Part shown: piece after piece, positions 1 to 46,776 of the stretch | Layout: every line of letters starts with the position of its first letter | How positions within the stretch are numbered: the stretch's first letter is position 1 | Source: Candidatus Staskawiczbacteria bacterium | GTDB lineage: Bacteria; Patescibacteriota; Minisyncoccia; Minisyncoccales; Staskawiczbacteraceae | DNA length: 46,776 nucleotides | NCBI GenBank assembly: GCA_016866675.1 | Contig: VGLO01000002.1 | Coordinates: 1-46,776 of the forward strand | Direction: 5' to 3' | The notes under the pieces: model-generated | Told to the model about the DNA's origin: nothing | Databases searched by the model: none | The model's input: the letters and a program-made list of their open reading frames with translations, nothing else | Position numbers and translations under genes: made by a program

Positions 1-366
1 ATAAGAAGCGCTGGAGACTCTAATGTTGGTGACGAAATTACAACAGCTATTTTTAATGAAGGAGATAAAGTGACAGTAGTTGGCTTTTCAAAAGGAAAAG
101 GTTTTCAAGGAGGAGTAAAAAGACACGGTTTTGCAGGAAGAAATAGAAGTCACGGAGCAAAACACGAATCAAGAACTATTGGTTCAACAGGACAGCGTTT
201 TCCACAACACGTTATTAAAGGAAGAAAAATGCCTGGAAGAATGGGGTATGAAAGGGTTACTGTTAAAAATTTGAAAGTTATAAAAATTGATAAAGATAAC
301 AATATTATTGCATTAAAGGGGGCTATTCCAGGACATAGGGGAACACTACTCCAAATTAAAGGATAA
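1..366 (+). CDS. rplC: 50S ribosomal protein L3, C-terminal fragment (gene begins upstream of window)
   Basis: Frame 1 is open from base 1 (IRSAGDSNVGDEITTAIFNEGDKVTVVGFSKGKGFQGGVKRHGFAGR...). This matches the conserved uL3 C-terminus. Stop at 364-366, followed by the canonical L4-L23-L2-S19 order. Confidence 0.95.
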   Translation: MRSAGDSNVGDEITTAIFNEGDKVTVVGFSKGKGFQGGVKRHGFAGRNRSHGAKHESRTIGSTGQRFPQHVIKGRKMPGRMGYERVTVKNLKVIKIDKDNNIIALKGAIPGHRGTLLQIKG

Positions 367-368
367 TT

Positions 369-1007
369 ATGAAAGTAGATATTTATAACGAAAAAGGAGA
401 ATCATCAGGAAGTGCGACTTTGCCTAAGGAAATATTTGAAGTTCCAATGAACGCTGATTTGGTGCACCAAGTTTTGGTTTCATCAAGGTCAAATATTAGA
501 CAAAATTCAGCCCATACAAAAAATAGAGGAGAAGTAAGGGGAGGAGGAAGAAAACCATGGAGACAAAAAGGAACAGGAAGAGCAAGACATGGATCTACTA
601 GGTCTCCAATTTGGAAGGGGGGAGGAGTTTCTGGGGGTCCAAGAAATGAAAGAAATTTTGACAGAGAAATTCCTAAAAAAATGAGAAGAAAGGCTTTGTT
701 TATGGTTTTATCAGAAAAAGCAAGAAATAATTTACTAATTATTGTAGATAAGTTTTTACTTGAAAAAGCAAAAACAAAGACAATGAATGAATTATTTAAA
801 AAATTACCTTTAAATAACTCAAGCAGATTGGTTTTGTATTCAGATGGAAATAATAATGTATATTTGGCTTCAAGAAATATTAAAAAAACAGCAGTTCAGA
901 GAGCAAGAGATTTAAATATTATTGATTTGCTAAATAACAAGTATTTATTAATTTCAAAGGATGTGGTTAAAGAAATAGAAAATACTTTTACTAAAAAAGG
1001 AGAATAA
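369..1007 (+). CDS. rplD: 50S ribosomal protein L4
   Basis: uL4 signature RGGGRKPWRQKGTGRARHGS. The ATG lies 2 nt after the rplC stop. Confidence 0.97.
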   Translation: MKVDIYNEKGESSGSATLPKEIFEVPMNADLVHQVLVSSRSNIRQNSAHTKNRGEVRGGGRKPWRQKGTGRARHGSTRSPIWKGGGVSGGPRNERNFDREIPKKMRRKALFMVLSEKARNNLLIIVDKFLLEKAKTKTMNELFKKLPLNNSSRLVLYSDGNNNVYLASRNIKKTAVQRARDLNIIDLLNNKYLLISKDVVKEIENTFTKKGE

Positions 1008-1010
1008 AAT

Positions 1011-1448
1011 ATGGCTTTATTAGATTTTTTAAACAAAAAGAAAGATTCAGAAAAGGCAAAATCACTGAAAGACTCAAAAGCAAAGCCAGAAAAAAAGGCT
1101 GATAAGGTAGCTTTAGTTAAACCAAAAGAGACTAGCACTTTGCCTGAAGTAAAAAAATATAGCAAAGAGAGTGATTTTTCTTATGAAGTTGTAAGAGAAC
1201 CTCATATTTCAGAAAAATCAACAAACTTAAGCCAAGAAAATAAATACGTTTTTAAAATTTACAAGAATTCAAATAAGCTAGAAATTAAAAAAGCAATTGA
1301 AGGCACTTATGGAGTTAATGTGACTGCTGTAAACATAATAAAAATTCCAAAAAAGAAAAGAAGACTTGGAAAAACAGAAGGATTTAGGAAATCGTATTCA
1401 AAGGCCGTAATTACGATTAAAGAGGGGCAAAGGATAGAAATTTACTAA
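1011..1448 (+). CDS. rplW: 50S ribosomal protein L23 with Lys/Glu-rich N-terminal extension
   Basis: The C-terminal ~90 aa match uL23 (KYVFKI..., EIKKAIEGTYGVNVTAVN). Position between rplD and rplB. Confidence 0.93.
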   Translation: MALLDFLNKKKDSEKAKSLKDSKAKPEKKADKVALVKPKETSTLPEVKKYSKESDFSYEVVREPHISEKSTNLSQENKYVFKIYKNSNKLEIKKAIEGTYGVNVTAVNIIKIPKKKRRLGKTEGFRKSYSKAVITIKEGQRIEIY

Positions 1449-1473
1449 ATATTTATATTAGATAAAAAGTAAA

Positions 1474-2304
1474 ATGAAGATATATAAACCAACAACTCCA
1501 TCAAGAAGAGGAATGACTGGAATTGACTTTTCTCAGCTTACAAAAAAGAGGCCAGAGAAGAGACTTTTAAAATACATTAAAAGAAGCGTTGGTAGATCAA
1601 AATCTTCAGGTAGAATTACTGTTAGACATAAAGGTGGAGGAGTAAAAAAACTTTACAGAATTATTGAATTTGCTCAGACTAAAATGGATGCTCCAGCAAA
1701 AGTGATTGCCCTTGAGTACGATCCAAATAGAACAGCTTTTATTGCTTTAATTGAGTATCAAGATAAAGTGAGGCAGTATATAATTGCCCCACAGAATTTA
1801 AAAGTTGGAGATGAAATTTTATTTTCTGAATCTGCTCAACTAAAGATTGGAAACAGATTAAAACTAAAAAATATTCCAGTTGGGACAAATGTCTATAATA
1901 TTGAATTAGAATCAGGAAAGGGAGGTAAAATGGTAAGGTCAGCGGGATCATCAGCGCAGGTTTTGGCCTTAGAAGGTAAGTTTGTTAACTTGAAAATGCC
2001 CTCTACAGAAGTAAGAAAGGTAAATGGTGAATGCTTCGCTTCTGTGGGAATGGTTTCTAATCCAGAAAACAGATATTATACAATTGGAAAAGCTGGTAAA
2101 TCAAGACTAAAGGGAAGGCGCCCTCATGTTAGAGGAAGTGCAATGAATCCGGTAGATCACCCACACGGTGGAGGAGAAGGAAGACAACCAATTGGATTAA
2201 AACATCCAAAGACTCCATGGGGAAAACCAGCATTAGGAGTTAAAACAAGAAAATCAAAAAGGTGGACAAGTAGATATATAATTCAGAGAAGAAAAAAGAA
2301 ATAA
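1474..2304 (+). CDS. rplB: 50S ribosomal protein L2
   Basis: uL2 signature [18 protein letters not shown]; 276 aa. Confidence 0.98.
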
Positions 2305-2402
2305 GGAAGCTGTGGCGAATAATTGCCCCGCCCCCTACGCTAAGGAATAGTCTTGAGCTTAGAGGGTGGAGCGATGATATTCGCTTAGCTCATATATTCA
2401 TC
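2305..2402 (+). other. GC-rich structured spacer (long imperfect hairpin) between rplB and rpsS
   Basis: AGCT-gtg-GCGAATA (2308-2321) pairs with TATTCGC-tt-AGCT (2378-2390). The inner arm CCGCCCCCTACGCTAAGG faces GCTTAGAGGGTGG with G-U pairs. Much more G+C-rich than the flanks. Confidence 0.45.
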
Positions 2403-2732
2403 ATGTCAAGAAGTTTAAGAAAAGGTCCGTTTGTAGACCAAAAATTACTTGAGAAAGTCTTGGGTCAAAGAAAAGAGGACAAGGTAATAATTAAAACCTG
2501 GTCAAGACATTCGACGATTAGTCCAGAAATGGTCGGTTTTACATTTGGAGTTCACAATGGAAAGGAATTTACGCCAGTTTATATTGCAGAAGATATGGTA
2601 GGACACAAGCTTGGAGAATTTTCTCCTACAACTAAGTTTCATAGACATGGAGGAAAGATGCAGAGAGACATTGAAGCGGGTTCAGGAGTTAAGGATGTAG
2701 CTAAGGTTGCTCCGGCAAAACCAGCTAAATAG
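2403..2732 (+). CDS. rpsS: 30S ribosomal protein S19 (short C-terminal extension)
   Basis: RKGPFVD...[25 protein letters not shown]...MVGHKLGEF is the uS19 core. Confidence 0.97.
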
Positions 2733-2750
2733 CAATTATTTAAAATAATC

Positions 2751-3209
2751 ATGGAAGTAAAAGTAAGTTTAAACAATTTAAGAACAGCACCAAGAAAAGT
2801 CAGACAAGTGGCTGATTTGGTGAGAAATAAAAATGTTGCAAAAGCAAGATCGCTTCTTGAGGCAACTCCACAGAAAACTTCTATTATGCTTTTAAAGCTT
2901 TTAAAGAGCGCTGTGGCTTCGGCAAATAATGATTTTAAACTTCAAGAAGATAGATTATTTATTGCAAGAATATTTGTAGATGAAGGTCCAAAATTAAAAA
3001 GATGGCATCCAATGTCACGAGGTAGGGCATATCCTATAATGAAGAGGACCTCACATGTCACGCTTGTTATAAGTGACGGAAATAAAGAAAATGATTTAAA
3101 AACTGATGACAAAAAGGAAAAAATAATAAAGAAAGTAAGGGATAAAAAAGAAGAGGTAGTAAAAGTTTCATCAGTTAAGAAAACGGTTAAAAAAACAAAG
3201 AAAAAGTAA
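2751..3209 (+). CDS. rplV: 50S ribosomal protein L22 with Lys-rich C-terminal tail
   Basis: Operon position; uL22-like RKVRQVADLVRNKNV...KRWHPMSRGRAYPIMKRTSH. Confidence 0.95.
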   Translation: MEVKVSLNNLRTAPRKVRQVADLVRNKNVAKARSLLEATPQKTSIMLLKLLKSAVASANNDFKLQEDRLFIARIFVDEGPKLKRWHPMSRGRAYPIMKRTSHVTLVISDGNKENDLKTDDKKEKIIKKVRDKKEEVVKVSSVKKTVKKTKKK

Positions 3210-3210
3210 T

Positions 3211-3882
3211 ATGACACACAAAGTTCACCCAAAAGCATTTAGAATCAGAGGAATGGAAGATTTTAATGTAAGAGGATTCTATGGAAAAAAGATGCCCCAA
3301 TACCTTGAGGAGGACTTTTTGGTCAAAGATTTACTAAATAAAAAATTTAAGGAGGCTTCAATTGCTAATATTGAAATTGAGCACTCTCAAAATAAGATAA
3401 ACATTATTATTGAGTCTTCAAGACCAGGTTTAATTATTGGAAGAGGTGGTCAAGGAGTTGAAGAAATAAAAAAATTAGTTGAAAGTAAAATTTACGGCAG
3501 AAAAAACTTATTTGGAAAAGCAACTGAAAAAACAAAAAGAGAAATTAAGATAGATATTAAGGAAATTAAAAATCCCTGGGTTTCTGCTTCTCTTGTTGCA
3601 AAAATGGCAGCTCAGCAAATTGAAAAGAGAATTCCTTTTAGGCAAGTTTTGAAAAGAAATATGGAAAGAGTAATGCAAAATAAAGAAGTTAAGGGAATTA
3701 AAATGGAGGTCTCCGGAAGACTTAATGGAATTGAAATTGCCAGAAATGAATGGTTAAAGCAAGGTAGAATGCCACTTGCAAGTATAAGAGCAGACATTGA
3801 TTACCATCAATCAGAAGCTTTTTGTACTTATGGAGTGATAGGAGTAAAGGTTTGGATATATAAAGGAGATAAATTTGAATAA
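3211..3882 (+). CDS. rpsC: 30S ribosomal protein S3
   Basis: KVHPKAFR start, KH-domain GLIIGRGGQGVEEIK, C-terminal GRLNGIEIARNEW..GRMPL. Confidence 0.97.
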   Translation: MTHKVHPKAFRIRGMEDFNVRGFYGKKMPQYLEEDFLVKDLLNKKFKEASIANIEIEHSQNKINIIIESSRPGLIIGRGGQGVEEIKKLVESKIYGRKNLFGKATEKTKREIKIDIKEIKNPWVSASLVAKMAAQQIEKRIPFRQVLKRNMERVMQNKEVKGIKMEVSGRLNGIEIARNEWLKQGRMPLASIRADIDYHQSEAFCTYGVIGVKVWIYKGDKFE

Positions 3883-3891
3883 ACCACAAAC

Positions 3892-4308
3892 ATGAGCTTA
3901 TTAATGCCAAAAAAAGTTAAGCACAGAAAATGGTTTAAAGGTAAGTCAAAGGGTATTGAAACCCGAGCGACTGACCTTAATTTTGGAAGCTTTGGATTAA
4001 AATCAATGGGAACAAAATGGATAACTGCAAGACAGATTGAATCAGCAAGAAGATATATTATGAGATATATGAAGAAGGGAGGAAAAATTTGGGTAAGAAT
4101 ATTTCCAGATAAGCCAGTCACTTCAAAGGGAGAAGAAGTGCCATTGGGAGGAGGAAAGGGAGCAGTTCACCACTATGTTTTTGCGATTAGGCCAGGAAGA
4201 ATTATTTTTGAAATTGACGGATTAAAAGAAGATGTGGCAAAAGAAGCTCTTCAAGGAGCATCTAGAAAGTTGCCAATCAAGACAAAATTTGTTAAAAGAG
4301 ATAACTAG
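3892..4308 (+). CDS. rplP: 50S ribosomal protein L16
   Basis: ARQIESARRYIMRYMKKGGKIWVRIFPDKPVTSKG matches uL16. Confidence 0.97.
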   Translation: MSLLMPKKVKHRKWFKGKSKGIETRATDLNFGSFGLKSMGTKWITARQIESARRYIMRYMKKGGKIWVRIFPDKPVTSKGEEVPLGGGKGAVHHYVFAIRPGRIIFEIDGLKEDVAKEALQGASRKLPIKTKFVKRDN

Positions 4309-4328
4309 CAAATTTATTTAATAATAAT

Positions 4329-4514
4329 ATGACAATAGAAGAAATAAGAAAAAAAGACAAAAAAGAATTGGAAAAATTGGTTAATGACCTTAAGAAAAAA
4401 CTTAACGATATTAGGTTTAAGAGGTCTTCAAACCAGTTAAAGAATATTAATGACCTTGTTAACTCAAGGAAGGATATTGCAAAAATCTTAACTGTACTTA
4501 ACGAAATTAAATAA
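4329..4514 (+). CDS. rpmC: 50S ribosomal protein L29
   Basis: 61-aa helical protein in the uL29 slot between rplP and rpsQ. Confidence 0.9.
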   Translation: MTIEEIRKKDKKELEKLVNDLKKKLNDIRFKRSSNQLKNINDLVNSRKDIAKILTVLNEIK

Positions 4515-4541
4515 TTATAGAATAATTTATAACTTATAATC

Positions 4542-4775
4542 ATGAGCAAAAAGAAATTAGAAGGAATTGTAGTTTCAGACAAGATGCAGAAAACGGTTGT
4601 AGTGAAAGTGGAAAGTGTCAAAGAACACCCAAAATACAAGAGAAGGTTTAAGGTACACAAAAAATACAAGGCTCACGATGAAAAACAGGAATTCCATATA
4701 GGAGATAAGGTTGTAATTGAAGAATCTTCACCAATGTCAAAGGAAAAAAGATGGAAGGTTATTTCTAAGATATAA
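4542..4775 (+). CDS. rpsQ: 30S ribosomal protein S17
   Basis: KLEGIVVSDKMQKTVVVKVESVKEHPKYKR is the uS17 core. Confidence 0.96.
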   Translation: MSKKKLEGIVVSDKMQKTVVVKVESVKEHPKYKRRFKVHKKYKAHDEKQEFHIGDKVVIEESSPMSKEKRWKVISKI

Positions 4776-4790
4776 AGATAAAGAAATTAT

Positions 4791-5159
4791 ATGATTCAAT
4801 TAAGATCAATGCTAAAGGTTGCAGATAATAGCGGGGCAAGAATTGTCCAGTGTGTTAACGTTTTGGGCGGAACAAGAAAAAGATATGCTCAAATAGGAGA
4901 TATTATTGTTGCTGCAGTAAAAAAAGCTGAACCAAGAAAACTTGTTAAGAAACATGATGTGATCAAAGCAGTTGTGGTAAGACAAAGAAAAGAGTTTAAA
5001 AGAAAAGACGGTTCATATATTAGATTTGATGACAATGCAGTTGTTGTTTTAGGAGATGGAAAACTACCTAAAGGAGGAAGAGTTTTCGGTCCAATTGCCA
5101 AAGAATTGAAAGAAAAAGGTTTTGACGAAATTGCTCAAATGGCAATAGAATTATTATAG
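4791..5159 (+). CDS. rplN: 50S ribosomal protein L14
   Basis: [17 protein letters not shown]... is the uL14 N-terminus; 122 aa. Confidence 0.98.
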
Positions 5160-5166
5160 AAAATAC

Positions 5167-5472
5167 ATGAAAGTTAAAAAAGGAGATACAGTATTAGTCA
5201 CAGCAGGAAAAGATTCTGGAAAAGTAGCAAAAATTTTAAAGTCTTTCCCAAAAGAAAGTAAGATTTTGGTTGAAGGAGTTAATTTAAAAGCAAAACATAT
5301 TAAACCAAAAAGACAGGGAGAGCAAGGTCAGGTTGTGAGAATTCCAGCTCCATTTAATGTTTCAAATGTTAAGTTTTTGTGTCCAAAGTGCGGAAAGGCT
5401 GTGAGATTGGGATATAAAATTGTTGGTGAGAAGAAATTCAGAGTTTGTAAAAAGTGTAAGTCAGAGTTTTAA
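5167..5472 (+). CDS. rplX: 50S ribosomal protein L24 with C-terminal CxxC...CxxC
   Basis: KOW motif KKGDTVLVTAGKDSGKV. The C-terminus carries CPKC...CKKC. Confidence 0.95.
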   Translation: MKVKKGDTVLVTAGKDSGKVAKILKSFPKESKILVEGVNLKAKHIKPKRQGEQGQVVRIPAPFNVSNVKFLCPKCGKAVRLGYKIVGEKKFRVCKKCKSEF

Positions 5473-5480
5473 AAACTACC

Positions 5481-6047
5481 ATGGAAAAATTACAAGAAAA
5501 ATATAAAAAAGAAGTAATCCCAGCAATGATGGAGAAATTTGGGTACAAAAATAAAATGGCGGTTCCAAAAATAGTTAAGGTGACTATTAATACTTCTTTT
5601 GGAAAAGAAGTTTCAAATAAAACTTCAGGTGAGAGAGAAAAGGTTCAGAAACTTGCTATGAATGACTTGGCGTTAATCTCAGGTCAGAAACCAAAGCTAA
5701 TAAAATCAAAAAAATCTATTGCTGGTTTTAAATTAAGAGAAGGTCTTGAAATAGCTTCTATGGTTACATTGAGAAAGCAAAGAATGTGGGATTTTCTTGA
5801 AAAGTTAATTTATTTATCATTGCCAAGGTCAAGAGACTTTAAGGGGTTGAATGTTAAATTAATTGATCAAGGAGGAAACTTAAGTATAGGATTTAAAGAG
5901 CATATAAACTTCCCAGAAATTTTTACAGAAAAAGAAAAGACAATTTTAGGACTACAAATTACCGTGACGACAAATGCAAAGAATTATGAAAAAGGTTTAG
6001 AATTATTTAAATTAATAGGATTTCCGTTAAAGGAAGATAAAAAGTAA
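5481..6047 (+). CDS. rplE: 50S ribosomal protein L5
   Basis: Operon position and uL5-like sequence (...[14 protein letters not shown]..., ...[16 protein letters not shown]...). Confidence 0.96.
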
Positions 6048-6052
6048 TTTTT

Positions 6053-6238
6053 ATGGCTAAAACATCACAAGAAGCAAAAGCAAAAATGAAACCAAAGTTT
6101 TCAACAAGGTTGCAAAGACGCTGTTTTAGATGTGGAAGAAGAAGAGGTTTTATGAGGGATTTCGGACTTTGCAGGATTTGTTTCCGTGAGCAGGCAAATA
6201 AAGGAGAAATACCGGGAGTAAAAAAATCATCGTGGTAA
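6053..6238 (+). CDS. rpsN: 30S ribosomal protein S14, zinc-binding short form
   Basis: 61 aa with [20 protein letters not shown] (CxxC...CxxC), typical of type-Z uS14. Confidence 0.96.
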
Positions 6239-6250
6239 ATTTATAAAGGT

Positions 6251-6318
6251 TATAGGGTGTAGGATACAGGGTGTAGTGTTAAATTCTAAACCCTAAATCC
6301 TATATCCTAAATCCTAAA
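6251..6318 (+). repeat. Long sense-strand hairpin, CCTAAAT-heptamer family, copy A (upstream of rpsH)
   Basis: 5-prime arm TATAGGGTGTAGGATACAGGGTGTAG (6251-6276) faces 3-prime arm CTAAACCCTAAATCCTATATCCTAAA (6286-6311). Hand pairing gives 20 WC + 2 G-U pairs of 26 positions. CCTAAAT-like units continue to 6318. Confidence 0.7.
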
Positions 6319-6323
6319 GAAAA

Positions 6324-6713
6324 ATGACAGACCCAATTACAGACATGTTAAATCAAATAAAGAATGCTGAGGCCGTACAAAAGACTGAGGTTATTTTGCC
6401 TTTTTCAAAATTAAAAAATGAAATTGCTTTGATAATGCAAAAAGAGAACTTCTTAGGAGAAGTGAAAAAAGTTTCAAAAGGAAAATTGAAACTTTTAAAA
6501 TTAACTTTAAAATATGATAATGGATTGCCCGCCATGGAGGGATTTAAGAGAGTCTCAAAACCGGGGCAAAGAATTTACACAAAATATCAGGAAATAAAGA
6601 AAGTAAGAGGTGGTTATGGAAAAATGATTCTTTCAACGCCAAAAGGCTTAATGACTGGAGTTGAGGCTAAAAAATCAAAATTAGGAGGGGAGGTTTTAAT
6701 GGAAGTTTGGTAG
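6324..6713 (+). CDS. rpsH: 30S ribosomal protein S8
   Basis: MTDPITDMLNQIKNA is the uS8 N-terminus; 129 aa. Confidence 0.97.
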   Translation: MTDPITDMLNQIKNAEAVQKTEVILPFSKLKNEIALIMQKENFLGEVKKVSKGKLKLLKLTLKYDNGLPAMEGFKRVSKPGQRIYTKYQEIKKVRGGYGKMILSTPKGLMTGVEAKKSKLGGEVLMEVW

Positions 6714-6735
6714 AATGCGTTGATAGAATTGAGAA

Positions 6736-6764
6736 TTGACGATGTTTGAAAAATAATATATAAT
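6736..6764 (+). promoter_or_regulatory. Candidate internal sigma-70-type promoter upstream of rplF
   Basis: TTGACG (6736-6741), 17-nt spacer, TATAAT (6759-6764), inside an unusually long 132-nt rpsH-rplF spacer. Chance matches are possible in AT-rich DNA. Confidence 0.4.
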
Positions 6765-6845
6765 AACGAATTCATAAGTTTAAAAAATCATAAAATGTGG
6801 AGCAAGGTAGCGTAATAATGCTTCGCGATTAATGTTTCAAGTTTC

Positions 6846-7391
6846 ATGTCAAGAATAGGAAAAAAATTAATTGATGTACCCTCAACTGTAAAAGTTGAAA
6901 TTACAGGACAAGATATTAAGGTTCAAGGACCTAAGGGTACTTTGGATGCAAAAATTAACAGAGAAATTAAAGTGGAATTAAAGGATGGTAAAATTTCTGT
7001 AATGCCTGTAAGAGCTTTGCCAAAAAGTATGAAGGGATTATGGGGTTTGTATAGGGCATTGATTTTTAATATGATTGAAGGAGTTGAAAAAGGTTTTGAA
7101 AAAAAACTTGAAATTGAAGGAGTTGGATACAAAGCAGCAGTACAAGGAGATGAGTTGGTTTTAAATGTTGGTTTTGTTCACCCTGTTAAGATTAAAAAGC
7201 CTGAAGGAATCGTATTCCTAGTTGAAAAGAACGTAATTACAGTTTCAGGAATTAACAAGGAGCAGGTAGGTCAGATTTCAGCTGAAATAAGAGCTTCAAA
7301 GAAAGCCGAACCATATAAAGGAAAGGGAATTAAATATCAAGGCGAGAAGATTAGAAGAAAAGAAGGAAAGAAGGTTGTAGCTTCAAAATAA
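6846..7391 (+). CDS. rplF: 50S ribosomal protein L6
   Basis: MSRIGKKLIDVPSTVKV start; two-domain uL6 length (181 aa). Confidence 0.96.
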   Translation: MSRIGKKLIDVPSTVKVEITGQDIKVQGPKGTLDAKINREIKVELKDGKISVMPVRALPKSMKGLWGLYRALIFNMIEGVEKGFEKKLEIEGVGYKAAVQGDELVLNVGFVHPVKIKKPEGIVFLVEKNVITVSGINKEQVGQISAEIRASKKAEPYKGKGIKYQGEKIRRKEGKKVVASK

Positions 7392-7414
7392 GATTTACTT
7401 CATAAATATATAAC

Positions 7415-7762
7415 ATGTTAGGAAAAAAAATAAAAAGATTAAAAGCCCACAGAAAGATAAGAATGAAGGTTTTTGGAACAAAAGAAAAGCCAAGACTTTC
7501 GGTTTTTAGGTCTGCAAGCTATATTTACGCCCAACTTATTGATGATGAATCTGGTAAGGTTTTACTTTCTGTATCTGACTTAAAGGTAAAGTCTTCAAAA
7601 GCAAAGAAAGTTGAAAGAGCTATGGAAGTTGGAAAAATAATTGCCAAAGAAGCAGTTTCAAAAAAAATCGAGAAAGTTGTTTTTGATAGAGGAGGCTTTG
7701 TTTTTCATGGAAGAGTAAAGGCTGTGGCTGACGGAGCTAGAGAAGGAGGGTTGAAGTTTTAG
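7415..7762 (+). CDS. rplR: 50S ribosomal protein L18
   Basis: Operon position; uL18-like ...[19 protein letters not shown]...[25 protein letters not shown]. Confidence 0.96.
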
Positions 7763-7777
7763 ATAAATCTAAAACTT
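7754..7777 (+). other. Perfect 10-bp hairpin spanning the rplR stop codon
   Basis: AAGTTTTAGA-taaa-TCTAAAACTT. The TAG stop (7760-7762) lies in the 5-prime arm. Confidence 0.5.
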
Positions 7778-7835
7778 AAATTTCTAATTTATAAAAATTT
7801 CTTAATTCTAAAATCATAAATCTTAAATCATAATA

Positions 7836-8390
7836 ATGGCAGAAGAAATAAAAAAAGTTGTAAATACAGATAAAAAAATACAGAATAATAACCAGTCTAA
7901 TAGGAGTGATGGTTTTAGGTCAATAAGAAAGTTTTCTGGATCAAGGGCAGCGGTAAGAGATGAATTTGAAACCAAGCTTTTGGATTTAGCCAGAGTGACA
8001 AGAGTGACTGGTGGAGGAAAAAGATTAAGATTTCGTGCAGTTGTAGTAGCTGGGGACAAAAAATCAAAAATTGGAATTGGAATTGACAAAGGCAGGGATG
8101 TTTCTCAAGCAATAGAAAAAGCAACTTCAAGAGCAAAGAAAAATTTGTTGAATGTTGTGATTGTAAACGGAACAATACCTCATCAAGTTGAAGCAAAGTT
8201 TGGCCCAGCAAGAATATTGCTAAAACCACAAAGAAGAGGAAGAGGATTGGTGGCTGGAGGGGCTGTAAGAGCTATTTGTGACTTGGCTGGAATTAAAAAC
8301 GTTTCATCAAAAATACTATCTGGATCAAAAAATAAATTAAATAATGCAAGGGCAACTATGGAGGCATTAAGAAAATTAAAGGCTAGATAA
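7836..8390 (+). CDS. rpsE: 30S ribosomal protein S5 (N-terminal extension)
   Basis: RVTRVTGGGKRLRFRAVVVAGDKKSKIGIGIDKGRDVSQAIEKA is the uS5 core. Confidence 0.96.
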   Translation: MAEEIKKVVNTDKKIQNNNQSNRSDGFRSIRKFSGSRAAVRDEFETKLLDLARVTRVTGGGKRLRFRAVVVAGDKKSKIGIGIDKGRDVSQAIEKATSRAKKNLLNVVIVNGTIPHQVEAKFGPARILLKPQRRGRGLVAGGAVRAICDLAGIKNVSSKILSGSKNKLNNARATMEALRKLKAR

Positions 8391-8391
8391 T

Positions 8392-8823
8392 ATGCAAATA
8401 CACGAATTAAAACCAAAACATAAAACAAAGGGTAAGAAGAGAGTTGGAAGAGGTGGAAAGAAAGGAACATACTCAGGAAGAGGTGGAAAGGGACAGACAG
8501 CAAGATCTGGTAGAAAGATGGAACCAATAGTGAGGGAGATTATAAAAAGGTATCCAAAGTTAAAAGCATATAGGAGTAATAAGGCTCCAACAGGTATTTT
8601 GGTTGTAAATATTAGTGCCTTAGATGAGAAATTTGAAAACGGTGAGGTTGTAAGTCCGGAAAGTTTGATTAAAAAGGGTATTTTACGTAATATTAAGGGG
8701 AAGGTTCCAGGGGTAAAAATTTTAGGTGATGGAAAACTAAGTAAAAAGTTGACAGTTGAGGGTTGTAAAACTTCAAAATCAGCAAAAGAAGCGATTGAAA
8801 AAGCCGGAGGAACTATTAAGTAG
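8392..8823 (+). CDS. rplO: 50S ribosomal protein L15
   Basis: KRVGRGGKKGTYSGRGGKGQTARSG is a uL15 signature. The gene starts 1 nt after the rpsE stop, so no rpmD lies between. Confidence 0.96.
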   Translation: MQIHELKPKHKTKGKKRVGRGGKKGTYSGRGGKGQTARSGRKMEPIVREIIKRYPKLKAYRSNKAPTGILVVNISALDEKFENGEVVSPESLIKKGILRNIKGKVPGVKILGDGKLSKKLTVEGCKTSKSAKEAIEKAGGTIK

Positions 8824-8825
8824 CG

Positions 8826-8890
8826 CTTAGGATATAGAGCATGGATTGTAGTGAAAACTAAATCCTAAATCCTAAATCCTAAATCCTAAA
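8826..8890 (+). repeat. CCTAAAT-heptamer hairpin family, copy B (upstream of secY)
   Basis: 3-prime arm is CTAAATC CTAAATC CTAAATC CTAAATC CTAAA (8858-8890). 5-prime arm is CTTAGGATATAGAGCATGGATTGTAG. GGATT-g-TAG pairs with CTA-AATCC, and TTAGGAT pairs with ATCCTAA. Confidence 0.6.
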
Positions 8891-8892
8891 CA

Positions 8893-10170
8893 ATGTGGTA
8901 CGAAAAAATATTATTAGTATTTCGCAATAAAGAATTAAGGAATAAATTTCTATTTATTTCTTTTATTTTTATTTTTTTCAGAATTGCAGCCAATATTCCA
9001 ATTCCAGGAATTGGTACTGAAAACTTAAAGGGCTTTTTTGAGCAGAATCAAGTTTTTGGACTTTTAAACATATTTTCAGGAGGAGCTTTGAGTAATTTTT
9101 CAATTGTTTTAATGGGACTTGGCCCATATATTACTTCAACAATTATACTTCAGCTTTTGACCATGATTTTTCCTGCTTTGGAAAAACTTTATAAAGAGGA
9201 AGGAGAAGCGGGAAGGCAGAAGTTTAATCAATACGGAAGATTGCTTACAATCCCATTAGCTATTGTTGAGGGTTATGGAATGCTTACTTTGTTTCAAAGA
9301 CAAGGTATTATTACAAGTTTATCCTTTCCTATGATGATAAGCTCAATTGTCACAATAGCTGCTGGAGCCATGTTTTTGATGTGGCTTGGAGAATTGATTA
9401 CAGAAAAGGGAATGGGAAATGGAATTTCTTTGTTAATTTTTGCTGGAATAGTAGCTAGCTTGCCAATCAATATTTTCCAAACATTTATAAGTTGGGATCC
9501 TTCAAAAATTGTCTCTTATATTTTGTTTTTCTTGTCTTCAATTCTTATTATAGCTGGAGTAGTTTTTATTACAGAAGCCAGAAGAAATATACCGGTTTCT
9601 TACGCAAAAAGAGTAAGAGGAAACAAAATGTACGGTGGCACTTCAACTTATTTGCCATTGAATATTAACCCAGCTGGAGTTATACCAATTATTTTTGCAC
9701 TCTCAATATTGTTATTTCCGGGTATGATTGCAGGATTCTTGGGTGGAGTAGGAGGTGTTGTAGGGACAACAGCAAATGCAGCAGCTGCATTTTTTAATAA
9801 TCCATGGATTCACGGAGTTTTGTATTTCCTGCTTGTAATTTTATTTACCTACTTTTATACGGCTGTGACTTTTGACCCAAAGACAATTTCTGAAAATTTG
9901 CAAAAAATGGGTGGGTTTGTGCCCGGCGTAAGACCAGGGACTTCAACTGCTGAATTTTTAAAACACATTTTAAATAGAGTTCTGTTTACCGGAGCCATGT
10001 TTTTAGGACTTATTGCTGTTTTGCCAAACATAGTGGCGGGAGCCACTGGAATTACCGGTTTTACATTCTTGATTGGAGGAACATCTCTTTTGATTGTAGT
10101 GAGTGTGGTTTTAGAAACCATGAGACAAATAACTTCGCAGTTGGAGATGAGAGAGTACGACACATTTTAG
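8893..10170 (+). CDS. secY: Preprotein translocase subunit SecY
   Basis: 425-aa polytopic membrane protein in the canonical post-rplO slot, with SecY-like motifs (GLGPYITSTIILQLL, ITEKGMGNGISLLIF). Confidence 0.97.
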   Translation: MWYEKILLVFRNKELRNKFLFISFIFIFFRIAANIPIPGIGTENLKGFFEQNQVFGLLNIFSGGALSNFSIVLMGLGPYITSTIILQLLTMIFPALEKLYKEEGEAGRQKFNQYGRLLTIPLAIVEGYGMLTLFQRQGIITSLSFPMMISSIVTIAAGAMFLMWLGELITEKGMGNGISLLIFAGIVASLPINIFQTFISWDPSKIVSYILFFLSSILIIAGVVFITEARRNIPVSYAKRVRGNKMYGGTSTYLPLNINPAGVIPIIFALSILLFPGMIAGFLGGVGGVVGTTANAAAAFFNNPWIHGVLYFLLVILFTYFYTAVTFDPKTISENLQKMGGFVPGVRPGTSTAEFLKHILNRVLFTGAMFLGLIAVLPNIVAGATGITGFTFLIGGTSLLIVVSVVLETMRQITSQLEMREYDTF

Positions 10171-10185
10171 TTTAAGTTATTAAAA

Positions 10186-10208
10186 AATCCGCCAAGAGGC
10201 GGATTTTT
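10186..10208 (+). terminator. Intrinsic terminator after secY
   Basis: AATCCGCC-aaga-GGCGGATT followed by a T-run. Confidence 0.8.
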
Positions 10209-10210
10209 GG

Positions 10211-10239
10211 TTGAGTTTTATAAATCTTTTATATATAAT
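10211..10239 (+). promoter_or_regulatory. Candidate promoter for adk, possibly giving a leaderless mRNA
   Basis: TTGAGT (10211-10216), 17 nt, TATAAT (10234-10239). The adk ATG A (10246) lies 7 nt after the -10 element. Confidence 0.45.
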
Positions 10240-10245
10240 ACTGCT

Positions 10246-10956
10246 ATGAGTAAAAAAGTGATTATTTTATTTGGTGCTCCGGGGGCTGGAAAAGGCACAC
10301 AATCAGAACTTCTTTCTGAAAAGATGGGTCTTTATTTGTTTGAGACAAGTAAAATGCTTGAAAAGGAATTCAAAAAAGTAGAGGAAATGCCAAAAGATGC
10401 AAAAGAAAGATTTGTTGAAATTGATGGAGAGAGGTTTGATATTTTAAATGAAAAAGAGATTTGGAAAAGAGGAGAATTGTGCAGTCCTCCCTGGGTGACT
10501 TATTTGACGATTAAAACTTTAAAAGACCTTCACGATGATGGAAGTAGTATTATTATGTCAGGATCTCCAAGAACTATTTATGAATCAGAAAGGGAGATGC
10601 CGGTTTTGGTTGAGCTTTATGGAAAGGAAAATATTAAGATTTGCTTGATTGAAATTTCAGCTGAAGTGACAATTGAGAGAAATTCGCACAGGAAAATTTG
10701 CGAATTAATGCGCCACTCAATTTTATTCAGCAAGGAAACCGAAAACCTGAAATTATGTCCCATTGATGGCTCAAATCTTGTAAAAAGAAAAGATTTGGAT
10801 GACCCAGAAACAATTAAAACAAGATTGGAGCAATATAAAGAAAGAACACTTCCTCTATTTGATTACTTTAGCAATAATGGGTTTAATGTGAAAAAGATTG
10901 ATGGTGAAACTTCTGTAGCTCAAGTGCACGAAGACATTTTAAAGGTAATTGGATAA
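10246..10956 (+). CDS. adk: Adenylate kinase
   Basis: MSKKVIILFGAPGAGKGTQ P-loop start. The track ORF begins at an upstream TTG (10207) inside the terminator, so the ATG at 10246 is preferred. Confidence 0.93.
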   Translation: MSKKVIILFGAPGAGKGTQSELLSEKMGLYLFETSKMLEKEFKKVEEMPKDAKERFVEIDGERFDILNEKEIWKRGELCSPPWVTYLTIKTLKDLHDDGSSIIMSGSPRTIYESEREMPVLVELYGKENIKICLIEISAEVTIERNSHRKICELMRHSILFSKETENLKLCPIDGSNLVKRKDLDDPETIKTRLEQYKERTLPLFDYFSNNGFNVKKIDGETSVAQVHEDILKVIG

Positions 10957-10957
10957 A

Positions 10958-11701
10958 ATGAGCCTAATTAAAACACAAAAAGAAGTAGAGGTAATGGCTG
11001 AAGGAGGCAAAATACTGGCTGAAGTTTTGGGTGAAATTGAAAAAATGGCAAAACCCGGAATTACAACTTTAGAATTAGACAGGGCTTCTGAGGCCCTTAT
11101 TTTAAAACGCGGAGCAAAACCTGCATTTAAGGGATACGAAAAGTTTCCCTACTCTCTATGTGCTTCTGTGAATGATGTAATTGTCCATGGATTCCCCTCA
11201 AACTACCGGCTAAAAAGCGGAGATGTTGTTGGTTTAGACCTAGGAGTTTTATGGAAGGGCTACAATACAGATATGGCTGTGACGGTTGCTGTAGGAGAGG
11301 TTTCCTTTGAGGCAAAGAGATTACTGCAAGTGACAAAAAAAGCATTAAGATTGGGAATCAAAAAAGCTAGAGCTGGTATCACAACCGGAGATTTAGGAAA
11401 CACTATACAAAAATATATTGAAGATCAAGGGTACGGAGTGGTGAGGGATTTGTGTGGTCACGGAATTGGCAAAGAAATACATGAGGATCCACAAATTCCA
11501 AACTATGGACAGCGTCACAAAGGAGTTGAATTAAAAGAGGGAATGGTAATTTGTATTGAGCCAATGGTGACTTTGGGAGATTTTAGATTAAAGGAAGCAA
11601 AAGACGGTTATGGATTTGCCACAAGGGATGGTAAGATTTCAGCCCACTTTGAACACACAATTGCAATTACAAGAGACGGGTGTAAGGTTTTGACAGAGTA
11701 G
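10958..11701 (+). CDS. map: Methionine aminopeptidase, type I
   Basis: MetAP-like metal-ligand contexts (VVGLDLGV..GYNTDMA, CGHGIGKEIHE, ICIEPM, HFEHTI). The ATG at 10958 is preferred over the TTG at 10949. Confidence 0.94.
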   Translation: MSLIKTQKEVEVMAEGGKILAEVLGEIEKMAKPGITTLELDRASEALILKRGAKPAFKGYEKFPYSLCASVNDVIVHGFPSNYRLKSGDVVGLDLGVLWKGYNTDMAVTVAVGEVSFEAKRLLQVTKKALRLGIKKARAGITTGDLGNTIQKYIEDQGYGVVRDLCGHGIGKEIHEDPQIPNYGQRHKGVELKEGMVICIEPMVTLGDFRLKEAKDGYGFATRDGKISAHFEHTIAITRDGCKVLTE

Positions 11702-11721
11702 CTCTTTTTGGAGGTTTTAGA

Positions 11722-11994
11722 ATGGCAACAATTCTTGGTATTGAAACCTTTGCAGAGGCTCAAAAGAAATTAGAGCGAATATTGTCTCAACATCCTCCTT
11801 TGAGGAAAATAGTTGAAGAAACAACGATTCCTTGGGAATTAAGCCATAAGGGATATTTTTGGCCTTGTCCTGCTCCTAATTGCCTTGGTGGAGAACTTCA
11901 TGTGGCTGGGAGGAATAAGCTTTACGACGGAAGAGCTGGCTTGGGGAGCTTATACATATGTAAGGATTGCGGACATCAAGTAACCCGAAAATAA
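11722..11994 (+). CDS. Hypothetical small zinc-ribbon protein
   Basis: 90-aa ORF with CPAPNC...CKDC. No family recognised. Followed by a terminator. Confidence 0.6.
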   Translation: MATILGIETFAEAQKKLERILSQHPPLRKIVEETTIPWELSHKGYFWPCPAPNCLGGELHVAGRNKLYDGRAGLGSLYICKDCGHQVTRK

Positions 11995-11998
11995 TAAG

Positions 11999-12024
11999 GT
12001 CCTGCTAGTATGTAGGGCTTTTTT
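11999..12024 (+). terminator. Candidate intrinsic terminator
   Basis: GTCCTGC-tagtat-GTAGGGC (5 WC + 2 G-U pairs) followed by six T. Confidence 0.5.
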
Positions 12025-12055
12025 GTTTTAGATTTTTTTAGTATGATATCTTAAT

Positions 12056-12757
12056 ATGAAAAAACTTATTGTTGCAAATTGGAAAATGAATCCATCTACG
12101 CAAAAAGAAGCAGTAGAGCTTTTTAATGCTGTGAAGGATGGAGTAAAAGAATCAGAAAATGCTAAGGTAGTAATTTGTCCGCCCTTTATTTATTTATCGA
12201 CACTGAAAGGGCTAACACTTGGAGCACAAAACGTTTTTTATAAGGAGTCGGGAGCATATACCGGCGAAGTTTCGCCAAAGCAACTAAAAGATTTAGGTGT
12301 TGAATATGTAATTACTGGACACTCTGAAGTCAGAATGTATTTGGGTGAAACCAATGAAGTGATAAATAAAAAAATAAAAGAATCTTTGAGTGAGGGATTA
12401 AAACCAATTTTTTGTATTGGTGAAAAAGAAGGTGAAAACAAAGAAGAAGTTTTAAAGAGACAAATTACAGAGGGTTTAAGAGATTTATCTGAAAAAGAGT
12501 CAGAAAATATTGTCATAGCTTATGAGCCAGTATGGGCAATAGGCACGGGAAAGAATTGTTCTGTTGAAGAAACAAAAAAATCTATTGAATTTATAAAGAA
12601 AATCGTATTTCAAGATATTAATGTTTTGTATGGGGGAAGTGTAAAAAGCTCAAACGCTTCTGATTACTTAAAAAACGGGGGAGTAGATGGATTATTGGTT
12701 GGTGGCTCATCCCTCAAGCCAGAAGAGTTTATAGAAATCATAAAATTGGCACAATAG
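12056..12757 (+). CDS. tpiA: Triosephosphate isomerase
   Basis: VANWKMN start, AYEPVWAIGTGK catalytic-loop motif, YGGSV. Confidence 0.96.
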   Translation: MKKLIVANWKMNPSTQKEAVELFNAVKDGVKESENAKVVICPPFIYLSTLKGLTLGAQNVFYKESGAYTGEVSPKQLKDLGVEYVITGHSEVRMYLGETNEVINKKIKESLSEGLKPIFCIGEKEGENKEEVLKRQITEGLRDLSEKESENIVIAYEPVWAIGTGKNCSVEETKKSIEFIKKIVFQDINVLYGGSVKSSNASDYLKNGGVDGLLVGGSSLKPEEFIEIIKLAQ

Positions 12758-12766
12758 TTAAGTATG

Positions 12767-12788
12767 GGCTAGGTTTCCTAGCCTTTTT
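12767..12788 (+). terminator. Intrinsic terminator after tpiA
   Basis: GGCTAGG-ttt-CCTAGCC followed by TTTTT. Confidence 0.8.
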
Positions 12789-12829
12789 GATTTAATTGAC
12801 ATTTTTTGGGTCTAAAGTATATTAAGTGT

Positions 12830-13366
12830 ATGGAAGAAGAAGTAATTGATGTAGGACAATTTTATAATCCAAGCAATGGCCGAATGAATTTTAAGGAAGT
12901 AATAGATGATATTAAAGGCTATATTTTAGCCCAGCCAGGATTTTTTTACGATATTGTTGTTGGATGCGACTCTCCTTCATCTGACAAACCATTTTTTCCA
13001 ATTGCAATTGTTGTTTTAAGAAAAGGAGCCGGTGGCAGGTTTTTCTTAAAAAAAATGCATTATCCAGATGAGCAGCTCAAGCGTTTTGTGAATGTTCCAA
13101 CCAATTGGAAGCAGAGGATTTTACAAGAAGTTTATTTATCATGTGAGTTGGCTCTTTCTCTAAGAGAGGCATTAGAAAGGGAATTCGGTAAAGCAAGTCC
13201 AACATTTAATTATCAATTTCAGTATATTCATGCAGATGTAGGTGAGCATGGCAAAACAAAAGAAATGGTAAAGGAGGTGACAGGATTGATTAAAGGGCAT
13301 GGCTTTGAACCAATGATAAAACCACTTTCATTTGCTGCCTCAGTGGTTGCAGACAGGTATACGTAG
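12830..13366 (+). CDS. DUF458/YkuK-like (RNase H-fold) protein, tentative
   Basis: From memory the N-terminus (FYNPSNGRMNFKEVIDDI...VVGCDS...) resembles the YkuK family. The ATG at 12830 is preferred over the TTG at 12806. Confidence 0.55.
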   Translation: MEEEVIDVGQFYNPSNGRMNFKEVIDDIKGYILAQPGFFYDIVVGCDSPSSDKPFFPIAIVVLRKGAGGRFFLKKMHYPDEQLKRFVNVPTNWKQRILQEVYLSCELALSLREALEREFGKASPTFNYQFQYIHADVGEHGKTKEMVKEVTGLIKGHGFEPMIKPLSFAASVVADRYT

Positions 13367-13393
13367 TTATTTTTTTTGGAGAGGAGGTATCCA

Positions 13394-13747
13394 ATGCTAG
13401 AACTTTTAAAATTGGGCGATTCAGGATTAAGACAAAAATTACTTTTTGGGAAAGAAGTAGTTAAATATTCTCGCGCCACAAATATGACTCGCAAACATGT
13501 TGTGTCTGATGAGTATGGCACAGTGGAGTTGACTCTTTACCAGCGCTCGAATGCTTGCAATAAAGAAGCAGGAATTATCTTGTTGCCACCAAAAGACTTT
13601 GGACATATTGAATTGATTGCTAAAATGATCAGGGTTTTTGGGCAAAGAATGGAAAATTGCTTCGCAACTGTGGGAGATTACTATTTTTATCTTGTTGCAA
13701 AGTATGGATTAACCAAAGTTAAATACTCTGCATGGAATCCTGAATGA
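13394..13747 (+). CDS. Hypothetical protein
   Basis: ORF with GGAGAGGAGG Shine-Dalgarno 5-15 nt upstream of the ATG at 13394. No family recognised. Confidence 0.55.
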   Translation: MLELLKLGDSGLRQKLLFGKEVVKYSRATNMTRKHVVSDEYGTVELTLYQRSNACNKEAGIILLPPKDFGHIELIAKMIRVFGQRMENCFATVGDYYFYLVAKYGLTKVKYSAWNPE

Positions 13748-13754
13748 AATTATT

Positions 13755-13781
13755 ACCGGTGGTTTTGACTACCGGTTTTTG
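13755..13781 (+). terminator. Candidate intrinsic terminator
   Basis: ACCGGT-n10-ACCGGT followed by TTTTT. Confidence 0.55.
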
Positions 13782-13795
13782 TTTTGAAAAAATAT

Positions 13796-13824
13796 TTGAT
13801 GAAAGAAGATTTTTATTGTAAAAT
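13796..13824 (+). promoter_or_regulatory. Candidate promoter for alaS
   Basis: TTGATG, 17 nt, TAAAAT. A 7/8-bp hairpin CCACGGAC-tac-GTCCATGG follows in the short leader. Confidence 0.35.
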
Positions 13825-13876
13825 AGAAATCCACGGACTACGTCCATGGTATTGGAGCAAGAAATAATAAAAAATC

Positions 13877-15631
13877 ATGAATTCAGCAGATTTACGGAAA
13901 AAATTCCTCGAATTTTTTAAAAAAAATGAGCATACTGTGGTTCCCTCTTCTTCGCTATTGCCGACTGATCCTTCGGTACTTTTTACAACTGCGGGCATGC
14001 AACAATTCAAGCCCTATTATACAGGTGACGCTGATGCGATGAAGGATTTTGGATCACTGAGCACGGCTTCTGTCCAAAAATCTATGCGTACTTCAGATAT
14101 TGAAGAGGTTGGCGATGATACCCACGATACCTTCTTTGAAATGCTGGGAAACTTCAGTTTTGGCGGGTACTGGAAAAAAGAAGCCATTACGTACGCTTTT
14201 GAATTTATTGCAAGCGTAGTGGGATTGGAGATTTCGTATGTTACGGTTTTTGAAGGGTCAGATGTAGTGCCAAAAGATGAAGAATCAAAAGAAATTTGGA
14301 AATCACTTGGGGTTACAGATATCAGGGAAGAAGGAATGGAAGATGTCTTTTGGGGCCCAACGGGAAATAATGGCCCTTGCGGACCAACCACGGAAATTTA
14401 CTGTAAAAATGCTAATGGAATAGATGTTGAAATTTGGAATATTGTTTTCAATGAGTTTTTCTGTGACGGCTCAAGAGAGCAATTGTTAGCCGGAGAAGCA
14501 AAGCTCACTCCTCTTGAGAAAAAAGGAATTGATACGGGCATGGGATTAGAAAGGCTAGCCATGGTTGCCCAAAAAACAACCAATATTTTTGATACAGATT
14601 TATTTTTACCAATTTTAGACCAAGTTCCAGATGCAGATTTGAGGCTGAGGCGAATAGTGGCTGACCATTTGAGATCTGCAATATTTTTAATTGCTGATGG
14701 CGTCTTACCTTCAAACAAAGATCAGGGGTACATTTTGCGAAGGCTGCTTAGGAGAGCGATGACCTATGGTAGGATGCATCACTTTAAAAAGGAAATTGTT
14801 GATAATATTGTTGAGGCCACACTTTCTATATATGAAGGCACCTACAAGGAATTAGAAGAGAAAAAAGAGCATGTGTTGAGCGTTATTCATGAAGAGGGGA
14901 GGAAGTTTGGCGAAACATTGGAAAAGGGTTTGAAAGAATTAGAAAAAATGGAAAATATTGACGCAAAGTCAGCATTCTTTCTCTATCAGACGTTTGGCGT
15001 TCCATTTGATATTTTAAAAGAGCTAAGCGGAAAAGAAATTAATCAAAAAGCTTTTGAAGATGAACTAAAAAAACACCAGGAGCTTTCAAAGACGGCTTCA
15101 GCTGGAATGTTTAAGGGGGGGCTGGCTGATCACGATGAAAAAACCATTAGATTACATACAGCTCATCACTTGTTGCTGTCTGCTTTGCAGGAATTATTTG
15201 GAAAGGAAGTAAAACAGCGAGGAAGCAATATTAATCAAGAACGATTACGAATTGATTTTTCATTTTCTCGGAAGTTAACCGATCAAGAAAAAAAACACAT
15301 TGAAGATATGGTTAATGAAAAGATTCAGCAGGGATTGGATGTGGTAAAAAGGGAGATGCCAAAGGAGGAAGCAGAAAAGATTGGCGCAGAAATGGAATTT
15401 GGTGTAAAATATAATAACATTGTTTCAGTGTATTTTATTGTCCCGATGCCAGAAGCATCGAGGATCCGCGATGGCGAGGCCATCGGGAAGGATATTATGG
15501 ATAAAGTATTTAGCAAGGAATTCTGCGGAGGACCTCATGTAAAAAATACTTCTGAATTAGGACATTTTAAGATTGTAAAAGAGGAAGCTTCCTCACAAGG
15601 GGTCAGAAGAATTAAAGCAATTTTAGAGTAA
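13877..15631 (+). CDS. alaS: Alanine--tRNA ligase, short form (584 aa, no C-Ala domain)
   Basis: Class II AlaRS N-terminus (FLEFFKKNEHTVVPSSSLLPTDPSVLFTTAGMQQFKPYY). Editing-domain motifs HTAHHLL and CGGPHV are present. The protein ends right after the editing domain. Confidence 0.93.
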   Translation: MNSADLRKKFLEFFKKNEHTVVPSSSLLPTDPSVLFTTAGMQQFKPYYTGDADAMKDFGSLSTASVQKSMRTSDIEEVGDDTHDTFFEMLGNFSFGGYWKKEAITYAFEFIASVVGLEISYVTVFEGSDVVPKDEESKEIWKSLGVTDIREEGMEDVFWGPTGNNGPCGPTTEIYCKNANGIDVEIWNIVFNEFFCDGSREQLLAGEAKLTPLEKKGIDTGMGLERLAMVAQKTTNIFDTDLFLPILDQVPDADLRLRRIVADHLRSAIFLIADGVLPSNKDQGYILRRLLRRAMTYGRMHHFKKEIVDNIVEATLSIYEGTYKELEEKKEHVLSVIHEEGRKFGETLEKGLKELEKMENIDAKSAFFLYQTFGVPFDILKELSGKEINQKAFEDELKKHQELSKTASAGMFKGGLADHDEKTIRLHTAHHLLLSALQELFGKEVKQRGSNINQERLRIDFSFSRKLTDQEKKHIEDMVNEKIQQGLDVVKREMPKEEAEKIGAEMEFGVKYNNIVSVYFIVPMPEASRIRDGEAIGKDIMDKVFSKEFCGGPHVKNTSELGHFKIVKEEASSQGVRRIKAILE

Positions 15632-15638
15632 AAATTCT

Positions 15639-16961
15639 ATGCCAAGAAAAATTTACGATGTAGTACCACCTAAGGTGGCCAACAAATTAGAAAACGCAGT
15701 ACGGGATTTGGGCGTTGCAAAAGCAACAAAAAAGAAGCGCACAACAAAATCTGTAAAAATTAACAAAAGTCCACGAGTTGAAAGCAAGATTCAAATGCCG
15801 GCGATAGATCAAAAACATTCAATTAAAAAATGGGTTGGCATTGGAGTTGTTGTTTGTGTTTTTCTAGTTGGATTATTTCTTTTTGTAAGACTACCAAAAG
15901 CCGAAATTCAAATTTCACCTACTTTGAGCGAGATAAAATTGGAAGACGAAATTCTAGCTAACAAGAATGTAAGCGAAATTAATTTTATTGGAAAAGTAAT
16001 TCCACTTAAAGTTTTAGAAGATACAAAAGAATCTTCACAAAACTTTCCAGCTACGGGTACCGCTTCAAATGAAGGAAGAGCCACAGGAACCATAAGAATA
16101 TATAATAAAAACAATCCCGCCACGCCAGTCACATTGGTTTCTGGTACTCACTTTTTATCTGATTCTGGTAAATACTTTGTGACTTTAGCAAAGGTGACTA
16201 TTCCTGCAATGAAAAATAAGGTGCCTGGATCAATTGTTGTAAAAGTTCAAGCTGAAAAATCAGGAGAAGAATATAATATTAAACCCGCAAGTTTTTCTGT
16301 TCCTAAACTTTCTGGGACATCTTACTATTATAGTATTTGGGCTGAATCAACAGAAGATATGGTAGGTGGATATACAGGAAAGGTAAAAAAAGTGACGAAG
16401 GATGACATTGAGAGCGCAGAAGATGTTTTAACAAAAAAACTTATATCAGATGCAGAGTCTACAATAAAAAGCAAAATTTCAGAAGATGAAATTATTCTTG
16501 ATGATTCTGTTTTGGCAAATGTAATTTCTACAATTTCTGATGTAAAGCCAGAAACAGTAGTAGAATCATTTAATCAATCTGCAAGCGTAAAAATTACAGC
16601 CCTAGTGGTTAATAAAAAAGATTTAGAAGAATATGCAAAGAAAGTAATTTCAGAAAAAATTCCTTCTGATAGTAAATTACTAGAAAGTAGTTTGAGTATT
16701 GTTTATGAGTCTGGGTTATTAGACTTTACAAAAGGGACAGAAAAGATTTCTCTTAGTGTTTCTGCAAAAAGCTACAACACAGTAAACACAGATGAGCTTT
16801 CTGAAATGTTTAGCAAGAAAGGGGAGTCTGAAATTAAAAGTATTGTTGAATCAACTTACGGAGACAAGGTTTCCTTAGTTGATGTTAATTTTTGGCCTTT
16901 CTGGGTAAATTCAGCTCCGAGCAATGTAAGCAGGATTAAAACTAACCTAAGTTTTGAATAA
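15639..16961 (+). CDS. Hypothetical membrane-anchored protein
   Basis: 440-aa ORF with one N-terminal TM helix (WVGIGVVVCVFLVGLFLFV). Likely co-transcribed with alaS (7-nt gap). Family not recognised. Confidence 0.7.
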   Translation: MPRKIYDVVPPKVANKLENAVRDLGVAKATKKKRTTKSVKINKSPRVESKIQMPAIDQKHSIKKWVGIGVVVCVFLVGLFLFVRLPKAEIQISPTLSEIKLEDEILANKNVSEINFIGKVIPLKVLEDTKESSQNFPATGTASNEGRATGTIRIYNKNNPATPVTLVSGTHFLSDSGKYFVTLAKVTIPAMKNKVPGSIVVKVQAEKSGEEYNIKPASFSVPKLSGTSYYYSIWAESTEDMVGGYTGKVKKVTKDDIESAEDVLTKKLISDAESTIKSKISEDEIILDDSVLANVISTISDVKPETVVESFNQSASVKITALVVNKKDLEEYAKKVISEKIPSDSKLLESSLSIVYESGLLDFTKGTEKISLSVSAKSYNTVNTDELSEMFSKKGESEIKSIVESTYGDKVSLVDVNFWPFWVNSAPSNVSRIKTNLSFE

Positions 16962-16995
16962 ATAATCCAAAAATAGTCTAAAAATACCAATAGGG

Positions 16996-17024
16996 TTGAC
17001 CTTTTTTAGTATTTTTGTTAACAT
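16996..17024 (+). promoter_or_regulatory. Candidate promoter of the infA-rpmJ-rpsM... operon
   Basis: TTGACC (16996-17001), 17 nt, TAACAT (17019-17024), 10 nt before the infA ATG. Confidence 0.5.
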
Positions 17025-17034
17025 AGCCTAGTAA

Positions 17035-17301
17035 ATGGAAGACATTCAAACTAATTCCAAAAGCGCACAAGAAGACCCCAAAAAGGTCATAAAAACAGAA
17101 GGTAGGGTAATGGAAGCTTTGCCCAATGCTTTTTTTAAGGTTTTACTGGAAGACGGAAGAGAAATTACAGGTTTTCTTTCCGGAAAAATGAAATTAAATA
17201 GGATTAAGATTTTACCTGGAGATAAAGTGACTTTGGAGATGTCTCCGTATGATAATTCAAAGGGTAGAATTACATATAGACTAAAGCAATATGAAAGTTA
17301 G
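17035..17301 (+). CDS. infA: Translation initiation factor IF-1 (about 20-aa N-terminal extension)
   Basis: [60 protein letters not shown] is the S1-fold IF-1 core. Confidence 0.96.
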
Positions 17302-17407
17302 ACCATCAGTAAAAAAGATTTGTAATGACTGCAAGATTATAAAGAGATCTGGGCGAATTTATGTTATTTGCAAGAAAAATCCAAAACATAAACAAAGACA
17401 AGGTTAA
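17291..17407 (+). CDS. rpmJ: 50S ribosomal protein L36 (zinc form)
   Basis: Hand translation gives [38 protein letters not shown] (38 aa). Absent from the ORF track (below its length cutoff). Overlaps the infA end by 11 nt. Confidence 0.95.
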
Positions 17408-17420
17408 TTTTTTAAAAAAT

Positions 17421-17810
17421 ATGCCAAGAATAGTAGGGGTGACTATCCCCGACGACAAAAGAATGGAAGTTGCAATAACCTATATATATGGAATAGGCAA
17501 AACTTTAGGTAAGGAAATTTTAGAAAAAACAAAGATTGATTTAAATAAAAAAGCAAAAGACTTAAGCCAACAGGAATTAAGCGATCTTAAAGAATATATT
17601 GAAAAGAATTTTAAAATTGAGGGAGATTTGAGAAGACAGATAATGATTAATATAAAAAGGTTAAAGGACATTGGCACATGGAGAGGAACAAGACATTCAA
17701 AGAAATTACCGGTTAGAGGGCAAAGAACAAAAACAAATACAAGGACAGTAAGAGGTAATGTAAGAAAAACAATGGGATCAGGAAGAAAACCATCTGCATC
17801 ACCAACATAA
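17421..17810 (+). CDS. rpsM: 30S ribosomal protein S13
   Basis: MPRIVGVTIPDDKRMEVAITYIYGIG is the uS13 start. The track start at 17361 lies inside rpmJ and is rejected. Confidence 0.96.
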   Translation: MPRIVGVTIPDDKRMEVAITYIYGIGKTLGKEILEKTKIDLNKKAKDLSQQELSDLKEYIEKNFKIEGDLRRQIMINIKRLKDIGTWRGTRHSKKLPVRGQRTKTNTRTVRGNVRKTMGSGRKPSASPT

Positions 17811-17822
17811 TAATTTAATACA

Positions 17823-18275
17823 ATGGGAAAAAAACACGTCACACAACAAAGCCAAGAAGAGGCAATCAAAGAAAGCGAGAAAGTTGAATCAGCCGTAAAG
17901 AAAGATATAAGAGTAAAGGCAAGTCAACGAATTCTTGAGGGAAAGGTTTATGTTTCTTCTTCTTATAACAACACTATAATTACACTTACAAATTCAGTGG
18001 GACAGGTTTTGGCTACAAAGTCAGCTGGAGCAGTTGGATTTAAGGGGACCAAGAAATCAACTTCTTTTGCGGCTTCGCGCGTTGCTGAAACAATAGTTGG
18101 TGTTTGTAAGAAGTTAGGAATTGAAAAATTAGAAGTTTTAATAAAAGGTATTGGAGCCGGTAGAGAGTCAGCTGTTAGAACTTTGGTAGCTCAAGGGCTA
18201 AACATTGTTTCAGTAAAGGATGTGACTCCAATTCCACACAATGGAGTGACTCCCAAAAAAGTAAGAAGAGTTTAA
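17823..18275 (+). CDS. rpsK: 30S ribosomal protein S11 (N-terminal extension)
   Basis: uS11 core (...VYVSSSYNNTIITLTNSVGQVLATKSAG..GFKGTKKST.FAA...). Operon position. Confidence 0.96.
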   Translation: MGKKHVTQQSQEEAIKESEKVESAVKKDIRVKASQRILEGKVYVSSSYNNTIITLTNSVGQVLATKSAGAVGFKGTKKSTSFAASRVAETIVGVCKKLGIEKLEVLIKGIGAGRESAVRTLVAQGLNIVSVKDVTPIPHNGVTPKKVRRV

Positions 18276-18278
18276 AAA

Positions 18279-18860
18279 ATGGCAGAAATAAATACACAAA
18301 ATAATAAAGGAGTAAATAATGTGATGCCAAATTCACCTGCACCTGATAAAAAAAGAAAATCAAGGGGTGCTGTTTCTGAATACAAAAAATCTTTAGTTGA
18401 GAAACAAGCCCTAAAAAATCTTTATGGATTGTCAGAGAGACAATTTAAAAAGTATGTTTTAAACGCTTTATCTAGCATAAGAAAAGTTGAAAATGTTTCA
18501 GATGAATTGATAAAGTCTTTAGAAAAAAGGCTTGATAATGTAATTTTTCGTATTGGATTTGCAAAGACAAGAGCCCAATCAAGGCAGTTGGTTAATCATG
18601 CCTACTTCTTCGTAAACGGAAAGTCAGTAAACATCCCTTCATTTGAAGTGAAAAAGGGTGATGTAGTTTCAATTAAGGAATCAAAAAGGAAAAAATTGAT
18701 ATTTCAGGAATTATCAAAAGATTTAAAAAAGATGGAAGCGCCATCTTGGTTAAAGCTAAATAAAGAAGGGTTTTTTGCAGATGTTTTAGGAGACCCAAGT
18801 TTGGCTGAAGCAAATCCACCGGTTGAAATTTCTTTGATATTTGAGTTTTATTCAAAGTAA
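18279..18860 (+). CDS. rpsD: 30S ribosomal protein S4
   Basis: S4 domain (RLDNVIFRIGFAKTRAQSRQLVNHAYFFVNGKSVNIPSFEVKKGDVV). Operon position. Confidence 0.95.
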   Translation: MAEINTQNNKGVNNVMPNSPAPDKKRKSRGAVSEYKKSLVEKQALKNLYGLSERQFKKYVLNALSSIRKVENVSDELIKSLEKRLDNVIFRIGFAKTRAQSRQLVNHAYFFVNGKSVNIPSFEVKKGDVVSIKESKRKKLIFQELSKDLKKMEAPSWLKLNKEGFFADVLGDPSLAEANPPVEISLIFEFYSK

Positions 18861-18895
18861 AAATTTGCAAAGCAATTTGTAAAAATCAAAATAAG

Positions 18896-18965
18896 TTAGT
18901 TGTTGGGTATTGGTTGCTCGATAATCGTCACATGACGTATCTAGCACCTAAAACCTAACAACTAA
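18896..18965 (+). other. 22-bp-arm sense-strand hairpin in the rpsD-rpoA spacer
   Basis: TTAGTTGTTGGGTATTGGTTGC (18896-18917) faces GCACCTAAAACCTAACAACTAA (18944-18965). Hand pairing gives 18 WC + 2 G-U pairs of 22. The loop contains the palindrome CGTCACATGACG. Confidence 0.6.
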
Positions 18966-18974
18966 AATAAAAAC

Positions 18975-19910
18975 ATGATACCACTACCATTACCGCCAAA
19001 AGTAATGCAAAAGGGTAAAAACCAGGCAGTTTTTGAAGTACAAGGACTTTATCCTGGTTACGGCGTGACAATAGGAAATGCCTTAAGAAGAGTTTTATTA
19101 TCTTCTTTGGAAGGTGTTGCAGTCACAGAAGTAAAAATTAAGGGAGTTCCTCACGAATTTTCAACAATTCCAGGAGTTTTAGAGGATATGATAATGATAA
19201 TTTTAAACCTAAAAAACTTGAGGTTTAAAATGCATGAAGGCACTACTCATAAAGTTGAGCTTTCAGTGAAGGGAGAGAAGAAAGTAAAGGGTTCTGATTT
19301 TAAACTATTTCCTCAAATTGAGCTTGTAAACCCTGAATTAGAAATTGCTACAATTACTGACAAGAAAACAGAGTTTATAATGGAAATTACAATTCAAAAA
19401 GGTATTGGATACGAACCAAGAGATCAGAGAAAGATTAAGAAGCCAGAAATTGGAGCAATTGCAATGGATGCAATTTTCACACCAATTAGAAATGTCAATT
19501 TTAATGTTGAGAACATGAGAATTGGAGAAAGAACAGACTTTGATAAGTTATCTCTTGAAATCCAAACAGATGGAACAATTACGCCAGAAGAGGCTTTTTA
19601 TCAGGCAAATGAAATACTTATAAAACACTTTACATTAATTTTTGAGGGAAAAACTCCAGATTTAAAAAAAGAAGTTTCTGATTCTTCATCTTCTTCATCA
19701 GAAGAAGGTTCTTTGAAGATGACAGTTGAAGAAATGGACTTTTCTACAAGAACACTTAATGCTTTAACTGAAAATAGCATAAAAACAGTTGGAGGATTGA
19801 TTAAAAAGTCAGAAAAGTCACTTTCTGAATTAGAAGGAATGGGAGATAAGGCTTTAACAGAAATTAAGAAAAAATTAAAGAAGCTTGGATTAGAGTTAAA
19901 AGGTGAGTAA
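18975..19910 (+). CDS. rpoA: DNA-directed RNA polymerase subunit alpha
   Basis: N-terminal domain GYGVTIGNALRRVLLSSLEG. C-terminal HhH-like domain (TVEEMDFSTRTLNALTENSIKTVGGL). Confidence 0.97.
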   Translation: MIPLPLPPKVMQKGKNQAVFEVQGLYPGYGVTIGNALRRVLLSSLEGVAVTEVKIKGVPHEFSTIPGVLEDMIMIILNLKNLRFKMHEGTTHKVELSVKGEKKVKGSDFKLFPQIELVNPELEIATITDKKTEFIMEITIQKGIGYEPRDQRKIKKPEIGAIAMDAIFTPIRNVNFNVENMRIGERTDFDKLSLEIQTDGTITPEEAFYQANEILIKHFTLIFEGKTPDLKKEVSDSSSSSSEEGSLKMTVEEMDFSTRTLNALTENSIKTVGGLIKKSEKSLSELEGMGDKALTEIKKKLKKLGLELKGE

Positions 19911-19929
19911 TTCTTAAGAAGCTATACTT

Positions 19930-20283
19930 ATGCGAAAAAGAAATAATAAAGGTAGAATACTGTCACGACCTAAAAATCAAAGAAAGGCGCTATTAAAATC
20001 ATTAGCGACAAGTCTTTTTTTACACAGTAAAATAAAAACTACAGAAGCTAAGGCAAAAGAATTAAGGTCTGTTGCTGATAAGTTTATAACAAGGGCAAAA
20101 GATGCAAAAATGTCAGATAAGAGAATTCTATCTCAAACTTTGTCGCCTGTTGTTTTGAAAAAACTAATTGAAGAAATTGCTCCAGAATATAAATCAAGAA
20201 ACGGAGGATACACAAGAATTATAAGATTAGGACAAAGAAAGTCAGATGGCGCAAATATGGCAATAGTTGAACTTGTTAAGTAA
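19930..20283 (+). CDS. rplQ: 50S ribosomal protein L17
   Basis: Operon position; bL17-like ...RKALLKSLATSLFLHSKIKTTEAKAKELR...GGYTRIIRLGQRKSDGA. Confidence 0.95.
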   Translation: MRKRNNKGRILSRPKNQRKALLKSLATSLFLHSKIKTTEAKAKELRSVADKFITRAKDAKMSDKRILSQTLSPVVLKKLIEEIAPEYKSRNGGYTRIIRLGQRKSDGANMAIVELVK

Positions 20284-20292
20284 ATAAGAAAT

Positions 20293-20655
20293 ATGGAAAC
20301 AGTAAAAAGAGAAAATCATTTAATTGACGCAACAGATAAAGTTTTGGGTAAATTAGCCACTCAAGTGGTTATTTTGCTTAGAGGAAAACAAAAGCCAGAT
20401 TTTGCTCCATATAAAGATATTGGTGACTTTGTGACAATAAAAAATGTAGATAAAATGAGGGTTACCGGTAAAAAATTTGATAATAAGATTTACTATCATC
20501 ACACTTTATATTTGGGTGGACTAAAAAAGCAGACAATGAAAGAGGTTGTGATAAAAAAAGGACATTCTGAAGTATTAAGAAAAGCCGTAATGGGAATGTT
20601 GACTAAGAATAAGTTAAGAGCAAAGCAGATTAAAAGATTAAAATTTGAAAGGTAA
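20293..20655 (+). CDS. rplM: 50S ribosomal protein L13
   Basis: uL13-like ...LIDATDKVLGKLATQVVILLRGKQKPDFAP... Confidence 0.95.
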   Translation: METVKRENHLIDATDKVLGKLATQVVILLRGKQKPDFAPYKDIGDFVTIKNVDKMRVTGKKFDNKIYYHHTLYLGGLKKQTMKEVVIKKGHSEVLRKAVMGMLTKNKLRAKQIKRLKFER

Positions 20656-20659
20656 AATT

Positions 20660-21196
20660 ATGGCAAAAACAGAAACAAAAAAAACAGTTAAGAAGGTTAT
20701 TTTAGAACCAGAAAAAAAAGAGGAAGTTGTTAGCAAGGTTGTAATAGATGAGTCTGATGATATGACAGATGACTTTCCTACAGAAAAAGACTTGGCTTTA
20801 AAGCCCGACAGATATTTTGAGGCCACGGGAAGAAGAAAAACAGCTGTTGCTCGCGTAAGACTTTTTACAAGGGGTGACAAGCAGTTTTTAATAAATGGAA
20901 AGCCTTATCAAGAGTACTTCTCTACTGAAGATGACAAAAATACAGCAGTGGCCTCAATGATAAAGATGAAGTGTTTGGATAAATTCAGAGTGACAGTTAT
21001 TGTAAGGGGGGGAGGGCATTCAGCTCAAGCAGAAGCCATAAGGCATGGAACAGCCAGAGTATTAGTAGATTTTAATAATAACTTTAAAAAGAGACTAAGA
21101 AAAGTTGGATACTTAACAAGAGATCCAAGAATGAGAGAGAGAAAGAAGTTTGGACTAAAACGTTCTAGAAAGGCTCCGCAGTGGGCAAAGAGGTAA
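20660..21196 (+). CDS. rpsI: 30S ribosomal protein S9 with about 50-aa acidic/Lys-rich N-terminal extension
   Basis: The C-terminal 130 aa are uS9 (GRRKTAVARVRL..., ...GGGHSAQAEAIRHGTARVL..., LTRDPRMRERKKFGLKRSRKAPQWAKR). The ATG at 20660 is preferred over the TTG at 20645. Confidence 0.95.
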   Translation: MAKTETKKTVKKVILEPEKKEEVVSKVVIDESDDMTDDFPTEKDLALKPDRYFEATGRRKTAVARVRLFTRGDKQFLINGKPYQEYFSTEDDKNTAVASMIKMKCLDKFRVTVIVRGGGHSAQAEAIRHGTARVLVDFNNNFKKRLRKVGYLTRDPRMRERKKFGLKRSRKAPQWAKR

Positions 21197-21214
21197 TTCA
21201 AGTATCTCTTCAAT

Positions 21215-21241
21215 CAAAAAACCGCCTCTTGGCGGTTTTTT
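21215..21241. terminator. Bidirectional intrinsic terminator between rpsI and the convergent PEGA gene
   Basis: AAAAAACCGCC-tctt-GGCGGTTTTTT. Confidence 0.85.
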
Positions 21242-21260
21242 GATTATTAGAGACTAGATA

Positions 21261-22397
21261 CTAGGGCAATATATTACTTGAAGATATTAGTGTTTTATTT
21301 GTTAAGATATAAAAAGTTTTGTTTACTTGATCATAAAATATATCTGGCTTTTCTATGCCTTGGCTTTCTCTGTTGGCCAATAAAACATTTCCTTCAATAA
21401 AAATTTTATTTATGTTGCCTCTGTAATCAATTTCTGAAATTACTACACTATTTGTTGTGTTATAAATAATGTAGTCGTTATTTAGCCAGTAAACCTCTGA
21501 AATTTTATCTAAAGATTTTTCAAGCAAAGCATTATTTTCTTCTCCAATAGGCAGATTTTGCATGAAATATAAGAATATTTCATTGTCATTGTAATAAACT
21601 AATTTATGTCCGTCAGGAGATAGCTTTAAGTCTTTTACAGATGCGTAGAATGATTCAAATGATTTTGATGAGTCATTAAGCCTTAAAAGATTTGCACCTT
21701 CTTTTAGGAATATATCTTGAGAGAACACTTCAATAGAGTATAAGGTTTTACTTTTTATAGCAATAGCTTTTGTGCTTATTTTTTCTGTGTCCTTACCCTC
21801 TAAATTTGATTTACTTAGAATACCATCTTTGCCAAGCCAATATATGCTGTTATGTGATACCTTAAAAGAAACTACATTTTTAATCAATGGTGTGTTTCTT
21901 TGCATTATTGAGAGTTGTGCGTTTTCTGGGGCATTATCAAAGTAATAAAGGCTTCCTGAGACTATAATATACCTTTCAATTGGTTTTGCCTTTAGATCTA
22001 AAAACTGGTCTGTACTGCCGGCAATTTTTTCAAAGCCAAAATTCTTATTAAACAAAATAACATTTTCCAATTTCGTTACTTCTTTTTCTTTTACCACAAA
22101 GTTTTTTTGGTAGTCATAATAGCCATCTTTTTTTATTAAAACACTATGTTGCCCCGGAAGAAGATTTTGCACAAAAACAGAATTTGAAAAAATCCCAGTA
22201 GAATTACTTATATCTCCATTAATTATTACCTCAACCTGTGAGGGTTGAACTCTTGTATATATTCCTCCGGTTGCCACGATTTTAATATTTTTAAAATCAA
22301 TTCGGTATCCCAAAGAATAAAGTACCAAGTATGGAGTTATTATTAAAAATAACGCAATTAAGCTTAGAAATAATATTCGGCGAGTTTTTGCTTTCAT
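21261..22397 (-). CDS. PEGA-domain membrane-anchored protein
   Basis: N-terminal TM helix, then a PEGA-like segment (VEVIINGD...LLPGQHSVLIKKDGYYDYQKNFVVKEKE), then a repeat-rich C-terminal region. Confidence 0.75.
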   Translation of the reverse strand: MKAKTRRILFLSLIALFLIITPYLVLYSLGYRIDFKNIKIVATGGIYTRVQPSQVEVIINGDISNSTGIFSNSVFVQNLLPGQHSVLIKKDGYYDYQKNFVVKEKEVTKLENVILFNKNFGFEKIAGSTDQFLDLKAKPIERYIIVSGSLYYFDNAPENAQLSIMQRNTPLIKNVVSFKVSHNSIYWLGKDGILSKSNLEGKDTEKISTKAIAIKSKTLYSIEVFSQDIFLKEGANLLRLNDSSKSFESFYASVKDLKLSPDGHKLVYYNDNEIFLYFMQNLPIGEENNALLEKSLDKISEVYWLNNDYIIYNTTNSVVISEIDYRGNINKIFIEGNVLLANRESQGIEKPDIFYDQVNKTFYILTNKTLISSSNILP

Positions 22398-22475
22398 AGA
22401 TATTGATTAATATTAGAACATTAAGGATATTAGCACAAATTCCTAAAAAAAGAAGCCCAGGAGTATTTTGTAAAG

Positions 22476-22521
22476 AAAAAGCGCTTAGTTTAGCTGGGTG
22501 AACTAAGCGCACAGTTTTTTT
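22476..22521. terminator. Bidirectional terminator hairpin at the left edge of the GC-rich block
   Basis: AAAAA-GCGCTTAGTT-tagctgggtg-AACTAAGCGC-acag-TTTTTTT. Perfect 10-bp stem. Confidence 0.75.
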
Positions 22522-22536
22522 GTTGGGCTTTTCTAA

Positions 22537-23458
22537 TTAGCCCTTGCGAGCCTGTTCAAGGGTCTCGAATGGCCCCTTAACGAAAGACTCCTCGCAGTTA
22601 AGTTTTGAGGCCGCGTCCTTCAGATCTCGAGCTTGGGTGAAGCGAGTTGATGTTTTCTCGAGTTCCTCTGGTTCTCCGTCGGCGCAGATATAGCCGTCGA
22701 CGACCGTGATATACCACCACGGGAAGAGTAACTCCTCGAGTGACTTTCCCTCGGTGAGGAGTTGGCGAATCCGCTCGACATCGTACTGCTTGCCGCCCTT
22801 GGGCGTCTTGTAGTACTCGCAGATCTCGTCAACCGACATGGCGTCGATGGGCCAGTCGCCGCAGCGAATGTCGTCTTGGGTCTGTCGCGCTTTCGCATCG
22901 GCATTCAAAACCAGAATGTTCTCGGCGAACACCGGCTCCACGTTGAGACCAGCCTTCTTGAAGATTGGGAACGCACGCTCCATGTGATAGAGGAGTGTGA
23001 GAATGCCGATCTTCTCGTTGCCGGCAAACATCGGCCGGCGCTTGAGCATGATCGCCAGAAACGCAGCATTCTCTTCCGTGGTGGACGAGAGCGTTTCGGC
23101 GAGGATTCTCTTGCTGTTCAGATGCGGAGCACCGAGCCAATCGACTAGCCTTTCCTTTATGACGGTCGCCTCGGACTTCCGATCGTAGTCGGAGCCGGCA
23201 AACGCCTCAAAGGTGAATATAGACTTCTTCTGGGTCGGGTGCTGATCGTTAGATCTTTTCGTCGTCATAGCGCACTCCGAAGTTGCTCCCGCCCAGCACC
23301 ATCAGGCGCGGAGCGATGCCCTTGTTGAGGATGATGACTGAAGCCATCGTCCGCATCAGGGTATGAGGAGCCAAATCATACTTGCCATCCCTGTACATGA
23401 CTTGCGAGCCGAGCTGACAGACGAGATCGTACTCCTGGTTCACTGTCAAACCCTCCAA
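22537..23458 (-). pseudogene. DUF218/YdcF-like gene with unknown C-terminal domain, split by a +1 frame change; G+C-rich foreign-looking block
   Basis: The upstream 69-aa ORF (..PRLMVLGGSNFG..) and the downstream 243-aa ORF (..SEATVIKERLVDWLGAPHLNSKRILAETLSSTTEENAAF..) together read as one DUF218-type domain. The ORFs overlap at 23249-23268 in different frames. Composition is strikingly G+C-rich compared with both flanks. Confidence 0.6.
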
Positions 23459-23542
23459 TAAGTTGAAAATGGGCGATTTCCAGAAACATTCTGGAACTAA
23501 TAAAATAATATCATAAATTAATTATTTGTCAAATTGGCTTAT

Positions 23543-23571
23543 TTGACAGCAAGGTTAAAATAGAATAGTAT
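23543..23571 (+). promoter_or_regulatory. Candidate promoter for murA
   Basis: TTGACA (23543-23548), 17 nt, TAGTAT (23566-23571). The -35 element sits in the inverted repeat TGTCAAA-n8-TTTGACA. Confidence 0.5.
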
Positions 23572-23595
23572 ACAGTATAAAAAAAATAACTATAA

Positions 23596-24858
23596 ATGTC
23601 TGATAAGTTTGTTATTAATGGAAATAGGGAATTAACAGGAACTATTGAGGTGAGAGGATCAAAAAATGCGGCAGGCCCTTGCTTAGCTGCTGTTTTGCTT
23701 ACAAAAGAAGAGTGCATTATTGATAACTTGCCTTTAATTGAAGACATTAAAAATACTATAGGTGTTTTGGAAAGTATGGGAGTAAAGACAGAATGGATTG
23801 GTGAAAGAAAGTTAAAACTAAAAGCCGAAAGTGTTAACCCAGAAAATATCAATTTACAAAATGTCTCAAAAACAAGAATGTCGGTGGTTTTATTTGGGTC
23901 TCTTATTGGAAGAGTTAAAGATTTTAAAATTTCATCTCCCGGAGGAGATGTGATTGGTTTAAGGCCAATAACAGTACAGTTGAAAGCTTTAGAAAAAATT
24001 GGAGCCCATATTGAGAAAGAGGGAAGCGTTTACCATATTTGGAGAGATGAGTTGCAGGGAAGAGAAATTATTTTAGGAGAGTTTAGTCCAACAGCAACAG
24101 AGGCTTTAATGATGGCAGCTGTTTTGGCCAAAGGAAAAACTTTAATAAAGGGAGCGGCTTCAGAGCTTTCTGTTCAGGACTTGTCAAAAATGCTTGTCTC
24201 AATGGGTGCCAAAATAAATTGGTTAGGAAGCCATACAATTGAAATTGAAGGAGTTGAATCTTTGCATGGTTGCGAACATTCAGTAGAGCCAGATCACTTG
24301 GAAGCAGGTACTTTTATTGTGGCTGGGGCATTAACTCCTGGACGAGTTGTGGTAAAAAATATTAATTTTGATTATTTAGATTTATTTTTATATAAATTAG
24401 AAGAGATGGGAGTTAACCTTGATAGAGGTGAAAATCAAATAACAGTTTTTTATTCACCATTTATAAAACCGGTTAGAGCTCAAGCATTGCCTCATCCTGG
24501 TTTTCCAACTGATTTACTTCCTATAATCATACCTTTACTTATTAAAGCGCAGGGAAAGTCTTTGGTTCATGATCCGCTATATGAAAACAGACTTGGTTAT
24601 ATGCATGAGCTAAGAAAAATGGGAGGTGATTTGGAAATTGTTGACCCACACCGCGCCTTTATTTTTGGACCAAAAAATCTTGAGGGCACATCTGTTAATT
24701 CATTAGATGTAAGAGCCGGAGCAGTTTTGATTTTGGCAGGACTCATGGCAAATGGAAAAACTGTTATTAATGACATCTTTCATATTGATAGAGGATATGA
24801 GAATATAGAGGAAAGACTTCAGAAATTGGGGGCAGATATTAAACGAATTTCAAGCTAA
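23596..24858 (+). CDS. murA: UDP-N-acetylglucosamine 1-carboxyvinyltransferase (Asp at the Cys115-equivalent position)
   Basis: MurA N-terminus (FVINGNRELTGTIEVRGSKNAAGPCLAAVLL). Active-site loop reads SSPGGDVIGLRPI. Confidence 0.95.
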   Translation: MSDKFVINGNRELTGTIEVRGSKNAAGPCLAAVLLTKEECIIDNLPLIEDIKNTIGVLESMGVKTEWIGERKLKLKAESVNPENINLQNVSKTRMSVVLFGSLIGRVKDFKISSPGGDVIGLRPITVQLKALEKIGAHIEKEGSVYHIWRDELQGREIILGEFSPTATEALMMAAVLAKGKTLIKGAASELSVQDLSKMLVSMGAKINWLGSHTIEIEGVESLHGCEHSVEPDHLEAGTFIVAGALTPGRVVVKNINFDYLDLFLYKLEEMGVNLDRGENQITVFYSPFIKPVRAQALPHPGFPTDLLPIIIPLLIKAQGKSLVHDPLYENRLGYMHELRKMGGDLEIVDPHRAFIFGPKNLEGTSVNSLDVRAGAVLILAGLMANGKTVINDIFHIDRGYENIEERLQKLGADIKRISS

Positions 24859-24872
24859 CTTGAAATTCGTTT
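24841..24872 (+). other. Perfect 14-bp hairpin spanning the murA stop codon (possible terminator or processing site)
   Basis: AAACGAATTTCAAG-ctaa-CTTGAAATTCGTTT. The TAA stop is in the loop. Only a short T-run follows. Confidence 0.6.
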
Positions 24873-24982
24873 GAGCTAAAATTTAAAAATTCAAAAATAA
24901 AAGTTAAGGTATTAAAATTTTTATTATTTGAAGTTTTAAAATATCATTTTGATATTTGATGTTTTAATTTTAAACTATATTT

Positions 24983-25990
24983 ATGTTTAATAATAAAATC
25001 GCAATTGATCTGGGCACTTGCAATTCCCTTGTTTATCTAAGAGGTAAGGGCGTTGTTTTGACAGAGCCGTCGGTTGTTGCAATTTCATTGTCTGAAAATA
25101 AAATTTTGGCAGTGGGAGACGCAGCAAAAGAAATGATTGGCAGAACTCCAGCAGACATTAAAGTTTACAGGCCAATGAGAGATGGCGTCATTGCTGATTA
25201 CAGGGTGACACAAGCAATGATGAGGCATTTTATCTCAAAAACAATGCCTCGTGTAAGGCCATTTAAGCCAGAGCTTGTAATTTCTGTGCCAGCTGGTATT
25301 ACAAGCACAGAAAGAAGGGCAGTTATTGAGGCTGCTTTGTCAGCTGGAGCCAGACAAGCTTATGTTGCAAAGGAGCCAATTTTGGCTGCGATTGGAGCTG
25401 GTATTCCTATTAACTCATGTTCTGGACACATGATTATTGATATTGGAGGCGGTACTTCAGAGGTTGCTGTAATTTCGCTTGGCGGGATTGTAGCCGCTCA
25501 CTCTGTAAGAGTTGCAGGAGATAAAATTGATGCAGCTATTACCGAATATATTAAGAAAAAATATAATCTTGCTGTTGGCACTCAATCTGCAGAAGAAATT
25601 AAAATAAAAGTAGGAACGGCTTTACCTCAGAAGGAAGTAAGATTTATGGAAATTCAAGGAAGGGATTTAATTTTGGGCTTACCAAGAAATATTAAAATTT
25701 CAAATAACGAGATATGTGAGGCAATTTCAGATGTATTAGCAGAAATTGTGCAAGCTGTAAAATTTGTTTTGTCACAAACCCCACCAGAACTTTCAGCTGA
25801 TATTATGAATAAGGGAATCATTATGGCTGGAGGAGGGTCACTGCTTCCAAGAATAAATGAGTTAGTAGCACAAAGCACTGGGGTGCCATGCTTTGTGGCT
25901 GACGAACCCTTGTTTTGCGTAATTAAGGGGACAGGAACGGTTTTAGAACACCTAGATGAATATAAGAAAGTGGTAATGTCAAAGAAGTAA
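24983..25990 (+). CDS. mreB: Rod-shape/actin-like protein MreB, paralog 1 (short N-terminus)
   Basis: IAIDLGTCNSLVY, DIGGGTSEVAVISLGGIV and MAGGGSLL are actin-fold MreB motifs. Confidence 0.93.
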   Translation: MFNNKIAIDLGTCNSLVYLRGKGVVLTEPSVVAISLSENKILAVGDAAKEMIGRTPADIKVYRPMRDGVIADYRVTQAMMRHFISKTMPRVRPFKPELVISVPAGITSTERRAVIEAALSAGARQAYVAKEPILAAIGAGIPINSCSGHMIIDIGGGTSEVAVISLGGIVAAHSVRVAGDKIDAAITEYIKKKYNLAVGTQSAEEIKIKVGTALPQKEVRFMEIQGRDLILGLPRNIKISNNEICEAISDVLAEIVQAVKFVLSQTPPELSADIMNKGIIMAGGGSLLPRINELVAQSTGVPCFVADEPLFCVIKGTGTVLEHLDEYKKVVMSKK

Positions 25991-26036
25991 ATATCGTCAA
26001 ATCATTTAAGGCTTAATCGTAGAAAATCAAATTTTT

Positions 26037-26870
26037 ATGGAAAGCAATTATCAAAGGCAATTTAATTTTCTAAAAAATGGATTTAAGTCTGGGAATTTAG
26101 CTCATGCATACTTGCTTTCCGGGATTGACATAGAATTGATATTTGATTTTACAAGAGATTTTGTTTCTTTTATTAATTGTTCTTTGGAAAATTCTCCATG
26201 CAGAAAATGCGTAAACTGCAAAATGATAAATTCAAAATCCTTCCCTGATTTAATGATTGTTAAATCACAGGATAGTGAAAGTTCGCAGAAAAATGAAAAA
26301 GATATGATGGAAATTTCCATTGAGCAGATAAGAAATGTCCAAAATTTTCTTTCTTTGAAGTCATACTACGGAAGCTTTAAATCGGTTATAATAGAAAATG
26401 CAGAAAGAATGAGTCAGGAGGCACAAAATTGTTTTTTAAAAACACTTGAAGAACCTAAGGGAGGAACACTTATTTTTTTAGTATCTTCTAGGCCAGATTT
26501 AATGTTGAGTACTATTTTTTCAAGGTGCCAGCAGTTAAAGTTTTCAGATAACAGAGGCAGTATACAAATTGAGGACAAATTATCTGCTGATATAAGAAAA
26601 GTTTTAAATATGGATTTGGCAGAAAAATTTAGTTTCGCAAAATCAGTAAACTTAGACGGGGTAAATTTTGGAAAATTATTAGAAGCTCTACAGGTTTACT
26701 TTAGGCAGGAAATGTTGAATGCAATTGGGTTTTGGGGTAAAGCAGAAAGTAAGTATTCAATTGAAAAAATAAAAAAAATAATTAGAATAATTGATAAAAT
26801 AGGTTATCAGTCCAGTATTTACAATATTAATCAAAGATTAGCATTAGAAGTAATATTAATGGAAATATAA
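26037..26870 (+). CDS. holB: DNA polymerase III delta-prime subunit (clamp-loader AAA+ family)
   Basis: AHAYLLSG start, Cys cluster CRKCVNCKMI, SRC-like FSRCQ motif. Short (277 aa). Confidence 0.8.
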   Translation: MESNYQRQFNFLKNGFKSGNLAHAYLLSGIDIELIFDFTRDFVSFINCSLENSPCRKCVNCKMINSKSFPDLMIVKSQDSESSQKNEKDMMEISIEQIRNVQNFLSLKSYYGSFKSVIIENAERMSQEAQNCFLKTLEEPKGGTLIFLVSSRPDLMLSTIFSRCQQLKFSDNRGSIQIEDKLSADIRKVLNMDLAEKFSFAKSVNLDGVNFGKLLEALQVYFRQEMLNAIGFWGKAESKYSIEKIKKIIRIIDKIGYQSSIYNINQRLALEVILMEI

Positions 26871-26876
26871 TTAGAG

Positions 26877-26940
26877 CATAGGATGTAGCGTATAGGGTGT
26901 AGTAAAAAAATAAATCCTAAATTCTAAATCCTAAATCCTA
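26877..26940 (+). repeat. CCTAAAT-heptamer hairpin family, copy C (upstream of frr)
   Basis: 5-prime arm TAGGATGTAGCGTATAGG (26879-26896) faces 3-prime arm CCTAAATTCTAAATCCTA (26916-26933). Hand pairing gives 14 WC + 1 G-U pair of 18. Shares TAGAGCATAGGATGTAG with copy B and TATAGGGTGTAG with copy A. Confidence 0.6.
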
Positions 26941-26943
26941 AAA

Positions 26944-27498
26944 ATGAGTTACAAAGAATTTACGGATAGGTTAAAACCAGAATTTGAGAAGTCTTTTAAA
27001 TTTCTTGAGTCTGAGCTTGCAAAAATTAGAACATCAAGAGCTTCTCCTGCCCTAATAGAGGATTTGGAGGTTGATTGTTTTGGTTCAAAATACTCTTTAA
27101 AGCAGTTAGCAGCCATTTCCTCTCCACAGCCAAATCAGTTGGTTATTCAACCTTGGGATAATTCATATATTGAGCCGATTGAGAAATCAATTTCTCAATC
27201 TGGTCTTGGAATGTCTTGTGCAGTTGATAAAAATTTATTAAGACTAAGTTTACCACTACTTACAGAAGAATATAGAAAAAGTCTTGCGAAGCTGTTAAGT
27301 GAAAAATCAGAACAGGCAAGGGAAACAATGAGAAAACTAAGAGATGAATCTTGGAGTAAAATACAACAGGCTCAAAGAGAGAAAAAACTTACAGAAGATG
27401 ATAAGTTTAAAGGAAAAGAGGAGTTACAGAAATTAATAGACGAGTATTCAAAAAAAATTAAGGATTTAGTTTCTAAAAAAGAAGGAGAAATTACATGA
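26944..27498 (+). CDS. frr: Ribosome recycling factor
   Basis: 184 aa; RRF-like (LAKIRTSRASPALIEDLEVDCFGS...LRDESWSKIQ..). Confidence 0.94.
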   Translation: MSYKEFTDRLKPEFEKSFKFLESELAKIRTSRASPALIEDLEVDCFGSKYSLKQLAAISSPQPNQLVIQPWDNSYIEPIEKSISQSGLGMSCAVDKNLLRLSLPLLTEEYRKSLAKLLSEKSEQARETMRKLRDESWSKIQQAQREKKLTEDDKFKGKEELQKLIDEYSKKIKDLVSKKEGEIT

Positions 27499-28613
27499 TC
27501 GGAGCACTAATAATTGCATTTTTTAGTTTAATTTTATTGATGATTATACATGAGTATGGTCATTTTATTATTGCTAAAAAATTTGGGGCAAGAATTGATG
27601 AATTTGGAATAGGATATCCACCAAAAATATTTGGAATAAAATTTGGCGAAACAGAATACTCAATAAACTTAATTCCCTTGGGAGCTTTTGTTAGAATTTA
27701 TGGTGAAGAAGGTGGAGTTGATGATTATAGAAGTTTTTCAAAACTTTCAATTTTTAAAAGAATACTAATTGTTTTGGGCGGAGTAATTGCGTTTTGGGTG
27801 GCAGCTGCCATTATTTTTTCCGTTGCTTTTTCTATTGGGGCAACTGTCCCAATTGGAGATCAAGATGTTGTTGGGGTAAGTAATACATCAATTCAAATTT
27901 TAGAAGTTGTTGAAAATTCACCTGCAAAAGTTGCTGGTCTTGAAGTGGGTGATAAAATTTTAAGTCTTGAACTTGGTGAAAAAAACATTATCGTAAAAAA
28001 AGTTTCCGACTTTCAATTATTTACTAAGGATAATAGTGGCAAAGAGATCACAGTTGTTTTAGAAAGGGAAGGTAAAATAGTGACAACGACAATTGTTCCA
28101 AGAGTAGAGTATCCTGAAGGTCAAGGTCCAACGGGTATTTCAATAGAAAGAATGGCAAATGTGATTGAAAAATATCCTTGGTATCAGGCTCCAATTCAAG
28201 GAACAATATACACAGGAAAGGTTACAATTGAGGCTCTAAAAGGTATTTACGGTTTTTTTGCAAGTTTATTTTCTGGAAATGGTGTACCAGTGGGAGCTGA
28301 GTTAGCTGGTCCAGTTGGAATTACAATTTTCTTGTCTCAAGCTGTATCTCTTGGTGTTGGATTTTTCTTATATTTTGTTGGGTCTCTGTCTGTTTTACTT
28401 GCCATATTTAATTTGTTTCCAATACCTGCATTAGATGGTGGCAAGCTTTTATTTTTAATTATTGAAGCTGTAAAAAGAAAACCCGTTTCAATAAAAATAG
28501 AGCAGGTTTTGACAATTGTATTTTTTGTTTTGTTAATCTCAATGTCAATTTTTATTACAATAAAGTTTGATGTCCCAAGAGTAATGGATCTTTGGGCTGC
28601 AGGACTAAAATAA
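27495..28613 (+). CDS. rseP: RIP site-2 metalloprotease (M50 family, RseP-like) with PDZ domain
   Basis: HEYGHF (HExxH) in TM1; NLFPIPALDGG motif; central PDZ-like segment; ATGA overlap with frr. Confidence 0.92.
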   Translation: MIGALIIAFFSLILLMIIHEYGHFIIAKKFGARIDEFGIGYPPKIFGIKFGETEYSINLIPLGAFVRIYGEEGGVDDYRSFSKLSIFKRILIVLGGVIAFWVAAAIIFSVAFSIGATVPIGDQDVVGVSNTSIQILEVVENSPAKVAGLEVGDKILSLELGEKNIIVKKVSDFQLFTKDNSGKEITVVLEREGKIVTTTIVPRVEYPEGQGPTGISIERMANVIEKYPWYQAPIQGTIYTGKVTIEALKGIYGFFASLFSGNGVPVGAELAGPVGITIFLSQAVSLGVGFFLYFVGSLSVLLAIFNLFPIPALDGGKLLFLIIEAVKRKPVSIKIEQVLTIVFFVLLISMSIFITIKFDVPRVMDLWAAGLK

Positions 28614-28619
28614 AAAATT

Positions 28620-29873
28620 ATGAAACAGTCAAAATTGTTCTATAGAATAAATAAAAGCAAAGGCTCAAACATTGAGTCTGTTTCGCATGATTTATTAATC
28701 AGAGCAGGTTATATTGATCAGTTAATGGCTGGTGTTTATAGTTTTTTGCCACTTGGATTTTTAGTTTTAAAAAACATTGAATCTATTATACGAAAAAATA
28801 TGTTGGAGGTTGGTGGTCAGGAGTTGTTGATGCCTGTTTTACAACCAAAAGAAAATTGGGTTAAAACAAACAGAATTGAAGCAGAAAAAGAAATTCTTTT
28901 TAGAGTAGAGGGTAATGGTGGCAAAGAGTATGTGCTCGGCCCAACTCATGAGGAAGTTGTGACCCCACTAGCTAAAAAAATTATTTTCTCTTATCGAGAT
29001 TTACCATTATCTGTTTTTCAAATTCAAGATAAGTTAAGAGATGAGTTAAGACCAAAGTCCGGACTTCTTCGTGTAAAAGAATTTTGGATGAAGGATTTAT
29101 ATTCTTTTCATGCAAATCAGGCTGACTTAGACAAGTATTACGAGGTTGTTGCCAATTCCTACGAAAAAATATTCAAGGAATGTGGTTTGGGAAAAATAAC
29201 TTATAGGACATTGGCATCTGGGGGAAGTTTTTCGAAGTATTCAGATGAATTTCAAATGATTACGGATGCAGGTGAAGACTTAATTTATATTTGCAAAAAA
29301 TGTAGCTTAGCAATAAATAAAGAAATAAAGTCTGAAAATCCTGTATGCCCAAATTGTAAAGGCGGAGAGTTTGAGGAAAAAAAGGCAGTTGAGGTAGGAA
29401 ATATTTTTAAACTTGCAACCAAGTATTCTAATCCGTTTGATTTAAAGTTTACAGATAGGGATGGTGAGGATAAAAATGTTTTAATGGGTTGCTATGGAAT
29501 TGGCTTAGGAAGACTTATGGGTGCGATAGTTGAAGCAAATAATGATGCAAATGGAATAATTTGGCCAAAGTCCGTGGCTCCGTTTTTAGTTCACATTATT
29601 TTATTAGATAAGACTAGTAATGGCAAAGAGATTGCAGAAAAATTATACCAAAATTTGCAAAAGGAAGATATTAAAGTATTATATGATGATAGGCAAGACA
29701 AGTCAGCGGGGGAAAGGTTTGCAGAATCAGACCTAATTGGTATACCTTATCGGGTTGTCATATCAGAAAAAACATTGGAAAAGAAGTCAGTGGAAATAAA
29801 AGAAAGGGTCAGTAATTCTGAAAAGTTAGTTAAAGTGAGCAGTCTAATTAGTTATATAAAAAAGAATGTTTAA
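28620..29873 (+). CDS. proS: Proline--tRNA ligase, short form lacking the INS editing domain
   Basis: Class II motif 2 context FQIQDKLRDELRPKSGLLRVKEFWMKDLYSFH. 417 aa. CKKC...CPNC insertion between the motifs. Confidence 0.9.
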   Translation: MKQSKLFYRINKSKGSNIESVSHDLLIRAGYIDQLMAGVYSFLPLGFLVLKNIESIIRKNMLEVGGQELLMPVLQPKENWVKTNRIEAEKEILFRVEGNGGKEYVLGPTHEEVVTPLAKKIIFSYRDLPLSVFQIQDKLRDELRPKSGLLRVKEFWMKDLYSFHANQADLDKYYEVVANSYEKIFKECGLGKITYRTLASGGSFSKYSDEFQMITDAGEDLIYICKKCSLAINKEIKSENPVCPNCKGGEFEEKKAVEVGNIFKLATKYSNPFDLKFTDRDGEDKNVLMGCYGIGLGRLMGAIVEANNDANGIIWPKSVAPFLVHIILLDKTSNGKEIAEKLYQNLQKEDIKVLYDDRQDKSAGERFAESDLIGIPYRVVISEKTLEKKSVEIKERVSNSEKLVKVSSLISYIKKNV

Positions 29874-30933
29874 AAGTGCAAAAAATTTATTCTCATTTTT
29901 GTCTCTTGATATGGCAATTGATTTGGGTACTGCAAATTCCTTGGTTTATGTTAAGGATAGAGGAATAATTATAAATGAGCCATCTGTCGTTGCTGTTAAT
30001 AATAAAACCGGACAGATTTTAGCTATTGGGGAAGAGGCAAAAAAAATGGTTGGTAGGACACCCTCCTACATTACTGCAACAAGGCCACTGGTTAACGGCG
30101 TTATTTCTGATTTTGAGGTGACAGAACAAATGTTAAAGTATTTTATTGAAAAATCTGTGCAAGGTAGCAAGAAAATATTTGGTTTTGGATATAATCCAAG
30201 AGTAATTATTGGTATTCCTTGCGGAGTGACAGAAGTTGAAAGAAAGGCTGTAAGAGATGCCGCAAAATCCGCCGGAGCAAGAACAGTTTTTTTAATTGAA
30301 GAGCCTTTAGCTTCAGCTATCGGGGCAAAACTTCCTATTCAAGAAGCTGGAGGAAACTTTATTGTTGATATTGGCGGTGGTACAACAGAGGTTGCGGTAA
30401 TTTCTATGGGCGGAATTGTGACATCAAGAAGCCTTAGAATTGCAGGAGATAAATTAAATGATGATATTGTTCAGTTTGCTCAAAAGGAGTACAAACTCCT
30501 AATTGGCGAGAGAACTGCAGAGCAAATAAAAATAAGTATTGGGTCAGCTATGCCATTAAAAGAAAAAAAAGAAATTGCAATGAGGGGTAGAAATTTAGTG
30601 ACAGGACTCCCAGAAGAAGTGATTGTTTTTAATGATGACATACAAAGAGCATTGGAAAGATCTGTAAAGCAAATTGTTTCGGCAATTAAAACAACAATTG
30701 AAGAGACTCCTCCAGAGCTTTTGTCTGATGTAATGACAAACGGGATTTTTTTGGCTGGTGGTGGAAGTTTGTTGAAAGGATTAGATGTTTTAATTGCTAA
30801 AGAAACAAAAATGCCTTGCAGAATTATTGACGACCCCATGACATCTGTTGTAAGAGGTTCGGGAATTGCTTTAGAAAACATTGAAACCTTAGCTGACTTG
30901 ATGGCAAAGGATGAAGAGTGGGCAATAGCATAG
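29866..30933 (+). CDS. mreB: MreB, paralog 2 (with N-terminal amphipathic-helix-like extension)
   Basis: MAIDLGTANSLVY, DIGGGTTEVAVISMGGIV and LAGGGSLL motifs. N-terminus is MFKSAKNLFSFLS. Confidence 0.93.
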   Translation: MFKSAKNLFSFLSLDMAIDLGTANSLVYVKDRGIIINEPSVVAVNNKTGQILAIGEEAKKMVGRTPSYITATRPLVNGVISDFEVTEQMLKYFIEKSVQGSKKIFGFGYNPRVIIGIPCGVTEVERKAVRDAAKSAGARTVFLIEEPLASAIGAKLPIQEAGGNFIVDIGGGTTEVAVISMGGIVTSRSLRIAGDKLNDDIVQFAQKEYKLLIGERTAEQIKISIGSAMPLKEKKEIAMRGRNLVTGLPEEVIVFNDDIQRALERSVKQIVSAIKTTIEETPPELLSDVMTNGIFLAGGGSLLKGLDVLIAKETKMPCRIIDDPMTSVVRGSGIALENIETLADLMAKDEEWAIA

Positions 30934-30995
30934 TTTTTTTATATATTTTTATAAAAAAAGAACCTCAGCTACGATGTGCGTGGCGGAGGCCTGAA

Positions 30996-31205
30996 TCAGT
31001 TGAGCTCTGGTTTGAATTGATTATTATAAACAATCACCTTTTTTGCGCCTAACTTTTCCATCAGACACCTCAAGCATTGGCCGTCTTTGGAGTTTGTGCT
31101 TGAGTAATAGTCATCGGTGGGAGTGCAAACGTACACCCTCTTACATGTTTTGCAGCAAACTTCTTTGCAGCACGGTGACCATTTTTTCATAGGAAAATCA
31201 TCCAT
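30996..31205 (-). CDS. Hypothetical ten-cysteine small protein (69 aa)
   Basis: ORF MDDFPMKKWSPCCKEVCCKTCKRVYVCTPT...CLRCLMEK. Its ATG overlaps the stop of the upstream micro-ORF (TAATG). Promoter at 31359-31386. Confidence 0.6.
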   Translation of the reverse strand: MDDFPMKKWSPCCKEVCCKTCKRVYVCTPTDDYYSSTNSKDGQCLRCLMEKLGAKKVIVYNNQFKPELN

Positions 31206-31300
31206 TAGAGCTCTTTATCAATCGTTCGCGTGCCGATGTAGATACTAATCAGAAATAAGGTAGTAAACCCTATTAAGCCCAGAATCCACCAAATCACCAT
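31205..31300 (-). CDS. Hypothetical 31-aa single-TM micro-protein
   Basis: Hand translation gives MVIWWILGLIGFTTLFLISIYIGTRTIDKEL. GAGAGGG Shine-Dalgarno about 7 nt upstream. Not in the ORF track (too short). Confidence 0.5.
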   Translation of the reverse strand: MVIWWILGLIGFTTLFLISIYIGTRTIDKEL

Positions 31301-31358
31301 GATATACCCTCTCTAAATGCGTTGAATTGTAAAAGAGGCGAAAACCGGCTACGACCCC

Positions 31359-31386
31359 ACTATACAATTATTGAAAACTATGTCAA
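31359..31386 (-). promoter_or_regulatory. Near-consensus promoter for the minus-strand micro-operon
   Basis: On the minus strand: TTGACA (31386-31381), 16 nt, TATAGT (31364-31359). Confidence 0.55.
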
Positions 31387-31424
31387 GTCTTTAATGGGTA
31401 GACCAATTTTGATACAATTGTTAA

Positions 31425-31706
31425 ATGATTTCTAAAGAAGAAGTAATTCATATAGCCAAGCTTGCTAGGCTAGAGCTAACAGATGAGGATATTGTGAATA
31501 TGCAGAAAGATATGTCTGCAATTTTGGATTATTTTGAAATACTTAAAAAAGCTAAAACATCAAATTCTAAAGATCAGATTTTACAATTAGAAAATGTATT
31601 ACGGGAGGACGAAGTTTTACTGAAAAGATCTAGTTTAGCTGGAGACTTGGTTAAATTGGCTCCAGAAAGAAAAGAAGAACATATTAAAGTAAAGCAGATT
31701 TTATAA
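31425..31706 (+). CDS. gatC: Glu/Asp-tRNA amidotransferase subunit C
   Basis: MISKEEVIHIAKLARLELTDEDI is a typical GatC start. TAATG overlap with gatA. Confidence 0.93.
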   Translation: MISKEEVIHIAKLARLELTDEDIVNMQKDMSAILDYFEILKKAKTSNSKDQILQLENVLREDEVLLKRSSLAGDLVKLAPERKEEHIKVKQIL

Positions 31707-33124
31707 TGCAATTACTAGATTTAACAATTAGGCAAATTCATGAAGGGCTAAAAAGTAAAAAGTTTACGAGTCAAGAAATTACTAAGGCCTATATTGAGCA
31801 AATTAAAAAGAATGATGGAATCATTGGAGCATATTTGTCTTTGACGGAAGACTTGGCTTTAGAGCAAGCTAAAAAGGCAGATATTGAAATTGAAAAAAAT
31901 AATGAATTTCCACTTTTAACTGGAGTGCCATTTGCAGTAAAGGACGCAATTTTAGTTGAAGGAAAAATTGCAACTGCAGGGTCAAAAATTTTAGAAAACT
32001 ATGTTTCTCCCTATGACGCAACTGTTATAGAAAAACTTAAGAGGGAGGGAGCAGTTATTTTAGGAAAAACAAATTTAGATGAGTTTGCCATGGGAGCTTC
32101 AACCGAAAATTCTGCTTTCAAAATTACAAAAAATCCACATGATACAAGTCGTGTGGCAGGAGGAAGTTCTGGAGGGTCTGCGGCTTCTGTAGCTTCAAAC
32201 GAGGCAGTCTTTTCACTTGGTTCAGATACAGGGGGTTCTATAAGGCTCCCAGCGTCATTTTGTGGTGTTGTCGGATTGAATCCAACCTATGGAGCTGTCT
32301 CACGATACGGCTTAATTGCTTTAGCTTCTTCTTTAGACCAAATTGGACCATTTGCAAAAAACGTTGAAGATTGCAAAATAGTCTTTAAAGTAATATCGGG
32401 TAAAGATAAAAAAGACGCAACAAATCAAAACTATAATTTTGAAGATTCAAATTTAAAACTAAATGGTTTGAAGATTGGTATTCCCAAGGAATACTTTCAA
32501 GAGGGAATAGATAAAAATGTAGAAAAAGTTGTTAAAGATGCAATTAAAAAAGCAGAGGATGCAGGGGCGAAAATTACTGAGATAAGTCTTCCAAACTCTC
32601 AATATGCTATTGCCTGTTATTATATTATTGTACCATCTGAAGCTTCAGCAAACTTGGCAAGATATGATGGAATAAAATATGGTTTTTCAGAAAAGTCTGC
32701 AAAAGATTTGCTAGAAGTTTATTTAAAAAGCAGGGGCAAAGGACTAGGTAGAGAACCCCAAAGAAGAATTATGCTTGGCACATATGCTTTATCAAGCGGA
32801 TATTATGATGCCTACTATAAAAAAGCTCAAGAAGTTAGGGAATTGATAAAAAAAGATTTTGTTAATGCATTTTTAAAAGTTGATCTGATATTCTCTCCGG
32901 TTGCTCCCTTTACAGCCTTTAAGGTTGGAGAAAAGGCAAATGACCCGTTGTCTATGTATTTAGTTGATATGTATACTAGCGCCGTAAAATTAGCCGGTCT
33001 GCCAGCCCTATCATTGCCAGCAGGTAAAGCAGACGGCTTGCCTGTTGGTTTACAAATTATAGGAAACTACTTTGAGGAATCAAAAATTCTGTCAGTTGCA
33101 GAAGAGTTGGAGAATTTGCTATAA
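31706..33124 (+). CDS. gatA: Glu/Asp-tRNA amidotransferase subunit A (amidase signature family)
   Basis: Amidase signature GGSSGGSAASVA...GSDTGGSIRLPASFCG. Confidence 0.96.
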   Translation: MQLLDLTIRQIHEGLKSKKFTSQEITKAYIEQIKKNDGIIGAYLSLTEDLALEQAKKADIEIEKNNEFPLLTGVPFAVKDAILVEGKIATAGSKILENYVSPYDATVIEKLKREGAVILGKTNLDEFAMGASTENSAFKITKNPHDTSRVAGGSSGGSAASVASNEAVFSLGSDTGGSIRLPASFCGVVGLNPTYGAVSRYGLIALASSLDQIGPFAKNVEDCKIVFKVISGKDKKDATNQNYNFEDSNLKLNGLKIGIPKEYFQEGIDKNVEKVVKDAIKKAEDAGAKITEISLPNSQYAIACYYIIVPSEASANLARYDGIKYGFSEKSAKDLLEVYLKSRGKGLGREPQRRIMLGTYALSSGYYDAYYKKAQEVRELIKKDFVNAFLKVDLIFSPVAPFTAFKVGEKANDPLSMYLVDMYTSAVKLAGLPALSLPAGKADGLPVGLQIIGNYFEESKILSVAEELENLL

Positions 33125-33143
33125 TCAAGGAACATTTTAAAAT

Positions 33144-33704
33144 ATGAGTCTTCCTTGGGATCAAAATTGGGAAAAACTTTATGATGCTTTAGGCATCAGG
33201 GATTTTATTTATTTTATTAGCTCTCCGAGTATTCAAGATACTCTTTTTCCAGTTAAATTAATATTTATAATTTTTGGGCTGTTTTTTTTGTGTGCCGTAA
33301 TCTATTTTTACTTAAATAGTAGTTATTTAAGAAACGCATTCATAGAAGACTACTCTGAGTTTTTTGCATGGCAGGCTTATGGATTAAAAGCAGTTGATAA
33401 AAAGTGGAAATCTATTACTAAAAAAATTATAACAGAATCAGAAAAAGAGTATAAACTAGCCATGCTTGAGGCAGATGAATTTCTTTTTGAAGAAATGCAG
33501 GACGCAGAATTTTCAGGTGGTAGTTTTGAAGAGATGCTTAATGGAGATGGAAGAAGATTAATTCAAAATTGGGATGAAATTTTAGAGGCCCATAAAATAA
33601 GAAACTTAATAGTTCATAATATAAGCTATAGTTTGGATGTTAATTTGGCAAAAAGAATGCTAGAAGAATATGAGAAAGCTATTAAAAGTATTTATTCTTA
33701 CTAG
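33144..33704 (+). CDS. Hypothetical membrane protein
   Basis: 186-aa ORF with one TM helix (LIFIIFGLFFLCAVIYFYL). No family recognised. Confidence 0.6.
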   Translation: MSLPWDQNWEKLYDALGIRDFIYFISSPSIQDTLFPVKLIFIIFGLFFLCAVIYFYLNSSYLRNAFIEDYSEFFAWQAYGLKAVDKKWKSITKKIITESEKEYKLAMLEADEFLFEEMQDAEFSGGSFEEMLNGDGRRLIQNWDEILEAHKIRNLIVHNISYSLDVNLAKRMLEEYEKAIKSIYSY

Positions 33705-33838
33705 ATTATCCTATAAAACCAATCCCAACTGCCCAAAGAATAGTGCTTAACGCAACCAAGCTTATTAGTATAGCCCAAAATATTCTAAATAATTTTTTTG
33801 ATTTTATTTTCATTTTGATTATTTTTTAAGATTATTCT

Positions 33839-34246
33839 ATGTCTCCCATAATAACAAAATTTAAGAAAAATAAAAGTAAAAAAAACCTCTCTTATTTTTT
33901 ATTTAAAATGGGAGGTGTTTTCATAGTTTTAATTTTCTTGGCATTAGTTTTTGTTGACATTAATGTTTATTATAAAAAAAACCAATTTAACAGACAAGTT
34001 AATTCATTGGAAAAAAAAATGAAAGATTTGGAAGAAAAGAATGAAAAACTAAGAGAAGGAATATCTAATGAGGATAATGAGCATTATATAGAAAGGGTTG
34101 CAAGAGAGGAGATGGATTTGCAGTTGCCGGGTGAAAAAGTAGTGTCTTTTATTGATGTTAAAGAAGACCCAAAAGAAGAATTGCCAGATGACGATTACTT
34201 AATTAGCTTTTGGCTTTCGTGGATAGGAGGGTTTTTCAAAAAATAA
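33839..34246 (+). CDS. FtsB/DivIC-like septum formation initiator
   Basis: N-terminal TM helix, a coiled coil (LEKKMKDLEEKNEKLREGI), then YIERVAREEMDLQLPGEKVV, typical of the FtsB/DivIC family. Confidence 0.75.
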   Translation: MSPIITKFKKNKSKKNLSYFLFKMGGVFIVLIFLALVFVDINVYYKKNQFNRQVNSLEKKMKDLEEKNEKLREGISNEDNEHYIERVAREEMDLQLPGEKVVSFIDVKEDPKEELPDDDYLISFWLSWIGGFFKK

Positions 34247-34251
34247 ATTAT

Positions 34252-34279
34252 TTGATTTTTTAGTTTTTTGTGGTATTAT
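34252..34279 (+). promoter_or_regulatory. Extended -10 promoter driving the noncoding locus
   Basis: TTGATT (34252-34257), 16 nt, TGgTATTAT (34271-34279). Confidence 0.55.
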
Positions 34280-34285
34280 TTGAAC

Positions 34286-34479
34286 AGAACATTAAGTAAG
34301 GCTCCAGCTGGACAGTTGAGTTTGTTGCGATAACAGGCCGCGACAATAATCCCTTAGCATAGGTTTTGCCTCGATAAGCTTTGAGGTACCCGTCTTTTTG
34401 ACCTCAAGCTATAAGGCAAAGACTGTTCACTGGTTCCGGACCGCGCGATCCTGGGGCACATCAGGACGCGCGGTCTTTT
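34286..34479 (+). ncRNA. Unclassified GC-rich structured RNA 1 (ends at terminator 34439-34479)
   Basis: No credible ORF. Closing helix 34304-34316 with 34422-34433. Hairpins at 34324-34344 and 34366-34419. Terminator GACCGCGCG..CGCGCGGTC followed by TTTT. Confidence 0.5.
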
Positions 34480-34653
34480 CAAAACAACTGATCGAGAAGA
34501 TGAGCAGAGTATGGTGCTTCTCATGGATGTGGTACTGTTGCTATCATGGGTTCTCCTAATGAGGTAGGACTTCTGGATTTACCAGTCAGCAGTACTAGCT
34601 TATTTTCTTTCGGTTGTCAGGGGCCGCGCGAGTTCGGACGCGCGGCCTTTTTT
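34480..34653 (+). ncRNA. Unclassified GC-rich structured RNA 2, or second attenuator (ends at terminator 34622-34653)
   Basis: GTACTGTTG (34532-34540) pairs with CAGCAGTAC (34587-34595). Terminator GGCCGCGCG-agttcgga-CGCGCGGCC followed by TTTTTT. Confidence 0.45.
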
Positions 34654-34705
34654 CTTTGCATAAAATATGATAAAATTTTCTTAGAGATAATTAAAACCAT
34701 CAACT

Positions 34706-35792
34706 TTGGCAGAAATAAAAGAAAACATTGATAAGATTAGCAAAAGAGTCCATTACTTGATGGACCGTCTTTGATGTTGAGGAGAAAGAGAAGGAAATTA
34801 AAGAATTAGAAAAAAGGACCCAAGAAAAAGATTTTTGGGAAAACCATCAGGAAGCAGGAAAAATCAGTCAAAGAATTTCAGATTTAAAAGAAGAGATTCA
34901 GTCTCTAGAATTGCTTACAAAAGAAGTCAAAGATTTAACAGATTTATTTGAGTTAGGACAAGATGTTAATCAGATCTATAATGAATTACAAGAGAAAGTA
35001 AATAAGGAAGAATTCAAGTTTTTTTTGTCTGAAAAGTATGATAAAAATAATGCTATATTAGAAATATTTGCTGGAGCAGGCGGAGTTGATTCTCAAGATT
35101 GGACTACAATGCTAAAGAGAATGTACGAAAGATACTGTGATAAAAAAGGTTTTAAGGTAAAAGTTTTAAGTCAATCTTTTGGAGAGGCCGGTGGACCAGA
35201 TGGAAGAATTGGTACAAAGTCTGCAACTATTGAAATTAAGGGCAAATATGCTTTCGGGTTTCTAAAAAAAGAGTCTGGGGTTCACAGACTCGTGAGAATT
35301 TCACCGTTTTCAGCGCAAAAATTAAGACATACATCATTTGCTTTGGTTGAGGTTTTGCCAGAAATTGAGGATTCAGTTGAAATAGAAATAAAACCAGAGG
35401 ACTTAAAAATTGATACATTTCGTTCATCCGGCCCAGGAGGGCAATATGTTAATAAAACAGAGTCAGCAATAAGAATCACTCATTTGCCAACTGGATTAGT
35501 GGTTGCTTGTCAGACAGAAAGGCTTCAAGGTAAAAACAAAGAAAAGGCGCTGAAAGTTCTTCATTCAAAGCTGTATAAATTAAAGGAAGAAAAGCATAAA
35601 AAAGAAATTAAGGAAATTAAAGGAGACTCGGTTTCAGCTTCATGGGGGAATCAAATAAGGTCATATGTGTTGCATCCATATCAAATGGTTAAAGATTTGA
35701 GGACACAATGCCAAACTAGTGATACAGAAGGAGTTCTAGATGGCCAGATTGATGACTTTATTAATGAAGAATTAAAAATGGTTAATAATTAA
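34706..35792 (+). CDS. prfB: Peptide chain release factor 2, with programmed +1 frameshift at CTT TGA (34769-34774)
   Basis: Frame 0 reads (TTG)AEIKENIDKISKRVHYLMDRL then TGA. The +1 frame continues DVEEKEKEIKELEKRTQEKDFWENHQ... into the track ORF, which carries SPF (RISPFSAQ) and GGQ (SGPGGQ). The start codon is uncertain. Confidence 0.88.
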
Positions 35793-35802
35793 AAAAAATA
35801 TT

Positions 35803-36483
35803 TTGATTAAGTTTCAAAACGTCACAAAAATATATCCGCCAAGCACAACTGTTTTACAGGAGATTTCTTTTGAAGTAAAAGATGGAGAATTTATTTCAAT
35901 TGTGGGAAAGTCGGGAGCCGGCAAAACAACTTTAATTAGAATGATTTTAGGACTTGAAACTCCTACTTCAGGTGAGGTATTTTTTAGAGGTCAAAACATA
36001 AGTTCGTTAGAGGGGGATTATTTGCAGGATGTGAGAAAAAAAATTGGTGGTATTCATCAAGACTACAGACTTTTACTAAATAAAACCGTTTTTGAAAATG
36101 TAGCTTATATCTTGGAAGTTGAGGGGCTAGATGATATTGAAATTAATTCTCAGGTACCTAAGGTTTTGGAGGCAGTTGGTTTGTCAGACAAGTTAAACAA
36201 TTTTCCTGAACAATTATCCGGTGGAGAGCAACAGCGATTGGCGGTGGCTCGTGCTATAATAAATCATCCAGATGTGATAATTGCCGATGAGCCAACCGGA
36301 AATTTAGACCCATATAATTCTTATGAGGTCATATCTCTTTTGGAAAAAATTAACAAAGTTGGAAAAACAGTTATTTTAGCTACTCACGATAAAGAAATTG
36401 TAAACAAGTTAGGTAAACGTGTAATAACACTTGAAGAAGGAAGAATTATAAGAGATGAGTCAAAAGGAAGATTTTTAATATGA
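35803..36483 (+). CDS. ftsE: Cell-division ABC ATPase FtsE
   Basis: Walker A GKSGAGKTT, signature LSGGEQQR, Walker B VIIADEP. TTG start. Paired with ftsX. Confidence 0.92.
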   Translation: MIKFQNVTKIYPPSTTVLQEISFEVKDGEFISIVGKSGAGKTTLIRMILGLETPTSGEVFFRGQNISSLEGDYLQDVRKKIGGIHQDYRLLLNKTVFENVAYILEVEGLDDIEINSQVPKVLEAVGLSDKLNNFPEQLSGGEQQRLAVARAIINHPDVIIADEPTGNLDPYNSYEVISLLEKINKVGKTVILATHDKEIVNKLGKRVITLEEGRIIRDESKGRFLI

Positions 36484-37391
36484 TTAACCTAAAAAGAGCA
36501 TTTTCTTTTGCATTAACTGATTTTTATCGAAACAAGGGAATTTCCGTTTCTGCAATTTTTGTTTTAACTCTAACAAGTCTGCTTGTGACAGGGCTTTTTT
36601 TAACACATGGAGTTAGTAGTTATTTAATTGACACTATTCAAAACAAGATTGATATTACTGCCTATTTTAAAGAAAGTACTAGCGAGCAAGATATTTTAAG
36701 TGTTAAAGATGAAATTTTAGCCAATGCGCCAAATACAAAAAGTATTGATTATGTTTCAAAAGAAGATGCTTTAAGCGATTTTTTACAAAGACACAAAGAA
36801 AGTGAAGTTTTTTCAAAAGCTTTAATTGAGGTGGGTGGAAATCCATTTTTACCTTCATTAAATATAGTGACAGGGGGAAACACAACTCAATACGAAAAAA
36901 TCGCCGAGATACTTGAAGGACAGCAGTTTGAAGATATTATTGAGAAAGTTGATTTTTCTGAGAAAAAGGCTACAATTGACACAATTTTCTCTATTACAAG
37001 AAGTGTTAATATTGTAGGATTATTGCTTGGTTTGGTTTTTGTTTTTATTGCAATATCAATAGTTTTTAACACAATCAAGCTTATTATTAATACTGCAAAA
37101 GAAGAGATTAATACTATGAAAATAGTTGGGGCTTCAAACTGGTTTATTAAGGCACCATTTGTTATTGAGGGTGGTATTTTTGGTTTAATTGCTTCTTTAG
37201 TTTGTCTTTTGTTAACAGTTATTGCGGTTTTGGCACTTACTAGATTTATTTCTGTGATTTTGCCTGGGTTTAGTTTGGTTAGTTATTTCTTCTCAAACTT
37301 ATTTTTAATTCTACTAATTCAAATTGCCGTAGGTGTTGGAGTCGGAGTAGTTTCAAGTATTATAGTTGTAAACAGGCATTTGAAAGTTTAG
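36480..37391 (+). CDS. ftsX: Cell-division permease-like protein FtsX
   Basis: 4-TM FtsX architecture with a large first periplasmic loop. ATGA overlap with ftsE. Confidence 0.88.
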   Translation: MINLKRAFSFALTDFYRNKGISVSAIFVLTLTSLLVTGLFLTHGVSSYLIDTIQNKIDITAYFKESTSEQDILSVKDEILANAPNTKSIDYVSKEDALSDFLQRHKESEVFSKALIEVGGNPFLPSLNIVTGGNTTQYEKIAEILEGQQFEDIIEKVDFSEKKATIDTIFSITRSVNIVGLLLGLVFVFIAISIVFNTIKLIINTAKEEINTMKIVGASNWFIKAPFVIEGGIFGLIASLVCLLLTVIAVLALTRFISVILPGFSLVSYFFSNLFLILLIQIAVGVGVGVVSSIIVVNRHLKV

Positions 37392-37406
37392 ATAAAATTT
37401 AATAAT

Positions 37407-37480
37407 TGCGGGATCGTCTAATGGTAGGACACATCCCTCTGGAGGATGGTATCTTGGTTCGAGTCCAAGTCCCGCAGCCA
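37407..37480 (+). tRNA. tRNA-Gln (anticodon CUG)
   Basis: Hand-folded cloverleaf. Acceptor TGCGGGA/TCCCGCA with U1-A72, G73 and encoded CCA. Anticodon arm CATCC-ctCTGga-GGATG. T arm CTTGG-ttcgagt-CCAAG. Confidence 0.9.
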
Positions 37481-37561
37481 ACACATGCTAAGCCGAGTGT
37501 CAAGGGCCCCTGAGGCAATTGTGCGACTAAAATCCCTACCGCACTAGGGTGGCTGAGTCCC

Positions 37562-37604
37562 GTTCGAATCCTAGTCCCGCAGCAGCCATATGCTAAGTCA
37601 GGTG
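37562..37604 (+). repeat. Diverged direct repeat of the tRNA-Gln 3-prime half plus trailer (copy 1 at 37457-37499)
   Basis: GTTCGAATCCTAGTCCCGCAGCAGCCATATGCTAAGTCAGGTG versus GTTCGAGTCCAAGTCCCGCAGCCAACACATGCTAAGCCGAGTG. Ungapped hand alignment gives 34/43 identical. Confidence 0.7.
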
Positions 37605-37672
37605 ACTGAGACGCATAAGGAACTTTTCCTTCGATTGCAAACCGGCTGAGCGCCGCATTCAGAACAAAAAAT

Positions 37673-37693
37673 TCGCCCGAAAGGCGATTTTTT
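37673..37693 (+). terminator. Intrinsic terminator ending the ftsEX-tRNA transcription unit
   Basis: TCGCC-cgaaa-GGCGA followed by TTTTTT, preceded by an A-run. Confidence 0.7.
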
Positions 37694-37707
37694 GTTAGAA
37701 TGAGTTC

Positions 37708-38181
37708 ATGAAGATTAATAGCTTTTTAAAATTAATTATCTGTATTACCATTTCAGAATCAGCAGGAATTCTAGGATCTTTTTTCACAATTTCTGCAATT
37801 CCGACTTGGTATGCTTCATTGCAAAAACCATTCCTTAATCCTCCAGCTTGGATTTTTGGGCCAGTTTGGGTAACACTTTACTTATTGATGGGTATTTCGT
37901 TATGGCTGATTTGGAAAAGTGATTCAAAAGAAAAAAAGAAGGCAATACGGTTATTTCTTATACAATTAGTTTTAAATGCTATTTGGTCACCCATCTTTTT
38001 TGGAGGACAATCCATCGGAGGAGCATTAGCGGTTATTGTTCTTTTGTGGGCGGTTATTGTGTTAGCTATCTTAGTGTTTACTAGAATTTCTAAAGTGGCT
38101 GCTTGGCTTCTTATTCCATATATTCTTTGGGTTAGCTTTGCCGGATACTTAAACTTCATGCTATTTATTCTTAATCATTAA
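37708..38181 (+). CDS. tspO: TspO/MBR family tryptophan-rich sensory protein
   Basis: WYASLQKPFLNPPAWIFGPVWVTLYLLMG, LVLNAIWSPIFFG and LIPYILWVSFAGYLNF match TspO hallmarks. Confidence 0.9.
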   Translation: MKINSFLKLIICITISESAGILGSFFTISAIPTWYASLQKPFLNPPAWIFGPVWVTLYLLMGISLWLIWKSDSKEKKKAIRLFLIQLVLNAIWSPIFFGGQSIGGALAVIVLLWAVIVLAILVFTRISKVAAWLLIPYILWVSFAGYLNFMLFILNH

Positions 38182-38186
38182 AACTT

Positions 38187-38579
38187 ATGAAAGGATATAT
38201 TCAAAATATTGAAAAGTTATCACTAGAAAACAATAACTTCCGCCAAGTACTATACACTGATAAGAATAGTCAGTTAGTGCTTATGTCATTATTAGCAGGG
38301 GAGGAGATTGGGGAGGAAGTGCATGACGTCGATCAATTTCTAAGAGTAGAAAAAGGTACCGGCAAGGCAGTGCTTGAAGGCACTTCCCATGACATTACCG
38401 ACGGCAGCGTTATTGTAGTCCCGGCTGGCACTAAGCATAACATTATGAATACTAGTTCTGAATCAATGAAGTTGTATACTCTCTACATGCCTCCGCATCA
38501 CCGTGATGGAGTGATCCATAAAACTAAGGCTGAAGCGGAAGCCGACACTGAACATTTTGACGGGAAGATAACTGAGTAG
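38187..38579 (+). CDS. Cupin-domain protein
   Basis: Cupin_2-like GEEIGEEVHDVDQFLRVEKGTG....VVPAGTKHNIMN. Confidence 0.8.
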   Translation: MKGYIQNIEKLSLENNNFRQVLYTDKNSQLVLMSLLAGEEIGEEVHDVDQFLRVEKGTGKAVLEGTSHDITDGSVIVVPAGTKHNIMNTSSESMKLYTLYMPPHHRDGVIHKTKAEAEADTEHFDGKITE

Positions 38580-38586
38580 TAAATGT

Positions 38587-38859
38587 ATGAAATATTTTGA
38601 ATACGGGGTTCGTACTCATGAATCAAAAGGATTTATTGGGCAATTCGGCGAGAAACCAAACAAGCAATGGGAGATGGTGATGGATGCACTTACACGACTT
38701 GGAATCCAAGGCTGGGAAGTTTACCAAGTTGTTAATAAAAATGATGTAGTGCATTTTTTCCTCAAAAGAGAAATTTCTCAAACGGATGCCGAAAGGATAT
38801 ATGGCACTAAGGATGAAGAGACTTACCCGTTAGGATTTGTTGACCATATCAAAAAATAA
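38587..38859 (+). CDS. DUF4177-like small protein, tentative
   Basis: MKYFEY...LGIQGWEVYQVV pattern resembles DUF4177, from memory. Confidence 0.5.
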   Translation: MKYFEYGVRTHESKGFIGQFGEKPNKQWEMVMDALTRLGIQGWEVYQVVNKNDVVHFFLKREISQTDAERIYGTKDEETYPLGFVDHIKK

Positions 38860-38865
38860 GTAGTT

Positions 38866-40182
38866 TCAGAAAATCGCTATTTTTCTATCCTTGAGCACTA
38901 GCTTACTTTTCAGGAAAAATAGCAGCTCTCTTTTTTCAACCAATGTGCCTTCCTTGAGTAAATACTTAGCGTAGTTCCGTATATCAACTTCGCTATTGCT
39001 ATTTCCTTTTTTGTGTCCAAGTACTCCAATCCTGAATTTATTGAATCTAGCTATTTCTTGCTCAATTCTCGATTTTACACCAAGTTCGTCTAGATTAATT
39101 TTATCCATTAAATTTGTTAGCTCCTCAATTAAACTTGGTTCATTTATGGCCGGATTGCTGCAGTCTATATTTCTCGCTTTGGTGCAGAAGTAATAGACGT
39201 GTCTGTTTGTGCCACCATCTTTTAATTTCTTGAATTTCTCATCGGCGGATATTCCTGATCCGCAGTATCCGCATTTGATAAGTTTAGTGAAGGCGAATTC
39301 TTTTGATTCTGTTTTTGGTACAAAGTTTTCACTTAATGCAGTTTGAACTTTATCAAAGAGAGGTTTGTCTATAATTGGTGTATGTTTTCCGTTGTACCAA
39401 TTTCCGCTACCAACAGGGAATTCAAACTCTCCATAGTAGAAAGGGTTTCTTAATATCAGGTAAATATTGCCAAGCACTAGGGGTTTGCCAGTTTTACTTT
39501 TAAATTCTATTTCATTAAGCCATCTGAATAATTTTCTACCACTCCATTGTTCATTGGCTACTTTCTCAAACATTTGTTTGATAACAGGTGCTCTCTTAGG
39601 ATCTATTCTGCATTGGCATTTTTTATCGACATGTTTTTCATTGAGATAGCCAGTCGGAGCTACTCCGGGTCGATATCCCATTTCACACCGTGTCTTCAGT
39701 CCACGTTTTACGTTTACCGCTTTATTATCATTCTCTAGTTTAGCTTGGCTCCCAAGTATCATAAGTAGGAATTTCTCATTTGGGTTATTGGTAAATCGTT
39801 GCCCATGAGTTCTTATCTCAATCAGTAATTTTTGATCTATCAAATCTACTATTGACCCAAGGTCACCTGCGTTTCGGCTTAGTCTATCTGGTGCCCAAGT
39901 GAGAATCGCATTGTATTTTCCAATCCTAATTTCATCAATCATCTCATTAAAGATTTTTCTTTGGCCAACTTCCTTAGAAGAATGCGATTCTCGTTTGATA
40001 TCAATAATTTTCAGATTCTCTTTTTCCGCCAGTGCCAACATCTCTTTAATCTGAGAATCTATGGAGAGCACCTGCTTATCCTCGGCCTCCGTTGATTTGC
40101 GTGCGTAGAGGCAGTATTTAAGCTTAGGAGCCACAATAGGAGGGGATTGGCCATTCCTTTGCGTCGTTATTGTTTGTGTCAT
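38866..40182 (-). mobile_element. Large serine recombinase (resolvase catalytic domain + recombinase domain + zinc ribbon)
   Basis: YCLYARKSTEAEDKQVLSIDSQ (catalytic Ser context), WAPDRLSRN, and a C-terminal CGYCGSG...YYFC zinc ribbon. The ATG at 40182 is preferred over the upstream TTG at 40242. Confidence 0.88.
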
Positions 40183-40326
40183 GTTGATACAGTTTAGTTG
40201 AATACATCTATTCGACCTTTTCTGTATCAAGGAATGACGCAATAGCGCTAAGGAGTCCAGGCCCCATCAGTTGGTAACTTCTACCCTACAGTCGCGTAAC
40301 GGGTGATTTTTTGATAGGATTGAATT

Positions 40327-41484
40327 ATGAGAAAAGTCCTATTACTAACTCTCTTTTTTATTGGCATATCTGTTTTGCCTTTTAATGCCTTTGCTCAAAA
40401 TTCATTCGAGCAGAAGATTTCAGTTGTAAAAGCAAGAGTGGTTGAGATTATTAGTGAGAGAACAGAAGATTATGAAGATATAGATGGCTTTGCCGAAACG
40501 ACAACAATACAGGAAATTAGAGTAAGAATTTTAGAAGGAGAAAAAGAGGGGAATATTGTAGAATTTTCAAATGATTATTTAGCACTCAAATCTGGCGAAA
40601 CTTTTTATTTGAATATTATAGAACAGCCAGATGGAACCATATCCTATAACCTTAATTCGCCATATAGGCTTAATACTCTTTTTATCTTTTTAATACTGTT
40701 CCTAATTGTCGTATGTTGGCTGGGAGGAAGGCAGGGCATTAGAGGATTGATTAGTTTGGCTGGAAGCTTAATTTTGATTGTATTTGTGCTCATCCCAAGT
40801 ATTCTTAGTGGATTCTCTCCGATTGTTGCCAGTTTAGGCATTGCCTCGGTAATCATCATTGCCGGTTCTTACATTACTCACGGATTCAATAAAACTACTA
40901 CCGCCGCAGTTGCGGGCATGATGGTTACCATTCTAATAACAGGAGTAATGGCATACTATGCGATGAACGTAGGCCGCCTCGAAGGATTAGATGAACACGC
41001 TATTTATCTTAACATCGGCAGTCAGATTAATATTGATTTAACGGGGCTTTTATTTGGAGCCATTTTGATTGGGCTTTTGGGAGTGCTATATGATGCAGCT
41101 ATAAGTCAGGCCATAGCTATTGAGGAGTTACACAGAGTAGCTCCACATCTTAACCGATGGGTAATTTACAAAAGAGGCATTAGAATTGGAAGAGAGCATA
41201 TTGGAGCTTTGGTTGATACACTTGCCATTGCCTATGTGGGAGCATCCCTGCCACTCCTTCTTCTTTACGCTAAGAGCAATGAGCCATTTTTATTAACTAT
41301 AAATCAGGAAATTTTCGCTACGGAAATCATTCGTATTCTTGTTAGTAGTATTGGCTTGATTTTGGCAGTTCCTCTAACCACGCTTCTTGCAGCTTATATT
41401 ATCATTAAAGATAATAGCGGAAGTTCTGATGAAGCAACTATTAAGAAAGAGGAAAAAGATCTTGATCACGTAGGGCATATTTAG
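40327..41484 (+). CDS. YibE/F-like integral membrane protein
   Basis: Signal peptide plus an extracytoplasmic N-domain, then about 6 TM helices. Resembles YibE/F (PF07907), from memory. Confidence 0.6.
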   Translation: MRKVLLLTLFFIGISVLPFNAFAQNSFEQKISVVKARVVEIISERTEDYEDIDGFAETTTIQEIRVRILEGEKEGNIVEFSNDYLALKSGETFYLNIIEQPDGTISYNLNSPYRLNTLFIFLILFLIVVCWLGGRQGIRGLISLAGSLILIVFVLIPSILSGFSPIVASLGIASVIIIAGSYITHGFNKTTTAAVAGMMVTILITGVMAYYAMNVGRLEGLDEHAIYLNIGSQINIDLTGLLFGAILIGLLGVLYDAAISQAIAIEELHRVAPHLNRWVIYKRGIRIGREHIGALVDTLAIAYVGASLPLLLLYAKSNEPFLLTINQEIFATEIIRILVSSIGLILAVPLTTLLAAYIIIKDNSGSSDEATIKKEEKDLDHVGHI

Positions 41485-41531
41485 CAAAAAGGGTGCTATA
41501 ATAAATAAAAAGATTAGAAATAAAAACTATT

Positions 41532-42212
41532 ATGGATAAAAAATATATCATGCTGGGAGTGGGAATTGCGGGCACTGCTATTTTGGGAGTTGTTGGATTT
41601 TACTTTCTAACACCTGCCGTTGCGCCGACGCAAACAGCACAAGAGTCAGTTGAAATGCTGCCGGAAATGCAAAGCCCGGGAGAAAAAACATTTGCTGTTA
41701 TTGGGGCAGAATCAAGCGCCACCTATCAACTTGGAGAAGTGCTGAATGGCAAGCCAACGCAGGTTATTGGCACTACCAGCGATATTGCCGGCAGTGTAGT
41801 AATAAGTATGAATAATCCTTCCGCAGTTACATTTGGGGAAATCAAAATAAATGCCAGAACATTTAAAACAGACATTGCTAATCGTGATAATAACGTAAGG
41901 AAGTTGGTGCTAAAAGCTGATGAACCAGCTAATGAATTTATCGTATTCAAACCAACATCGGTAACAGGTGTGCCCGCTACTCTAGAGGTGGACAAAGAAT
42001 TTCCAGTAACTATTATTGGCGATATTACCATTGCTGGTGTAACTAAATCGGTAACTTTTACCGGAAACATGATTTTTGGTACAAATAATGCGAAAGTGAT
42101 GGCAAATACTATGTTGGCCTACGAAGAATTTGGCGTATTTGTGCCGAATTTCCCATTCTTGGCCAACGTAGATAAAATGGTAAAGCTAAGTGTTTCCTTG
42201 GTGGCAAAATAA
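41532..42212 (+). CDS. YceI-like (polyisoprenoid-binding) domain protein, membrane-anchored
   Basis: N-terminal TM helix. YceI-like pattern: ..ATYQLGEV..GTTSDIAGSV.., NARTFKTDIANRDNNV, ITIAGVTKSVTF. Confidence 0.7.
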   Translation: MDKKYIMLGVGIAGTAILGVVGFYFLTPAVAPTQTAQESVEMLPEMQSPGEKTFAVIGAESSATYQLGEVLNGKPTQVIGTTSDIAGSVVISMNNPSAVTFGEIKINARTFKTDIANRDNNVRKLVLKADEPANEFIVFKPTSVTGVPATLEVDKEFPVTIIGDITIAGVTKSVTFTGNMIFGTNNAKVMANTMLAYEEFGVFVPNFPFLANVDKMVKLSVSLVAK

Positions 42213-42213
42213 T

Positions 42214-42251
42214 AAAAAAGCCGCCAAGGTTTTTACCGAGGCGGTTTTTTT
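42214..42251. terminator. Bidirectional terminator between convergent genes
   Basis: AAAAAAGCCGCC-aaGGTttttACCga-GGCGGTTTTTTT. Confidence 0.7.
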
Positions 42252-42257
42252 ATTGCA

Positions 42258-42881
42258 TTATTTCTTAATGAAGAACGGTTTAACTGCATAGGTGTACGCA
42301 ATGCAGAGAAAAGCGGTAATGCCGTAAAAAATCCATACCACCCGCGTGGGACCTGATTGTAGAGTACTACCAATTTTGAGAGCGTGGAAAAAACTCAAAA
42401 GAAATCCGATATTGCTAATTATTAGTACCGCATTCCAGTGTTTTGAAAAAAACTGAAACTTTCTTTTGAGAGCCTTGACAACGTCGTAACTAATGAGTAA
42501 AAGCCAACTGATAATTCCCAGGGTAACGGGTATAGTTCCGTAGTAAAGATAAATATTTTTCATGCTAAATTGCATGCCAATAAGCAATAGCAGGGGGTGG
42601 AGAATCAAGCTAATCAAGATAATTAAAGCGGTAACATTGACGGTAATATCGAAGGGAATATATTTTCTTAGCCAATTTTCAAACGCTCCCATGAGCGAGT
42701 GTAGCCATAAAAGTGAGGCCGCCAGCAAACCAAAAAACGGAAATAACATCATGGGCAAGTGACTGTCAAAAGCCCACTGGGTTGCTTGGAATCGCACCGA
42801 TAAAGGATAAAGCACTGCCGTAGCCGCAAAAAGCGTGATAAGAGTAGTGATAATGTTGGCCTTGGTAATGTGATATTGCAT
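42258..42881 (-). CDS. Hypothetical 6-TM membrane protein with intramembrane histidines
   Basis: 207-aa polytopic ORF. His residues sit in predicted TM segments (WLHSLMG, ILHPLL, FFHALK). Family not assigned. Confidence 0.65.
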   Translation of the reverse strand: MQYHITKANIITTLITLFAATAVLYPLSVRFQATQWAFDSHLPMMLFPFFGLLAASLLWLHSLMGAFENWLRKYIPFDITVNVTALIILISLILHPLLLLIGMQFSMKNIYLYYGTIPVTLGIISWLLLISYDVVKALKRKFQFFSKHWNAVLIISNIGFLLSFFHALKIGSTLQSGPTRVVWIFYGITAFLCIAYTYAVKPFFIKK

Positions 42882-42922
42882 ATTTTTATGTATTATATCA
42901 CAGTGTGCTACAATAAGAACGT

Positions 42923-44302
42923 ATGATACCTAATAATTCTCCCTGGATACAACAGCTTAAGCGCACTCGGCCGGTTGTGTCACTGGATAAAAATATAGCT
43001 TCTGATGTTGTAATTGTTGGCGGCGGCATTGCCGGAGCAGCCACGGCCTTTTTTGCGCTCCGTAATACTGATAAGTCCATTATTCTTATTGAAGCGGGCA
43101 AGGTAGCCCATGGAGCTACCGGACACAATGCTGGGCAGGTCGCAAGTTACTTTGAGAGGTCTCTTTCGGGAATGATTGAAGAGTTCGGTGTTGAGATGGC
43201 AGTTAATGGCCAGCGTTCCATTGAATCGGCATGGATGTTGCTTGACCAAATCATAGTAGAAGCAAAACTGCAGACTCCATTATATAAGTTTACGGGCTAC
43301 GCCGGATTATCAAGCTTTGATCAGGTGGTTAGCCACCTTAAAAGCAACCGTTATCGCGTGGCTCATAATTTGTTACAGGAATCTATTATGCTTGCCGAAA
43401 ACTGGGATCGGTTGGCGGATGTGCCTAGTGAGCACAAAAGCCTTTATACAATTGCTCCCCAAGCGGATTTACTTAAGCTTCTTGAAACGAATAATAAAGA
43501 TTACATAGCTGCGCTTTCCTATCCGAAAGGGTGTATGAATAGCACCCTATTTACCGAAGAGCTTATCGGCTACCTTATGGCGACATATAAAAACCGTTTT
43601 TCTTTTTATGAAGGCAGTCCCATGAAAAAGGTGGAGCTTAATAAGAACGAAGCAGTGCTTGAAGTGCTTTCGCACACCATAAGGGCTGGAAAAGTTATTT
43701 TATGCACTAATGGATTCGAAAATTTCACCATCCAAAACAATGTCGGCGATGAAATTAATACGAAATTCCACCATTTGGTTGATGGGCGAATTGGCTATAT
43801 GGCAGGATATGTGCAACCGCTGGACCAGCCTCCCGTTGCGGTAAGCTATTTCTCAAAAACCAAGGAAATCATTAAGGATCCAACCGGTGAAAGCTATTTT
43901 TATTTAACTCGCCGTCCTTATGAGTATGGGGGCGATACCTCTTACAACCTTGTTTGTGCCGGTGGACCGGAAAAAGTACTCCCGAACGAAGCGATGTATG
44001 TACCAGAAGAATCTTGGGAGGATGCCAAAAACCTAATAGCTGATTTTCTCCGTAGTAACTACGGTAAACATCCAAAGGAGGATATAGAATATTCATTTTA
44101 CTGGCATGGCCTTATGGGGTATACTCCCAATGGCATTCGGCGGATCGGGCCTGAATCATGTAACCCTATCCTTCTCTATAACCTTGGATGTAACGGAGTA
44201 GGCATTTTGCCATCAATTTTTGGCGGTCAACGCATCGCCAAGTTTTTAAATGGCGAAGATGTCGAAAAATCTATCTTTGATCCTCAGGATCAAGTGAAAT
44301 AA
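42923..44302 (+). CDS. FAD-dependent oxidoreductase (DAO-like family)
   Basis: N-terminal Rossmann dinucleotide motif DVVIVGGGIAGAATAF; 459 aa. Confidence 0.85.
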   Translation: MIPNNSPWIQQLKRTRPVVSLDKNIASDVVIVGGGIAGAATAFFALRNTDKSIILIEAGKVAHGATGHNAGQVASYFERSLSGMIEEFGVEMAVNGQRSIESAWMLLDQIIVEAKLQTPLYKFTGYAGLSSFDQVVSHLKSNRYRVAHNLLQESIMLAENWDRLADVPSEHKSLYTIAPQADLLKLLETNNKDYIAALSYPKGCMNSTLFTEELIGYLMATYKNRFSFYEGSPMKKVELNKNEAVLEVLSHTIRAGKVILCTNGFENFTIQNNVGDEINTKFHHLVDGRIGYMAGYVQPLDQPPVAVSYFSKTKEIIKDPTGESYFYLTRRPYEYGGDTSYNLVCAGGPEKVLPNEAMYVPEESWEDAKNLIADFLRSNYGKHPKEDIEYSFYWHGLMGYTPNGIRRIGPESCNPILLYNLGCNGVGILPSIFGGQRIAKFLNGEDVEKSIFDPQDQVK

Positions 44303-44328
44303 ATCAATACGCTTGTGGGTGCAAGATT

Positions 44329-44992
44329 ATGATTGAAAAAATTACTTTTTATATATCGCCAATTGTCACGGAATACGGCGCGTTCGGCGTTTTTTTAGCC
44401 ACTCTGCTTGAAGAAATTGTTGCGCCCATTCCTTCACCGCTCGTTCCACTTATGGCAGTTTTTTCTTTTGCCGGCCAGCGAGGGCTTACTAATAGTAGCT
44501 TGGCGGGCACTGTTTGTTATCGCTTTTCCGGTCGCTCTTGGAATAACTCTTGGATCACTGGCTATTTACGGTATTGGTTATTGGGGAGGAAAACCTGTCA
44601 TTGAAAAAACTGAAAAATGGCTTGGATTAAGCTGGCAGGATGTGGAAAAAACAGAACGGAGACTTATCCGCGGAAGAGGCGATGAGATTGCACTTTTTGT
44701 GTTGAGAGTATTGCCGATTGTTCCGGGCGTAGCGATCTCCTGTTTTTGCGGAATAGTACGCTATCCCCTAAAAACATTTGCGATGATTACCTTTCTTGGC
44801 GCACTAGTACGTGCTGTTGCTTTAGGTATTGCGGGTTGGTATGTGGGAGCAGTGTATCTAGCATACGTAGATGCCATTTCTAAAATAGAGAATTATATTT
44901 TTGCCATTTTAATTATTTTAGGATTATTCTTTGTAGGACGATTCTTTTTTAAAAAATATCATGATGCAAAAGAAAAACATTCTGTCAACTAA
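44329..44992 (+). pseudogene. DedA/VTT-domain membrane protein interrupted by a 1-nt frame change in a T6 run (44459-44464)
   Basis: Track ORF 44329-44604 gives the DedA N-terminus (YGAFGVFLATLLEEIVAPIPSPLVPLMA). ORF 44408-44992 gives the rest (..GSLAIYGIGYWGGKPVIEK..VLPIVPGVAIS..). Removing one T restores a single ~220-aa frame. Confidence 0.75.
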
Positions 44993-45173
44993 TCATATTG
45001 AAGAATTGGCTAGCCATGATGCTATCAAATTAAAAACCCCAGTAAGCGAAGTCGCTTGGCATGAATTGGGTCATCATTTAGGTTTTAGCGAAAAGGAAAT
45101 TCGTGCATTTGAAGCTAAAAGAGGAAAATAATCTGCGAAGTTCAGTGAACTAAAGATAGAAGTCAATAGATGG

Positions 45174-45197
45174 CGAAGCAATTACTTCGTTCTTTTA
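45174..45197 (+). terminator. Weak candidate terminator
   Basis: CGAAG-caatta-CTTCG followed by TTCTTTT. Only a 5-bp stem. Confidence 0.3.
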
Positions 45198-45626
45198 ATT
45201 CTTCGAATTACACTTTTTACAAAGTCCGTAAAATTCCAATGAGTGATGCTTGATTTGGGTAAACCCTTTGGTTTGTCCTAAAATCTGTTGATGCACCGTT
45301 TCTAAATTACAATCTTCAATATCCTCAATCCTACCACATCCCGTGCAGATGATATGGTGATGATGGGCCATATCAAAAAACTCATAATGAGCATTATTCT
45401 GCCGCAAATCTATCTGGCGAATAATTCCATTCTCTTTCAGTTTGGTCACACAGCGATAAACAGTTGCTGGGTCAAGATGCCTATCAATGCCATTAATAAT
45501 ATCTTGGCTACTGATAGGTTTTTTTGATTTCTGAATAAAGGAAAGAATAGTTAAATGTCCAGGTGTTGCTTTCATTCCTGCTTTGCGAAGTAGGGAGTAG
45601 AGTTGATTTTCTTGGTCACTTTTCAT
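45195..45626 (-). CDS. Fur-family metalloregulator (Zur-like by context)
   Basis: Winged-helix N-domain, HHHHIICTGCG and CKKC motifs typical of Fur/Zur/PerR. Divergent from a COG0523 gene. Confidence 0.88.
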   Translation of the reverse strand: MKSDQENQLYSLLRKAGMKATPGHLTILSFIQKSKKPISSQDIINGIDRHLDPATVYRCVTKLKENGIIRQIDLRQNNAHYEFFDMAHHHHIICTGCGRIEDIEDCNLETVHQQILGQTKGFTQIKHHSLEFYGLCKKCNSKN

Positions 45627-45646
45627 ATTGTCACTTTAACACAAAC

Positions 45647-45659
45647 GCAAGTTACTTGC
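45647..45659. promoter_or_regulatory. Candidate operator palindrome in the Fur-family gene promoter region
   Basis: GCAAGT-t-ACTTGC, a perfect 6-1-6 palindrome starting 21 nt upstream of the regulator start codon. Confidence 0.35.
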
Positions 45660-45714
45660 AATTAATTTGACCCGGGTATTCACATTGTTTATATTGTCTC
45701 TATCAGCTGCCTTA

Positions 45715-45821
45715 ATGTAGTCAGCGCTTAGCTCGCTTTAATTTTTAAACTATATGCCTGTTTGTGCTCCGTCCACATATGGTTTTGACCTTATTTAAAG
45801 CGAGTTAAACGCTGACTACAT
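45715..45821. repeat. 27-bp inverted repeat (25/27 complementary) with 53-bp spacer at the AT-rich to GC-rich junction
   Basis: ATGTAGTCAGCGCTTAGCTCGCTTTAA (45715-45741) versus TTAAAGCGAGTTAAACGCTGACTACAT (45795-45821). Confidence 0.8.
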
Positions 45822-45865
45822 AGGGTTTTCAGCAGTTCTTTCCAATTCAGATCAGGAGATTCCAA

Positions 45866-46776
45866 ATGCAGATTTTCTCTGCCGTCGGTCCTTTGGGCGC
45901 CGGGAAGACCACGCTCACGATTAACACCATCGAAGCGATGATCCGCGAAGGCATGACCAGCAAAGATCGCTGTGCCTACATCATCAACGACGAAGGGGCC
46001 CAGGTGGACGGGTCGCTCATTGAGCGCTCGGCCCGGGTACTGCCCATGACGAGCGGATGCTTTACTTGTTCGGATGAGGCAGAACTCCGCAAGAAGCTCG
46101 ATGAAATGGCCCAGCAGGAGATGGAATGGGTCTTCCTGGAAGGATTCGGGATGACCTCGGGCAGCGAAACCAAAAAGTTCCTCAAGTCTGTTCCGTACCC
46201 GTTCCGGATCGTCTGCGTGCTGGATTTCAAAAACCACCAGCGCAACCTCGTCAGGTACTCTGACGTGGTAAAGTCACAGGTCCACGCCGCTACCATCGGA
46301 ACCGGCCTCACCAAATATGGCAGGGCTTTGACTCTGATGGATTTGCCGGATACTGAGGTGCTCGACTTCGTCGCTCGTAACAGCCACGGCAAACCGGCAT
46401 TCCTGATCCCCGAGGATGGGTACCTTCCACTGGAGCTGCTTGCGAAAGCAGTTCAGCCTTCGGGAGTTGCCATGTCATCGTCATGCTCGCATCACGATCA
46501 TGGACACGACCACAGCCACCACCATCATGTCCATGCCATGCACGCTTACTCATACGAGTTGCGTGACGGCACGACATTCTCACAGGTAGTGTCGGCGTTT
46601 AGGGGCTGTCCGGCCTACATTTGGAGAATCAAGGGTGCGGTGGAAAGCAAGCTCTTTAACTCTGTCTTTGACGACTGGAAGCAGACTTCTCAGGATAATC
46701 GGTCATTCGTGACTTTCTACTCCCGAAAAGAAATCCAGCTCGGCACTGATCTGCCTGGACTCGCTCAACTCGTCGT
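45866..46776 (+). CDS. COG0523-type G3E P-loop GTPase (putative metallochaperone), 3-prime end beyond the window
   Basis: Hand translation from the ATG at 45866 (AGGAGA Shine-Dalgarno 6 nt upstream) has no stops to the window end. It reads MQIFSAVGPLGAGKTTLT..IINDEGAQVDG..SGCFTCS..WVFLEGFGM..CVLDF..SSCSHHDHGHDHSHHHHVHAMH..IWRIKGAV. Absent from the ORF track, which lists only antisense ORFs here. Confidence 0.85.
   Translation, partial: MQIFSAVGPLGAGKTTLTINTIEAMIREGMTSKDRCAYIINDEGAQVDGSLIERSARVLPMTSGCFTCSDEAELRKKLDEMAQQEMEWVFLEGFGMTSGSETKKFLKSVPYPFRIVCVLDFKNHQRNLVRYSDVVKSQVHAATIGTGLTKYGRALTLMDLPDTEVLDFVARNSHGKPAFLIPEDGYLPLELLAKAVQPSGVAMSSSCSHHDHGHDHSHHHHVHAMHAYSYELRDGTTFSQVVSAFRGCPAYIWRIKGAVESKLFNSVFDDWKQTSQDNRSFVTFYSRKEIQLGTDLPGLAQLV

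Follow-up and report, generated by a model that had tools for sequence, protein, structure and literature searches.

The hairpins that precede rpsH, secY and frr in a 46,776-nt stretch of Candidatus Staskawiczbacteria bacterium (contig VGLO01000002.1, referred to as the window) are probably copies of a dispersed intergenic repeat, mainly a tolerated selfish or neutral insert and not a dedicated operator. Both its unit and its lineage are new to the class of intergenic heptamer hairpins to which it belongs, a known and widely distributed class whose mechanism is unexplained. Members of this class are the STRR sequences of cyanobacteria, paired GGGAATC repeats in Xanthomonas and Nostoc, and TAACTGA repeats in Beggiatoa. 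The copies occupy intercistronic spacers that otherwise measure 9-30 nt, and their arms stay complementary though the 7-mer differs by locus and by genome. Turnover is fast, with gains, losses and replacements of the element all falling within the time span of species divergence. For annotation, it would be a mistake to label such spacers as operators or as substitutes for a ribosome binding site (RBS).

The window has a G+C content of 35.8% and carries the S10-spc-alpha ribosomal-protein cluster together with adjoining housekeeping genes. These 46.8 kb contain three full copies and two degenerate ones, every one of them in a spacer between two plus-strand genes. A covariance model was built from the window copies and then run over the window and over the loci of relatives. 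The copies, with their scores under this model, and the genes around them are listed below.

6053-6238 and 6324-6713, plus strand: rpsN and rpsH, the genes around element A (Pfam PF00253 and PF00410)
6243-6323, plus strand: element A, filling the spacer between rpsN (S14) and rpsH (S8); 85.9 bits
7763-7835, plus strand: degenerate one-armed member in the rplR-rpsE spacer; model match at 7737-7797, 21.9 bits, E 0.009
8392-8823 and 8893-10170, plus strand: rplO and secY, the genes around element B (Pfam L15 and SecY)
8824-8892, plus strand: element B, filling the spacer between rplO (L15) and secY; 86.6 bits
18896-18965, plus strand: element D, a diverged copy between rpsD and rpoA; model match at 18888-18973, 17 bits, E 0.13
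26037-26870 and 26944-27498, plus strand: a holB-like gene and frr, the genes around element C (Pfam PF13177 and PF01765; DNA polymerase III delta' and RRF)
26871-26943, plus strand: element C, filling the spacer between holB (DNA polymerase III delta') and frr; 91.9 bits

A copy generally measures ~66-75 nt and comprises about three GGTGTAG or GRTRTAG units, a 4-9 nt A-rich loop and four to five TAAATCC (CCTAAAT) units. The G/T arm of element A (~6252-6276) reads TAGGGTG, TAGGATA, CAGGGTG and TAG, and is followed by a loop (6277-6285) and a C arm of five CCTAAAT-type units (6286-6318). Element B joins a G/T arm at 8827-8855 through a short loop to 4.7 perfect CTAAATC units (8858-8890), which end 2 nt from the ATG; element C has its G/T arm at 26879-26903, an A-rich loop and its C arm at 26911-26942. 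The diverged element D sets GTTAGTT, GTTGGGT and ATTGGTT against ACCTAAA, ACCTAAC and AACTAAA in a 28-nt inverted repeat (82%), with a small GC hairpin within the inner loop and its 3' end 9 nt from the rpoA ATG. Counts of G and C in the 5' halves of the four spacers are 14 and 1, 10 and 3, 12 and 2, and 12 and 4, and in the corresponding 3' halves 1 and 10, 0 and 10, 0 and 7, and 5 and 14. The 73-nt spacer preceding rpsE contains no G at all and holds decayed CTTAAAT- or CTAAAAT-like heptamers with no predicted structure (MFE 0); the model match there spans the end of rplR as well as the spacer.

Elements A, B and C are colinear over 81 alignment columns with a mean column identity of 81%, and this end-to-end alignment identifies them as copies of one unit and not as three independent microsatellites. 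Tandem Repeats Finder reports a period of 7 at 6280-6318, 8858-8890 and 26911-26942, with 5.6, 4.7 and 4.6 copies, respectively. CCTAAAT doublets (≤2 mismatches) occur 15 times in the window against 1.09 expected, a count reached by 0 of 100 shuffles. An earlier note, made from the letters of this DNA, had described three hairpins of a single two-arm design at rpsH, secY and frr, lying on the coding strand and ending just ahead of each ATG. The description was borne out, the C arms ending 1-5 nt from the ATGs at 6324, 8893 and 26944, and it can be extended by the two degenerate relatives.

The units also carry stop codons: each G-arm unit holds UAG and the C-arm units hold UAA (6252-6318, 8827-8890 and 26879-26942), and with a period of 7 the sense RNA has stop codons in all three frames up to the next AUG, as is likewise the case for the Beggiatoa TAACTGA repeats. 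These all-frame stops might be exploited for termination-reinitiation in translation without Shine-Dalgarno (SD) pairing.

RNAfold gives minimum free energies for the sense strand of -30.8 kcal/mol for copy A (6239-6326, z -5.4), -16.8 kcal/mol for copy B (8824-8895, z -4.5) and -15.8 kcal/mol for copy C (26871-26946, z -4.1), in each case with 0 of 200 shuffles as good; the hairpin of element D reaches -38.3 kcal/mol (z -8.8). The stems predicted for copy A (6253-6265/6297-6309, 6268-6272/6290-6294 and 6274-6276/6286-6288, with 3 outer base pairs) come close to the hand pairing previously proposed for it, namely 20 Watson-Crick and two G-U pairs over 26 positions. Elements A and D form near-continuous stems of 21-30 bp, whereas B and C are weak, with helical runs of 2-6 bp interrupted by bulges. 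The bases of the stems lie 2-12 nt past the stop codon and 1-9 nt ahead of the start codon. Each unit pair combines five Watson-Crick pairs, one G-U pair and one mismatch, so that 6 of 7 positions are paired, and this signature is common to all copies. Such shared imperfect pairing argues against independent slippage at each locus.

It had further been claimed that the fold is favoured only in the sense RNA, which folding of both strands contradicts. The antisense strands of the copies likewise beat their shuffles (z -3.3 to -4.5), and copy B is better as antisense (-21.2 versus -16.8 kcal/mol), as is copy C in a related strain (-24.4 versus -17.9). Within the window the sense RNA has a slight advantage in stability for 3 of 4 copies; over ten hairpins of this design between co-directional genes, the sense strand is the more stable in 4 and the antisense strand in 6.

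Assignment to a conserved cis-regulatory RNA was rejected: the Rfam gathering scan of the window returned only tRNA and left the element unmatched, orthologous junctions lack the element, and there are 0 compensatory pairs among the copies (covariation term +1.25). An intrinsic terminator was likewise discarded, as the stems are AT-rich and the bases that follow them are AAAAATG, CAATG or AATG and not a U run.

Only 8 of 56 window genes have a 4-nt SD core at -18 to -4, and rpsH, secY and frr have none. The positions -20 to -1 of the window genes are 79% A+T (45.5% A and 33.5% T) and 11.5% G, and most of these genes have no heptamer array upstream. Loss of the 16S anti-SD in a subgroup of Parcubacteria was described by Tsurumaki et al. 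2022 (PMC9297842). The absence of an SD from the three genes, to which the earlier note had drawn attention, is thus real but nothing special, being genome-wide. Nor do the hairpins sit exactly where an RBS would be expected, as had been thought, in an organism that makes almost no use of SD; since the absence is a property of the genome, the hairpin displaces no RBS. The options of SD sequestration, of an operator and of a split RBS all presuppose an RBS at these sites. An operator that sequesters an SD was rejected, there being no functional SD to hide, and the SD-like strings in the distal arm are irrelevant, given how little the host uses SD.

Relatives were collected by a protein-guided scan of metagenome contigs; the 15 loci obtained encode SecY proteins with 52-81% identity to that of the window. 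The CCTAAAT element is absent from the orthologous rplO-secY and rpsN-rpsH junctions in 14 relatives (SecY 52-81%). Their spacers at these junctions are mostly 9-30 nt and AT-rich, with a few unrelated inserts; one relative (L136) has a hairpin of AAAGCTA heptamers ahead of secY. A near-empty site was seen in the lake-metagenome contig of a relative, in which the rpsN stop is separated from the rpsH ATG by only GATAAAAAC. No target-site duplication and no defined ends could be recognised from the empty sites.

Turnover is also evident among strains. The element is identical across three samples of the source population. A strain from drinking water is 99% identical in the junction flanks and ~94-96% identical elsewhere, and yet it carries another sequence family before the rpsH ATG (site A, ...TAAGGCGAGCGACCTACCTCTATAACTTCT) and before secY (site B, ...GTAAGGGCGAGCGATTTACCTCCATGACTT). 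The two replacements, read from contig ends of only 20-30 nt, share ~24 of 29 bases with each other. Element C is retained in this strain with 12 changes, including parallel TG->CA changes in two units of the 5' arm that are non-compensatory; a hairpin is still predicted. This gives a rough rate of turnover: at ~95% identity two of the three sites have already been replaced, and where SecY identity is ≤80% none is retained. A conserved operator, the operator being one of the options in the earlier note, cannot be maintained in the face of this absence from the junctions of relatives and the replacement of A and B in a ~95%-identical strain.

Two Logan contigs, which are short-read assemblies, break inside the secY array (L001 and L003). 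Word depth over the heptamer tracts (8858-8890, 6280-6318 and 26911-26942) is 10-100x that of the flanks in lake metagenomes, which implies that many further loci or organisms in these samples have the tract too. Three tiny metatranscriptomes from a related sample had 0 reads on the region. A further hairpin in the window, a GC-rich rod of 98 nt in the rplB-rpsS spacer (2305-2402; -41.3 kcal/mol, z -4.6), apparently belongs to a second, unrelated family; its GGGTGGAGCGAT and CGCTTAGCTCATA are loosely like the ends of the replacement element at sites A and B of the drinking-water strain.

Although the CCTAAAT element itself is missing, its design recurs in relatives with other units and at other junctions. 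The relatives had been selected by SecY without regard to repeats, and the covariance model matched hairpins in them. One has hairpins before rpsN, rpsE and rplO with ACTACTA, CAAGMTA-like and CTAAACG/CTAAACC units (L125), and another has them before rpsN, rpsE and secY, with CCTAAAG and CTAAAAG among the units (L136). The C arms of these relatives (units CTAAACG/C, CCTAAAG, CTAAAAG and ACTACTA) end 2-9 nt from start codons. Throughout the lineage the G arm comes first in ~10 of 10 hairpins and the C-rich arm lies 1-9 nt ahead of the start codon. A unit-level table was used to assess complementarity across the differing units: the variable positions co-vary between the arms (GGA/TCC, GCG/CGC, GGC/GCC, AGC/GCT and GGT/ACC), and a CTA(A)A/TAG core is constant. 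The exception is a relative with 57% SecY identity (L135), in which the sense strand carries G-rich arrays of GGATTTA type (1969-1989 and 2994-3025), just ahead of the rplF and rpsE starts and without a C-rich partner. The fixed orientation, the common core and the preserved complementarity of the arms could reflect selection for an RNA function.

Several known systems invite comparison. To our knowledge, gene-adjacent heptamer repeats of cyanobacteria, Xanthomonas and Beggiatoa have been recorded for 35 years without an accepted account of their origin or function. The STRR sequences are dispersed intergenic tandem heptamers of heterocystous cyanobacteria that serve in fingerprinting and have no explained function. 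The window element shares their dispersed, intergenic and tandem heptameric character; the published STRR units differ from it, and a hairpin is not part of their definition. REP, BIME and REPIN sequences are short, dispersed, non-coding palindromes of intercistronic and 3' regions, transcribed as hairpins and variable between strains. REPs are tied to RAYT transposases and are not tandem heptamers, whereas both arms of the window element are period-7 arrays; an assignment to REP or REPIN proper, a palindrome of 20-40 nt without tandem units, was rejected on this ground. No RAYT (Y1 transposase) gene stood out in a non-exhaustive look at the window ORFs. Among the options listed in the earlier note, a REP-like element nevertheless fits best, the copies being a dispersed whole-unit family with positional turnover.

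Two published repeat types are close counterparts. Rehm et al. 2015 (PMC4692102) described GGGNATC arrays, in Xanthomonas and Nostoc, with a preference for spacers that separate co-directional ORFs, where they are over-represented; they typically have about four units, are transcribed and show no linkage to IS elements; the G-rich strand lies <50 bp after a stop and the C-rich strand <50 bp before a start. Tandem 7-mers, co-directional spacers and the placement of G after the stop and C before the start are common to these repeats and the window element. However, the GGGNATC units contain GGG tracts and form G-quadruplexes, whereas the AT-rich window unit has no more than GG and was examined here as one half of a hairpin pair, and both the unit and the CPR lineage lie outside the coverage of that study. 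MacGregor 2015 (PMC4679880) reported TAACTGA direct repeats in marine Beggiatoaceae, cyanobacteria and Bacteroidetes, patchily distributed over phyla, positioned a few nucleotides before starts that mostly lack an SD, in some cases within ribosomal-protein operons, and proposed them as regulator sites. They resemble the window element as heptamers just before starts, in ribosomal-protein operons and with stop codons in the unit; they differ in that 169 sets are direct and one indirect, and in that the host anti-SD is normal. The window copies show the traits by which STRR-, Rehm- and MacGregor-type repeats are recognised, namely a 7-nt period, co-directional spacers, a G array by the stop and a C array by the start.

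A selfish or neutral repeat is the most likely explanation, followed by translational coupling, RNA processing, slippage and ribosome recruitment, in this order. Under the preferred reading, the insert would fold out of the polycistronic mRNA, and the upstream stop and the downstream start would meet at the base of the hairpin. The last ~30 nt before the AUG would stay A/U/C-rich and G-poor, like the usual leaders of this SD-less host. Ribosomes of the upstream gene, terminating 2-12 nt from the stem, would melt its base, so that expression of the essential downstream gene would survive the insertion. Effects on coupling or mRNA stability would be at most secondary. The design is present in a minimal CPR genome without SD/anti-SD pairing and within its most essential operons, a location which argues that the hairpin form makes such inserts harmless.

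A selected hairpin for translational coupling, or an operator, that hides the downstream leader until it is opened by terminating upstream ribosomes or by a bound protein is unlikely, though it is the best placed of the alternatives; if true, the stoichiometry of S8, SecY, RRF and RpoA would be set without SD/anti-SD pairing. It draws on the proximity of the stems to stop (2-12 nt) and start (1-9 nt), on the constant orientation with a G-free arm at the start, on the complementarity kept across different units and on the regulator role proposed for TAACTGA repeats in the same position (PMC4679880). However, the element is not kept at orthologous junctions, the site is empty in a relative and A and B are replaced in a ~95%-identical strain, no compensatory changes separate the copies, the stems of B and C are weak and bulged, and stability shows no sense-strand bias. 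Further, such coupling would make the low-abundance holB product limiting for frr, which is implausible.

The best lead as to how the selfish or neutral repeat spreads comes from cassettes encoding PF05635, a four-helix-bundle family named '23S rRNA intervening-sequence protein', of which the element would, by analogy, be the gene-less form. An acidobacterial locus (L059) contains a 123-aa ORF that matches PF05635 (E 3.6e-37) and lies in the sense orientation between (GGATTYA)n and (YGAATCC)n arrays in a co-directional spacer. Homologues fetched independently at two further loci (L208 and L219) have the same kind of layout, with the neighbours ABC transporter-IVP-ABC transporter and prfA-IVP-prmC. 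GGATTYA/YGAATCC arms around PF05635 are hence found at three independent loci, in Acidobacteria only; a Pedobacter homologue (L029) has other flanking heptamers and a less clear layout. In arm type and in stop-to-start placement within operons, these cassettes resemble the gene-less hairpins, while the window copies contain no ORF. They may be set beside the ORF-bearing rRNA intervening sequences of Coxiella (PMC4990558). Neither the window nor the loci of the 15 relatives yielded PF05635, a transposase or another mobilising gene, and no literature linking heptamer arms with PF05635 was found. Two samples (L219 965-1065 and L220 965-1100) encode an identical PF05635 protein between prfA and prmC, yet in the C-rich array downstream the heptamer variants are not equally many and follow one another differently, which shows that the arrays change faster than the gene.

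Taken to its full extent, this lead would unite heptamer-armed hairpins in a single pan-bacterial cassette, as its gene-less form that depends on factors in trans, while the autonomous form would carry a PF05635 (bAvd-like) gene flanked by a G-rich and a C-rich heptamer array, a proposal that we consider tentative and rather improbable. A trans-acting factor would then read a short core (CTAAA/TTTAG in the Parcubacteria lineage), keep the arms complementary and insert the element between a stop and the next start. If true, it would account for the drift of the unit under a fixed architecture and orientation, for the joint change of family at two junctions in a ~95%-identical strain and for the source of the long-unexplained STRR-type repeats; the link to PF05635 would make the origin of heptamer repeats testable.

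The cassettes also bear on a second alternative, in which the hairpins serve for processing of the RNase III type, segmenting the ribosomal-protein transcript, or as stabilising structures that guard the ends of its segments, comparable to the excised stems of 23S rRNA intervening sequences. A stabilising effect on upstream mRNA is known for REP hairpins. Copies A and D offer near-continuous stems of 21-30 bp for such a role, and like arms bracket genes of a family that owes its name to RNase III-excised rRNA inserts. Yet B and C provide only runs of 2-6 bp broken by bulges, and the position is not conserved among relatives, which leaves this explanation doubtful and somewhat behind coupling.

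Heptamer arrays of this kind are not confined to the lineage. An exact search for CTAAATCCTAAATCCTAAA over one genome per prokaryote species gave at least 120 loci, and the matches listed include Patescibacteria, Planctomycetota, Verrucomicrobiota, Bacteroidota, Acidobacteriota, cyanobacteria and other phyla. Among the matches listed, 0 of 93 scorable CCTAAAT arrays lie inside ORFs (≥90 codons), and in 45 cases against 18 it is the C-rich strand that reads in sense (p 0.0009). When all skewed period-7 arrays among the matches listed are considered, the C-rich strand precedes starts 47:20 and 4 of 158 arrays are inside ORFs. An upstream G-rich inverted partner, giving a window-like design, accompanies 18 of the arrays listed; in three Nostoc genomes among these matches, a CCTAAAT array and a G-rich partner lie between rplB and rpsS. 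A rule that the array is nearer its 3' neighbour proved weak (56:37 among the 93 arrays listed, p 0.06), and an enrichment in ribosomal-protein operons was set aside as too weak, with 5 of 120 loci listed, only 3 of them independent. Viral contigs contain CCTAAAT arrays at 29 loci against 19 and 14 for control heptamers of the same composition (1.5-2x). With control heptamers nearly as common, homology across phyla is not claimed, and the cross-phylum matches may be convergent rather than one family.

This background of heptamer arrays, together with the rapid change of array length and unit variants between strains, is what speaks for microsatellites that expanded locally, spacer by spacer, through replication slippage, with neither copying between loci nor function. 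Against such an origin, three loci share two heptamers, their order, the unit number and the imperfect pairing, and slippage does not create an inverted partner arm; we regard it as improbable. Least probable, by a small step, is that the G-free CUAAA arrays act as an SD-independent site of ribosome recruitment or enhancement (e.g. through protein S1), or as a site for an oligomeric protein reading about four to five units: it accords with the 47:20 bias of C-rich arrays towards start codons among the matches listed, with the CTA(A)A core common to the lineage's units and with the typical four to five units (a preference for four being reported by Rehm et al., PMC4692102), but most genes have no such array, the same genes of relatives do without one, the G-rich strand faces the start codon in L135, and the hairpin would hide the site.

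Two further arrangements were seen among the matches listed. Nineteen arrays belong to a distinct, longer class in which the C arm comes first. This palindromic element, whose arms start TCTAAATCCTAAATCCTAAACAAATTCAAATGACCAAAA and often have a GC hairpin in the loop, was noted at L006, L023, L034, L046, L053 (4081-4310, an example), L072, L075, L090, L095, L099, L103, L111, L112, L113, L116 and L119; it is located after stop codons, in six phyla or more, and its CCTAAAC...GTTTAGG ends may recall the boxes of integron attC sites. Finally, a whole gene is bracketed by arrays in two cases, nrdR in a verrucomicrobial MAG (L101 1629-2152) and rplB in Nostoc (L057 2549-3507), with a C-rich array before the start and a complementary G-rich array after the stop; arrays so placed could conceivably pair at long range across a cistron.

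Follow-up and report, generated by a model that had tools for sequence, protein, structure and literature searches.

In the genome of a Candidatus Staskawiczbacteria bacterium, the genes divIC and prfB are separated by 459 nt (34247-34705) in which no credible ORF is present. The window analysed here, that is, the whole stretch of 46,776 nt (46.8 kb) of contig VGLO01000002.1, has in common with its relatives the gene order gatA-hyp-divIC-gap-prfB-ftsE-ftsX, and prfB, coding for release factor 2 (RF2), contains a programmed +1 frameshift at CTT TGA (34769-34774). The features that we recognise in the gap, together with the two flanking genes, are listed in Table 1.

Table 1. Features of the divIC-prfB locus, in window coordinates; T1 and T2 are the hairpins that follow segments 1 and 2.
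Feature	Position	Strand	Description and basis
divIC/ftsB-like gene, 135 aa	33839-34246	+	ORF list; Pfam DivIC PF04977, E = 6e-12; upstream neighbour of the gap
Candidate extended -10 promoter, sigma-70 type	34252-34279	+	TTGATT-16 nt-TGgTATTAT; consensus scan
Segment 1, 137-nt multi-helix domain	34300-34436	+	Closing helix around three hairpins, i.e., a four-way junction (MFE fold)
T1, 16-bp G+C-rich hairpin followed by UUUU	34438-34479	+	Folds at -29 kcal/mol
Segment 2, 135-nt irregular rod	34484-34618	+	~20-bp closing helix with G-U pairs, ~24-nt one-sided bulge, apical stem (MFE fold)
T2, strong intrinsic terminator	34619-34655	+	Terminator scan; 9-bp perfect core GGCCGCGCG/CGCGCGGCC, 12 pairs by scan count, then UUUUUUCUUU
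Extended -10 promoter element of prfB, TGATAAAAT	34668-34676	+	Between T2 and the prfB start codon; TGnTAnnnT aligned in relatives
prfB (release factor 2)	34706-35792	+	TTG start at 34706, aligned with the ATG of relatives; homologues with PCRF and RF-1 domains

Candidate promoter and terminators of the gap

An earlier note, made from the letters of this DNA, had described the gap as devoid of any credible ORF and as containing G+C-rich segments amid AT-rich flanks, and both descriptions proved correct. The three small ORFs of the gap (53-61 aa) had no Pfam match; the one of 61 aa had zero relatives among 5.8 billion proteins, and the one of 53 aa matched only low-complexity, multi-stretch sequences, none of them a real homologue. 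In the protein searches the translations served as proxies for the DNA, the aim being to reach a collection of 15 billion proteins. As for base composition, the G+C content measured in 100-nt steps across 34300-34650 was 0.46-0.56, compared with 0.17-0.32 in the sequence immediately on either side and 0.358 in the whole 46.8-kb window, so that the island lies 10-15 points above the genome average. The divIC-prfB locus recurs base-for-base identical, with zero differences, in five further samples. Sequencing runs that contain the organism include SRR7053297, SRR16108667, SRR7052762 and SRR16108675. It is therefore no assembly artefact, but a real and stably maintained sequence; by the same token, these samples offer no variation for a test of covariation.

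The extended -10 promoter noticed earlier at the beginning of the gap is indeed there, with 9 of 12 positions matching the consensus plus the TG extension. Since the consensus scan of this AT-rich DNA returned 10 promoter-like sites where 6.5 were expected, the match alone is not significant. The candidate promoter lies directly after divIC, where the syntenic relatives have a tRNA promoter, and it aligns weakly (z = 2.6) with the tRNA-Thr promoter found at the same position in one of them (L082, TTATTTGAT..TGaTAAATT); local alignment of the gap with the tRNA clusters of the relatives revealed no likeness beyond this promoter. Between the divIC stop codon (34246) and the candidate promoter no terminator was found, nor does any precede T1. 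Given that divIC lacks a terminator proper to it, the gene might simply have the structured region as a long 3' UTR, with two terminators in tandem at the end and no separate promoter activity, a reading with which the limited significance of the 9/12 match would agree. We consider it unlikely, because the promoter has the TG extension and occupies the place of the tRNA promoter that follows divIC in the syntenic relatives, and because a G+C-rich structured 3' UTR of 400 nt would, in our judgement, be unusual in a streamlined genome.

According to the earlier note, each of the two segments is closed by an intrinsic terminator. This holds for T2, which is a textbook case, but less so for T1, which fails the criterion of the terminator scan because only four U follow its hairpin; T1 is probably a leaky terminator or merely a structural hairpin. 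The CCGCGCG/CGCGCGG core that both stems were said to have in common is not only confirmed but extended, as both arms of T1 and T2 are near-identical (GG[A/G]CCGCGCGA and GGACGCGCGG[T/C]CTTTT, 25 of 27 positions), and the four matches to CCGCGCG in the 46.8-kb window, against 0.27 expected, all fall in these arms. The two hairpins are thus related copies. By contrast, the duplication that had been proposed on this ground does not extend to the bodies of segments 1 and 2, between which alignment detected no likeness (z = 1.8). T2 is orthologous to the terminator of L082 (GGGGCCGC..GCGGCCTTTTTTCTTT), and a terminator occurs at the T2 position, ahead of the prfB promoter, in other relatives as well.

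Folding of the two segments and known RNA families

The + strand of 34285-34660 folds with an MFE of -152.7 kcal/mol, whereas its dinucleotide shuffles reach -113.9 +/- 6.4 kcal/mol (z = -6.0), none of 100 shuffles being as good. This is the most stable 376-nt stretch in the whole window, exceeding even coding DNA of 57% G+C. The helices that had been drawn by eye all reappear in the MFE fold: CCAG.CUGGACAGU/ACUGUUCA.CUGG, UUGUUGCG-n9-CGCGACAA and the hairpin at 34366-34419 in segment 1, and GUACUGUUG/CAGCAGUAC in segment 2. Together with the promoter and T2 scans, the fold of the whole region supports the earlier description of a non-coding, strongly structured locus running from promoter to terminator.

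Taken separately, segment 1 has an MFE of -46.7 kcal/mol, with z = -3.4 on the + strand and -2.8 on the - strand, and its ends are joined by an interrupted helix of ~13 bp. Segment 2, whose ends form a helix of ~20 bp in which 4 positions are paired solely as G-U, has an MFE of -47.7 kcal/mol (z = -4.2) on the + strand, against -25.7 kcal/mol (z = -1.3) on the - strand. Being significantly structured on the + strand only, segment 2 points to a fold at the RNA level, along the direction of the promoter and the terminators, rather than to a DNA palindrome. G-U pairs number 18 on the + strand and 4 on the - strand; this excess was considered as a sign of strand-specific selection and rejected, since shuffles of the G+U-rich strand give an equal count. 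The stability of a single sequence is weak evidence of function, and the searches of relatives and collections, which returned no homologue, yield no covariation in favour of the fold.

The earlier note had been unable to assign the two segments to any known family and had called for a comparison with Rfam, which leaves them equally unassigned. At gathering scores, Rfam 15 recognised in the whole window only a tRNA-Gln (37407-37477). On 34150-34800, with permissive filters and E up to 10, it returned only noise, with no 6S, RNase P, SRP, tmRNA or 5S match, and on the loci of three to four relatives it gave only tRNAs and noise. ARAGORN found neither a tmRNA nor a tRNA in the gap, and no tag-like peptide frame ending in ..AA* was seen in its six-frame translation. 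As far as these models can tell, RNase P RNA, SRP RNA, 5S rRNA, 6S RNA, T-box elements and the curated riboswitches are excluded.

A housekeeping RNA so divergent in Patescibacteria that the Rfam models fail to recognise it, such as a 6S-like RNA polymerase-binding rod formed by segment 2, would escape these searches. The shape of 6S RNA (RF00013) is conserved more than its sequence, and segment 2 resembles it in being a rod of ~135 nt, of roughly comparable size, with paired ends and an internal unpaired region; moreover, Rfam and ARAGORN annotate no 6S RNA, RNase P RNA, SRP RNA or tmRNA anywhere in the window. We nevertheless regard this possibility as very unlikely. None of the 6S, RNase P, SRP, tmRNA and 5S models matches even at E up to 10, and the unpaired region of segment 2 is one-sided (~24 nt on the 5' side, opposite 0-2 nt), and not the two-sided central bubble of a 6S RNA. 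Furthermore, a housekeeping RNA would be expected in the relatives, but L081 has nothing at the site and no structural match was found in the others. A literature search on small RNAs, 6S RNA or MITEs of Patescibacteria retrieved nothing.

The prfB promoter and the divIC-prfB slot in relatives

The relatives were gathered through RF2 homologues, contig look-ups and a metagenome scan for the frameshift-site pattern, giving 16 distinct related loci, with an RF2 71-79% identical where measured. A contig search with RF2 was dominated by matches to a peptide pattern that is universally conserved, and the relatives that it returned were only 42-54% identical in RF2.

In the alignment, prfB is preceded by a conserved module made up of a terminator hairpin, a T-tract, the extended -10 element and a short leader, the terminator and the promoter being kept together in 17 of the 18 relatives irrespective of the sequence further upstream. 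The motif TGnTAnnnT stands at the aligned position in 17 of the 18 relatives, including those with no RNA-like sequence upstream, and in the closest of them (L081, prfB 79% identical) the site holds a coding gene, the terminator and the prfB promoter, and nothing else. This evidence bears on the suggestion, made in the earlier note, that the two segments are tandem riboswitch-like attenuators, i.e., a cis-acting leader of prfB in which T1 and T2 would gate read-through. The arrangement does resemble that of tandem riboswitch, T-box or attenuator leaders, in that a structured domain with a terminator hairpin directly behind it occurs twice in a row ahead of a gene for a translation factor, the second ending 50 nt before prfB. 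In addition, a GGCCGCG motif at 34337-34343, within segment 1, recurs in the 5' arms of T1 and T2 and could, in principle, compete for their 3' arms. However, a promoter of prfB lies downstream of T2 and is conserved in nearly all the relatives, so that the attenuator reading fails and an RNA made from the gap would not control prfB in cis. The elements are also absent from relatives whose prfB is 71-79% identical, the putative aptamers show no conservation and suggest no fitting ligand class, and no riboswitch or T-box model of Rfam 15 matches, either at gathering scores or with E up to 10. The present evidence largely refutes a cis-acting prfB leader, which we regard as barely credible.

The earlier note had set conservation and covariation of the spacer beforehand as a touchstone of its structured-RNA claim, and the spacer proved unconserved. 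By blastn and nhmmer, the relatives match no more of the gap than its final ~60 nt, corresponding to the T-tract and the prfB promoter. Covariance models of segments 1 and 2, each built from the single sequence and its MFE structure, returned only self-matches, also at the relevant loci and with the filters switched off. The relatives with a prfB 71-79% identical, the 12 metagenome loci searched and the collections of phages, plasmids and viruses yielded no homologue of the gap. In detail, BLAST gave no match in the phage and plasmid collections, and of the pattern scans of viral contigs two, with exact patterns, were empty, while the third gave chance matches in phage contigs of 54-71% G+C.

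What the relatives have in the place of the gap is highly varied. Six of them have coding genes upstream of the prfB module (L081, L091, L093, L094, L101 and L122). Four (L082, L086, L105 and L123) have after divIC a syntenic cluster of tRNA-Gly(CCC) and tRNA-Thr(CGT) genes, which begins with a promoter and is followed by 120-480 nt of structured sequence, and in L104 and L118 structured sequence alone occupies the slot. The spacer inserts of the relatives fold strongly (z from -3.6 to -14), have no sequence likeness to the window and are mutually unrelated, with two exceptions. The first is a rod of ~280 nt with 25-nt terminal inverted repeats, homologous in L082 and L118, with conserved blocks and a compensatory change in the terminal helix; L118 has another copy at a distance of 1.2 kb (nhmmer E = 4e-74), which identifies the rod as a multi-copy MITE-like element. 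The second is the fragment of a second tRNA-Thr allele that L097 and L105 have in common. In L103 an HNH-like ORF is inserted into tRNA-Thr, and a full second allele adjoins this ORF and the 5' fragment of the first allele, while L086 has in the slot a different, near-perfect hairpin of ~160 nt. The rod of L082 and L118 was considered as an orthologue of the RNA of the window and rejected, because it exists in more than one copy and nothing in the window matches it. In the window genome, another scar was observed beside tRNA-Gln.

The variety of the inserts and the replacement of tRNA genes across lineages qualify the divIC-prfB slot as a hot spot of insertion and replacement. Since the spacers of the relatives are structured yet unrelated, and at least one of them is multi-copy, the presence of an RNA gene here cannot be concluded from high foldability. 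The main rival of the reading that we prefer, favoured by the hot-spot context, is that the segments are decayed palindromic (MITE-like) elements or other debris of insertion, in which case the fold would be a by-product of inverted repeats, transcription incidental and a function at the RNA level absent. Bacterial MITEs and palindromic intergenic repeats, such as Correia, RUP, ERIC and REP, are frequently transcribed together with their neighbours and may act as promoters or terminators. Like them, and like the rod of L082 and L118, the segments of the window are intergenic, between convergent or co-directional genes, and fold strongly, with closing helices that resemble inverted repeats; in relatives, a demonstrated multi-copy element sits in this slot, along with the hairpin of L086, the HNH-like ORF of L103 and the tRNA-Thr fragments of L105 and L097. 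The unrelated but strongly folding spacers and the scar beside tRNA-Gln may be counted on the same side. On the other hand, no second copy of segment 1 or 2 was detected in the 46.8-kb window or in any locus searched, and no target-site duplication flanks either segment, the direct repeats found being the arms of the terminators. Segment 1 is a multi-branched four-way junction and no simple hairpin, the structure of segment 2 is significant on one strand only, and the G+C content exceeds the genome average by the margin given above. On balance, we hold insertion debris to be a distinct possibility, short of a probable one.

A possible lineage-specific transcription unit

Our preferred reading is that the gap contains a stand-alone, lineage-specific non-coding transcription unit, lodged in a hypervariable 'stable-RNA slot' formerly occupied by tRNA genes; judging from the sequence features, we give it a probability of about one half. 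According to this proposal, transcription would start near 34286 from the extended -10 promoter at 34252-34279, and the transcript would fold into the four-way junction of segment 1, followed by T1 with its strong hairpin and short U-tract. Part of the transcripts would stop at T1, yielding an RNA of ~190 nt, and the remaining ones would read through the rod of segment 2 up to T2, yielding an RNA of ~370 nt. T2, as the terminator conserved at this slot, would insulate the separately transcribed prfB, whose promoter at 34668-34676 would start transcription near 34684. From the sequence we infer an active first promoter, incomplete termination at T1 and stable products. As to its origin, a sequence inserted into the site, or replacing what was there, may have given rise to the unit, the terminator hairpin being duplicated in the process; in the relatives, this site has seen recurrent gain and loss of tRNA genes, of tRNA fragments and of palindromic elements.

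The unit agrees with what is expected of a stand-alone sRNA gene in having a promoter of its own, here a consensus match only, the intrinsic terminator T2 and no coding potential, but not in conservation among related genomes, of which none was found. Tandem sRNA genes sharing a terminator are known from OmrA/OmrB of E. coli, PrrF1/PrrF2 of Pseudomonas and LhrC1-5 of Listeria, families that are conserved across a genus or family and whose paralogues share their seed regions. Similarly, the gap would consist of two adjacent non-coding units on the same strand, with Rho-independent-type hairpins of near-identical arms and a promoter of their own, here a predicted one, outside the transcript of the downstream gene. 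By contrast, in the window likeness is confined to the hairpins, a promoter is evident for the first unit alone, no relative has the units, and their bodies, of ~135 nt and highly paired, are not those of short seed-bearing sRNAs. In its general features, the locus fits an orphan of the kind of a terminator-bounded bacterial small RNA locus or a structured intergenic insert, and none of its features distinguishes it from that kind.

A bolder form of the proposal is that the ~370-nt transcript represents an undescribed class of functional structured RNA, which would have arisen or been acquired recently in one lineage of Parcubacteria and taken over the promoter and the terminator of a lost tRNA operon, the equally structured but unrelated inserts of the sister lineages being its fast-evolving counterparts and not junk. 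To this we attach little probability.

In practical terms, a false lead is removed, in that prfB is not controlled by a riboswitch here. In this clade the spacer between divIC and prfB is a hot spot of recombination and insertion, where tRNA genes have been replaced and where an HNH-type insert and a multi-copy palindromic element are found; at such a site, a conserved RNA gene cannot be recognised reliably from foldability and G+C content alone. The genomes of Patescibacteria are minimal, and ~400 nt of maintained non-coding, G+C-rich sequence are costly to them. Provided that it is expressed and stable, the RNA would join the very few candidate small RNAs described for Patescibacteria.

Transfer RNA genes and structured inserts upstream of prfB

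In the related loci, the region upstream of prfB, the release factor 2 gene, holds tRNA genes and fragments of them as well as structured inserts (Table). In L103, a 5′ fragment of a first tRNA-Thr allele is followed by an HNH-endonuclease-like ORF and then by a whole second allele; in L105 and L097, the first allele is whole, and of the second a 3′ fragment, gattcttg[c/t]aagcggctc, comes after it. Gene replacement seems to target the tRNA-Thr(CGT) gene at this position. In L082 and L086, an intact tRNA-Gly(CCC) lies between a 5′ piece, GCGGGCA...GACCTTC, and a 3′ piece, GGTCG...TGCCCGCTCCA (degenerate in L086), which look like the halves of a single tRNA, so that one tRNA gene looks to have been interrupted by the insertion of another.

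L082 also carries a rod-shaped element, found twice in L118, with terminal inverted repeats of 25 nt, GAGTG[C/T]GGGATTCGAAC / GTTCGAATCCC[G/A]CACTC, within which a compensatory change from C-G to U-A was observed, and with the conserved core GGGAAGCYAAAAAATGGCTGATTTCTTCG. No match to this rod was found in Rfam. Since the two L118 copies lie no more than 1.2 kb apart in a single genome, the rod constitutes a MITE-like, multi-copy family in Parcubacteria. A further unrelated structured insert near prfB is the L122 gap, with several palindromes that are long and nearly perfect and a fold z of −9.3.

Start and frameshift site of prfB

In the alignment of window 34706-34774 with the relatives, the +1 frameshift site of prfB, CTT TGA, was kept throughout the clade together with the preceding codons (..Y-L-[MV]-D-R-L), and no obvious Shine-Dalgarno-like stimulator was observed 3 nt upstream of the site. 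The start codon is TTG in the window, whereas it is ATG in the relatives.

Other candidate acquisitions in the window

About 90 nt past tRNA-Gln, the 3′ end of this gene recurs as a second, degenerate copy, gttcgaatcctagtcccgcagc, accompanied by a repeated ca[ct]atgctaag motif and followed by a G+C-rich stretch and a terminator at ~37665-37695; the region looks like an att-type scar left by an integrated element. Moreover, in two coding islands the G+C content peaks at 0.63–0.64 (100-nt windows), compared to 0.36 for the genome. One encodes a DUF218 protein and the other a GTPase of the CobW/HypB/UreG type whose tail is rich in His, and both were probably acquired horizontally.

Table. Features of the window and of related prfB loci
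Feature	Position	Strand	Remarks
Rod copy	L082:3232-3512		~280 nt
Rod copy	L118:2117-2385		~280 nt
Rod copy	L118:935-1211		~280 nt
tRNA-Thr region	L103:2375-2990		5′ fragment, HNH-like ORF, complete second allele
tRNA-Thr region	L105:2650-2800		complete first allele, 3′ fragment of second
tRNA-Thr region	L097, upstream of prfB	reverse	complete first allele, 3′ fragment of second
tRNA-half-like pieces around tRNA-Gly(CCC)	L082:2808-2995
tRNA-half-like pieces around tRNA-Gly(CCC)	L086:3030-3215
AT-rich non-coding gap	L122:1161-1979		818 nt; upstream of small Cys-rich ORF and prfB
tRNA-Gln	window 37407-37477
Putative scar region	window 37478-37700		degenerate tRNA-Gln 3′ copy, repeat motif, G+C-rich stretch, terminator
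High-G+C coding island	window 22537-23268	−
High-G+C coding island	window 45866-46776	+	GTPase gene; continues past window end
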